Source: an uncultured Gemmatimonadales bacterium
GTDB taxonomy: Bacteria > Gemmatimonadota > Gemmatimonadetes > Longimicrobiales > RSA9
Length of the DNA stretch: 64,000 bases
Direction of reading: 5' to 3'
Assembly (NCBI GenBank): GCA_963798085.1
Contig: CAWCRS010000005.1
Location: forward strand, 384,001 to 448,000
Shown here: one piece after another, positions 1 through 64,000 of the stretch
Numbering within the stretch: the stretch's first letter is position 1
How the letters are laid out: every line of letters begins with the position of its first letter
The notes under the pieces: generated by a model
What the model saw: only the letters and a program-made list of their open reading frames with translations
The model's database searches: none
Told to the model about the DNA's origin: nothing
Made by a program: the position numbers and the translations under genes

Positions 1-2
1 CC

Positions 3-479
3 TTCATTGAGCTTGCTCTTGCCCAGATCGAGCGCCTGCGCCACCTCGCCCGCGTCGATCGCCGTCGAATTCTGCGTCGCGGACTGGGTCGCGTTCCTTG
101 CCGTGCGGTTGGGCGCGGACTGTCCCTGCGCCAGCCGCTCCAGCAGCTGACTCACCACCGTCTGCAGCTGGGTAATGGATTCGCCGGTGCGGTCCAGCTG
201 ATCGCTCAGCTCCTGGAACCGGTGCGTCGATTGACCCGCCGCATCGCGCTGTGCCTCGAAGCTTACGCGCAGCGTGTCCAGCAGCAGCCGATAGTTCCTC
301 TGCTGCACCTGGAACAGCGAGTCCTGCCGCACCTGCAGCCGCTGCACCTCGTCCCGCAGCAGTTTCACGTCCTTCTTCGTGGCGCAACCGGCCAGCACCA
401 TGCAGACGCTCAATCCCGCAGTCGCCAGGAGCAGCCGGCTGCCCGGCTGCCGACGCCCAAACAGCACTGTTAGCTTCAC
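3..479 (-). CDS. cpoB: Tol-Pal-associated lipoprotein CpoB/YbgF, N-terminal part (runs off the window edge)
   Basis: Manual translation: GTG start overlapping the pal stop, MKLTVLFGRRQPGSRLLLATAGLSVCMVLAGCATKKDVKLLRDEVQRLQ. Lipobox LAGC, then coiled coil. Lies directly after pal. Not in the ORF track. Confidence 0.75.
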   Translation of the reverse strand, partial: MKLTVLFGRRQPGSRLLLATAGLSVCMVLAGCATKKDVKLLRDEVQRLQVRQDSLFQVQQRNYRLLLDTLRVSFEAQRDAAGQSTHRFQELSDQLDRTGESITQLQTVVSQLLERLAQGQSAPNRTARNATQSATQNSTAIDAGEVAQALDLGKSKLNE

Positions 480-1045
480 CGGCCGGCAACCAGTTTCTCG
501 CCGCCTCGCGTCACGGTGAATTCGGCCCGCCGGTTGCGCGCGTACGCCGCCGAGTCATGACCCATGTCCAGCGGCCGATCCTCACCCATCGTCTGCGTCG
601 TCAGGCGGGAAGCATCGATGCCGAAGCCGCTCAGATAGTCCTTCACGGCATTGGCGCGGCGCAGCCCCAGTGCCAGGTTGTACTCGGTCGAGCCGCGCTC
701 GTCCGCGTGTCCCGTGATCTGCAGTGCAACCGCCTGATTGGAGCGCAGAATGGGGAGTTTGGACTGGAGCGCCTGCTCCGCATCCTGGCGGATGCGTGAT
801 TCGTCGTAATCGAAGAACACCATCTGTTCCAGCACATCCCGCAGGCGACGCGTCTCCGCCGCTTCTGCGGCCATGCGCCGCGCGCCGTCACCGACCGTGT
901 CCGGCCCCGTCGCACGGGGCGGCGGTGCCTGCGGCTGCGTCGATGTCTGTTGAGGTGTCGGCTGTGGTGGCGGCTGCTTTTTCGAGCACGCCGGGGCCAC
1001 CAGGACGGCGGCCGTTACCATGAAGATTGCCGTCCGACGAATCAT
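476..1045 (-). CDS. pal: Peptidoglycan-associated lipoprotein Pal (OmpA-like domain)
   Basis: Lipoprotein signal; motifs VFFDYD, GHADERGSTEYNLALGLRRA and RNRRAEF; follows tolB. Confidence 0.95.
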   Translation of the reverse strand: MIRRTAIFMVTAAVLVAPACSKKQPPPQPTPQQTSTQPQAPPPRATGPDTVGDGARRMAAEAAETRRLRDVLEQMVFFDYDESRIRQDAEQALQSKLPILRSNQAVALQITGHADERGSTEYNLALGLRRANAVKDYLSGFGIDASRLTTQTMGEDRPLDMGHDSAAYARNRRAEFTVTRGGEKLVAGR

Positions 1046-1083
1046 CGCGTCTCCTTGGTGAGTATGGACCCCTGGAAGCATTC

Positions 1084-2455
1084 TCACTGCGTGGCGCTCA
1101 TGGCGCCCGCCAAAGACGGCGACCAATCCGCGGTGCGGAAGCCCTTGCCCTTCACCAGGCTCCGGATCGCGCCCGTCACCGTGTCGATAACATACAACCC
1201 CTCGCGCCCCGCGTCAGTATCCACATACACGATATGGCGTCCATCAGGCCCCCAGCTCAGGGTCCCGGTTCAAGCCCGCTGATGTCAGCTGTGTCACCTG
1301 CAGGCTCGGCTGGTCCGCATCGCCCACCATGATCTGGAACGTGCCGCGCGACATGCCGGCGAACGCCACCTTGGAGCTGGTGGGCGACCAGTCCGGCCCG
1401 TCGTACTGCACGTTCTCGCCGAAGGGCGTGAGGATGCGCGGGTTCGAGCCATCGGCGCCCATGATGTAAATGTGATGGCGGCCGGTGCGTGAGGAGATGA
1501 ACGCGATGCGCTGTCCGTCATGCGCGTAGGACGGGCTCATGTTCTCGCCGCCGCTCTCGGCCAGGCGGCGGGTGGTACCGCGCGACAGGTCGATCTCCTG
1601 GATTACGGTCGCGCCCAGGCGGCCGCGCTTCGGGTCATCGACACCGTACGCGATGTGTGTTCCATCGGGCGCGTAACACGGTGACAGGATCAGTGTCTTC
1701 TTCGAGTCGAGCGTCCGTATGCGGCCCGTTGTGAGGTCCCGCTCGACCAGGTCCCACGTGCCGTCCACGGCCTGCACCGGGTACGCGATGCGGCGGCCGT
1801 CGGGCGACCATGTGGGCGAGTACAGCATCACGCCCGCGCCCGTGATGCGGCGCAGGTTCTCGCCATCGGCGTCGACCGTCAGCAGGTCGTAACTCGTCGG
1901 TGTGATGCGCACGAACGCCACGCGCGTCGCGGCGATGCCGGGCTGTCCCGTGAGCCATTGCACGATGGCATCGGCGGCGGCGTGCACGGCGAGTCGGAAG
2001 TCCGGCGAATTCGAAGGCGGCAGGCGGAACGTGCCGCTCTGCTTCTCCTTGCCGTAGACCACGTCATGCGCCGAGAGCTGCAGCTGGAAGCCGCTGCCGC
2101 TGCTGCTCACATCGCCTGTTATCAGGTACACGACATTGAGGCTGTTCCATACCTCGTACTGCACGGGCGACGCGGCCAGCTCCTGCGGCACGGGAAACAT
2201 CTCGAAACGGTCGCTCAGCAACAGGTCGTTACCCAGGATGCCGCCCACCTGCTCGGCGATGTTCGCCTCGGCGAGTCCACCGGAGAGCGGTCTCAGGGCA
2301 ACGACGGGCCGCCCCATCTTCGAGTAGCGACCTTCCAGAGAAACGCCGGGCGGCAATTTGGTGGTGTCCTGCTGTGCCTGCGCGTGGCCGCCCAGGGCCG
2401 CGCAGGCGGCCAGGGCCATCACCATGCGCAGCGCCGTGCGCGTTGAAGCGGTCAT
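1084..2455 (-). CDS. tolB: TolB beta-propeller protein (apparent frameshift near 1255)
   Basis: Signal peptide and PD40 repeats (WSPDGRRIAY). The C-terminus continues in another frame as PDGRHIVYVD...DWSPSLAG. Confidence 0.9.
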
Positions 2456-2469
2456 CGTCGCCTTCGATC

Positions 2470-3180
2470 TCAGGTTCCGGGCGGAACGAAGCGGTAGCGC
2501 ACCCACAGGCGGTCCTGCACCCAGACATCGGGCAGGCGGCCGAATGCGCCGCGCTTCCCCGCCTGCTCCACGGCGCTGATCGCCTCCAGATTGAACTTCA
2601 GATCCCCGGACTTCTCGAGCAGTTGTATTCCGCCCACGGTGCCATCGCGGCTGATATAGAACACCACGAGCGCCGTCGGCTGGCCGCCTCCGCTGAAACG
2701 GAAGTACCGATTGATCTGCATGATGATGTTGGCGCAGTACTGCGGATCCGGGCACTCCACGCCCTCCTGGTTCACATCGATGCCCTCGCCTCCCGGCGAA
2801 TTCGGATCCGCGTGGGCACCCACGGTCTGCTGCGCCGGCTGCTTGCGTGTGGTGTCGACCACCGGTGTCTGCGCGATGCGCTTTACTTCGGGCGCGCTCG
2901 ATTTCGGCAGCGGCTTCGCGATCGGCTTCACGGTCTTCGGCGGAGCCACGATCTTGGACACCGGTGCGGGCGCCGGCGTCTCCGGCTTCGGCCCCTCGAC
3001 CTGAGGCGGCGGCGAGTACAGCTTCACCTTGTAGGAAACGAATTCCGGGGCCTTGCTCGCGTGCAGCACGCCCGTGAAGACGAGGACAGCGGCCAGCGCG
3101 ATGTGCACACCGAACGAGACGTAGAGCCCGCCGCGTTCGGGACCCGGCGCGCGCCGCGCGATGCCGCTTCCCAGCGCCAT
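2470..3180 (-). CDS. TolA/TonB-family energy transducer
   Basis: N-terminal TM with SxxxH motif (SFGVHIAL), Pro/Lys-rich linker and TonB-C-like domain; sits between tolR and tolB. Start uncertain. Confidence 0.8.
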   Translation of the reverse strand: MALGSGIARRAPGPERGGLYVSFGVHIALAAVLVFTGVLHASKAPEFVSYKVKLYSPPPQVEGPKPETPAPAPVSKIVAPPKTVKPIAKPLPKSSAPEVKRIAQTPVVDTTRKQPAQQTVGAHADPNSPGGEGIDVNQEGVECPDPQYCANIIMQINRYFRFSGGGQPTALVVFYISRDGTVGGIQLLEKSGDLKFNLEAISAVEQAGKRGAFGRLPDVWVQDRLWVRYRFVPPGT

Positions 3181-3235
3181 CTCGTCGGACCGGCTGCCCG
3201 CGTTCCCGGCGTCGTTCCGGCGCGCAGGGTTCAAC

Positions 3236-3655
3236 TCATCGCCCGTTGGTCGGCTCAACGACCACTCCCAGCTGCAGTCCCAGCTTCTGCGCCACGCCCA
3301 TTACCTCGGCGGCCCGCCCGAAGTTCACGCTCTTGTCGCTCTTGAGCACGATCTCCTTCTTGTCCCTGCTGCGATAGCTGCGCAGCATGCTCTCGAGTTC
3401 GGCGAGGCTGCGCACTTTCACCTTGCCGACGTAGATCGTGCCATCGGCCGCAATGGTGACGATCGTGTTGTCGTCCGACGTCTGCAGCGGGCGCGCGTCT
3501 GCCTCGGGCAGCTGCACTTCAATGCCGCCCTGCAGAATGGGTGCTGTGATCATGAAGATGATGAGCAGGACGAAGGCGACGTCGACCAGATTGACGAGGT
3601 TGATCTCGGCGTTGATGGGCAGGTCGCGGCGCCGCTTGCCGCCGAAGTGCATCAT
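3236..3655 (-). CDS. tolR: TolR/ExbD biopolymer transport protein
   Basis: INLVNLVDVAFVLLIIFMITAP motif. Confidence 0.9.
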   Translation of the reverse strand: MMHFGGKRRRDLPINAEINLVNLVDVAFVLLIIFMITAPILQGGIEVQLPEADARPLQTSDDNTIVTIAADGTIYVGKVKVRSLAELESMLRSYRSRDKKEIVLKSDKSVNFGRAAEVMGVAQKLGLQLGVVVEPTNGR

Positions 3656-3686
3656 GATGCGGCGCCCTGCCGACGGCTCCCAGCGG

Positions 3687-4398
3687 TCACAGGTGTCCTT
3701 CCCGTGCGAGCGTGCCAATGAATTCGCTGGCGAATCCTTCCAGCTCTCCGCTGAACCGGTGGAGTCGCGTCACGTAGTAGTTGTACGCGATCACGGCTGG
3801 AATCGCCGAGACCAGGCCGAACGCGGTGGTGATCAGCGCTTCGGCAATGCCGGGCGCGACCGACGTAATGCCTGCCGAGCCCGTGTTCGTAATACCGATG
3901 AACGCATCGATTACACCGAGCACAGTGCCCAGGAGCCCCATCAGTGGCGAGATGACGCCGATGATGGCGAGCCAGATCGAGCCCGCCGGAGAGCGCGTCG
4001 CGCTCTTCGTCCTGCACCTTCTCGAGCACCAGCCAGAGCGCGTTGAGCTGGGTTTCGCTGAGACCGTGCGGGTCCGGACCGTCCTGGCGCAGTGCACCCG
4101 GCCGCAGCTCACTGAAGAAGTTGGTGCCCTGCCGGAACATTCGTGTGTACGGCGTCTCCGGCAGTCGAAGGATGGTCTTGTACGCGTCCTCCAGTCGCTG
4201 GGCGCGCTCCAGTGCTTCCACGAAGCGTTTGCCCTGCTTCCGCAGCCGTCGGAATTGTCGGAGTTTCCAGATGATCAGCCACCAGGATGCGACCGAGAAG
4301 AGCGTCAGGATGCCCAGGACGATCTGGGTGGACGGGCTGCCGTTCAGGACCATGCTCAGCGTCCTGGGCAGCTCCACACCCTGCAGAATCTGTGTCAC
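3687..4398 (-). CDS. tolQ: TolQ/ExbB (MotA family) proton channel (apparent frameshift near 3975)
   Basis: SPLMGLLGTVLGVI and APGIAEALITTAFGL motifs, split over two frames. Confidence 0.9.
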
Positions 4399-5348
4399 TC
4401 GCCTCGCTCCTCCACCTCCGCAATGTACCGGTAGGTCTGCTCGAGACCGCTGCTGATCGTGGTCGCCGATTGCCAGCCGTTCGCCCGCGCGCGTGTCGCG
4501 TCCAGGCAGGAGCGACGCAGTTCGCCGGGCCTCTCGGCCGCGCGCTTCGTGCCCACTTCACGGCCTGCCACGCGCTGCAGTTCGGCGGCCAGCTCGATTG
4601 ACCTTGTTTCCTGTCCGGTGCCGATGTTGAACGCCCGGCTGTCGAGGCCGGTCGCCGCGGGCAGCTGCGCTTCTGTCAACACGACGTTGGCTGCAGCGAC
4701 ATCACCAACGAACACGTAGTCGCGGGTCTGTTCGCCATCGCCGTAAATGGTGAGCGGCTGCCCCGCCAGAATGCGCCGCGAAAAGATGGCTACGACGCCT
4801 GCTTCACCGTGCGGATCCTGACGTGGTCCGTACACGTTCGAGTAGCGCACTGCCACATAATCGAGTCCGTGCACCCGGTGATAGTAGTACAGATAGTACT
4901 CCGCCGCGAGTTTCGTCACGCCGTATGGTGAGAGTGGCAGCTTGGGTGCGGTTTCCGGTGTCGGTCGTGCTTCCGGCTCACCATACACGACGCCGCCGGA
5001 TGACACGAACAGCAACCGCCGGCAACCGAATCGCATTGCCTGTTCCACGACATTGAGGAAGCCATCAATGTTGATGCCCGCATCCTTGCGCGGGTCCGAC
5101 GACTGATGTGCGCACATCGATCTGGGCCGCGTGATGGTTGACGATGTCGAAGCCGCCGACTTCCGCGAACAGATTCGTCAGCGCGGCATCGCGAATGTTC
5201 ATCTGCACGAGTGTCGCGCCCTGCGGCACGTTGCGATGCGCCCCGATGACAGGTCATCCACCACCCAGACATCATGGCCGCGATCCAGGAATGCCTGCGC
5301 CACGTGGCCCCCAATGAAGCCGGCTCCACCCGTCACCAGCACTTTCAT
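4395..5348 (-). CDS. NAD-dependent epimerase/dehydratase (UDP-glucose 4-epimerase-like; indels near 5110-5240)
   Basis: [13 protein letters not shown], YxxxK (YGVTK), [18 protein letters not shown]. Confidence 0.85.
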
Positions 5349-5493
5349 GCCCGATCTCCTTCCGTGCAGGTTGTCGTCCTGTTGTCCCGCAATGAACACG
5401 GGCGCCAGTGCGGCGCCCGTGCAGGCGAATTCGAATGTACAGCATGGCCGCGCGCGCGGCCTGCCGCATCACGGGCATCTTGCGCGATCACGC

Positions 5494-6616
5494 TCACCCG
5501 CAGTCCGGCCTGCAGCGCGTGCTGGACGCATCGGATACGCGCACCGTCGCGCTGCCCGGCGTCACGCGCACCACGCGCATGCGCGCGACGTTCTCCTCCG
5601 GCAGCATGCTGCGTGGTGCCATGTCGCGCGCCGCTGCGGCACGGATACGCGTCAGCTCATCGCCCACCGCAATGCCCGCATCCTCGCCAAGGTCGATGAA
5701 GCCGTCATCCATCGTGCCGTACAACGGATCGCGATCCACGAATGCGAGCACCTGTCCTTCCGCGCCATTCGGTCACCGGCTGCGGCATGCCGCGCTGGAA
5801 CGCCGGTGCGGCGGGCACTTTGATCATGAGGTCGCCCGTGTAGGCCTCGCGGTACTGATGGAGCAGCTGCAGCGAGGCGACGGTCTCGCCAATGGAATCG
5901 ACGCGCAGCATGGCGACGGGCTCGACGACCGTGCCCGCCGTGCCGACGCGATTGCCGAAACGGACGAGCATCATGCTGTCACCCACCTGCAGCGGATCAC
6001 CGCGCAGGAAGCCGACCAGCACGCGGTCGAAGGGGTGCAGCAGGGTGGGCAGCTTGTCGTGCTGCGCGCCGGGATCGGCGAGGCTCATGAGCCTGCCACG
6101 CACTTCGACTGCCGCAGGGTCATCCAGCCAGGGCGCCGAATAGAACTCCGACGGCGTCACGAAATACGACGGGGCGCGCGTCAGCTTGAGGTCCGTGGCG
6201 CGCGTGGCGTCGACCGGCGGCGGCGGCGTGTAGAAGCGCGAGCGGCCCGGCCGCCGCGTCGTCGCCGGCGTCGCGGCCGGCGGCTGCGGGCCGGGATCCG
6301 CGGGCACTTCCTTCACCGCGACCGCCATCGTGGAGTCCTTCACCACGACGGGCAGGCCCTGCTCCAGTCCGGGGATCTTCAGCCGCTCGTTCGGATAGAT
6401 CCAGTGCGGATCCTCCACTACATCGCGGTTGGCATTGAAGATCACCGGCCACAGCAGCGGGTTGGTGAAATAGAAATGCGCGAGATCCCACAGGGTGTCG
6501 CCTTTCTTGACGACATGCACCTTCTGCTCTGTGGGCTGTTGCGCGTGAGCGGGCTGCATCGCGCCGAGCATCCCGATGGATACGAGAGAGAGAATGACGC
6601 GGGCCGGAGTTCCCAT
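5494..6616 (-). CDS. Secreted LysM peptidoglycan-binding protein (frameshift near 5760; 3' end approximate)
   Basis: Signal peptide, then HVVKKGDTLWDLA...LWPVIFNANR...DPHWIYP; C-terminal FIDLGEDAGIAVGD segment in a second frame. Confidence 0.8.
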
Positions 6617-7082
6617 GCGAGCTGTCAAGGGACGACTCACTCCTTCCGAAGGGTTCTTCCTTCTCATCCGAGCGGGCGACGCGTCCGTCGCGATCGCGCG
6701 CGCGGCTGTTCACGCCGGGTTACGACAACCCTGCGGCTGGTGCGCGGCTTCCCGGCCGCGCACCCTCACCGTTCTCCATGCGCAGGTGATGAGCCCCGCT
6801 CATGGACCCTGTCGGTCTGCCGGATCCTCTTCCTTCCGCCTTCGCCGCGCTTCCCTGCGCCTCGATGCGTTGCTTCGCGGATCACTCGGCGAGCCCGGCC
6901 GGGGGGTATGGCCGTGACAACTCCCAGCAACACGGTTGAGGCTCCGGCGCCGCCCTGCCGCCGCCAGCCCGCTACAGCGCGAATCGCGCCGCCCCGGGCA
7001 GCACAGCTCGCAGGCATCGGTGCCGGAACCCCGCTGGTTGGGAGTATCGGCAGGCTTGGCGAGAAGGTGGAGCAAGGGGTCC

Positions 7083-7150
7083 CGAACCGCGTTGCTGGGG
7101 CTGGTTGCCGGGGCTGCGGTGCTGGAGCTGCTTACTGGGGGCTGGTTGCG
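7083..7150. repeat. Degenerate copy of the intergenic CTGGGGCT...GGCTGGTTGC repeat family
   Basis: cgaaccgcgttgctggggctggttgccggggctg at 7083 matches cgaaccgcgttactggggctcgggctggttgctgggg at 42929. Confidence 0.6.
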
Positions 7151-7220
7151 CGGAAACGCATTTGCGGCGTGGCGGCTTGGACTGGGCTGCAGGGACGGGC
7201 TCCGGATTCCCTTTCCGCCG

Positions 7221-7706
7221 TCAGGCCTCTTCGCGAAGGATCCTCCGCATGACGAGGGCGTCTTCCGTGGGGCGGACGTAGTAGTTCTTGCGGACACCGA
7301 TCTCGCGGAAGCCGAGGCGGCGGTAGAGGCGCTGGGCGGTGAGGTTGGTGCGTCGAACTTCCAGGAATACCTCGCGGGCGGAGCGGCGGCGAGCTCGCTC
7401 GAGCACCGCTTCCACGAGCTTCTCGCCTACGCCCTGGCGCCGCCACATGCTGGACACGGCGACGTTGCCCAGTTCGCCCTGATCCACGATGAACCAGCAT
7501 ACCGCGTAGCCGGCCAGCTCGCCCTCGCACTCCGCCGCCACCAGGTCCGTGTCGGTGCGCATGAGAAGACTGCGGAACGTGCTCTCGCTCCATGGCACGG
7601 AGTACGCCTCGTTCTCGATTTCGAGCACGACGGGCAGGTCGCTTTCGCGCAGCACCCGTATGCGCACTTCCGGCGCGGGCGTCGGACGCTGCTGCACGGC
7701 GCTCAT
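7221..7706 (-). CDS. rimI: Ribosomal protein S18 alanine N-acetyltransferase
   Basis: GNAT fold: LGNVAV, RRQGVG, FLEVRRTN, RKNYY...EDAL; downstream of tsaB. Confidence 0.9.
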   Translation of the reverse strand: MSAVQQRPTPAPEVRIRVLRESDLPVVLEIENEAYSVPWSESTFRSLLMRTDTDLVAAECEGELAGYAVCWFIVDQGELGNVAVSSMWRRQGVGEKLVEAVLERARRRSAREVFLEVRRTNLTAQRLYRRLGFREIGVRKNYYVRPTEDALVMRRILREEA

Positions 7707-8401
7707 GAAGCGGCCGGGCGCGCGCCCGAGGAACGGAGGTAGTCGGGCTGCCAGCGGGCGACCGGAACCGGAAGCGGCGGCGTCGCCTGCTCCGCAAGCC
7801 AGAGCAGCGCCGATGCACGCGGCAGCGCCATCGGCGCCTCCGCCACCACGCCACCGCGGCCGCGGATGCGGTCCGCGTTGCGCAGCGCACCATCGCCCGT
7901 GTACAGCGGATCCTCCCCGGCTACCCGGTCCATGATCGCGTCTGCCGTTCCCGCGGTGGGTGGCAATACGGTGATCCACGCGCCGCCCGCCAGGAAACGA
8001 TAACATGCGCCGTAGACCTCGCCACGCCGCGCGTCGAACAGGGCGCAGACGGGACGCGCCGGCTGTGCGCACCCCGCAGCCAGTGCCGCCAGGCTCGAGT
8101 ACGGAAGCAATGAAATGTCGAGCGCGTGGGCCAGGCCCTTGGCCGTGGCCGCCGCAATGCGGACGCCCGTGAAGGAGCCCGGTCCTGCGCCCACGACGAT
8201 CGCCTGCAGGTCGCCGGCAGCAACGCCAGCGCGTGCCAGCGCAAACTCGACGGCGGGCAGCAGCACCTCCGAATGGCGCACGCTGACACCCAGCAGCACT
8301 TCCGCGAGCAGCGCCTCGCCCCGGCCGACCGCCACGCTGCCCAGCGTGGTCGATGTCTCCAGCGCGAGCCGCAGTGTGCCCGCTGTCGTTCGCTCAGGCA
8401 T
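7703..8401 (-). CDS. tsaB: tRNA threonylcarbamoyladenosine biosynthesis protein TsaB
   Basis: LALETST, GPGSFTGVRI, DARRGEVY. Confidence 0.95.
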   Translation of the reverse strand: MPERTTAGTLRLALETSTTLGSVAVGRGEALLAEVLLGVSVRHSEVLLPAVEFALARAGVAAGDLQAIVVGAGPGSFTGVRIAAATAKGLAHALDISLLPYSSLAALAAGCAQPARPVCALFDARRGEVYGACYRFLAGGAWITVLPPTAGTADAIMDRVAGEDPLYTGDGALRNADRIRGRGGVVAEAPMALPRASALLWLAEQATPPLPVPVARWQPDYLRSSGARPAAS

Positions 8402-8840
8402 CGCTTGCGGCCGGCAGGGGTTCCGCGCCACCCATCGCCTCGACGGTGAGCCTGCGGTGCAGCGCGTCATGGCCAGGCTCGAGCCTCACGTCCCAGCGCC
8501 TCGCCGGCAGCAGCGCTTCGGCCCGCTCGGGCCATTCCAGCAGCACGATCTCGCGTCCGTCACCCAGCTCGCTCCAGCCCAGCTCCCAGACATCCTCCGC
8601 CCGTTCCAGCCGAAACAGGTCGAGGTGTGCGACGGTGGTCCCATTCTTCGCCGCGTAACGCAGCACCAGGTTGAAGGTAGGCGATGGCATGGGCGAGGTC
8701 ACGCCCGCGCCGCGCGCGATGGCGCGCGCCAGCACGCTCTTGCCCGCACCCAGCTCACCGCGCAGCGCAAAGAAGGCCGGAACCGCGACGGTCCGGCCCA
8801 CGCGTTCGCCCCAGCGAACCAGCGCCGCTTCGTCCAGCAT
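8394..8840 (-). CDS. tsaE: tRNA threonylcarbamoyladenosine biosynthesis ATPase TsaE
   Basis: GELGAGKS, SPTFNL, HLDLFRL, LEWPE. Confidence 0.95.
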   Translation of the reverse strand: MLDEAALVRWGERVGRTVAVPAFFALRGELGAGKSVLARAIARGAGVTSPMPSPTFNLVLRYAAKNGTTVAHLDLFRLERAEDVWELGWSELGDGREIVLLEWPERAEALLPARRWDVRLEPGHDALHRRLTVEAMGGAEPLPAASDA

Positions 8841-10867
8841 CACTCCGGCGCTGCGGCGACCGCCTTCGAGCCCAGCTTCGCTTTCACTTCCAGCAGCTCG
8901 TCGCGCAGCACCGCCGCCCGCTCGAAGTCCAGCATCGCCGCGGCTTCGTTCATCTGGCGCTCGAGGATCTTGGACCATTCCTCCAGGTTCACCTCAGCCG
9001 CGTAGCTCGCCCGCGGCTCCGCCACGCGCATACCCCGCCGCAGTGCTTCACTGCTGCGCGCATCCGCCACCCGCGTGCTGAGCATCAGCTCCTCCACGGT
9101 CTTGCTGATGGTCTGCGGTGTAATGCCGTGTTCTTCATTGTAGCGACGCTGCACTTCCCGCCTGCGGTTCGTTTCTTCGAGGCACCTCTGCATGGAACCG
9201 GTCATGCGATCCGCGTACATGATCGCCTTGCCGTGCACGTTCCTCGCCGCGCGCCCGATCGTCTGGATCAGCGAGCGCTCATCGCGCAGAAACCCTTCCT
9301 TGTCCGCGTCCAGGATGGCGACCAGCGAGACTTCCGGCAGGTCCAGGCCCTCGCGCAGCAGGTTGATGCCCACCAGCACATCGAAACGGCCGAGTCGCAG
9401 GTCGCGCAGGATCTCGATGCGCTCGATCGCATCGATGTCCGAGTGCATGTAGCGTACGCGAATGCCCACCTGCTGCAGGTACTCGGTAAGGTCTTCGGCC
9501 ATCCGTTTCGTCAGGGTCGTGACCAGGACGCGCTCGCGCTGCGCGACGCGCGCGTGAATCTCCGCCATGAGATCGTCGATCTGGCCCTTCACCGGCCGCA
9601 CTTCCGCTTCCGGATCCACCAGCCCGGTCGGACGGATGAGCTGTTCCACGATGACGCCGCCCGACTTCGTCAGCTCGAATTCGCCCGGTGTGGCCGACAC
9701 GAAGATGGCGCGCGGCACCAGCTCCTCCCATTCCCCGAACTTGAGCGGCCGGTTGTCGAGCGCACTGGGCAGGCGGAAGCCGTGCTCGACGAGCACGGAC
9801 TTGCGGGCGCGGTCGCCGTTGTACATGCCGCGGATCTGCGGCAGCGACTGGTGCGACTCGTCCACGATGACGAGGAAGTCTTCCGGGAAGTAGTCGAACA
9901 GGCAGGCCGGCCTTTCGCCTTCCGCGCGGCCGGCCAGGTGGCGCGAGTAATTCTCGACGCCCGGGCAGGTCCCGATCTCGAGCAGCATCTCGATGTCGAA
10001 GTGCGTACGCTGCTCGAGCCGCTGCGCTTCCAGCAGCCGGCCGCTGCCGCGCAGCTCCAGCAGCCTTTCGTCCAGCTCCAGCCGGATGCGCTCCAGCGCC
10101 CGCTCCACCGTGCTGCGCTGCGTGACGTAGTGCGTGGCGGGGTAGATGGCCGTACGCTGCAGCCGCACAATGGTCTGGCCGGTGAGCGGATCGAAGCGCG
10201 TGATGCGCTCGATCTCGTCGCCGAACAGTTCGATGCGAATGCCCTGTTCGTCGTAGGCCGGGAACACCTCGACGACATCACCGCGCACGCGGAACGTGCC
10301 GCGCGTGAAATCAATGTCGTTGCGCCCGTACTGGATGCGCACCAGTGCCTGCAGCACATCGCGGCGCGTGATCTTCTGTCCGGTCTCCAGCACCAGCAGC
10401 AGCTCGCGGTACTCGCGCGGATCTCCCAGACCGTAGATGCAGGACACCGAGGCCACGATGATGACGTCCTCGCGCTCCATCAGCGAGGACGTGGCGCGCA
10501 GTCGCAGCCGCTCGATGTCTTCGTTGATCGATGCGTCCTTCTCGATGTACGTGTCCGTCGACGGCACGTACGCTTCCGGCTGGTAGTAGTCGTAATAGGA
10601 GACGAAGTACTCGACCGCGTTGCGCGGAAAGAAGCCCTTCAGCTCACCGTAGAGCTGCGCCGCCAGCGTCTTGTTGTGGCTCATGACCAGTGTGGGCCGG
10701 CCGTAGGCGGCAATGGCTGACGCCATGGTCACGGTCTTGCCCGAGCCGGTCACTCCGAGCAGGGTCTGGTACCGGTCGCCGCGCTCCAGTCCCGCCACCA
10801 GCTCGCCGATGGCCTGCGGCTGATCACCGGACAGGCCGAACGGCAGCTCCAGTTCGTACTTCGCCAT
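8840..10867 (-). CDS. uvrB: Excinuclease ABC subunit B
   Basis: [27 protein letters not shown]-terminal UVR domain. Confidence 0.98.
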
Positions 10868-10923
10868 GGATTTCCTTCGAGTCCCGGAGAGTGCCTGCGC
10901 TGCGGGCCCGTGCTGCGGCCGCG

Positions 10924-13156
10924 TCAGGCGTCGCTGTCCGTGTCCGTGTCGGCTTCCGGTTCCACACTCTCGGTCACGTGCTCCTTGCGCTCCACCGATA
11001 ACACGCCGTTCACACGGCGCACCGACTTGATCACCTTCTTCAGGTGCGCCAGGTCCTGCACCTCCACCACGAACGCGCCGTTCATACCCCCTTCCACCGC
11101 CCGCATCTCCGCCGACTGAATGTCGGTGCCCGTACCGGTGATGGCGCTGGCCACGTCGGACAGCAGGCCGCGGCGGTCATTGCCCTCCACGACCAGCCGC
11201 ACCATGAAGCGCGCGTCCTCCTCTGCCGCCCAGTCGATCTCGACCCGCCGCTCCGGATGCGACGACAGGTTGAGGACGTTGGGGCAGTCGTTGCGGTGGA
11301 TCGAGATGCCTCGCCCGCGTGTGATGTAGCCGATCACCGCATCGCCCGGCACCGGCTGACAGCACTGCGAGTAGCGCACCATCATGTTGTCGACGCCCTG
11401 GATGCGCACGCCCTTGCCGGCGCCGCGCACGCGGTTGACCAGGCGTTCCAGTGCCGTGGGCGGGCGCACGGGCGCCACCGGATCGCCCGGGAACAGCTGC
11501 GACAGGATGGCGGCCGGACCCAGGTCGCCGCGGCCCAGCGCGATGTGCACCTGCTCGAAGTTCGAGTAGCCCAGCGCTTCGGCCGTGTGCTGCAGCGCCT
11601 CATCCGTGGGCCGGCCCTTGCGTGCCTTGCGCAGTTCCCGCTCGAACAGCTCGCGACCCAGCCCGATCGCCGCCGCCGACTCCTCCTGCTTGATCCACTG
11701 CCGGATCTTCTGCCTCGCCCTCGCCGTCTTCACGAACGCCAGCCAGTCGCGCGACGGCTTCTGCCGCGGGTCCGTCGACACTTCCACCGTGTCGCCGTTC
11801 TTCAGCTCGCGCGAGAGTGGCGATAACCGCCCGTTAATGCGCGCGCCCGAACAGTGGTAGCCCACCTCGGTGTGCACGGCGAACGCGAAATCGATGGGTG
11901 TCGCACCCTTGGGCAGCTGCTTCACATCGCCGCGCGGCGTGAAGACGAAGATCTCGTCGTGGAAGAGGTCGATGCGGAGGAACTCCATGAATTCCTCCGG
12001 CTCGCGCGTCTCCTGCTGCCACTCGAGCACCTGGCGGAACCAGGTCAGCCGCTCGTCCACCAGATCGCCCGTGCGGTGCTTCTCGCCCTCCTTGTAGCGC
12101 CAGTGCGCCGCGATACCATATTCGGCCGTGCGGTGCATCTCGTGCGTGCGGATCTGGATCTCGTACAGCCGGCCGCCCGGCCCGAAGATGGTCGTGTGCA
12201 GCGAGCGGTACAGATTTGACTTGGGTGTGGCAATGTAGTCGTGGAAGCGCTCCTGCAGCGGCGTCCACTTGTTGTGGATCACACCCAGCGCGTGGTAGCA
12301 GTTGCCCACGTTGTCCGTCACCACGCGGATGGCCATGAGGTCGTAGATCTCCTCGTACGGCTTGCCCCGCTTGAGGATCTTGCGGTGGATCGACCACAGG
12401 TGCTTGGGCCGGCCGTATACTTCGCAGGGAATGCCGGACTTGCGCAGCTCTTCCTCGAGCGGCCCGCGCAGCGCCTCGATCATGGCTTCGCGTTCCTGCC
12501 GCTTCTCCGCGATCTTCTCCGCCAGGTCGCGGTACGCATCCGACTCCAGATGCTTGAACGCCAGGTCTTCCAGCTCCCAGCGCAGCTGCGCCATGCCCAG
12601 ACGGTGCGCGAGCGGTGCGTAGATCTCGCGCGTCTCCAGCGCAATGCGCCGCCGCTTCTCCGGCCGCAGGTGCTCGAGCGTACGCATGTTGTGCAGCCGG
12701 TCCGCCAGCTTGATCACGATGACGCGCGCGTCCTGCGCCATCGACAGCAGCAGCTTGCGGTAGTTCTCGACCTGCTGCTCCGTGCTCGAGCGGAACTGCA
12801 CCTTGCCGATCTTGGTGACACCATCGACGATGCGCGCAACCTCGGGTCCGAACTCCGCTGCCACCGTCTCCAGCGTGACACCGGTGTCTTCGACGACATC
12901 GTGGATGAGCGCGGCGGCAATGGAAACGGCATTCGAGGTGCAGTTCGGCGAGAATGCGGGCCACCTCGACGAGGTGTACGGTGAATTCTTCGCCTGAGGC
13001 GCGTTTCTGTCCCTTATGTGCCCGCGCGCCGAACTCGTACGCGTGCGCAATCAGACCGAGGTCGAGCCGGTCCGCGTGCGGCTCCAGCGCATCCCGCAAT
13101 TTGGCGGGCAGTGCGGCCAGTGCGCTTCCGGGTGCTTTCGTCTCGGTCGTTGCCAT
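10924..13156 (-). CDS. spoT: Bifunctional (p)ppGpp synthetase/hydrolase, RelA/SpoT family (frameshift near 12935)
   Basis: [34 protein letters not shown], plus TGS and ACT domains. Confidence 0.93.
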
Positions 13157-13158
13157 GG

Positions 13159-13896
13159 TCAGTTGCGCGGCAGCAGGCCCGCCTCCACGAATGACAGGTA
13201 GCAGCCGTCGCCGATGATGACGTGATCCAGCACGGGAATGCCCAGTGTGCGGCCCGCTTCGACCAGCTGTTGCGTGACATCACGATCCATCGGTGAGGGA
13301 GCCGGGTCGCCCGATGGATGATTGTGCACCAGGATGACGCAGGAGGCGCTTTCCAGCACGGCCCCGCGGAAGACTTCGCGCGGGTGCACGACGGCGCTGT
13401 CCAGCGTGCCACGCGTCACCACCACTTCGCGCGTCACCGCGTGGTGCGTGTTGAGCATGAGCACGCGGAACTCCTCCTGCACCTGATCGCGCAGATAGGG
13501 CGCACAGCGATCGTACACATCGCGCGCACCGGTGATGCGGCCGCGCACCTCCGGCTCTTCACGGGCCAGGCGACGACCCAGTTCCACCGCCGCCACGATC
13601 CTCGCCGCCACCGCAGGGCCCACGCCCGGCACGCGCTCCAGCTCGCTCAGCTGCGCCGCGCCCAGCCGGCGCAATGAGCCTTCGCCCCGGCGCAGCAGCT
13701 CACCCGCCACTTCCACGGCCGACTGCTCGCTCGTGCCGCTGCCGATCAGGATGGCGAGCAGCTCGCGGGTGGACAGGGCCGCGGGGCCGGCGCCGCTCAG
13801 CCGCTCGCGCGGACGCTCGCCAGCCGGCCATTCCCTGATGGCATAACGGCGCTCGCGCGCCGTTGCCTGTGCCACCATCCTCCCGGCCCCTGCCAT
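13159..13896 (-). CDS. radC: RadC / UPF0758 JAB-domain protein
   Basis: ERPRERL, helix-hairpin-helix, VHPREVF, HNHPSGDP, LDHVIIG. Confidence 0.93.
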   Translation of the reverse strand: MAGAGRMVAQATARERRYAIREWPAGERPRERLSGAGPAALSTRELLAILIGSGTSEQSAVEVAGELLRRGEGSLRRLGAAQLSELERVPGVGPAVAARIVAAVELGRRLAREEPEVRGRITGARDVYDRCAPYLRDQVQEEFRVLMLNTHHAVTREVVVTRGTLDSAVVHPREVFRGAVLESASCVILVHNHPSGDPAPSPMDRDVTQQLVEAGRTLGIPVLDHVIIGDGCYLSFVEAGLLPRN

Positions 13897-13966
13897 GGCT
13901 CTCTCTCCCGCGTGTGCCGCACGCCGGCGCCACACGCCGCTTCATCCTGACACGCTGTTAGAAGGC

Positions 13967-16900
13967 TCACGCCTCCATCGCGCCGTGACACTTCTTGTAC
14001 TTCCTGCCCGAGCCGCACGGACACGGATCATTGCGACCCACCTTCTGCTCCCCCTTCGCCGGCGAGGCCTTGGGAGCGCCGCCATTCTCATCGCGATTGG
14101 TGTGCAGCCGGCGCACATCCGGACCCGGAGGCAGCGGCGGCGACGCATGGCGCACGGGTCCGGCCAGCCGCTGGCTGCCGGCAAAAGCCGCGGCCAGTGG
14201 ATCATCTGCTTCCGGCTCCCGCGGCGGCGGCGGCGCCGCCGCTGCACCGTCGGGTCCGCCCGGGCCCGAGAGAATGAGCCGGCGCGGCATGCCCAGGGGT
14301 GGCGGCGGCGGCCGCTGCACCGACAACTGCATACGGAACGTCATCGTGGCGATCGATTTGCGCAGATCGGCCATCAGATCGACGAACATCGAATAGGCTT
14401 CCTGCTTGTATTCGATGAGCGGATCCTTCTGCCCCCAGCCGCGGAATCCGATCGACGCCTTCAGGTGGTCCAGGTCGTAGAGGTGATCGCGCCACTTCTG
14501 GTCGATCACGTTGAGCAGAATGAAGGAGAGCACACCCTCGGTATGTTCGCCGAACGTGGTCAGCTTGCGGCGATACGCTTCGTGCACCTTGTCGACGGCG
14601 AACGTCTCCAGCTCGTGCAGGTCGGCGAACGGCGGTTCCGCCTCTTCGTCGTTCTCCATGGGCAGCTCGGCCACCGCCAGGAAATAATCGAGCTGCAGCC
14701 GGTTGCGCAGGCCGGCCAGGTCCCAGCGGCTGGGCCGTTCATCCGCGGGCGCGAACTCGGCCACACTGGCGCGCACCGTGTGCTCGACGTTCTCCCACAC
14801 CTCGCCCTTGAGGTCCTCGCCGCCTTCCAGCGCGAACAGCCTGCGGTCGTAGATCACCTCACGCTGCTGGTTCATCACGTCGTCGTATTCCAGCAACCGT
14901 TTGCGGGCTTCGAAGTTCTGCGTCTCGACGCGCTTCTGCGCACTGGAAATGGAGCGCGTCACCAGTGCGTGCGTGATGACTTCGCCTTCCTGTGCGCCCA
15001 GCTTCTCCATGATCCCGGCGACCCGTTCCGAATTGAACAGGCGCATGAGATCGTCTTCCAGCGACAGGAAGAACTGCGTGGCGCCGGGGTCGCCCTGCCG
15101 GCCTGCGCGGCCGCGCAGCTGCCGGTCAATGCGCCGCGACTCGTGCCGCTCCGAGCCAATGATGTGCAGGCCGCCGACCTCGACTTCCGTCTCGGTCCGG
15201 ATCGAATCGACCTCGACCGTGCGCCCGGGATCCGGCGATGTGGCAACGCCCGCGGCCTCCACCTCGTGCGCGTCCAGCCACGCGCCATCGCGTGAGGCCG
15301 TCACCCCAACACCGAGTTTGATGTCGGTGCCGCGGCCCGCCATGTTGGTGGCGATCGTGACCGCGCCCGGCAGGCCGGCGCCGGCCACGATCTCGGCTTC
15401 CTGCTTGTGGTACTTCGCGTTCAGCACGTTGTGCGGGATGCCCCGCCGCTTGAGCATGCGCGACAGGGTTTCCGACACATCCACCGAGACCGTGCCCACC
15501 AGCACCGGCAGCTGCATGCGGTTCAGCCGCTCGATCTCGTCCATGATGGAGTTGTACTTCTCGCGCTTGGTGCGGTACACCAGGTCATGGCGGTCATCGC
15601 GGATCACCGGCCTGTTGGTCGGGATGACCGTTACTTCCAGGCCGTAGATCTGGTGGAACTCCGACTCTTCCGTCTCCGCCGTGCCCGTCATGCCGGACAG
15701 CTTGTCATACATGCGGAAGTAGTTCTGGATGGTGATCGTCGCCAGCGTCTGCGTCTCGCCGCGCACGCTCACGCCTTCCTTCGCTTCCACCGCCTGGTGC
15801 AGTCCGTCGGACCAGCGCCGGCCCGTCATCTTGCGGCCCGTGAACTCGTCGACAATGATGACCTGACCATCCTCGACGATGTACTGCTCGTCCCGGCCGT
15901 AGAGCGTGTACGCCTTCAGCAGCTGGTGAATGGCGTGCATCCGCTGGCTCTTTTCGGCGTACTCGCGCTCCAGCCCGGCAATGCGCTCCAGCTTGGTTTC
16001 GGCGGACAGATCGGGATCGCGTTCGATGGTGCCCACGGCCTCCGACAGGTCGGGCACCACGAACGCCTGCGTGTCCGACGGTGACAGCTCGTCGTAGCCC
16101 TTGTCCGAAAGGTGGATGCTGTGCCCCTTCTCATCCATGGCGAAGAACAGCATCTCATCCACTTCGTGCAGCCGCTTCTCGCGCATGAAGTCGGCTTCCG
16201 ACTTCTGCACCAGCTTCTGCAGTGCCGGCTCGTCCGCGAACATCTTGAGCAGCCGCTTGTTCCGGGGCGCCCCTCGCTTCGCCGCTAACAGCCGTGTTCC
16301 GGCTTCGTCCTGCTGACTCTGCTGCAGCTGGCGCTCGGCCTCCGCGATCAGCTCGTTCACGATGCGGGTCTGCTTGCGGTACAGCGAATCCACCGACGGA
16401 TTGTAGCGACGATACTCGTCCGCCTGCTCCTCGCCTACCGGCCCGCTGATGATCAGCGGCGTGCGCGCCTCGTCGATGAGGATGGAGTCGACCTCGTCGA
16501 TGATCGCGTAGTAGTGCCCCCGCTGCACCCGCTGATCCAGCTGGTGCACCATGTTGTCACGCAGGTAATCGAACCCGAACTCGTTGTTGGTGCCGTACGT
16601 GATGTCGGCGTTGTAGGCCTCGCGCCGCTCCGGCGTGCCCGGCTCGTGCAGATCGATGCAGCCGACGGTCAGACCGAGATAGCGGTAGATGGTGCCCATC
16701 CACTCGCTGTCGCGCTGCGCCAGGTAGTTGTTCACCGTCACCAGGTGCGCGCCCCGCCGCGCCAGCGCGTTGAGATACAGCGGCATGGTGGCCACCAGCG
16801 TCTTGCCTTCGCCCGTGGCCATTTCCGCGACCTTGCCCTGGTGCAGCGCGATGCCGCCGATCAGCTGTACATCGTACGGCACCATGTCCCACTTCATGTT

Positions 16901-17293
16901 GAGACCAGTGACGATGATGTCGTGGCCCATCAGCCGGCGGCACGCCTCCTTCACCGTGGCGAAGGCCTCGGGCAGGATCTCGTCGAGCACATCTTCAATG
17001 GCTTCTTTGAGCGTATCCTCCGCACTCCGGATCTCGACTGTCAGCTGCTCGCGCTCGGCCGCGTCTTCCGTGTGGCGCTTCTGATCGCGCAGCCGCGCCA
17101 CGTCCGCTTCCAGCTCGCCAATGCGCTCATGGATGATGCCACGCAGTTTTTCCGTCTGACCGCGCAGCTCCTCCTCCGGCACCGAGGCCAGCTGATCGGC
17201 GATTTCGTTGATCTGGTCCACCAGCGGCGTGAGCTTCCTGACTTCACGCGCATGCCGGTCGCCAACGATCTTCGTTACCAGTGCCTTGAACAT
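13967..17293 (-). CDS. secA: Preprotein translocase ATPase SecA (long form, 1108 aa)
   Basis: MATGEGKT, DEVDSILIDEARTPLIISG, GRAGRQGDPG, C-terminal GRNDPCPCGSGRKYKKCHG. Confidence 0.98.
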   Translation of the reverse strand: MFKALVTKIVGDRHAREVRKLTPLVDQINEIADQLASVPEEELRGQTEKLRGIIHERIGELEADVARLRDQKRHTEDAAEREQLTVEIRSAEDTLKEAIEDVLDEILPEAFATVKEACRRLMGHDIIVTGLNMKWDMVPYDVQLIGGIALHQGKVAEMATGEGKTLVATMPLYLNALARRGAHLVTVNNYLAQRDSEWMGTIYRYLGLTVGCIDLHEPGTPERREAYNADITYGTNNEFGFDYLRDNMVHQLDQRVQRGHYYAIIDEVDSILIDEARTPLIISGPVGEEQADEYRRYNPSVDSLYRKQTRIVNELIAEAERQLQQSQQDEAGTRLLAAKRGAPRNKRLLKMFADEPALQKLVQKSEADFMREKRLHEVDEMLFFAMDEKGHSIHLSDKGYDELSPSDTQAFVVPDLSEAVGTIERDPDLSAETKLERIAGLEREYAEKSQRMHAIHQLLKAYTLYGRDEQYIVEDGQVIIVDEFTGRKMTGRRWSDGLHQAVEAKEGVSVRGETQTLATITIQNYFRMYDKLSGMTGTAETEESEFHQIYGLEVTVIPTNRPVIRDDRHDLVYRTKREKYNSIMDEIERLNRMQLPVLVGTVSVDVSETLSRMLKRRGIPHNVLNAKYHKQEAEIVAGAGLPGAVTIATNMAGRGTDIKLGVGVTASRDGAWLDAHEVEAAGVATSPDPGRTVEVDSIRTETEVEVGGLHIIGSERHESRRIDRQLRGRAGRQGDPGATQFFLSLEDDLMRLFNSERVAGIMEKLGAQEGEVITHALVTRSISSAQKRVETQNFEARKRLLEYDDVMNQQREVIYDRRLFALEGGEDLKGEVWENVEHTVRASVAEFAPADERPSRWDLAGLRNRLQLDYFLAVAELPMENDEEAEPPFADLHELETFAVDKVHEAYRRKLTTFGEHTEGVLSFILLNVIDQKWRDHLYDLDHLKASIGFRGWGQKDPLIEYKQEAYSMFVDLMADLRKSIATMTFRMQLSVQRPPPPPLGMPRRLILSGPGGPDGAAAAPPPPREPEADDPLAAAFAGSQRLAGPVRHASPPLPPGPDVRRLHTNRDENGGAPKASPAKGEQKVGRNDPCPCGSGRKYKKCHGAMEA

Positions 17294-17472
17294 GATTCCC
17301 GTGTCATTGGGTGGAGACGTGGATGGGCCCGCTCATGTCGCGCAGCCCGGCGCGCGGAACCCCTCTTCGCCCGCGCCCGGCACCTCGTCCGGCCCGCTCT
17401 CGCCTCGATCTGCGGTCCTACCCCGCGGTCCGTGGCCCGGTCCGGGCTGCGGGCGACGTTTTTCCGCTTCCG

Positions 17473-18048
17473 TCAGCGCGTTTCTGGAGCGCTGCGGTAC
17501 AGTCGGTGTCGCTCGATGCACTGCACTACCGGGTCGGGAACCAGGTAGCGGATCGATTCACCGGTGTGCACGCGGCGGCGGATCTCCGTGCCCGATACAT
17601 CGACGCGCGTGACCGCCACGGTCGTGACACCTGCCACAGTGCTGGAGCCCGCCCGTTCCAGCACCACCAGCGTCGACAGCCGCCGGATCTCATCCGGCTC
17701 GTGCCATTTCGGGAAATCCGTGAACTGATCCGCGCCCAGCAGCAGGTACAACGCAGCGTCGGGATGGCGCTCACGGTATGTGCGCAGCGTGTCGACCGTG
17801 TAGGAGGGGCCGGCGCGCACGATCTCCAGCTCGTCAACCTCGAACGACGCGTTACCAGCCACGGCGGCACGCACCATCTCCAGCCGCGCGGCAACCGGTG
17901 AAAGCCCCGCCACCCGCTTGTGCGGTGGCGTGCCCGCCGGAATGAACAGTACGCGGTCGAGCTTCAGCGCGAGCTGTGCGTCCTGGGCAGCAATGAGGTG
18001 TCCGATGTGCGGGGGATCAAAGGTGCCCCCGAAGAGGCCCAGCCTCAC
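17473..18048 (-). CDS. nadD: Nicotinate-nucleotide adenylyltransferase
   Basis: GGTFDPPHIGH, PSYTVDTL, LLGADQ, VSGTEIR. GTG start overlaps the bamD stop. Confidence 0.95.
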   Translation of the reverse strand: MRLGLFGGTFDPPHIGHLIAAQDAQLALKLDRVLFIPAGTPPHKRVAGLSPVAARLEMVRAAVAGNASFEVDELEIVRAGPSYTVDTLRTYRERHPDAALYLLLGADQFTDFPKWHEPDEIRRLSTLVVLERAGSSTVAGVTTVAVTRVDVSGTEIRRRVHTGESIRYLVPDPVVQCIERHRLYRSAPETR

Positions 18049-18779
18049 GGAGCCGAGGCGATCGACGCTTCCTTGACCTGCTGCGCCTCCTTGCTGTCGG
18101 GATACTCCTTCAGCAGGCGCTCGCGGGTCTGGGTCGCCTCCTCCGCGTAGCCGATCTTCGTGTAGGACTCGTACAGGCGCAGCAGGGCCCTGGGTGTGGC
18201 TTCCGCGCCCGGATAGTTGTCCAGCAGTTCCTGGAAGTAGATGATGGCGCAGTCCGGGCAACCGCGGCGGAAATAGAAGTCGCCATTCAGGTAGACCTTC
18301 TCCGCCAGCCGGTTCTCCAGCTCGGTGACCATGGTCTTGGCGCGCGCCGCGAACTCGCTCTCCGGATAGGCCGCAGCCATCCCCCGGCATTCCTCGATCG
18401 CCGTGCGTGTGTACTGCTGATCCAGTTCCGGCTTGGGCGACAGCTGGTAGTACGAGTCGCAGACCCCGAAGCGCGCGTCGTCGCCATAATCACCAGTCGG
18501 AAAATCATTGGCCAGACGCGCAAATTCCGAAGCGGCGGTCAGGAACTCCCGCTTACCCGTATAGACCTGCGCCAGACGATAGCGCGCTTCCTGATAGCGC
18601 GCGTGCGTCGGGAACTGCAGCACGAACTGCTCGAGCGCACGCGAAGCCTCGTCCCACTTGTGTGCAGTGGCCTTGTCGATGCCGTACTTGAGCAGAGCAT
18701 CGGCCTCCATCTGCGCTAGCCGTGGCCCGCTCGATGCGCAACCCGCCAGCAGCAGCAGGACCAGCGCGAGCCGCTTCAT
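18045..18779 (-). CDS. bamD: Outer membrane protein assembly factor BamD
   Basis: Lipobox LAGC, TPR repeats, LDQQYTRTAI and RLAEK motifs. Confidence 0.88.
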   Translation of the reverse strand: MKRLALVLLLLAGCASSGPRLAQMEADALLKYGIDKATAHKWDEASRALEQFVLQFPTHARYQEARYRLAQVYTGKREFLTAASEFARLANDFPTGDYGDDARFGVCDSYYQLSPKPELDQQYTRTAIEECRGMAAAYPESEFAARAKTMVTELENRLAEKVYLNGDFYFRRGCPDCAIIYFQELLDNYPGAEATPRALLRLYESYTKIGYAEEATQTRERLLKEYPDSKEAQQVKEASIASAP

Positions 18780-18885
18780 ACGTGTTGATTCACCTCTTCA
18801 GAAGCCATGGGAACAGCGGTCTGCTTACCCGGCCCCGTCCGGCCGGGTTTCAAGATCCGGCCAGCGCGGGCGCAGTGCCATGGCA

Positions 18886-19795
18886 TCAGCGGCCACCAGA
18901 GCGGCCGAAGCGCAGCTCGTCGATGCGGCGGCGCGCCCGGTCCACAATCTGGCCCGAACTCGCCTTGTTCAGTTCCAGTACCATGAGGTAGGCAAACATC
19001 GCGTCATCCCGCCGCCCCAGTTCCAGCAGGATCTCACCCTTCTCGAACCACGCTTCGTCCAGCAGGTTCTTGGGCACACCCAGATCGAGCAACGCATTCA
19101 GGTGGGCCAGCGCCTGGTCCGTGTCGCCGTCCTGGTGCTCCCTGCGCGCCAGCGTGAACGCGCAGTTGCCAATGTGCCAGTCGGCGTCTCCGGCCTGCGG
19201 ATCGGCGGGCGCTCGCTGCCGGAAGGCGCGGAAGAAACCGATCGCTTCCGCGCAGTTCCCCTGCGCTTCATGCACCTGCGCAATCTCGAACAGCAGCTTC
19301 GGGATGCTGTCCTTCGGCGACGACGTCAGCGCCCGCTCGTAGTAGTCGAGCGCCTTCGCCGGGTCACCCGTGCTCGCGTAATACCTCGCCAGCGGCACGG
19401 CGAAGTCATCGAGTGGCAGGCCCGGCCGCAGCGCCAGCGCCGCATTGACCGCGCTCGCCAGACCATACCGGTCGGCGCGGTCCCTCGCCCGCATCGCGAC
19501 AGTCACATAGTCGAAGATCGCCTGGTCCGTGTACGCCGGCGTCTTCTGCGATGAGCGTGTCGTACAGCTCGCGCGCCCGCTCGAACTGCCCGGTCTCAAT
19601 GTAGGCGTGCGCCACGCGTACCAGCGTCGGCGCGTCGCGACCCTGACGCAGTGCCAGCCGATACTCGGCCAGCGCCGACGTGTAGTTGGAGTCCGCCCAG
19701 AAATGGTCGCCGCGGGCGAGCGCGGGCTCGGCGGTGCCGCTGCACGCCGCCGCGAGCAGCGCGCACAAAACGAGAATGCCGTACGGGGGACGCAT
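18886..19795 (-). CDS. TPR-repeat lipoprotein (frameshift near 19555)
   Basis: LAAACSG lipobox and TPR-like helices spread over two frames. Confidence 0.7.
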
Positions 19796-19814
19796 CCTCA
19801 CCCGGCGCGCACCC

Positions 19815-20567
19815 TCACGCTGACGACGCGTCCAGCAGCGCCAGATATGCGGCCACCTGTGCGTTCTCCGCGTCCTGCGCACGACACTCCTCCCATTCGC
19901 GCCTGGCTCCGGACCGGTCGCCCTGGCGGTACAGTGCCAGACCGAGATTCAGCCGGGCCGGCACGAAGCGCGGGTTCCCGGCCAGCGCCATGCTCAACTG
20001 CTCGACCGCACCGGCCAGGTCTCCCACCTGTAGCAGGGATTGCGCCAGCTTGTTCCGGATGTCGTGGAAGCGCGGACGCAGCTCGAGTGCCCGGCGGAAC
20101 TGCGCTGCGGCTTCCAGTGGCGCGCCCGCTTCCACGTAGAGGTCACCCACCTGCGCGTGCGCGTGCGCAAGCCGTGCGGTGATGGCCGCCGGGAAGCGGC
20201 CGGCGACGGCGTACTCGTAATAACCCGCGCGTTCGAAGGCCTGCGCTGCTTCCTCGAAGCGACCCAGCTCGTTCAGCATGAGCGCGCGATTCAGGTGCGC
20301 CTCCACGTACTGGTCGTTGAGCGCCAGCGCTCGATCGAACTCCACCAGCGCCTGCTCCGCCTGTCCCAGAAAACTCAGACAGAGGCCGCACAGGTGGCGG
20401 ATATCCGCAAACTCCGGGTTACTCTCGAGCACACTGCGGAAGTCGGCGAGCGCGGATGTGTAGTCCTTGCGCTCGAAGGCTCGCCGCCCGCGCTCAATGA
20501 TCTCGCGCTGCCTGGTGTCCAGGTGTCGCGAGCCGGAGCGATGGAGCCGCAGCTCGTTACTCGCCAT
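19815..20567 (-). CDS. TPR-repeat protein
   Basis: Multiple TPRs (ALALNDQYVEAHLNRA, ALELRPRFHDIRNKLA); start overlaps the ugd stop. Confidence 0.85.
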   Translation of the reverse strand: MASNELRLHRSGSRHLDTRQREIIERGRRAFERKDYTSALADFRSVLESNPEFADIRHLCGLCLSFLGQAEQALVEFDRALALNDQYVEAHLNRALMLNELGRFEEAAQAFERAGYYEYAVAGRFPAAITARLAHAHAQVGDLYVEAGAPLEAAAQFRRALELRPRFHDIRNKLAQSLLQVGDLAGAVEQLSMALAGNPRFVPARLNLGLALYRQGDRSGARREWEECRAQDAENAQVAAYLALLDASSA

Positions 20568-21891
20568 TATGCCTTGCCCCCGGTTGGCGGACCGGCCCGG
20601 CCAATGCCCTGATACTCGAAACCCAGCCGCGTCATCTGTGACGGCTCGAACAGGTTGCGACCGTCGTAAATGATCGGTTGCCGCATCAGCGCCTTCATGC
20701 GCCCGAAGTCCGGTGTCCGGTACTGTTTCCATTCCGTCACGATGAGCAGCGCGTCGGCGCCCGCCAGCGCGTCGTAGTTGTGCTCGGCATACGTCACGCG
20801 CTCGCCGAACACGCCGCGCGCAGCCTCCATGGCCACGGGATCGTGCACGCTGACCGTGCCGCCGCGCTGCAGCAGTCCGTTCACCACCACGATCGCGGCT
20901 GCCTCGCGCATGTCGTCCGTTTCCGGCTTGAAGCTGAGGCCCCACACCGCGAAGTGCCGCCCGCTGAGTTCTCCGCCGAAGCGGCCCTCCACGCGCTGCA
21001 CCAGCACGTGCTTCTGGCTCTCGTTGACGCGCTCCACGGCTTCCAGGATGCCCGCGTCCACGCCGTTGTCGAGCAGCGTGCGCACCAGCGCCTTCACGTC
21101 CTTGGGGAAGCAGCTGCCACCATAGCCGCAGCCCGGGAAGAGAAACGCCTGGCCGATGCGCGCATCGGTCCGATTCCCTTGCGCACCATGCTCACATCCG
21201 CGCCCACCCGCTCGCACAGTGTCGCCACCATGTTCATGAAGGAGATGCGCGTCGCAAGCATCGCGTTAGCTGCGTATTTCGTGATCTCCGCCGCCGCAAT
21301 GTCCATGAAGATCACCGGATTGCCGGTGCGCACGAAGGGTCCGTACAGCTCGGCCAGCACGTCCCGTGCGTACTCCGAGTCCACACCCACCACCACCCGA
21401 TCCGGCTTCATGAAGTCATCCACCGCGGCGCCCTCCTTGAGGAACTCCGGGTTGGAACATACATGCACCGTGTGGCGCGTGTGCTGCTCGATCGTGCGGC
21501 GCACGATGTTCGCGGTGCCCACCGGTACCGTGCTCTTCGTGATGACCACCTTTTCGCCGTTCATGCTGCGTCCGATCGTCTCGGCCACGGCTACCACGTG
21601 CTGCAGGTCGGCCGAGCCATCCTCGCCCGGTGGCGTTCCCACCGCGATGAAGATCACCGACGACTCACGTACCGCCGCCGGCACATCGGTCCCGAAGCGC
21701 AGTCGGCCGTCGCTCAGGTTGCGTTCCACGATCAGCTCGAGACCGGGCTCGTAGATCGGGATCTCGCCGCGATTGAGGCGCGCAATCTTGCCCGCATCGA
21801 TGTCGACGCAGATGACATCATTGCCGCTGTCAGCCAGACCCGCGCCTACCACCAGTCCAACGTATCCTGTGCCGATGACCGCTACGTGCAT
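20567..21891 (-). CDS. ugd: UDP-glucose 6-dehydrogenase (frameshift near 21165)
   Basis: [36 protein letters not shown]. Confidence 0.93.
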
Positions 21892-21989
21892 GTCCCTCTC
21901 CAGTACCCGTTCACCGCCAGCATCGCCCTGGCACCGTGTGCGCGCGCGCCGGCTTGTGCCCTGCTCCCCCCGTGGATAACCTTCTGCTC

Positions 21990-22956
<967 letters not shown>

Positions 22957-22962
22957 AACGCC

Positions 22963-23775
22963 TCAGCCGCGCGCGGGCTTCTCGCTGCCCAGGACGAGCG
23001 CCGGCACGGGGAGCGGCTGCTCGCCGCGCAGCAGCCGCCGCGGATTCGTACTGAGCAGCAGCTCGGCCTGCGTCGCCCCACCAGCTTCCACCAGCAGCGC
23101 GTGATAGTCGCGCACGCGTGGCCGGCCGCGTGCATGATAGTCGCTCCCCAGATAGTCCGCCCAGCCGCGCGCCAGCAGCGCGAGCGCGACCGCGCGCGGC
23201 GCCTCTCCGTATCGCCCGAGAAGAGAGCCGCCGTTCACCTGCAGTCGCGCACCGGCCGCGCGCCATTCCGCCACCACATCCAGTTCCGCATCGATGCCGC
23301 TGTAACGTTCGGGATGGCCCACGAGCGGCGTCCATCCCCGGCTCCGGATCAGGCTGAGCACGCGGTGAGAGCGGGGTGGAACCATGAAGAAGGGAAACTC
23401 GACGAGCACGAAGGGACCACCCGCGAGGCGCAGTCGCGGGTCGTTCAGATCCGGGTCCGCCGTGTCGAGTCGCAGCTCGGCGCCGCGCCGCACGGCCACG
23501 CCTGCTTCCTCTGCGCACCGCTGCAGGTTCTCCCAGCCCAGATCCAGCTCGGCCAGGCGCCCTGCCAGCCCGCCGCGCGTTTCCAGCGCCAGCTCGACGT
23601 GCGGCGTCGCCACCAGGGCACAGACGCCATCTTCCGCCATGGCCGCGAGCGCGTGACTGCTCTCGGCGCTGTCCTGCGCCCCATCATCCACTCCCGGAAT
23701 GAGATGGTTGTGCAGGTCGACGAATCCCGCTCCGCTGATCGTCCTGTTAGCTAGCCCCTGTGCTGGATCAGGCAA
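22963..23775 (-). CDS. CpsB/CapC (PHP family) tyrosine-protein phosphatase
   Basis: DLHNHLIPGVDDG, ATPH, HPERY, GSDYH. Confidence 0.9.
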   Translation of the reverse strand: MPDPAQGLANRTISGAGFVDLHNHLIPGVDDGAQDSAESSHALAAMAEDGVCALVATPHVELALETRGGLAGRLAELDLGWENLQRCAEEAGVAVRRGAELRLDTADPDLNDPRLRLAGGPFVLVEFPFFMVPPRSHRVLSLIRSRGWTPLVGHPERYSGIDAELDVVAEWRAAGARLQVNGGSLLGRYGEAPRAVALALLARGWADYLGSDYHARGRPRVRDYHALLVEAGGATQAELLLSTNPRRLLRGEQPLPVPALVLGSEKPARG

Positions 23776-25150
23776 CGGAGGCCACCACTCCCCCGCCCCG
23801 CTGCAGCGAGCCGCTCAGGCCGATCACGTGGCTCCCGCCGCGGCCTTTCATTGCGTTGCGCGGATCCACGACCGGGCAGTCGGCCGCCGCAATCAGGTCG
23901 TAGTCGACGATGCTGTGGTTCGTGATGATCACGACGCAGTCGGTCTCGCCCAGGACTTCCCGTGTCAGGGGCGTGCTGTTTCGCTCCTCGCCCTCTTCGC
24001 GAATCTCCGCCACCAGCGGATCGTGATAACGCACCATTGCGCCCCTGGCCTCGAGCAGGCGCATCACGTCCAGCGCCGGGCTCTCCCGCAGATCATCCAC
24101 GTCGCGCTTGTACGCGACACCCACGATCAGGATGCGGCTGCCGTTCACCGGCTTGCGCTCCGTGTTCAGTGCATCCTGCACCTTGTCCACGACGTATCGC
24201 GGCATCTCGCTGTTGACTTCGCTGGCCAGGTCGATGAGCCGGGTCTTGTAATTGAGTGTTCGCATCTTCCACGCGAGATACAGCGGATCGAGCGGAATGC
24301 AGTGGCCACCAATGCCGGGGCCGGGCTCGAAGCGCATGAAGCCGAACGGCTTGCTGGCCGCCGCATCGATCACCTCGAACACATCCACACCCAGCCGGTC
24401 GGAGACCTGCGCCATTTCGTTCACCAGAGCGATGTTCACTGCGCGAAAGGTGTTCTCCAGCAGTTTCGCCAGCTCCGCCGCCTCGGTTGAAGATACCGTG
24501 ACGACCCGCTCCATGACCTGGCCGTAGAAGGCCGTACCCGCCTGTGTGCAGGCCGCCGTGATCCCGCCAATCACCTTGGGTGTGTTGCGCACCGCCCAGC
24601 GCGCATTGCCCGGATCCACGCGCTCCGGGCTGAAACAGAGGAAAAAGTCGCGACCCGCACGCAGGCCTGCGGCTTCCAGCCGCGGCTGCACCAGCTCGCG
24701 CGTCGTGCCCGGATACGTCGTGCTCTCCAAAATGATCAGCTGGCCCGGTCGCAACGCTGCCGCCACCGCCTCGGTGGCGGCCAGCACGTAGCTGACGTCC
24801 GGGTCGCGTGTCTTCGAGAGCGGCGTCGGCACGCATATGGAGACCGTATCGCACCCGCCCAGCTGCGCGGCATCGGTCGTGGCCCCGAGCCGGCCGGCGC
24901 GCACCAGCGGCGCCAGCACTGCGTCGGTGACATCGCCGATGTGCGAGCGGCCGGCATTCACATCATCGACCACGCGACTCGATACATCGTAACCTGTCAC
25001 CGCAAAACCCTGGCTCGCGATTTCCACCGCCAGCGGCAGGCCGACATAACCCAGTCCGATGACGCCGCAGCGCGCCTCCCGCCGCGCTATGCGCTGCAGC
25101 AGCGCGTCGAGCACAGCGCCATCCATGGCTTGCATCCCGACATTGTTCAT
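23768..25150 (-). CDS. Nucleotide-sugar dehydrogenase (UDP-GlcNAc/ManNAc 6-dehydrogenase-like)
   Basis: GLGYVGLP, ESTTYPGTT, SPERVDPG, GGHCIPLDP, DLRESP. Confidence 0.9.
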   Translation of the reverse strand: MNNVGMQAMDGAVLDALLQRIARREARCGVIGLGYVGLPLAVEIASQGFAVTGYDVSSRVVDDVNAGRSHIGDVTDAVLAPLVRAGRLGATTDAAQLGGCDTVSICVPTPLSKTRDPDVSYVLAATEAVAAALRPGQLIILESTTYPGTTRELVQPRLEAAGLRAGRDFFLCFSPERVDPGNARWAVRNTPKVIGGITAACTQAGTAFYGQVMERVVTVSSTEAAELAKLLENTFRAVNIALVNEMAQVSDRLGVDVFEVIDAAASKPFGFMRFEPGPGIGGHCIPLDPLYLAWKMRTLNYKTRLIDLASEVNSEMPRYVVDKVQDALNTERKPVNGSRILIVGVAYKRDVDDLRESPALDVMRLLEARGAMVRYHDPLVAEIREEGEERNSTPLTREVLGETDCVVIITNHSIVDYDLIAAADCPVVDPRNAMKGRGGSHVIGLSGSLQRGGGVVASVA

Positions 25151-25184
25151 GGTGATCCCCAGGGCTCCCGGGTCAGCCTGGCGC

Positions 25185-26423
25185 TCAGGCTTCCGTGGTC
25201 AGCTCGGCCACAGCGCCAGCATCCTCGTGTGGACGTCCGCGTATCGGCGGGAACAGAACGCGCAGCACGGGCGGTGTGATCAGTGTGGTTACCATGACCA
25301 TCATGGTAATCGCGCTGAAGATGCCGGTATCGAGCGCTCCCGTGGCCAACCCCATCTGCGCGAAAATCAGCCCCACTTCGCCGCGCGGGATCATGCCCAC
25401 GCCGACTACCAGCTTGTTACCCCGCATCCAGAATGGCGCCAGACCGGCGAGCACCTTGCCCAGTATCGCCACCACGATCAGGGCGCCGCCCACCAGGGCA
25501 ATGCGCGGCTCCGCGAAGGATCGCACATCGACCGATGCACCCACCGACACGAAGAAGATGGGAACGAAGAACATGCCCAGGTGCAGCACGCCGTGTTCCA
25601 CGGTACGTGCGTGGCGCGTCGGCGCCAGCGTGAGTCCGGCCGCGAAGGCGCCAATGATCAGCGCCGACCCCGCTTCGAAGGCCAGGAAGCACACCGTGAA
25701 CGCCAGCGCGATGGCCATGCTGGCCAGCGTCTCTTCCCGCCCCAGACGGGCCAGCAGATCGAAGAGGCGAGGCACGAGCATGCGCCCGAGCACGACGGTG
25801 ATGGCCACGAAGCCGAAGGCGGACAGTGTGGTGGTTGCGATCCCGTGCGCGGTCAGCTGCGCGCCCTCCACCACCTGATCCACCACCGCAAGAATGACGA
25901 GTCCGATGATGTCGTCGATCACCGCCGCGCCCAGCACCACCTGGCTCTCCGGATCATGCAGACGGCCGAGATCCGAGAGAACGCGTGCCGTAATGCCCAC
26001 CAATGTGGCCGTTAGCGCCGCGCCTGCGACGACGGCGGGCAGCTGCGCGAGTCCCAGTGCGCGCGACACGAAATAGCCGCCTGTGAATGGCAGCAGCACA
26101 CCCACAATGGCCACGGTCGTGGAGGTGAGGCCCACACGCAGCAGGCGGCTCAGATCGGTTTCCAGCCCGATCTGGAACAGCAGGAGAATGACGCCGATCT
26201 CGGCTAACAGGTGGATCACGGGGTCGTGCGGATCCACCACGCCCAGCAGCGAGCTGCCCAGCAGCACGCCCGCCAGCAGCTCGCCCAGCACCGCGGGCTG
26301 CCCCACGCGCTCCGCCACTTCGCCCAGCAGTTTTGCCGAAACCAGTATGGCAATGAGCGCCAACAGCAGGTGCGGCACGGTGGTGTCCGCCGCTCGCGCG
26401 AGCAGCGTTGCGTCGCTCAGCAT
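25185..26423 (-). CDS. Cation:proton antiporter (CPA2 family)
   Basis: Multi-TM protein with AAVIDD and GMIPRGEVG motifs. Confidence 0.9.
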   Translation of the reverse strand: MLSDATLLARAADTTVPHLLLALIAILVSAKLLGEVAERVGQPAVLGELLAGVLLGSSLLGVVDPHDPVIHLLAEIGVILLLFQIGLETDLSRLLRVGLTSTTVAIVGVLLPFTGGYFVSRALGLAQLPAVVAGAALTATLVGITARVLSDLGRLHDPESQVVLGAAVIDDIIGLVILAVVDQVVEGAQLTAHGIATTTLSAFGFVAITVVLGRMLVPRLFDLLARLGREETLASMAIALAFTVCFLAFEAGSALIIGAFAAGLTLAPTRHARTVEHGVLHLGMFFVPIFFVSVGASVDVRSFAEPRIALVGGALIVVAILGKVLAGLAPFWMRGNKLVVGVGMIPRGEVGLIFAQMGLATGALDTGIFSAITMMVMVTTLITPPVLRVLFPPIRGRPHEDAGAVAELTTEA

Positions 26424-26496
26424 GATGCCGCTACGAGTCGCGACCGCGTCTGTCTTCGTGGCGCATGCGGATACGCACCCCCGTCGACCGGCCCGC

Positions 26497-26531
26497 TAAC
26501 AAACGAGCCCGGCACAATCGGGCCGGGCTCG
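26497..26531 (-). terminator. Probable intrinsic terminator after rpmB
   Basis: 10-bp stem cgagcccggc/gccgggctcg followed by TTTGTT on the minus strand. Confidence 0.6.
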
Positions 26532-26561
26532 ACGAGCACACTCCGTTCAACCATGGCCGCT

Positions 26562-26756
26562 TCAGCCGGCCTTGCGGATCTTCCCCGCGGACAGGCAACG
26601 CGTGCAGACGCGCACGTGGCGCCGCTCACCTTCCGCCGTAATGATGCGCACCCGCCGCAGGTTCGCTTCCCAGCGCCGCCGCGTACGGTTGTTCGCGTGG
26701 CTGACATTGTTGCCGAATGTCGTGCCCTTGTTGCAAACGTGACAGACGCGAGCCAT
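26562..26756 (-). CDS. rpmB: 50S ribosomal protein L28
   Basis: MARVCHVCNKGTTFGNNVSHANNRTRRRWEANL. Confidence 0.95.
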   Translation of the reverse strand: MARVCHVCNKGTTFGNNVSHANNRTRRRWEANLRRVRIITAEGERRHVRVCTRCLSAGKIRKAG

Positions 26757-26818
26757 CGCGATTCCTCCTTCGAAGCCGGCCTTCGCAATGCACAGGCCGG
26801 CTGACCCCTGCAATCCGG

Positions 26819-27301
26819 TTATGATCGGGCCGGGCGAATCTGCCGTGCCTCGATGAACGTCGTGCCGAATTCCATCTGCGCCCGCTGGCCCGCATCCTTG
26901 ATGGCGCCCGCCGTCTGCCATGCGTTCAGCACGGAATCCGTTTTCTCCAGCACCGTCCCCGTGATGTCCACCCGTGTCTGCACGGAGGGCGGCTTCGCGG
27001 CCAGCTCTGCCGACAGCTTCACGGGGAACGGCGTGCTGCGCGGGGGGAGCTCGACCCAGATGATGTCCGCGGACATCTGCTGCACCACGATCACGCCCTG
27101 CAGCTCGATCTCCTGCCCCCAGTAATGGTCGGTATTCTCCGAAAAATCCGCTGCCGCGACCGGCGTGGCTGCGGCCATCGGTGCGGCCTTCGCCGTGTCC
27201 GCCGACGCGCCTGCGCGATCGCCGGACCCACCGCAGGCCGCCAGCACCATCAGCAGCGTGCCCGACAGCACGCGCAGCCCCGCCGCAGTCTCGCGCATCA
27301 T
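26819..27301 (-). CDS. Hypothetical lipoprotein
   Basis: LAACGG lipobox, Ala-rich linker, beta-rich domain; codon pattern looks coding. Confidence 0.7.
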   Translation of the reverse strand: MMRETAAGLRVLSGTLLMVLAACGGSGDRAGASADTAKAAPMAAATPVAAADFSENTDHYWGQEIELQGVIVVQQMSADIIWVELPPRSTPFPVKLSAELAAKPPSVQTRVDITGTVLEKTDSVLNAWQTAGAIKDAGQRAQMEFGTTFIEARQIRPARS

Positions 27302-27313
27302 GACACCGAATCC

Positions 27314-27667
27314 CTAGTCAACCAGCTCGATGATGGCGATCTCCGCCGCATCGCCACTGCGATGCCCGAGGTGCAGCACGCGCGTGTAACCGCCCGGCCG
27401 CTCCACGTAGCGCGGGCCGATCTCCGCGAACAGCTTCGTCAGCGCTTCGGCGTCCGTGATCTTGCGCGCGACCAGACGGCGTGCGTGCAGATCGCCGCGC
27501 TTCGCCTTCGTGATCAGCGGCTCCGCATACTGCCGCAGCTCCTTCGCCTTTGCCGTCGTGGTCTGCACGCGGCCGTGCAGGAACAGCGAAGTCGCCATGT
27601 TCCGCAGCATCGCCTTCCGGTGCTCCGCCGTGCGGTTGAAATAGCGGCCCTTCTTGCGATGGTGCAT
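27314..27667 (-). CDS. rplQ: 50S ribosomal protein L17
   Basis: HRKAMLRNM, RPGGYTR. Confidence 0.97.
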   Translation of the reverse strand: MHHRKKGRYFNRTAEHRKAMLRNMATSLFLHGRVQTTTAKAKELRQYAEPLITKAKRGDLHARRLVARKITDAEALTKLFAEIGPRYVERPGGYTRVLHLGHRSGDAAEIAIIELVD

Positions 27668-27668
27668 C

Positions 27669-28739
27669 TTATGATTCCTCTTCCGTCGTGCGCGGCACGC
27701 TCGCGCCGCCCGACCCGTCCGCGCCCTGCTCCTTCACCACGAACACTTCGCCATCCTCGCCTGCCTCCAGCTTCATGCCGAAGTGCAGATCGTGCTCCGA
27801 CAGGAACTGCCGGATTTCTTCCAGCGACTTGATGCCGAAGTTCTCGATGTTCAGCATCTGGTCTTCCGTGCGCTGCACCAGGTCGCCCAGGGTGATGATG
27901 TTCTCCTTCTTCAGCGAGTTGACAGAGCGCACGGACAGCTCGGCCAGCTCGTCGATCGGACGACGGAACAGGTCACGCATCTGCGCCGGCACCCGCACCG
28001 CGCCCGGCACCGGCGGCGCCGAGGCCGCGGGCTCCACGAAACGAAGCAGGTACGCCAGGTGCTTCCTCGCCAGCTCGGCCCCGTACGCCACGGCTGATTC
28101 CGGCGTGATGCTGCCGTTGGTCTCCACCAGCAGCGTCAGACGGTCGAAGTCCGTGCGCTGGCCGACGCGCGTCTCGTCCACCGTGAAATTCGCGCGCAGC
28201 ACCGGATTGTAGATTGCGTCCACCCGCACGAGGTCGACCGGTGCGTTCTTGGGCAGCGTGTGCGATTCCGCCGTCTTGAAGCCGCGACCCTTGTTCACGT
28301 ACAGCACCACGTTGATCTCGCGGTCATCCTGCAGCGTGAACAGGTGATGATCCTCGTTGAGCACACGCACCAGCGTGGAACGATCAATGGCGCGCGCCGA
28401 GACCGGGCCCGCCTTGGTCACGCGCAGCTCCAGCGTGGCCTCTTCCTTGGTCTCGTCCATCACCAGCACGAGGGTCTTCAGATTCTGAATGATCTGGTGC
28501 ACGTCCTCCACCACGCCCGCCACCGTCTGGTGTTCGTGCACCACGCCCTCCATGCGGAAGGCCCAGACTGCCGAACCCTGCAGCGAGGACAGCAGAATGC
28601 GACGCATGCTGTTGCCGAGCGTCTGGCCGAAACCGCGCTCCAGCGGCGCTACCACGAATTCCGCAGTGCGCCCGTCTTCCGTTTTCCGCACCGCTTCGAC
28701 GCGCTGCGGCAGTACCAACCCGGTCAGATCCAGCTCCAC
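27669..28739 (-). CDS. rpoA: RNA polymerase alpha subunit
   Basis: PLERGFGQTLGNSMRRILLSS, RVGQRTDFDRL, alpha-CTD LSVRSVNSL; GTG start. Confidence 0.96.
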   Translation of the reverse strand: MELDLTGLVLPQRVEAVRKTEDGRTAEFVVAPLERGFGQTLGNSMRRILLSSLQGSAVWAFRMEGVVHEHQTVAGVVEDVHQIIQNLKTLVLVMDETKEEATLELRVTKAGPVSARAIDRSTLVRVLNEDHHLFTLQDDREINVVLYVNKGRGFKTAESHTLPKNAPVDLVRVDAIYNPVLRANFTVDETRVGQRTDFDRLTLLVETNGSITPESAVAYGAELARKHLAYLLRFVEPAASAPPVPGAVRVPAQMRDLFRRPIDELAELSVRSVNSLKKENIITLGDLVQRTEDQMLNIENFGIKSLEEIRQFLSEHDLHFGMKLEAGEDGEVFVVKEQGADGSGGASVPRTTEEES

Positions 28740-28877
28740 GTTTTCCCTCCCGGGGTTAAGGCCGGCGATGTATCCATCACCAGCACGATATCCGCCATCC
28801 GGTACGTACAACCAGCTGTTGGAAGCGTGGGCCACAAGGCACACCGCTTCCCGCGGGCATTCGCCCGCGGCTTCCTG

Positions 28878-29514
28878 CTACTTCGAGTACAATTCGACGA
28901 TCAGCTGCTCCTGGACCGGCAGCGGGATGTCCGCCCGCGTCGGCCGCTCCAGCATGCGACCCGCGCGCGACTGCTCATCCACCGCCAGCCAGCGCACCAT
29001 CATGGGCCGCGTCTTGCGACTCCAGCGACGCCTGCACGGGCACCAGGTCCTTCGAGTCCGGGTGGATCCGTATCTCGTCGCCCTGCCGCACCGCGTAACT
29101 GGGAATGTCCACACTGCGCCCGTTCACCTGCACATGACGGTGCCGCACCAGCTGTCTCGCCTGCTTGCGGCTGCTGGCAAAGCCCAGCCGGTACACCACA
29201 TTGTCCAGACGGGACTCCAGGCCGATCAGCAGATTCTCGCCGGTCACACCCGTCTGCTTCAGCGCCCGCTCGAACAGCCCTTTGAAGTAATGCTCCGACA
29301 CGCCGTAGATGCGCTTCACCTTCTGCTTCTCGCGCAGCTGCGTCGAGTATTCGGAAGGCTTGCGTCGCCTCGCCTGCGGTGGGCCATGCTGGCCGGGAGC
29401 GTAATTACGCCGCTCGACCGGGCACTTCTCCGTATAACACTTCATTCCCTTGAGGAAGAGCTTCTGCCCTTCGCGGCGACACAGCTTGCAGACCGGACCG
29501 GTGTACCTTGCCAT
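28878..29514 (-). CDS. rpsD: 30S ribosomal protein S4 (frameshift near 29005)
   Basis: [33 protein letters not shown]. Confidence 0.95.
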
Positions 29515-29636
29515 GCGGACCGTCTCTTCTCCTGCGATCGGTGGTTTGCTGCGGGCTTCCTCCCGCCCGGACGGCCTGGCGGTTTACACCCTGAACTCCT
29601 CGTCTCCTTCCCGCGCCCCAGCCGCGCGGCTTCGCT

Positions 29637-30037
29637 CTAGACCCGCCGCTTCTTCGGCGGCCGGCAGCCATTGTGCGGGATCGGCGTGACGTCGCGGATC
29701 GAGCGGATCTGAGGCCCGGCCGAATGCCAGCGCCTGAATCGCCGATTCACGACCACTGCCCGGACCCTGCACGCGCACGTGCACGCGCTTCATGCCGAGA
29801 TTGAACGCCTCCCGGCCCGCCTGTTCCGCCGCGACCGTGGCCGCGAAGGGCGTCGACTTCTTCGAACCCTTGAAGCCGGCCTTGCCCGCGCTCGCCCACG
29901 GATCACGTGGCCCTCCATGTCCGATATCGTGACCAGCGTGTTGTTGAAGGTCGCCTTGATGTGCGCGATGCCTTCCGCTTCGACATGCCTGCTTCGACCG
30001 CTTCGGCCGGGCTGCCGCCTTTCTTCGGATTCGCCAT
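29637..30037 (-). CDS. rpsK: 30S ribosomal protein S11 (several indels)
   Basis: [38 protein letters not shown], recovered across frames. Confidence 0.9.
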
Positions 30038-30066
30038 TCGTTTGCCCTGTCTCCGGCATGCCCCGA

Positions 30067-30448
30067 TTACTTCTTCGGCGCCTTCTTCTTGCCCGCAATC
30101 GCGACCCGCTTGCCCTTCTGCGTGCGCGCATTCGTGTGCGTCCGCTGGCCTCGCACCGGCAGGCCGCGCCGATGCCGCAGCCCGCGATAGCAGCCGATGT
30201 CCATGAGCCGTTTCATGTTCATGGACGTCTCCGTACGCAGTGCGCCTTCCACCTTGTGCTGGTTCTCGATCACGCGGCGCAGCCGGTTCACTTCGTCGTC
30301 CGACAGATCGTGAACACGCCGTTCCGGATCGACGCCCGTCTGCTTCAGGATCCGCTGCGCCGTCGGAATCGCCGATCCCGAAAATGTAGGTGAGCGCGAT
30401 CTCGATCCGCTTGCTGCGTGGCAGATCAACGCCTGCGATACGCGCCAT
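30067..30448 (-). CDS. rpsM: 30S ribosomal protein S13 (frameshift near 30365)
   Basis: [32 protein letters not shown]. Confidence 0.95.
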
Positions 30449-30451
30449 GGG

Positions 30452-30568
30452 TTATCCCTGCCGCTGCTTGTGCCGCGGGTTCTTCTTGCAAATGATGCGG
30501 ACCACGCCCGCGCGTCGAATCACCCGGCAGTGTTCGCAGATCGGTTTCACGCTGCTTCGAACCTTCAT
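30452..30568 (-). CDS. rpmJ: 50S ribosomal protein L36
   Basis: Manual translation [38 protein letters not shown], with a GGAGG Shine-Dalgarno. Confidence 0.96.
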
Positions 30569-30596
30569 CAAACCTCCGGTTATTGAAGAGCTATAG

Positions 30597-30626
30597 AATA
30601 TACTGGCAGGGTTCGGATCCCATCAA
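30597..30626 (-). promoter_or_regulatory. Putative sigma70 promoter for the rpmJ-alpha operon
   Basis: TTGATG-N18-TATATT on the minus strand in an AT-rich patch just upstream of rpmJ. Confidence 0.5.
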
Positions 30627-30746
30627 CCCGTAACCCCGCCACCGCCGCTCCTTCCAGCTTTTCTATCACAGAGCCGGCGACGATGGGTTGCCATGGTTCC
30701 CGTCCCACCGCTGCCGTCGCGGCAGCTGTGCCTTGCCGGAGGCCGG

Positions 30747-31508
30747 CTACGTCCGCGTCAGGATGCGCGGACCGGCCTCGGTGACGGCGACCGTGTGCTC
30801 GAAATGGCCGCTCCGCATGCGTCCGCGGTCACGACGGTCCAGCGGTCGCGGAGCGTCCGTACCGTGCGGCGCCCTGGTTGACCATGGGCTCGATGGCGAT
30901 GACGAGGCCGGCGAGGAGGCGCAGGCCCGTGCCCTTGCGGCCGTAGTTCGGCACCTGCGGCTCCTCGTGCGGATCGCGACCGACGCCGTGGCCGACCAGC
31001 TCGCGCACCACGCTCATGCCGGCCGCTCTCGGCGACGCTCTGGATGGCCGCAGCCAATGTCGCCAATGCGGTTGCCGGGCCGGGCCTGCTCGATGCCGGC
31101 CTCGAGCGAGCTCGCGCGTGACATCGAGCAGGTCGCGGTCGCGCGGCTCGATGACGCCGACCGGGTACGTGACGGCGCTGATCGCGCACACCAGCCGTCG
31201 AGCCTGCACACCGGCATCGACACTGATGATGTCGCCTTCGCGCGAGGACACGGCGGTTCGACGGGATCCCGTGCACGACTTCCTCGTTGATCGAGGTGCA
31301 GAGGGATGCCGGGAATCCGTACAGGCCCTTGAACGACGGGGACGGCGCCCTCGTGGGAGCGGATGAAGTCTTCGGCAAACCGGTCGAGGTCCGCGGTCGA
31401 GACGCCCGGGTTCGATGCGCGGACGCGATGGCGTCGAACAGGCCGCCCGAGGATGGCGCCGGCCGCGGCCGATGGCATCGATCTCAGGTCCGTTCGCAGC
31501 GGAATCAT
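30747..31508 (-). CDS. map: Methionine aminopeptidase type I (many indels)
   Basis: Fragments [42 protein letters not shown] and IAIEPMVN; position after adk. Confidence 0.85.
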
Positions 31509-32164
31509 CGGTCCAGGAGCCTGCGTCAGCGCTGCGTCTGCACTTCCTCGACCTGCGGTCGCCCGTCGATGTAGTGCACCGGGACACCGCAGCTGCTCGA
31601 AGGTCGTCGAGCGACGGGAGCGGTCTGCTCGCGGTAAACCTGAAGGCGACGGCGGACCGTCTCCTCGCGATCGTCGTCGCGCTGCAGCGAGCGGCATGCC
31701 GCAGCGTGTCGCAGGCGTCCCGCCTGCCGGCGGATCCGGAGTAGCGATTGAAGACCGCGCCGCAGTTCGGGCAGTACAGTCGCCCGCCGAGACCGGCGGA
31801 CGAGTCACATCGTCATCGACGTCGAGGACGAGCACGGCGTCAATGCGGCGTTGCCCAGTTCGCGCGGCCAGGCGTCGAGCGCCTCGGCCTGCGCGCTGGT
31901 GCGCGGGAAGCCGTCGAAGATGAGTCCACCGCCGTTCTGCTGAGCCTGCATGACCTCCCGGACCATCCCAGGATCACGGTATCCGGAACCAGCTCGCCGG
32001 CATCCATGAAGACGCGCGCCTGGAGGCCGAGCGCGGTGCCCTTGCGCACCGCCTCGCGCAGCAGGTCGCCGGTCGAGAGGCGGACGAGGTCGAAGCGCTC
32101 GGCCGAGCAGCGGGCCCTGCGTGCCTTTGCCGGCGCCCGGCGGGCCGAAGAGAATGATGTTCAT
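31505..32164 (-). CDS. adk: Adenylate kinase (many indels)
   Basis: [29 protein letters not shown], Cys-containing lid. Confidence 0.85.
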
Positions 32165-32276
32165 GCGCCGTCGACGTCCCTGGCAACGAGAGGGGCCCGG
32201 GAGGCAACGCAGCCCCGCCCGCTCCGCGTCTCACGGCCGTGCCGGGCCGGCGCATCGCCCGACCGGATCGGCCCAC

Positions 32277-33610
32277 CTACATGTAGCGCTGGCGGCCACG
32301 GAAGCGGACACGGCCCTTCTTCATGAAGCCCTCGTAGTGGCGCAGCAGCAGGTGCTGCTGCATCTGCTGGACCGTGTCCAGACCGACACCGACGACGATC
32401 AGCAGCGACGTGCCGCCGAAGAAGAACGTCTGGATATTGAACCAGTTGAAGATCAAGAACGGCAGCAGCGCGATCAGCGAGAGATAGGCCGCGCCGGCGA
32501 CGGTGATGCGGCTCAGCACGTAGTCGATGTACTCGGCCGTGCGCGCGCCCGGCTTCACGCCCGGAATGAACGCGCCCTGCTTCTTCAGGTTCTCCGCGAG
32601 GTCGACCGGGTTGAAGATGATCGCCGTGTAGAAGTACGTGAAGAAGAAGATCAGGATCGCGTAGAGCACGACTGTACAGCCAGCCGCCCGGCTGCAGCGA
32701 TGTCCTGGATGTCGCTGCAGGAACGGGCATGCGCGTGAACGCCGCCAGTGTGCCCGGCACGATGATGATCGACTGCGCGAAAATGATCGGCATCACGCCC
32801 GCCGAATTGATGCGCAGCGGGATGAAGCTCTTCTGTCCTTCGCGAACCCGCCCGCGCCCATCACCTTGCGCGGGATCTGCACCGGGATCTTGCGCGCCGC
32901 CATGGTCATGGCCACGACGCCGCGCGATCACGCCGACGATCACGAGCACCGAGCACGATCAGTGCGATCGGCCCGATCACGCGGGTGCGGAACGTCTCCC
33001 ACGTGCGTCGCCACGCGCGGCCGGGAAGCTGTCCATGATCGAGAAGAAGATCAGCAGCGACATGCCGTTGCCGATGCCGCGATCCGTGATCTGCTCGCCG
33101 AGCCACATGACGAAGATCGCGCCCCGACCAGCGAGCAGCATCGTCGTGATCAGGATGAACGAGAAGCCGGGTCGCGATGACGGCCTGCGCCGTTGTTCAG
33201 GCTCTGGATGAACACCGCGTAGCCGTAACCCTGCAGCGCCGGCGAGGGCGACGGTCGCGTAGCGCGTCCACTGCGTCAGCTTCTTGCGCCCTCGTCGCCT
33301 TCCTTCTGCATCTTCTCGACGTCGGGAACACCGCGGCCAGCAGCTGAAACATGATGCTCGCCGAGATGTACGGCATGATGCCCAGTCCGAAGACCGTCGC
33401 GCGTGAGAGCGCGCCGCCCACGAACATGTCGAAGAGGCCGAGTGTCGTCCTCTGCGAGCTGGCCGAAGGCCGGCCTGCAGCGCGTCGTAGTCGACCGAAG
33501 GCACCGTGATGTGCGCCCCCGATGCGGTAGACCGCCAGCGCTAACAGCGTGAACAGGATTTTCTGCTTCAGCTCCGGGACCCGGAACAGATTGGGAATCG
33601 GGTTGCGCAT
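32277..33610 (-). CDS. secY: Preprotein translocase subunit SecY (many indels)
   Basis: [48 protein letters not shown]. Confidence 0.92.
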
Positions 33611-33612
33611 CG

Positions 33613-34065
33613 TCAGCTCCCGATCAGCTCGACGGTTCCGCCTGCGGCTTCGATCTTCGATTTCGCCGCTGGCGCTGGCCGCGTGCACGTGCACCGTCAC
33701 CTTGCGCTCGATGACGCCATTACCCAGCAGCTTGACGGGCATGCCGTTGCCCGCATCGATCGAGCGATGCGTCGTGGAGCAGCTCCAGCGTGATGTCGGT
33801 CTATCGGCCAGTGCGACCAGTCGGCGACGTTGATGACCTGGTACGCGGTGCGGAACGGGTTGCGGAAGCCGCGCTTGGGCACCCGCCGCTGCAGCGGCAT
33901 CTGGCCGCCTTCGAACCACGGGTGAATGCCGCCGCCGGTGCTCGCCTTGTGTCCCTTGTTGCCTTTGCCGCTCGTCTTGCCCAGTCCGGACCCCGGTCCG
34001 CGGCCCAGCCGCTTGCGCTCACGGTGCGCGTTCGCCGGCCGCGACAGGTTGCTGAGATCCGTCAT
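33613..34065 (-). CDS. rplO: 50S ribosomal protein L15 (indels)
   Basis: [41 protein letters not shown]. Confidence 0.92.
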
Positions 34066-34285
34066 TGGGCGCTCCCTCCTGCGACTTCATCCACCACGAG
34101 CATGATGGCTGAATCTGGAAGATCATCCCGCGAATCGCCGGGCTGTCCTCGTGCTCCACCGTCTGCTGATGCCGGCGCAGCCCGAGCGCTTCGAGAGTTG
34201 CGCGATGCTTGAGTGGCCGGCCGCTCCTGCTCCGGATCTGGGTGATGCGCAGCCGTGTGGGCTGCGCGTCGTCTTTGCTAGGCAC
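34062..34285 (-). CDS. rpmD: 50S ribosomal protein L30 (indel near the 3' end)
   Basis: LRITQIRS...[10 protein letters not shown]...AIRGMI. Confidence 0.88.
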
Positions 34286-34821
34286 GGCGCACCCCCAGAT
34301 TCTGCGACACTGATACCCCGCTCCGCGGCGACCCGCTCCGCTGTCACCATCTGCTCCAGGCCGTTCATCGTCGCCCGCGCCACGTTGATCGCATTGCTCG
34401 AGCCCAGGCTCTTGGTCAGCACATCGGTGAAGCCCGCCGCTTCCAGCACGGCGCGCACCGGTCCGCCCGCGATCACGCCTGTACCGGGGCCGGCCGGCCG
34501 GAGCAGCACCCGCGCCGCGCCGTGACGGCCCATCGCCTCGTGCGGCAGCGTGCCGCTGAGCACCGGCACATCCACCATGCTCGTGCGCGCCCGCTCTACG
34601 GCCTTGCGAATGGCCTCCGACACTTCGTTCGCCTTGCCCAGCGCGATGCCGACGTGGCCATCCTTGTCACCCACCGCGACGAGAGCGGTGAACGAGAAGC
34701 GTCGCCCACCCTTCACTACCTTGGCGACGCGATTCACGACAATCACGTTCTCCGCGAGATCGCTCTCGCCACGTGACCGCCGCGGAGACCGTGAGTCTTT
34801 CCCCTGCCGCTGATTATCCAT
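34278..34821 (-). CDS. rpsE: 30S ribosomal protein S5 (indel near the 3' end)
   Basis: [27 protein letters not shown]. Confidence 0.95.
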
Positions 34822-34834
34822 CGATCCGTTTCCC

Positions 34835-35212
34835 CTAGAACTCCAGCCCGCCTTCACGGGCGCCTTCGGCAAACGCCGCCACGCGACCGTGATACGCGTA
34901 ACCACCCCGATCGAACACGACCGCCGTGATGCCTGCGCTCTTCGCCTTCTCCGCCAGCATCCGGCCCGCGGTATGACTGAGCGACTTCTTCGAGCTGCCA
35001 TCCCCGGACTTGCGCAGGTCGCGCAGCTCGGGCGCCAGCGTCGAGATGCCCATCAGGACCTTGCCACTGGCATCATCGGCAATGTGTCCCTGCATGTTCT
35101 TCAGCGACCGGTGCACCACCAGGCGAGGTCGCTCGGCGGTGCCCTGTATGCGACGGCGCACCCGACGGTGCCGGCGCTTCAGCTGCGTTTCGCGGTCTCT
35201 CGATTTCGACAT
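34835..35212 (-). CDS. rplR: 50S ribosomal protein L18
   Basis: [22 protein letters not shown]. Confidence 0.97.
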
Positions 35213-35228
35213 TTGCCTTTCCTCACGC

Positions 35229-35768
35229 CTACTTGGCGCCGGCCTTGCCCGCCTTGCGGCGGACCTGCTCGCCCCTATACCGAATGCCCTTGCCCTTGTA
35301 CGGTTCCGGCGGACGCACCGACCGGATCTCCGCCGCCACCTGCCCGACCTTCTGCTTGTCAGCGCCCTCGATCACAATGTTGATCGGAGAAGGCGTGGTG
35401 ATCTTGATCCCCGTCGGCTCCGGGTACTGCACCGGGTGCGAGTAGCCCACGGTCAGCGTCAGCGCCGTGCCCTTCTTCTCCGCCTTGTAGCCCACGCCCA
35501 CGATCTCCAGCGCGCGACTGTACCCGCTCGCCACGCCCGTGACCATGTTGGCGAGCAGCGCCCGCGTCAGGCCGTGCAGGGCGCGGTCGCGTTTGGAATC
35601 GCTGCCGCGCGTGACCAGTATCCGCCCGTCGTCCAGCGCAACGCTCACCTCGGGCCGGAACGTGCGTGCCAATTCGCCCTTCGGCCCCTTCACACGCACA
35701 GTGTTGTCCGTGATCTCGACGGTGACGCCCTTGGGCACAGGCACCGGCTTCTTTCCGATTCGTGACAT
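35229..35768 (-). CDS. rplF: 50S ribosomal protein L6
   Basis: [20 protein letters not shown]. Confidence 0.98.
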
Positions 35769-35777
35769 GCCGCCCCC

Positions 35778-36170
35778 CTACCAGACCAGCGCCATGACCT
35801 CGCCCCCGATATTCCGGGAGCGGGCCTGCCTGTCGGACATCACGCCCTGCGGTGTCGTGACGATCGCGATGCCCAGGCCGCCGCGCACACGCGGCAGGTC
35901 GCGCGCCCCGCGATACAGGCGCCGCCCTGGCCGCGATACGCGGCGGATCGAGCGGATCACGGGTCGTCCCTCGAAGTACCGCAGGTACACGCGCAGCACG
36001 CCGTGCCGCCCGTCGTCCAGCACCTTGTAGTCCTGAATGAAGTGGTTTTCCTTGAGGATGCGCGCGACCTCGGTCTTCAGACGGGAGGTTGGCATGTCCA
36101 CACGTCGCTGCCGCGCGCCGCACGCGTTGCGGATGCGGGTGAGCAGATCCGCAATCGGATCGGTCATCAT
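35778..36170 (-). CDS. rpsH: 30S ribosomal protein S8
   Basis: DPIADLLTRIRN, SRPGRR. Confidence 0.98.
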   Translation of the reverse strand: MMTDPIADLLTRIRNACGARQRRVDMPTSRLKTEVARILKENHFIQDYKVLDDGRHGVLRVYLRYFEGRPVIRSIRRVSRPGRRLYRGARDLPRVRGGLGIAIVTTPQGVMSDRQARSRNIGGEVMALVW

Positions 36171-36237
36171 GATGAGTCTTGCCTCCTAGAGTATCCGGTC
36201 AGGCCGGACTTTTAGGATCAGGGGTCGTTGCGCCGGT

Positions 36238-36423
36238 CTACCAGCTCGCCTTGCGCACGCCCGGGATCTCGCCATTCAGCGACATCTCCCGGAAACGAAT
36301 GCGGCAGAGGCCGAACTTCCGCAGAAATGCGCGCGGCCGGCCGCAGCGCGTGCAGCGGTGCCGCACGCGCACGCCGAACTTGGGCTTGGCCCGCGACTTC
36401 TCGATCAGTGCCTTCCTCGCCAT
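36238..36423 (-). CDS. rpsN: 30S ribosomal protein S14 (short zinc-type family)
   Basis: 61 aa; RCTRCGRPR...[11 protein letters not shown]. Confidence 0.96.
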
Positions 36424-36452
36424 GTCTTCCTCGATCTCCGTCCGGCCGCCGA

Positions 36453-37022
36453 CTACTCGGCGGCCAGCAGCACGGGCGTCTCGCCGCGGAAGGGCATGCC
36501 CATCTCGCGCAGCAGTGCTAACGCCTCATTATCCTTCTTCGTGGACGTCACCATCACGATGTCCATCCCGTGGACCTTCTCCACCTTGTCGTAGTCGATC
36601 TCGGGGAAGATCATCTGTTCCTTGATGCCCAGCGTGTAGTTGCCGCGGCCATCGAAGGAACGCGTGGGCACACCGCGAAAGTCGCGCACGCGCGGCAGCG
36701 CCACGTTGATCAGGCGGTCCAGGAACTCGTACATGCGCGGGCCGCGCAGCGTCACGCTGACGCCCACGGGCTGGCCCTCGCGCAGCGCGAAGTTGGATAT
36801 CGACTTCCTCGCGCGCGTGATCAGCGGCTTCTGACCCGTGATGGCGCCGATCTCGGCGGCCACCGAGTCCAGCAGCTTGGCGTTGCTCTTGCCCTCACCC
36901 AGGCCCACGTTCACCACCACCTTCTCGATACGCGGGATCTGGAACGGATTGCCGAACCCGAACTCCTCTGCCAGCCGGTTGCGCACGCGCTCTTCGTAGT
37001 AGGCCTGCAGCCGTGGTTTCAT
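36453..37022 (-). CDS. rplE: 50S ribosomal protein L5
   Basis: [20 protein letters not shown]. Confidence 0.98.
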
Positions 37023-37034
37023 TGCGTTGCTCCG

Positions 37035-37421
37035 CTAACTGCGTGTAACCGGAATGGCGTTGCCACTCCGCACGCTGATCCGTTCCGTGCGACCGTCCTT
37101 GTCCTTGTGCCGCCGCACCCGTGTCGGATCGCCCGTGGCCGGATCGATCAGCATCACGTTGGACGCATGGATCGGCGCTTCGAACGTGACGATGCCGCCT
37201 TCCGGGTTGGCCTGTGACGGCCGCATGTGCCGCTTGCGCATGTTGACGCCCTCGACCACCACGCGGTTCTGCGACGGCACTGCGCTCAGGACCCTGCCTT
37301 CGCGGCCGGCGAACGCGCCGCGGATGATGCGCACCTTGTCACCCTTGCGCACGTGCATCTTGCGCACGCCCTCGCGCGGCTTCCTGCGCGCGCCGCCGCC
37401 GCCGATCGTCTGTCTCGGCAT
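37035..37421 (-). CDS. rplX: 50S ribosomal protein L24 (start could be the internal MHVRKG)
   Basis: KOW motif [24 protein letters not shown]. Confidence 0.95.
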
Positions 37422-37789
37422 CAGATCACCTCCGGCGCCAGCGAGACGATCTTCATGAACTTCTTCTCGCGCAGCTCCCGCCCCACCGGACCGAAGATGC
37501 GCGTGGCCTTGGGCTCGCCTGCCTCGTTGATGATCACGGCCGCGTTGTCATCGAAGCGGATGTAGGAGCCATCGCGACGACGCACTTCCTTGGCTGTGCG
37601 CACCACCACTGCCTTGGCCACCTCACCCTTCTTCACGGTACCATTGGGCAGCGCATCCTTGATAGTGACAACGATCACGTCGCCCACGGACGCGTAGCGC
37701 CGGCCCGACCCGCCCAGCACGCGGATGCACAACGCCTCCTTGGCGCCGGAATTGTCCGCGATCTTCAGTATGGTTTCCTGCTGGATCAT
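37421..37789 (-). CDS. rplN: 50S ribosomal protein L14
   Basis: [21 protein letters not shown]. Confidence 0.98.
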
Positions 37790-37796
37790 GGTTGCC

Positions 37797-38066
37797 TCAC
37801 TTCGCCTGGCGCAGGACTTCGATCACACGCCAGCGCTTCAGCTTGGAGAGCGGCCGCGTCTCTGCGATGCGCACCAGGTCACCCTCGTGCGCTTCGCCCT
37901 GCTCGTCGTGCGCGTAGTAGCGATGCGTGTGCGCCACCTGCTTGCCGTAGAGCGGGTGTGCGACGCGGCGTTCCACCACCACGACCACCGTCTTCTGCTG
38001 CTTGTCGCTCGTCACGCGCCCCACGCGGGTCTTGCGCGTGCCCCTCGACTTTTCCATGTCAGCCAT
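37797..38066 (-). CDS. rpsQ: 30S ribosomal protein S17
   Basis: [17 protein letters not shown]. Confidence 0.97.
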
Positions 38067-38256
38067 TCTTCGACTCCCGCTCGCGCAGGATCGTGTTCAT
38101 GCGCGCCACGTCGCGGCGCAGCTTGCGCAGCAGCGACGGGTTCTCCAGCTCCTGCGTGGCACTGCGGAAGCGCAGGCGGAACAGCTCTTCGCTGGTCTGT
38201 GCGATCTGTTCGCGAACCTCGACATCGGTCAGGTCCCGGATTTCGTCCGCCCTCAC
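38059..38256 (-). CDS. rpmC: 50S ribosomal protein L29
   Basis: GTG start; ELFRLRF...[12 protein letters not shown]. Confidence 0.93.
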
Positions 38257-38681
38257 GACTTCTTCTCCTCGGCCCGGTGGCTCGTCACCATCTTCGACTT
38301 TACCGGCAGCTTGGCGGCAGCCAGTGCGAACGCCTTGCGTGCAATGTCCGCCGCAATGCCCTCCACCTCGAACATGACGCGCCCGGGCTTGACCACGGCC
38401 ACCCACATTTCCGGGTTGCCCTTGCCCTTCCCCATGCGCGTTTCCGCCGGCTTCTTGGTGACCGGTTTGTCCGGGAAGATGCGGATCCACACCTTGCCGC
38501 CACGCTTGATGTGGCGCGTCAAGGCGACGCGGGCCGCTTCGATCTGCCGGTTCGTGACCCAGCCCGGCTCGAGCGATTGCAGACCGTAGTCACCGAACGC
38601 CAGCGTGTTGCCGCGCGTCGCCATGCCGCGCATGCGGCCCTTCTGCTGCTTACGGTACTTGACTCTTTTCGGCGCCAGCAT
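38253..38681 (-). CDS. rplP: 50S ribosomal protein L16
   Basis: [18 protein letters not shown]. Confidence 0.98.
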
Positions 38682-38693
38682 CTCGCGTCCTCG

Positions 38694-39353
38694 TCACATC
38701 CCTGTCGAGTAGGTCCGCCCGCGGCGGTCCTCGACCACTTCGCCCTTGAATATCCAGACCTTGACCCCGATCGTGCCGTACGTCGTCTTGGCCGTGGACC
38801 GTGCATAGTCAATGTCCGCGCGAATCGTGTGCAGCGGCACGCGACCCTCGTGATAACCTTCTGTTCGCGCGATTTCTGCACCACCCAGGCGCCCGCTCAC
38901 CTTGACGCGGATGCCATCCGCGCCCGAGCGCATCGCCCCCTGCACCGCGCGCTTCATGGCGCGGCGGAAGGAAACCCGCTGCTGCAGCTGATGCGCGATG
39001 TTGTCGGCCACCAGCTGTGATTCCACTTCCGGCCGCTTGATCTCTTCCACATTGATGGCGACCTCGCTCTTGGTGAGGTGCGCCAGTTCGTCACGCAGCT
39101 TGTCCACTTCCGCACCCTGCTTGCCGATCACCACGCCCGGCCTCGCCGTGTGGATGGTGACCACGATCTTCTGCGGCTTGCGCTCGATCTCCACTTCCGC
39201 GAGCGCCGCATGCGCGAGGCGCTGGTGCAGGTATTTGCGGATCGTCTCGTCTTCACGCAGCATCGCGCCGAACGTGCGCTCCGCGTACCAGCGCGACCGC
39301 CACGGCTTGATGACGCCCAGACGGAAACCGCGCGGGTGCGTCTTCTGTCCCAT
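38694..39353 (-). CDS. rpsC: 30S ribosomal protein S3
   Basis: [23 protein letters not shown]. Confidence 0.98.
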
Positions 39354-39355
39354 GC

Positions 39356-39706
39356 CTACTCCTTCCGGTCCACGACGATGATCACATGCGACGTCGGACG
39401 CCGGATCGGCGCCGCCCGTCCCATGGCGGCGGCGCGCCAGCGCTTGAGCCGCGGACCCCCATTGATGAAGGCGGCCTTCACGTAGAGTTCATCCACGTCG
39501 ACCGGCTCGCCCTGGTTCTCCGACTTGACGCGCGCATTCGCCACCGCCGAGCGCAGCGTCTTGTCGATGCACTCCGCCGCGCGCCGATTGGAGAACTGCA
39601 GAATGGCGTACGCCTCGTTGACGGCGCGGCCGCGGATCTGATCCACGACCTGCCGCATCTTGCGCGGACTCTGCCGGTTGTGTCGCGATTCAGCCCTGGC
39701 TTCCAT
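39356..39706 (-). CDS. rplV: 50S ribosomal protein L22
   Basis: [19 protein letters not shown]. Confidence 0.97.
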
Positions 39707-39712
39707 GCGGCC

Positions 39713-40003
39713 TCACTTCACCTTGGCTTTCTTGTCCGAACTCAGCTTGCCGCCGTGGCCGCGGAACAGTCGCGTGGGCGCGAATTCGCCCAGCTTGTGG
39801 CCCACCATGTTCTCCGAGATGTAGACCGGAATGAACTTGTTGCCATTGTGCACGGCCAGCGTGTGACCCACGAACTCGGGCGAAATCGTGGACGCACGCG
39901 CCCACGTCTTCACCACACGCTTCTCGTTCCGGCTGTTCATGATGCGAATCCGGTCCTGCAGCTTCACATCGATGAACGGGCCCTTCTTCGTTGATCGGCT
40001 CAT
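39713..40003 (-). CDS. rpsS: 30S ribosomal protein S19
   Basis: [16 protein letters not shown]. Confidence 0.98.
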
Positions 40004-40037
40004 GTCGTTCCCGAACGGCGGTCTCTGTGGTCCTGGC

Positions 40038-40883
40038 TCATGAACCGCCCGTCGCCTTCCCGCGACGGCGTCCCCTGACGATGTACTGGTTCGACTGCTT
40101 CTTGTGCGCGCGCGTCTTCACGCCCTCGGGTTTGCCCCAGGGCGAGCAGGCCGGCCGACCGCCGGAGGACTTGCCCTCGCCACCACCCAGCGGGTGATCG
40201 ACCGGGTTCATGGCCACGCCGCGCACCTTGGGCCGCTTGCCCCGCCAGCGCGACGCCCCTGCCTTGCCGATGACCTGCAGCTCGTGGTCGGTGTTGCCCA
40301 CTTCGCCGATCGTCGCCAGACAGCGGCGCAGCACCATGCGCACTTCTGTCGAGGGCAGGCGCAAGGTCACATACTCGCCTTCCTTGGCCACGACCTGCGC
40401 GGAATTGCCGGCCGAGCGCACGATCTGGCCACCCTTGCCCGGCTTCAGCTCGATGTTGTGCACCACCGTGCCCAGCGGCACCTCGCCCAGCGGCACGCAG
40501 TTGCCCACGCGAATGTCGGAGCCCGGCCCGCTCACCACCGAATCGCCCTTCACCAGGCCACGCGGGTGCAGGATGTAGCGCTTCTCGCCATCCGCATAGT
40601 GGATCAAGGCGATGTTGGCCGAGCGGTTGGGATCGTATTCGATCTCGGCCACGCGCCCCACGACGCCGAACTTGTCGCGCCGGAAATCAATGCGCCGGTA
40701 GAGGCGGCGCGCACCCCCACCGCGGCGCCGCGAGGTGACGCGCCCGTGATGGTTGCGCCCGCCGCTCTTGCTCAGCGGCTCGAGCAGCGACGCCTCGGCT
40801 CCCTGGCGCGTGATCTCCTCGTAGTGCGAGACCAGCCGGAACCGCGTGCCGGGTGTAACCGGCTTGAATTTCTTGGTCGGCAT
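40038..40883 (-). CDS. rplB: 50S ribosomal protein L2
   Basis: [25 protein letters not shown]. Confidence 0.98.
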
Positions 40884-40917
40884 AACCGTCTGTTATGAAG
40901 CCATGAGGGCCGTCATG

Positions 40918-41208
40918 CTACACGCCCTCGTACACATCAATGGAATCGCCTTCCGCCAGGCGCACCACCGCCTTCTTGTAGGCCGGACGCCGGCCCAGGC
41001 TGCGTCCCACGCGGCGCCACTTGCCCTGGTAATTCGCCGTGCGCACCGTCTCCACGCGCACGCCGAACAGCTGCTGCACCGCGTTGCGGATCTCCAGCTT
41101 GTTGGCGGCGCGCGCCACAATGAACGTGTAGGTGCGCATGGTTTCCTGCATGGCGGCCGAACCCTCGGTTACGACCGGCCGCAGGATCACGCTGCGGGGA
41201 TCACGCAT
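40918..41208 (-). CDS. rplW: 50S ribosomal protein L23
   Basis: PVVTE, ANKLEIR, KKAVVRL. Confidence 0.96.
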   Translation of the reverse strand: MRDPRSVILRPVVTEGSAAMQETMRTYTFIVARAANKLEIRNAVQQLFGVRVETVRTANYQGKWRRVGRSLGRRPAYKKAVVRLAEGDSIDVYEGV

Positions 41209-41830
41209 GCGCCACCTCCGCGGCCCTCTCCAGGGCGCCCACTTCGATGATCACACTGTCCGCCCACAGCACATCGTACGTCGACTCCTCGCCGAAGGGC
41301 CGTACCTCGAGACCGACCACGTTGCGCGCCGAACGGTGCACCAGCGGCTGGTGGCCGTCGGTCAGTAACAGCACGTTACCGGTCGCCCCGGTCGCCTTGA
41401 GCACCGTGACCAGGCGCTTCGTCCCGGGCGCATCCATGCGGATGCTGTCGATGAGCAGCACACTGTTGTCCTGCGCCCGCGCATTGTACGCCGAGCGGCG
41501 CGCCAGCCAGCGCACCTGCTTGGGCAGATCCTGCTTGTAATTGCGGCCCGGGCGCGGCCCGAACACCACGCCGCCGCCCCGCCAGTGCGGGGAGCGGATG
41601 GAACCCTGGCGCGCGCGGCCCGTGCCCTTCTGCCGCCACGGCTTCTTGTTGCCGCCCGAAACTTCGGCGCGCGTCTTGGTGGAGGCCGTCGCCTGTCGCT
41701 GATTCGACAGGTACGCCTTCACCGCCTGCCACATGGCCGCCTCGTGCACCACACCATCGAACAGCGTGTCAGGCAGCTCGCGCTCGCCCGACTTCTGCCC
41801 GTCAGTGTCATAAACCGGTGCCTTGAACAT
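41201..41830 (-). CDS. rplD: 50S ribosomal protein L4
   Basis: [15 protein letters not shown]. Confidence 0.98.
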
Positions 41831-41918
41831 CGTGTCTGCTCCGTTCTCCCCGGCGTCCGGGGTCGGAACCGTCGCGCCGGCGACGCCGTGCTTCCGGCGA
41901 CCGCCGCGCCCTCCGGTC

Positions 41919-42551
41919 TCAGCCCTGGGCCTCCATCTTCCGGATCACGACCAGGCTGTTGCGTGCGCCTGGCACTCCACCCCGCACGAAAATCAGGTTG
42001 CGCTCCGCGTCCACACGCTCGACGCGCACGTTGCGCATTGTGTGCTGCCGGTCCCCCATGTGTCCGGGCATCTTCTTGCCCTTGATGGTGCGGGACGGAT
42101 TGGTGCCCGGTCCCAGGGTCCCCGGATTGCGCTTCTTCGGGTGTCCGTGCGACGCGGGCCGGCCCCGGAATCCGTGGCGCTTCACCACGCCCTGGAAGCC
42201 GCGTCCCTTCGTCGTCCCCACGACCTTGATGCGGTCGCCTTCCGCGAATTGCGCCACTGTCAGGCTCTGACCGACCGTCACGTCGGGCGGAGCTGTCAGC
42301 CGGATCTCGCGCAGCGTGCGGGGCGCGTACTCCAGGCCCGCCTTGCGCACGTGCCCGAGCTCCGCCCTGGGAGAGCGCGCCGGCTTGCGGGCACCGAACG
42401 CGACCTGCACCGCGTCGTACCCATCACTGTCGCGCGTCTTCACCTGCGTCACCGGGCAGGGACCCGCTTCGATCACGGTCACCGGCACGGCTGCGCCCGA
42501 TGCACCGAAGATCTGGGTCATGCCAATCTTGCGTCCGATCAGTCCCGCCAT
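41919..42551 (-). CDS. rplC: 50S ribosomal protein L3
   Basis: [29 protein letters not shown]. Confidence 0.98.
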
Positions 42552-42580
42552 ATCTCGCCTGATCCCGTTGCCGCTACTCG

Positions 42581-42889
42581 TCAGTCGACCTTGATCTCGA
42601 CGTCTACACCCGCCGGCAGATCCAGCTTGGTCAGCGCATCAATGGTCTGCGGCCGTGAGTCGATGATGTCGATCACGCGCTTGTGCGTCTTCAGCTCGAA
42701 CTGCTCGCGACTCTTCTTGTCAATGTGCGGAGAACGCAGCACGGTCCAGCGCTGCACCCGCGTGGGCAGCGGAATCGGCCCGCTGATGCGGGCGCCCGTC
42801 TTCTCGGCGGTGCGCACTATGTCCGACGCAGTCTGGTCAATCACCGCGTGGTCGAACGCCTTCAGTCGGATCCTGATCTTGCCGGCCAT
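42581..42889 (-). CDS. rpsJ: 30S ribosomal protein S10
   Basis: [23 protein letters not shown]. Confidence 0.98.
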
Positions 42890-42931
42890 GTTCCCCTAAC
42901 AGATCGATAGCATTGTTGCGTGAAACCTCGA

Positions 42932-44215
42932 ACCGCGTTACTGGGGCTCGGGCTGGTTGCTGGGGAACTGCTGAACTGCCACCGCAAAACCAGCTCCTGC
43001 GCCCTTGCCCGTTGCCGCTTACAGCACCACCTCGGTCACGACGCCGGCGCCTACCGTGCGGCCGCCCTCGCGGATCGCAAAGCGCAGCTCCTTCTCCATC
43101 GCGATCGGCATGATCAGCTCGATCTCCATCTGCACGTTGTCGCCCGGCATCACCATCTCCACTCCCGCCGGCAGCTGCACCGCCCCCGTCACGTCCGTCG
43201 TCCGAAAATAGAACTGCGGCCGGTACCCATTGAAAAACGGCGTGTGCCGGCCCCCTTCTTCCTTCGTCAGCACGTACACTTCCGCCTTGAACTTCGTGTG
43301 CGGCGTGATCGATCCCGGCTTCGCCAGCACCATCCCCCGCTCGATCTCTTCCTTCCCCACCCCGCGCAGCAGCAGCCCCACATTGTCCCCCGCAAACCCC
43401 TCGTCCAGCAGCTTGCGGAACATCTCCACCCCCGTCACTACCGCCTTCTTCGCCGCCCCAAGCCCCACCATCTCCACCTCATCCCCCACCTTCACCTTCC
43501 CCCGCTCGATCCGACCCGTCGCCACCGTCCCACGACCCGTGATGCTGAACACATCCTCCACCGGCATCAGGAACGGCTTGTCCGTCTCCCGCACCGGCTC
43601 CGGGATATAGCTGTCAATCGCATCCATCAATTCCCCGATCTTCTTCCCCCACTCGCTCTCCGGGTCCCCGCTCTCCAGCGCCTTCAGCGCGCTCCCCCGG
43701 ATCACCGGCGTGTCGTCCCCCGGAAAATCGTACTCCGACAACAGCTCCCGTACTTCCAGCTCCACCAGGTCGATCAGCTCCGGGTCGTCCACCGCATCGC
43801 ACTTGTTCAGGTATACCACCACGTACGGCACATTCACCTGCCGCGCCAGCAGTATGTGCTCCCGCGTCTGCGGCATCGGCCCATCCGCCGCACTCACCAC
43901 CAGTATCGCCCCGTCCATCTGCGCCGCACCCGTGATCATGTTCTTCACATAATCCGCGTGCCCCGGACAGTCCACGTGCGCGTAGTGCCGGTGCACCGTC
44001 TGATACTCCACGTGCGCCGTCGCGATCGTGATCCCCCGCTCCCGCTCCTCCGGCGCCTTGTCAATGTTGTCGAACGACACAAAGTCCGCCAACCCCTTCT
44101 TCGACTGGATCAGCGTGATCGCCGCCGTCAACGTCGTCTTCCCGTGGTCCACATGCCCGATCGTCCCCACGTTCACGTGCGGCTTCGTCCGCTCAAACTT
44201 CGCCTTCGCCATGTC
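42932..44215. repeat. Copy 1 of a 1284-bp direct repeat (tuf plus 87 bp of 3' flank)
   Basis: Matches 59780-61063 at an offset of 16,848 bp. All spot-checked lines and the alternative-frame ORF translations are identical. Confidence 0.9.
43019..44212 (-). CDS. tuf: Elongation factor Tu (str-operon copy)
   Basis: [20 protein letters not shown]. Confidence 0.99.
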
Positions 44216-44304
44216 CTTTTCTCCGCGCCCTCGAATTTCCGCTCAACTGCGATTCCGTTTTCCGGGCCTGGTTCTGCGTGCGACCAGCAACCCGCAACGA
44301 CGTG

Positions 44305-46401
<2,097 letters not shown>

Positions 46402-46411
46402 AGCGATTATG

Positions 46412-46537
46412 GTTTCTGGGGCTCGGGCTGGGGCTGGGGAACGGAAGCACCGTTCCTGCACCCTTGCCGCACCTCCAGACCCCTCATTTCCTCAATTCAG
46501 TTCCCCAGCAACCAGCCCGGGCCCCAGCCCCAGAAAC
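46412..46537. repeat. Imperfect inverted-repeat element between rpsG and fusA (full copy of the repeat family)
   Basis: gtttctggggctcgggctggggctggggaac ... gttccccagcaaccagcccgggccccagccccagaaac. Confidence 0.75.
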
Positions 46538-46565
46538 GCTTTTTCAGGCCACCGAGCCCACGCAC

Positions 46566-47036
46566 CTACCAACGGTAATGGGCAAACGCCTTGTTTGCCT
46601 CCGCCATGCGGTGCGTGTCTTCCTTCTTCTTGATGGTATTGCCTTCGTTCTTGCTGGCCGCCACCAGCTCGTTCGCCAGGCGGTCCGCCATGGTTTTGTC
46701 GCCGCGCTCACGCGAGTAGCTGACCAGCCATTTCATGGCCAGTGAGTTGCGCCGTTCCTGGCGCACTTCCACCGGCACCTGGTAGGTCGCGCCGCCTACG
46801 CGCCGGCTCTTCACTTCCAGCACCGGCTTGGCGTTGTTGAGCGCCTGCTTGAACACGTTCATCGCGGGCTGGCCGGTCTTCTCCTCGATGATGCGCATCG
46901 CCTCGTAGAAGATGCCCTCGGCCGTCGATTTCTTGCCGTCCAGCATGAGCGTGTTGATGAACTTGGTCACGGTCGTCGATCCGTAGCGCGGATCGGCCGG
47001 TGTCTCGCGCTTGATGGCGCTCTGGCGTCGGCTCAT
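46566..47036 (-). CDS. rpsG: 30S ribosomal protein S7
   Basis: [27 protein letters not shown]. Confidence 0.98.
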
Positions 47037-47041
47037 GGTGT

Positions 47042-47413
<372 letters not shown>

Positions 47414-47449
47414 TCGCCTTCCTGATTGCCTCGTGGGTGATGCCGGTCG

Positions 47450-47485
47450 AAAAAAGGCGGGGACGCACCCACCGGGGGTCCCCGC
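47450..47485 (-). terminator. Terminator-like hairpin plus U-tract inside the rpsL 5' leader
   Basis: Minus strand: GCGGGGAC...GTCCCCGC-CTTTTTT. Confidence 0.55.
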
Positions 47486-47560
47486 GCGGCCGGAAGAGGT
47501 TGGCTCTTGCCGGGCGCATTGCCGGTAAGCCGAACATTCCATTTGGCCAACAGACTTGGA

Positions 47561-47589
47561 AACTTAGAGGCGGTCGCCGGATCCGTCAA
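47561..47589 (-). promoter_or_regulatory. Putative sigma70 promoter of the str operon
   Basis: TTGACG-N17-TAAGTT on the minus strand. Confidence 0.65.
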
Positions 47590-47713
47590 CCCACCGAACT
47601 GGAATGACTTCCTGTTCGGCGAGCAGGTTGTTGGCGAGGGTGGCGGAAACAGAAGCGGCCGGGTCGGGTGGGCGGCTTGCGCGCCCCACCCGAACCGGCC
47701 GCTCCGGAGCGGC

Positions 47714-52043
<4,330 letters not shown>

Positions 52044-52139
52044 CTTTTTTCAACCCTTCCGGCTATTGCCGTTGCAGCACTAACGCTGCGTTTGCGGGCC
52101 CAGTACGAAACAGAGACGTTTCCGGGGCATTGCCAGACC

Positions 52140-56377
<4,238 letters not shown>

Positions 56378-56419
56378 GAGGATCACCCTCCTCGAGCCCG
56401 GACCTGTCCGGGCATAAGC

Positions 56420-56457
56420 ACAGAAACCCCCGGCCGCCCGCTTGGCGGCGGGGTCGC
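56420..56457 (-). terminator. Terminator/attenuator-like hairpin between rplL and rpoB
   Basis: Minus strand: ACCCCGCCGCC-AAGCG-GGCGGCCGGGGGT-TTCTG. Confidence 0.45.
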
Positions 56458-56604
56458 TATGAGATCTCGAATGTTGTGTGCGGCTCGCTCGGAGCATGGG
56501 CACTCTCGCCGAACTGAAGTACGTCTCCGCTAACTTCCGCGGCCGGCGGGTTCCGGGTACTGACCCGGCGACCCTCGAGTTCCGGCCGCGGACCCGGCGG
56601 GGAC

Positions 56605-56985
56605 CTACTTCAGCTCGACGGTCGCACCCTGCTCTTCCAGTTTGGCCTTGACCTGCTCGGCCTCCTGCTTGCTCACGCCTTCCTTCACCGCCTTGGGCGG
56701 ATTGTCCACCAGGTCCTTGGCCTCCTTGAGGCCCAGGCTGGTAACTTCGCGGACCACCTTGATGACCTGGATCTTCTTGGCGCCCGCTTCCTTGAGGACG
56801 ACGTCGAACTCCGTCTGTTCCTCGACCGCAGCGGCCGCTGCACCACCGCCAGCCGGCGCGCCTGCTGCGGGCGCCGCCACCACGGCGGTAACATTGAATT
56901 TTGTCTTGAACGCTTCTACGAACTCCGCCAGCTCCAGGACGGTCATGTTGCCAATGGTCTCGAGCAGTTCTTCGGTCTTCGCCAT
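56605..56985 (-). CDS. rplL: 50S ribosomal protein L7/L12
   Basis: [18 protein letters not shown]. Confidence 0.98.
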
Positions 56986-57036
56986 GGTCGCTTCTTCCCT
57001 GTGCTCCGCAGTGAGTGATTACCGTCCCCGACGTGT

Positions 57037-57555
57037 TCAGGCCCTCGCCTCGCGCAGGGCCTCCAGCAGTCCGGCCATCTCAATGAGCTTGGCCTGGAGC
57101 GCGTAGGCCAGCTGGGCCATGGGGGCCTGCATGGCACCCGCCAGCTGGGCGAGCAGCTGATCGCGCGACGGCAGTCGCGCCAGCCGTTCGACATCGGCCG
57201 CGCCAATCGCGCGGCGATCGACGATACCGGCCTTCACCACAGGCCGGTTGTCGTGATCTCTGGCGAAATCGGATAGCGCACGCGCGGGCGCCACCGGATC
57301 CGTGGGCGCGATCACCAGTCCGGTCGGGCCGCGGAAGAACTCCGCGACGTCGGGCATCTCCAGACCGTCGAGGGCGCGCTCGGCCAGCGTATTCTTGACG
57401 ACGAGGTACTCTCCACCTTCGCGCCGCACCGTGGCGCGCAGCGCTGTCATCGCCTTGACGTTCAGTCCCACGAAATCCGTGAGGTACACCGCGTTGGCGT
57501 GACGCAGCTTCTCGGTCAACTCGGCGACCAGCGCCTGCTTCTGCTCCGTGTTCAT
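57037..57555 (-). CDS. rplJ: 50S ribosomal protein L10
   Basis: [20 protein letters not shown]. Confidence 0.97.
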
Positions 57556-58259
57556 CGGGCACCCGCGCGCCGGTAGAGGTTGGGATCGATCCGGAAACCG
57601 GGGCCCATCGTGCTCGATACCGTGACGGTCCGGATGTAGGTGCCCTTGGACGACGACGGCTTGGCGCGCACCACCGTCTCCATGAAAGCCTCCATGTTCG
57701 CCGTCAGCTTGTCGACCGGGAACGAAACGCGCCCGATGGCCGCGTGCAAGTTGCCGGTCTTGTCCACGCGGAACTCGATCTTGCCGCCCTTGATCTCGCG
57801 CACGGCCTTGCCCACCTCGAAGGTGACGGTGCCGGCCTTGGGCGAGGGCATGAGACCGCGCGGACCGAGAATGCGGCCCAGCTGACCGACCTGCCCCATC
57901 ACATCGGGCGTGGCCACGGCGACATCGAAGTCAGTCCAGCCGTCCTTGATCTTCTGCACGTGCTCCATGCCAATGAAATCGGCGCCCGCTTCTTCGGCTT
58001 CCTTGACCTTGTCGCCCTGCGCCAGCACCAGCACGCGTGTGACCTTGCCCGTGCCGTGCGGCAACACGACGGTGCCGCGCACCACCTGGTCGGCGTGCTT
58101 GGGATCGACGCCCAGGCGGACGGAGATCTCGACCGATTCGTCGAACCTGGCGAAGGACGCATCCTTCACCAGCTGCAAGGCCGACGTCGGGTTCTCCAGC
58201 GCGACTTCACGGTTCACGCCGTTGGCCGCCTTCATGTAGTTCTTGCCGTGTCTCGACAT
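57552..58259 (-). CDS. rplA: 50S ribosomal protein L1
   Basis: [25 protein letters not shown]. Confidence 0.98.
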
Positions 58260-58684
58260 TAGTCCACCACCAGAATGCCCATGGACCGGGCCGTGCCGGC
58301 GATCATGCGCATGGCTGCATCGACACTGGCCGCATTGAGGTCAGGCATCTTGAGCTCGGCAATGTCGCGGACCTGCTTCTTCGTCACCTTCGCCACCTTG
58401 TCGCGGTTGGGCGCGGCTGCGCCCTTGTCCACGCCTGCAGCCCGCTTCAGGAGAATCGCGGCCGGCGGGGTCTTGGTGATGAACGTGAACGAGCGATCCG
58501 CGAACACCGTGATCTCCACCGGGATGATCAGCCCGGGCTGACCCTGGGTGCGCGCATTGAACTGCTTGCAGAACTCCATGATGTTGACACCGTGCTGGCC
58601 CAATGCCGGGCCCACGGGCGGGGCGGGGTTGGCCGCACCCGCCGGCACCTGGAGTTTCACGAAGCCTGTAACCTTTTTCGCCAT
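58259..58684 (-). CDS. rplK: 50S ribosomal protein L11
   Basis: [19 protein letters not shown]. Confidence 0.98.
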
Positions 58685-58786
58685 CGACGAAAGCCCTCTG
58701 CCGACCTGGTTGCAACGCTCTGTTAGTCCGACTCAGCCTGGCGGTGCTGCGCGGTCGCGCCGGCACTGCGTGCCCGTCGCGCCGCT

Positions 58787-59338
58787 TCAGTATCCCTTCA
58801 GCTGCGTGTAGTCGAGCTCGACGGATGTGGGCCGGCCGAACAGGCTCACCTCCACCTTGACCTTGCCCTTGTCGTGATAGATCTCCTGCACGGTGCCGGT
58901 GAAGTCGGTGAACGGCCCTTCGGTCACTTCCACGACCTGGCCGGCGCGGAACGGGATCTGCTCGCGTGCCTCGACCTGTTCCTCGACCGGCACGAGGCCG
59001 AGGATCTTGTTCACTTCGTCATCGCGCAGAGGCTGCGGCTCGCTGCCGGGCCCCACGAACTTGATGACGCCCTGGATGTTGTTGATCAGGTGAACGGTGT
59101 GCTGGTTCTTGCGCATCTTGACCAGCACGTAGCCGGGATAGAGCCGGCGCGTGACGGTAACGCGCTTGCCGTTCTTGATCTCGACCACATCCTGGGTCGG
59201 AACCAGTGCTTCCTGAATTTCCTTTTCCTCGGGCGCTCCGGGCTCTTCCGCGATGCGGTGGTCAATCAGGCGCTTCACTTTGTTCTCGTGACCCGAGTAT
59301 GTCTGGATCGCGTACCAGCGTGTTTCGTCCATGTTCAC
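58787..59338 (-). CDS. nusG: Transcription termination/antitermination factor NusG
   Basis: WYAIQTYSGHE, YPGYVLV, KOW GPFTDF, FGRPTSVEL. Confidence 0.97.
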   Translation of the reverse strand: MNMDETRWYAIQTYSGHENKVKRLIDHRIAEEPGAPEEKEIQEALVPTQDVVEIKNGKRVTVTRRLYPGYVLVKMRKNQHTVHLINNIQGVIKFVGPGSEPQPLRDDEVNKILGLVPVEEQVEAREQIPFRAGQVVEVTEGPFTDFTGTVQEIYHDKGKVKVEVSLFGRPTSVELDYTQLKGY

Positions 59339-59541
59339 GCCGAAAACAGATTCATGACAAAGCTCAGGACGTTACGGATGATCAGGTCCATCGCGAAGAT
59401 GATCAGCGATACGATGATCACGAACGCGATCACCACGAGCGTCGAGTTCTTGAGCTGCGGCCAGTCTGGCCATGTGACCTTGCGGATCTCCTCCACGACC
59501 TGCTGCGTGAAGTCCCGCGTCCGAACCACGATCAATGCCAT
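59335..59541 (-). CDS. secE: Preprotein translocase subunit SecE
   Basis: EIRKVTWP followed by a single TM helix. Confidence 0.93.
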   Translation of the reverse strand: MALIVVRTRDFTQQVVEEIRKVTWPDWPQLKNSTLVVIAFVIIVSLIIFAMDLIIRNVLSFVMNLFSA

Positions 59542-59559
59542 TCGCCCGCCCGTCCCGCG

Positions 59560-59712
59560 TCAGCGGGTTTCCTTGTGTGGCGTGTGCTTGTTGCAGCGCG
59601 GGCAGTGCTTCTTCCACTCCACCCGCTCCGGGTGCTTACGCTTGTTTTTCTCGGTGAAATAGTTGCGTTCCTGGCAGACGGTGCAGGCCAGGATAATCTT
59701 GTCTCGAGGCAT
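59560..59712 (-). CDS. rpmG: 50S ribosomal protein L33
   Basis: Manual translation [50 protein letters not shown]. Confidence 0.96.
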
Positions 59713-59779
59713 GGTCTCCGGGCTCCGATGTAGCCTTTATTTTACTCGCATTGCTGCGCTGCGTTCCGGCCGAACGGCG

Positions 59780-61063
59780 ACCGCGTTACTGGGGCTCGGG
59801 CTGGTTGCTGGGGAACTGCTGAACTGCCACCGCAAAACCAGCTCCTGCGCCCTTGCCCGTTGCCGCTTACAGCACCACCTCGGTCACGACGCCGGCGCCT
59901 ACCGTGCGGCCGCCCTCGCGGATCGCAAAGCGCAGCTCCTTCTCCATCGCGATCGGCATGATCAGCTCGATCTCCATCTGCACGTTGTCGCCCGGCATCA
60001 CCATCTCCACTCCCGCCGGCAGCTGCACCGCCCCCGTCACGTCCGTCGTCCGAAAATAGAACTGCGGCCGGTACCCATTGAAAAACGGCGTGTGCCGGCC
60101 CCCTTCTTCCTTCGTCAGCACGTACACTTCCGCCTTGAACTTCGTGTGCGGCGTGATCGATCCCGGCTTCGCCAGCACCATCCCCCGCTCGATCTCTTCC
60201 TTCCCCACCCCGCGCAGCAGCAGCCCCACATTGTCCCCCGCAAACCCCTCGTCCAGCAGCTTGCGGAACATCTCCACCCCCGTCACTACCGCCTTCTTCG
60301 CCGCCCCAAGCCCCACCATCTCCACCTCATCCCCCACCTTCACCTTCCCCCGCTCGATCCGACCCGTCGCCACCGTCCCACGACCCGTGATGCTGAACAC
60401 ATCCTCCACCGGCATCAGGAACGGCTTGTCCGTCTCCCGCACCGGCTCCGGGATATAGCTGTCAATCGCATCCATCAATTCCCCGATCTTCTTCCCCCAC
60501 TCGCTCTCCGGGTCCCCGCTCTCCAGCGCCTTCAGCGCGCTCCCCCGGATCACCGGCGTGTCGTCCCCCGGAAAATCGTACTCCGACAACAGCTCCCGTA
60601 CTTCCAGCTCCACCAGGTCGATCAGCTCCGGGTCGTCCACCGCATCGCACTTGTTCAGGTATACCACCACGTACGGCACATTCACCTGCCGCGCCAGCAG
60701 TATGTGCTCCCGCGTCTGCGGCATCGGCCCATCCGCCGCACTCACCACCAGTATCGCCCCGTCCATCTGCGCCGCACCCGTGATCATGTTCTTCACATAA
60801 TCCGCGTGCCCCGGACAGTCCACGTGCGCGTAGTGCCGGTGCACCGTCTGATACTCCACGTGCGCCGTCGCGATCGTGATCCCCCGCTCCCGCTCCTCCG
60901 GCGCCTTGTCAATGTTGTCGAACGACACAAAGTCCGCCAACCCCTTCTTCGACTGGATCAGCGTGATCGCCGCCGTCAACGTCGTCTTCCCGTGGTCCAC
61001 ATGCCCGATCGTCCCCACGTTCACGTGCGGCTTCGTCCGCTCAAACTTCGCCTTCGCCATGTC
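59780..61063. repeat. Copy 2 of the 1284-bp direct repeat (tuf plus 87 bp of 3' flank)
   Basis: Matches 42932-44215. Confidence 0.9.
59867..61060 (-). CDS. tuf: Elongation factor Tu (copy upstream of rpmG-secE-nusG)
   Basis: Same 397-aa protein as 43019-44212. Confidence 0.99.
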
Positions 61064-61351
61064 GCTCTCGGTTCGAGTTGGGAGGGTTTGCTGTACGTTG
61101 CGAGCTGGGCCGGTGCCCGGTTGCGTGTGCCGGGCGGAGCGTGGGTCCCGGGTCCTCGAGAAGAGGTCGCCGGGACGCATTCGGAGGGGGCATGAAAGAG
61201 AGCGGCGATCGCGCGCGTGTCCGCGCGCCCGCATCGCCGTTCCACGTCAGCCCGCCAGGCTCCGACCGGTCTGGTGGTTTGGCGCACGGCAGGCTGCCGC
61301 AAGGTGCTCCCACCAGACAGTCCCGGAGTACCGGTTCCGGGACAGACGAGC

Positions 61352-61380
61352 AAGATACCGGCAGGCCTCTTCAGTGTCAA
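61352..61380 (-). promoter_or_regulatory. Putative strong sigma70 promoter for tuf-rpmG-secE-nusG
   Basis: TTGACA-N17-TATCTT on the minus strand. Confidence 0.75.
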
Positions 61381-61561
61381 TCCTTCACGTCGACTCACCG
61401 CGGAGAGCGCTGGAGGGCGCGAAGCGGCCGGCTACAGGACTGGAGTTTCCGCGAATGCCTCGGGTGAATGAGGGGGTGATGGAGGTGAGGATCGGGTCTG
61501 CGCGTGCGCGCGCGCGATAACCTGCGGTGGCTGAGCAAGGCGTGGAGAAGCGGGCCGGGGG

Positions 61562-61570
61562 TGCTATTAT
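61562..61570 (+). promoter_or_regulatory. Putative extended -10 promoter for the hydrogenase small subunit-kinase unit
   Basis: TGcTATTAT ending 34 bp upstream of ATG 61604; GAGAGG Shine-Dalgarno at 61591-61596. Confidence 0.45.
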
Positions 61571-61603
61571 GGGCGCTGGCTCACCACATCGAGAGGCGGT
61601 GGC

Positions 61604-62644
61604 ATGCTCATGGGGTCCGCGCCGGGAGAAGCGGGTGGCGAAGGCGCCGCACCGATCGAGGCGATCTCGATTCTCTGGCTGACTGCGGGCCTGAGCTGCG
61701 ACGGGGACACGATCGCGCTGACCGGGGCCACGCAGCCGAGTATCGAGGACCTGATCTCGGGTGCGATACCCTGGACGCCGCGGGTCACGCTCTACAATCC
61801 CCTGCTGGCTCCCGAGACAGGCGACGACTTCCTGCAGTACTTCCATCGGGGCGCGGCCGGTTCGCTGGGGCCGTTCATCCTCGTAGTGGAAGGCTCGATC
61901 CCGGACGAGACGCTGAGCGGCGAGGGGTACTGGGCATCGTTCGGTACGGACCCGGAAACCAAACAGCCCATTACCACGTGCAGATGGATCGACAGGCTGG
62001 CGCCCAGGGCGTGGGCCGTCGTCGCCGCGGGAACGTGCGCGGCCTATGGCGGCATCCACGCCATGGCCGGCAACCCGACCGGTTGCATGGGGCTGCCCGA
62101 GTACCTGGGCTGGCAGTGGCGGTCCCATGCCAACGTACCGCTGGTCTGCATTCCGGGCTGCCCTGTGCAGCCGGACAACATGACCGAGACGCTGCTGTAC
62201 CTGCTCTATCAGGCCGCCGGTCGTGCGCCCGCGATCCCGCTCGACAATGCACTGCGGCCGCGCTGGCTGTTCCAGCAGACCGTGCACGAGGGCTGCGATC
62301 GCGGCGGTTACTATGAGCAGGGTGAGTTCGCGGACGCGTACGGCTCGCCACTCTGCATCGTGAAGCTGGGCTGCTGGGGTCCGGTCGTGCAGTGCAACGT
62401 GGGCAAGCGTGGCTGGATGGGCGGCGTAGGCGGCTGTCCGAATGTGGGCGGGATCTGCATTGGCTGCACCATGCCCGGGTTTCCGGACAAGTTCATGCCG
62501 TTCATGGATCAGCCGCCCGGCTCATTGCTCTCGTCCGCGGCGGTCTCGACATACGGACGCGCCGTGCATGCGCTCCGACGTTTCACGCAGGCGTCGCTCA
62601 ACAAGACACCGGTGCGGCACAAGCCCGGGCGTCCGTCTACCTGA
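61604..62644 (+). CDS. [NiFe]-hydrogenase small subunit, group 1h (HhyS)-like, no Tat signal
   Basis: ILWLTAGLSCDGD (CxxD), GTCAAYGGI, IPGCP, HEGCDR...C..KLGC, QCN...GGCPNVGGICIGCTMPGFPDKFMPF. Confidence 0.9.
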   Translation: MLMGSAPGEAGGEGAAPIEAISILWLTAGLSCDGDTIALTGATQPSIEDLISGAIPWTPRVTLYNPLLAPETGDDFLQYFHRGAAGSLGPFILVVEGSIPDETLSGEGYWASFGTDPETKQPITTCRWIDRLAPRAWAVVAAGTCAAYGGIHAMAGNPTGCMGLPEYLGWQWRSHANVPLVCIPGCPVQPDNMTETLLYLLYQAAGRAPAIPLDNALRPRWLFQQTVHEGCDRGGYYEQGEFADAYGSPLCIVKLGCWGPVVQCNVGKRGWMGGVGGCPNVGGICIGCTMPGFPDKFMPFMDQPPGSLLSSAAVSTYGRAVHALRRFTQASLNKTPVRHKPGRPST

Positions 62645-62649
62645 CTTCC

Positions 62650-64000
62650 ATGATGGCAGCGCACCAGCGCACGGAGAGCTTGCCACTCACGTCGCCGGAA
62701 GCGGAGACACTGCTTGCCGAGCTCGCGGGCGTATTCCTGCGCGAGCGCGGCCCGGGTGCCGCGGCCGTGGAGTCGGCGAACGGACAGTCGGAGGTTCCGC
62801 TCGTCGACCTCGATGCGCAGTACCGCACACTGGTCGAGCAGATTCCGGCCGTCGTGTTCATGGCCTATCTGGATCGTGGCATTGGTGAAGCGTACGTGAG
62901 TCCGCGCATCGAGGAGGCACTGGGCTTCTCGCAGGAGGAGTGGCTGGAGGATCCGGTGCGGTGGTACCGCCAGATCCATCCGGATGATCGCCAGCGCTGG
63001 AGTCTGGAAGCAGCCGAGATGTTTCTGACGGGCCGGCCGCTGCGCTCGGCCTATCGCGTGCTCTCGCGCGACGAGCGCGTGATCTGGTTCCAGTGCGAAG
63101 CCAAGATGGTGCGGCGGGAGGACGGCCGGCCGTGGTTCATCCACGGTGTGGGCGTCAATGTCACGGAGCTCAAGCATGGCGAGGCGGCGTTGCAGGCGGA
63201 GCGCAACCTCATGTCCGCCATTCTCGATACCGTGGGCGCACTGGTCATCGTGCTGGGACCGGGCGGTCGCATCATGCGGTTCAATCGCGCGTGCGAGGCG
63301 TTGAGCGGGTATCGGTCGGCCGAAGTGCAGGGCCGCTACCTGTGGGAGCTGTTTCAGAACGTGGAGGAAGCGGCACTCGTCCGCAGCGTGATCGAGAACC
63401 TGCGGCCCGGGGATGGTCGCAGCGTGTTCGAGGGTGCGTGGCAGACGCGTGACGCCGGGCAGTATCACATCGCGTGGTCCAGTATCGTGCTGCCGGCGAC
63501 GGCGACGGCGCCTTCGTGCATTGTCACCACGGGCATCAATGTAACCGAGCGGAAGCGCATGGAGAAGACCGTGCTCGAGATCAGCGCGCGCGAGCAGCGG
63601 CAGATCGCACAGGACCTGCACGACGGCCTGGGCCAGCACCTCACGGGCATTGCCTTCATGAGCAAGGTACTGCAGCAGGGGCTGGCGCGACGCTCGCCGG
63701 CGAGGGCGGCGGAAGCCACGAAGATCGTGCAGCTGGTCAACGAGGCGATCAACAAGACGCGCGAGCTGGCACGTGGCCTGCTTCCCGTGGTTTCCGATGC
63801 GGATGGCCTCATGTCCGCGCTGGCACGCTGGGCGCTGGAAGTGGAAGACCTGTTCGACGTCGCCTGCGCGTTCCACTGCCCCGAGCCGGTCCTGGTTGCG
63901 GATGTGAACGCGGCCACGCACCTGTACCTCATTGCGCACGAAGCCGTACACAACGCCATCAAGCACGGAAAGGCCCGCTGCGTCACGCTCTCGCTGACCA
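62650..64000 (+). CDS. Cytoplasmic PAS-PAS sensor histidine kinase, HisKA_3 (NarX/UhpB-type) family; runs off the window edge
   Basis: Manual translation, absent from the ORF track because no stop falls inside the window. PAS1 YRTLVEQIPAVVF...IHPDDR; PAS2 ILDTVGALVIV...FNRACEALSGY; H-box EQRQIAQDLHDGLGQ; N-box EAVHNAIKHG; no TM helix seen. Confidence 0.92.
   Translation, partial: MMAAHQRTESLPLTSPEAETLLAELAGVFLRERGPGAAAVESANGQSEVPLVDLDAQYRTLVEQIPAVVFMAYLDRGIGEAYVSPRIEEALGFSQEEWLEDPVRWYRQIHPDDRQRWSLEAAEMFLTGRPLRSAYRVLSRDERVIWFQCEAKMVRREDGRPWFIHGVGVNVTELKHGEAALQAERNLMSAILDTVGALVIVLGPGGRIMRFNRACEALSGYRSAEVQGRYLWELFQNVEEAALVRSVIENLRPGDGRSVFEGAWQTRDAGQYHIAWSSIVLPATATAPSCIVTTGINVTERKRMEKTVLEISAREQRQIAQDLHDGLGQHLTGIAFMSKVLQQGLARRSPARAAEATKIVQLVNEAINKTRELARGLLPVVSDADGLMSALARWALEVEDLFDVACAFHCPEPVLVADVNAATHLYLIAHEAVHNAIKHGKARCVTLSLT

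Follow-up and report, generated by a model that had tools for sequence, protein, structure and literature searches.

Why would a bacterium carry a small-subunit gene of a group 1h hydrogenase directly in front of a histidine kinase gene, and what might its product do there? The question is raised by the end of the window (the whole stretch of 64,000 nucleotides analyzed here), where an uninterrupted plus-strand ORF of 346 amino acids at 61604-62644, here called HhyS', is separated by 5 bp from the ATG (62650) of a kinase gene. The first-pass annotation had described an intact small-subunit gene with ligands for three Fe-S clusters and a proximal CxxD motif, a soluble two-PAS kinase 5 bp behind it, and a divergent tuf on its other side, and these statements were borne out: the ORF is whole, all ligand columns are present, the kinase carries PAS_3, PAS and HisKA_3 domains, and tuf lies in the opposite orientation. 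A promoter of its own had also been proposed, and a sigma70-type element that could drive the HhyS'-kinase-regulator unit (TGGAGA-16-TATTAT) can indeed be found at 61543-61570 (plus strand), as one of two sigma70-like sites (the second faces tuf) against 0.4 +/- 0.6 in shuffled sequences; as a consensus match only, it is weak evidence for a promoter.

HhyS' contains the Pfam domains Oxidored_q6 and NiFe_hyd_SSU_C, and among PDB structures it comes closest to HofK, a small subunit of group 1h (5aa5_A, E 6e-160, the runner-up having E 2e-39). It has the same CxxD proximal motif (C32-D33-G34-D35) and ligand set as HofK/HofG of C. necator (PDB 5aa5) and HhySL, but is followed by a kinase gene instead of hhyL, and the LTTGY tail is missing in most copies, that of the window included. 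The ligands are C32, D35, C145 and C186; H228, C231, C251 and C257; and C264, C278, C285 and C288, three sets that we take to correspond to the three individual clusters. Their columns are invariant in 40/40 HhyS' and 68/68 ordinary copies, with D35 being D or E. A twin-arginine motif is absent from the N-terminus, as annotated, but this does not set HhyS' apart, because the ordinary hhyS of the same locus lacks one as well.

The window end cuts the kinase gene (62650-64000), which is whole in the genome (G000:C5:446650-448200, plus strand) and encodes 516 amino acids comprising an N-terminal helix, a first PAS domain (PAS-A, a PAS_3 domain at about residues 56-176, 62815-63177), PAS-B, HisKA_3 and, past the window end, HATPase_c, with the H-box (DLHD), N-box and G-boxes all intact. 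Beyond the window, and likewise on the plus strand, come a NarL/LuxR regulator (C5:448197-448886), whose start overlaps the kinase stop by 4 nt (GTGA), an ordinary hhyS (C5:449418-450479) and hhyL (C5:450533-452323), and then accessory and hyp genes, so that the NarL-type regulator, second hhyS, hhyL and hyp genes sought past position 64000 are all present. The earlier statement that no large subunit is adjacent holds insofar as the next gene is the kinase; hhyL, which has its own hhyS, nevertheless starts only 3.9 kb past the HhyS' stop, with the kinase, the regulator and the ordinary hhyS in between, and the starts of the two hhyS genes are 3.8 kb apart. Besides the two copies on C5, a genome search with HhyS' returned nothing but a distant small subunit of membrane type on C7.

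Such an arrangement is not peculiar to this genome. The order HhyS'-kinase-regulator-hhyS-hhyL is repeated across the surveyed loci, and among 114 extracted small subunits the next gene was a kinase for 41 and hhyL for 69, the remainder being two at contig ends and two of distant types; the loci are mostly from related Acidobacteriota and these counts are not independent. Adjacency of HhyS' and kinase, which the first-pass annotation had suggested surveying, is conserved in other genomes over several phyla. PAS-A matches occurred in 12/401 Acidobacteriota genomes, all 12 among the 18 with a 1h-type small subunit, and 11/13 such matches were directly behind HhyS'. The large-subunit gene was found in the window genome and in 9/10 further genomes tested that hold an HhyS'-type gene; the tenth, G065, gave no hhyL match and may be an incomplete MAG. 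Direct adjacency is not obligatory, however, because in metagenome contigs a divergent PAS-A kinase often lies behind a hypB or protease gene and not behind a small or large subunit (41/66 hydrogenase-linked loci), and because in G705 and G480 a PAS-A kinase and regulator precede hhySL with HhyS' located elsewhere.

That HhyS' is an intact, separately evolving group 1h small-subunit copy is clear from its sequence evolution. Its dN/dS is 0.01-0.10 in 8/8 pairs, indicating purifying selection, and kinase-linked copies form their own clade, as the first-pass annotation had supposed they might, the split from ordinary copies having support of 100/96 (10 vs 12 rows); a tree grouping the HhyS' of the window with its own HhyS was rejected (p-AU 9e-11). 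Four findings had been named in advance as counting against a special role, namely a sole hhyS, a nearby hhyL, nesting among ordinary small subunits and non-conserved adjacency, and only the nearby hhyL was encountered. The HhyS' clade also includes complete hydrogenases, S'L', that adjoin a PAS-A kinase: all 7 small subunits of complete S'L'-kinase loci fall in it and none of 24 ordinary ones (SH-aLRT 93). In the S'L' large subunits both nickel-binding motifs are retained wherever the sequence covers them, and these subunits fall in a kinase-linked branch (SH-aLRT 97), so that the ancestor of the HhyS' lineage was likely a complete hydrogenase tied to a PAS-A kinase.

The two copies are about 70% identical with all ligands retained, and HhyS' diverges faster (within-group identity of 80% vs 86% for HhyS); across 30 paired genomes 14 fixed substitutions separate them, and of the 319 core columns 135 are invariant with the same residue in both, with no large block missing. 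Across the 30 genomes that carry the two, residues 300-339 vary less in HhyS' than in HhyS (0.28/0.37 vs 0.75/0.64 bits). A312 and A322 (HhyS numbering) are invariant or almost invariant in HhyS', whether or not it comes with a dedicated large subunit. Residues 40-79, which we take to be the segment facing the large subunit, are instead less conserved in HhyS' (0.61/0.95 vs 0.17/0.47 bits), with W56 in 38/63 and F66 in 40/63 stand-alone copies and both in 0/7 S'L' copies; if this segment does lie at that face, its relaxation would argue for an altered or lost contact with HhyL. In the first set, the C-terminal tail L[TN][TS]G[YFAH] was found in 0/41 kinase-adjacent vs 67/69 hhyL-adjacent copies. 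It is kept in four kinase-adjacent copies identified subsequently (L104, L106, L141 and L176), and tail loss was rejected as an absolute marker. The AlphaFold model of HhyS' alone has a mean pLDDT of 60.5 with residues 206-328 below 50, and because its C-terminal half is so poor the C-terminal helix is weakly modelled.

On the kinase side, HisKA_3 had been named as the partner class. This domain is present in the window, but it is not what defines the partner, because HisKA or HisKA_2 replaces it in relatives; PAS-A is found on all three kinase classes and is more conserved than PAS-B (median 77% vs 48%), so that, as judged from sequence comparison, the constant partner of HhyS' is the N-terminal helix with the first PAS domain. 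Two proteins from different sources, P0001 and its cluster member P0061, carry a clean HhyS'-PAS-A-HisKA_2 fusion. They are the only fusions accepted from a search among longer proteins, which gave 60 matches, mostly joined to PF00374 or to unrelated domains, of which 7 were examined; P0040, P0041 and P0044 were read-throughs caused by frameshifts, the PAS of P0016 is a different one, the subunits of P0005 and P0007 are of ordinary type, and an in-frame read-through in L004 was set aside as an indel artefact. The PAS-A model has a pLDDT of 84.8; its structural matches were generic PAS/LOV folds sharing 15-24% identity, and none of them pointed to a cofactor. Complex prediction for HhyS' with the kinase N-terminal helix and PAS-A (alignments A1 and A2) gave 0.00 in both runs and was weighed neither way.

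The regulator consists of REC and GerE domains with the motifs VDDH, LDI and GYIMK and the phospho-acceptor Asp, and is translationally coupled to the kinase. The palindrome ATCRGGGAWTCCCYGAT lies upstream of hhySL in 30/33 loci with a NarL/LuxR regulator of the type found in the HhyS' cassette, vs 1/26 loci without the regulator and 0/7 with a divergent one, and its presence thus covaries with regulator type; it was also found in 7/7 loci kept out of motif discovery, and in 23/30 loci a TTG follows at +57 to +59. The divergent regulator, that of Blastocatellia, is predicted to favour TACGTA-N-GT-N-TACG. We consider it highly probable that the regulator of the HhyS' cassette controls hhySL, with the palindrome as its predicted operator. 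The window genome has two operator-like sites (C5:448937-448953 and C5:449251-449267, plus strand), which at 17.7 and 14.6 bits are among 49 genome strand-hits above 13 bits. Both are outscored by other sites, and the TTG of site 2 is at +44, not +58. The top genome sites (C10:23126 and C3:43918) are near unrelated genes, and a wider regulon was rejected. Autoregulation of HhyS' through the palindrome was rejected too, as no site of at least 13 bits occurs within 400 bp upstream of any of the 41 HhyS' genes.

Starting from what is observed (gene order, intact ligands, selection, the clade, the constant PAS partner, the fusion and the covariation of motif and regulator), the best reading is that the HhyS' system is a branch of group 1h turned to sensing, in convergence with group 2b, its main rival being a stand-alone redox sensor. 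HhyS' probably feeds the kinase as its input. That the signal is H2, read through a borrowed HhyL, we hold to be an evenly balanced proposition, and we give an even chance also to the composite reading, in which HhyS' is the input of a two-component switch controlling the adjacent hhySL. Having no large subunit of its own, HhyS' would take a share of the HhyL made by the neighbouring gene; H2 oxidation would shift the redox state of its three clusters, the conserved C-terminal segment would relay this change to the first PAS domain of the kinase, and the regulator would then bind upstream of hhySL. More tentatively, group 1h may hold its own sensory branch of PAS-tied hydrogenases, independent of 2b, which in Acidobacteriota and the window genome would be reduced to an HhyL-borrowing small subunit acting as a high-affinity H2 sensor that reports to the operator. 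It counts against the best reading that atmospheric H2 is constant. In addition, Giguere et al. (PMC8027828) detected expression of the homolog in just one of their two strains, and Lenz makes the case that such an enzyme, Huc of M. smegmatis, is expressed independently of its substrate (PMC13289019). Also counted against it were the relaxation of residues 40-79, the W56/F66 pattern, the non-obligatory adjacency, and the modest rank and TTG offset of the operator sites in the window genome.

Alternatively, HhyS' could work without a large subunit, as a stand-alone Fe-S redox or O2 sensor, or could exchange electrons with the working enzyme and so read its redox state, signalling energy or oxygen limitation to the kinase and regulator that control hhySL. 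We regard this as unlikely, albeit less so than the other alternatives. The absence of a dedicated large subunit, the relaxed segment with its W56 and F66 in stand-alone copies only, the fusions of HhyS' straight onto a kinase, and the HhyS'-bearing G065 without an hhyL match would all suit it, as would the induction of hhySL by carbon limitation in acidobacterial strains with the extra copy, described in passages of PMC8027828. The many core columns identical in both copies, the sister lineages that hold a large subunit between HhyS' and the kinase, and the presence of hhyL in nearly all genomes tested argue against it. Unpaired small subunits would, moreover, be expected to be unstable.

A lower probability still attaches to HhyS' taking the place of HhyS in the working enzyme as an alternative small subunit, with another oligomer state or electron acceptor, the two-component system being merely co-transcribed and its PAS domains sensing something else. 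Its identity to HhyS with every ligand kept, the loss of the tail in the first set, which could alter assembly, and the hydrogenase clusters in which a PAS-A kinase has no small subunit directly beside it would fit, yet PAS-A is fused to HhyS' in two proteins and stays behind it as the kinase core changes class, and HhyS' genes, unlike hhySL, have no upstream operator. Very improbable is a maturation or assembly checkpoint, in which HhyS' would bind free nickel-loaded HhyL and report the mature large subunit to the kinase with no H2 sensing; this requires contact with HhyL and kinase alone, and PAS-A kinases are often directly behind hypA/hypB, but the invariance of the medial and distal cluster ligands goes beyond what a pure binding role would need. 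Finally, that HhyS' is a recent, decaying local duplicate placed before the kinase by chance, as its proximity to the ordinary copy and its faster divergence might suggest, is refuted by the AU test and dN/dS, stands against adjacency conserved in several phyla, and has a negligible probability.

The element itself is not new, contrary to the first-pass annotation, as the extra hhyS is already in print for Acidobacteria: passages of Giguere et al. (PMC8027828) note an extra copy or "hhyS homolog" in Acidobacteriaceae bacterium KBS 83, Edaphobacter aggregans and Pyrinomonas methylaliphatogenes. It sits there about 3.6 kb upstream of the structural genes, a spacing close to that of our locus with its intervening kinase and regulator, and from this position it is very likely the same element as HhyS'. 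The words "kinase" and "regulator" do not occur in the main text of that paper, and its passages on the extra hhyS give no function for it. Literature searches, judged mostly from titles and summaries, returned no characterisation of the HhyS' cassette, and the searchable literature contained no mention of the operator, of PAS-A as the constant domain or of the S'L' lineage.

The closest known designs are the group 2b regulatory hydrogenases HoxBC-HoxJ-HoxA of Cupriavidus necator and HupUV-HupT-HupR, which, according to passages of PMC10073562, PMC6978683, PMC12319191 and PMC5037454, share with the HhyS' locus the set of hydrogenase subunit(s), histidine kinase and response regulator over uptake-hydrogenase genes, and for HhyS' presumably also the hydrogenase-as-sensor logic; the HydDB entries consulted place kinase-linked NiFe sensing solely under group 2b. 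In those systems group 2-type sensory small and large subunits are encoded together, whereas HhyS' is of 1h type. Its locus differs further in having 1h ancestry, no dedicated large subunit and a HisKA_3 kinase (HisKA or HisKA_2 in relatives), a contrast based on the kinase class of HoxJ. The regulator is also LuxR-type with a different operator, unlike the sigma54-linked HoxA (passages of PMC10073562). This is convergent design, not membership. DosR is itself a NarL-type regulator and DosS/T are HisKA_3 kinases. In passages of PMC13098282, DosST/DosR modulates group 1h (Hhy) genes in Mycobacterium smegmatis. Dos is, however, a global O2/redox system, whereas the pair described here is dedicated to hydrogenase and coupled to a hydrogenase subunit gene.

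Microbes in soil that use high-affinity hydrogenases take up about 70 million tonnes of H2 per year, and group 1h is the main enzyme family behind this removal of H2 from the atmosphere. According to passages of two 2026 papers (PMC13289019; PMC13098282), the signals to which such enzymes respond and their regulators are still to be identified. The cassette puts names to a candidate sensor, a kinase, a regulator and a predicted operator, in a type of locus that cultured Acidobacteria likely have as well, and the question of regulation is therefore directly testable. If the signal is H2, NiFe sensors linked to a kinase would have arisen twice independently, the system would matter for the response of the soil sink to rising H2, and it could provide a more sensitive part for H2 biosensors. 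Counts of group 1h genes as uptake markers may also include some that are in fact sensory.

The kinase-linked group 1h small-subunit paralog of the window (hereafter HhyS'; 61604-62644, + strand) is an intact [NiFe]-hydrogenase small subunit of 346 aa, and its closest solved structure, by a wide margin over the next, is the group 1h protein HofK (5aa5_A, E 6e-160). What the first-pass annotation had reported for this gene was borne out with regard to its CDGD motif, the absence of a twin-arginine signal, the PAS-PAS-HisKA_3 kinase starting 5 bp after it, and the divergent tuf; the candidate promoter matches the consensus at 9 of 12 positions. The NarL/LuxR-type regulator, second hhyS, hhyL and hyp genes that were to be sought downstream of the window are all present on contig C5 of the same genome (G000). 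The kinase is complete there (C5:446650-448200, 516 aa), and its stop overlaps by 4 nt a REC-LuxR regulator (C5:448197-448886); 531 bp beyond the regulator lies an ordinary hhyS (C5:449418-450479, ~70% identity to HhyS'), directly followed by hhyL (C5:450533-452323) and then, in order, by genes for NifU-like, DUF5947, DUF6084, conserved hypothetical, HycI protease and YceI proteins and by hypC, hypD, hypE-like, hypA and hypB. Based on this gene order, HhyS' is the first gene of a three-gene block preceding a normal group 1h operon. At 4 kb past hypB (C5:466204-467046), a gene encodes a membrane protein that has a HATDPDH motif and a His-rich loop and that we take to be of the nickel/cobalt transporter type. 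The genome has one copy of hhyL and, on contig C7, one distant membrane-type hydrogenase (G000:C7:968000-980000), presumably a second, membrane-type group 1 enzyme with a twin-arginine-like small subunit, a cytochrome b-like gene, a protease and hyp genes; the gene adjoining it we assume, from its sequence appearance, to be molybdopterin oxidoreductase-like.

The reading frames of HhyS', kinase, regulator, hhyS and hhyL are all unbroken. Elsewhere, rpoC and rpoB (window 47714-56352) are each broken into several ORFs, and hypD/hypE show frame changes in the part of the extracted locus L001 that holds them and the genes after them (13327-16500), which points to assembly indel errors rather than pseudogenes. 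Genes for tRNAs or fusA often stand beside tuf; a search of window positions 55000-64000 found no tRNA gene, and the start of the hydrogenase block directly upstream of tuf (window 61061-61604) may be a point of insertion or rearrangement.

The first PAS domain of the kinase (PAS-A, PAS_3, approximately residues 56-176) is common to all 39 other kinases extracted, with a median identity of 77% vs 48% for the second PAS domain, a count that is partly circular, as the kinases were chosen by similarity and PAS-A motif, and that does not include locus L004, which was not extracted. The kinase core after PAS-A varies, being HisKA_3, HisKA or HisKA_2. A non-circular test was provided by a reverse search with PAS-A (E 1e-30 or better) of 401 genomes from the phylum of a Terriglobia genome, G062, with G367 counted in the denominator only. 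Matches were found in at least 12 of the 401, all within the 18 having a small subunit of at least 62% identity, and none was found among the best eight candidates scored in each of the remaining 383, a procedure in which misses are possible. The pairing of small subunit and PAS kinase does recur, as 11 of the 13 matches lie right behind HhyS'; the other two lie upstream of a regulator and hhySL, with HhyS' elsewhere in the same genomes. At L118 (G705:C10) an HhyS'-type gene has no PAS-A kinase nearby, and the kinase and regulator of that genome precede hhySL on another contig. A clean fusion, HhyS'-linker-helix-PAS-A-HisKA_2-HATPase, is found in proteins P0001 (ENA) and P0061 (JGI). In P0007, from a single contig, a GGDEF domain is fused to an ordinary-type 1h small subunit, which may be artefactual or may reflect a further use in signalling. 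In the window organism's group the cassette is patchy, given that PAS-A was found in 5 of 301 genomes of the same phylum (preceded by HhyS' in four, at a contig end in one) and that a second close small-subunit copy was seen in none of 60 relatives, three of which encode an ordinary 1h small subunit with 63-64% identity. The closest relatives of HhyS' (83%) and HhyL (91%) come from L041, a Gemmatimonadales locus.

We extracted 114 small subunits from 78 genome loci, L001 and loci found among relatives, leaving out three matches with frameshifts or stops and also split genes, for example the L044 HhyS'; the following gene is a kinase in 41 and hhyL in 69. The phylogeny that had been suggested as a check placed 40 of the 41 kinase-adjacent copies on a branch of their own (SH-aLRT 97), along with two copies at contig ends and one accompanied by a large subunit of its own, the L050 copy falling just outside; in a 22-row subset the kinase-linked vs ordinary split was supported at 100/96. 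On that same subset, a grouping of the HhyS' and HhyS of G000 was rejected (p-AU 9e-11). All Fe-S cluster-ligand columns are invariant, and dN/dS of HhyS' (0.01-0.10, 8 pairs) is near the ordinary-copy value. The LTTGY tail is absent in 41/41 kinase-adjacent and present in 67/69 hhyL-adjacent copies of this first set, and four kinase-adjacent copies found later retain it. Over the 30 genomes with both copies, residues 300-339 are more conserved in HhyS' than in HhyS, a sequence pattern that suggests a new binding surface, and residues 40-79 are less conserved. The latter segment, which we place at the large-subunit contact, and residues W56/F66, which occur in stand-alone HhyS' copies only, may reflect an alteration of that contact. 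The small subunit adjoining hhyL in a Granulicella locus (L076, 547-1629) has an N-terminal part with HhyS'-type residues and an ordinary tail, and may be a recombinant of both copies.

Upstream of ordinary hhyS, k-mer counts yielded a palindrome with the consensus ATCRGGGAWTCCCYGAT, a candidate operator. The 500 bp upstream contain its core in 30 of 33 loci that have a regulator of the G000 type, in 1 of 26 without an upstream regulator, in 1 of 6 that were too short for a call, and in none of the 7 with a divergent regulator (NarL type, ~31% identity), four of which (L042, L043, L045, L053) have an alternative palindrome, TACGTA-N-GT-N-TACG, upstream of hhyS. All seven loci held out from motif discovery contain the palindrome; when scored by weight matrix, three of the 26 loci lacking an upstream regulator exceed 14 as well. 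In 23 of 30, a TTG is located 57-59 bp past the palindrome, a spacing that would fit an activator site before a -35 element. No palindrome was found upstream of any of 41 HhyS' genes. Two sites lie between regulator and hhyS in G000, at C5:448937 (17.7 bits) and C5:449251 (14.6 bits); both are outscored elsewhere in the genome, and their spacing also differs. The best matches, C10:23126 (25.1 bits) and C3:43918 (21.0 bits), which lie next to unrelated genes, within or close to intergenic DNA, may be additional targets or may belong to a different LuxR regulator.

In the best-supported signal path, HhyS' would provide the input to PAS-A as receiver, and the regulator would be the output, acting on hhySL as target. 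We hold it highly probable that the regulator controls hhySL, and we consider HhyS' the likely input of the kinase; that the signal is H2, read via a borrowed HhyL, has about even chances, and hhyL was found in 9 of 10 further genomes tested that have HhyS'. The main rival, in which HhyS' would sense redox state or O2 on its own through its Fe-S clusters, appears rather unlikely, and would fit the relaxed segment 40-79, induction by carbon limitation, and the case made in a commentary on high-affinity hydrogenase regulation (PMC13289019), a subject also treated in PMC13098282, that expression is independent of substrate because H2 in the atmosphere is constant.

Giguere et al. (PMC8027828) report that two strains and P. 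methylaliphatogenes have an additional hhyS ~3,600 bp upstream, and that one of the two strains expressed it; the words "kinase" and "regulator" are absent from the main text. The available portion of Eichorst et al. (PMC5900883) describes the operon without the extra gene, and the HydDB pages at hand list kinase-linked NiFe sensors under group 2b only, systems covered by PMC10073562, PMC6978683 and PMC12319191. The window system is likely similar in design to group 2b (HoxBC-HoxJ-HoxA, HupUV-HupT-HupR), but tests for membership of that group by subunit type and by kinase and regulator class were negative. The extra hhyS has already been mentioned in passing in print, and the cassette is uncharacterised in the literature searched, where no characterisation was found and whose coverage largely stops short of subscription papers and supplements. 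The HhyS' cassette is real and conserved, and no artefact.

As to where the cassette came from, scanning metagenomes with a divergent alignment of PAS-A gave 80 loci (some contigs being near-duplicates), 66 of which contain group 1h cluster genes, with the kinase directly after the small subunit in 14, after the large subunit in 11, and elsewhere in or near the cluster in 41; nine of the 14 loci without such genes have less than 700 bp upstream, and five have room. In quick tree searches without bootstrap, one small-subunit branch (SH-aLRT 93) holds 27/27 copies from small subunit-kinase pairs, 7/7 from sets of both subunits and kinase, both fusion proteins, and 0/24 ordinary copies. One branch of the large-subunit tree, equally quick and unrooted (SH-aLRT 97), holds 9/9 kinase-adjacent copies, 9/9 from kinase-containing clusters, and that of L141, which is next to a pair of HhyS' and kinase; the HhyL of G000 lies outside this branch. 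A Binataceae locus (L052) has together an HhyS'-type small subunit with its own large subunit and kinase, and ordinary hhySL. The simplest reading is that of a kinase-linked sub-lineage of group 1h, whose own large subunit was lost in cassettes like that of the window.
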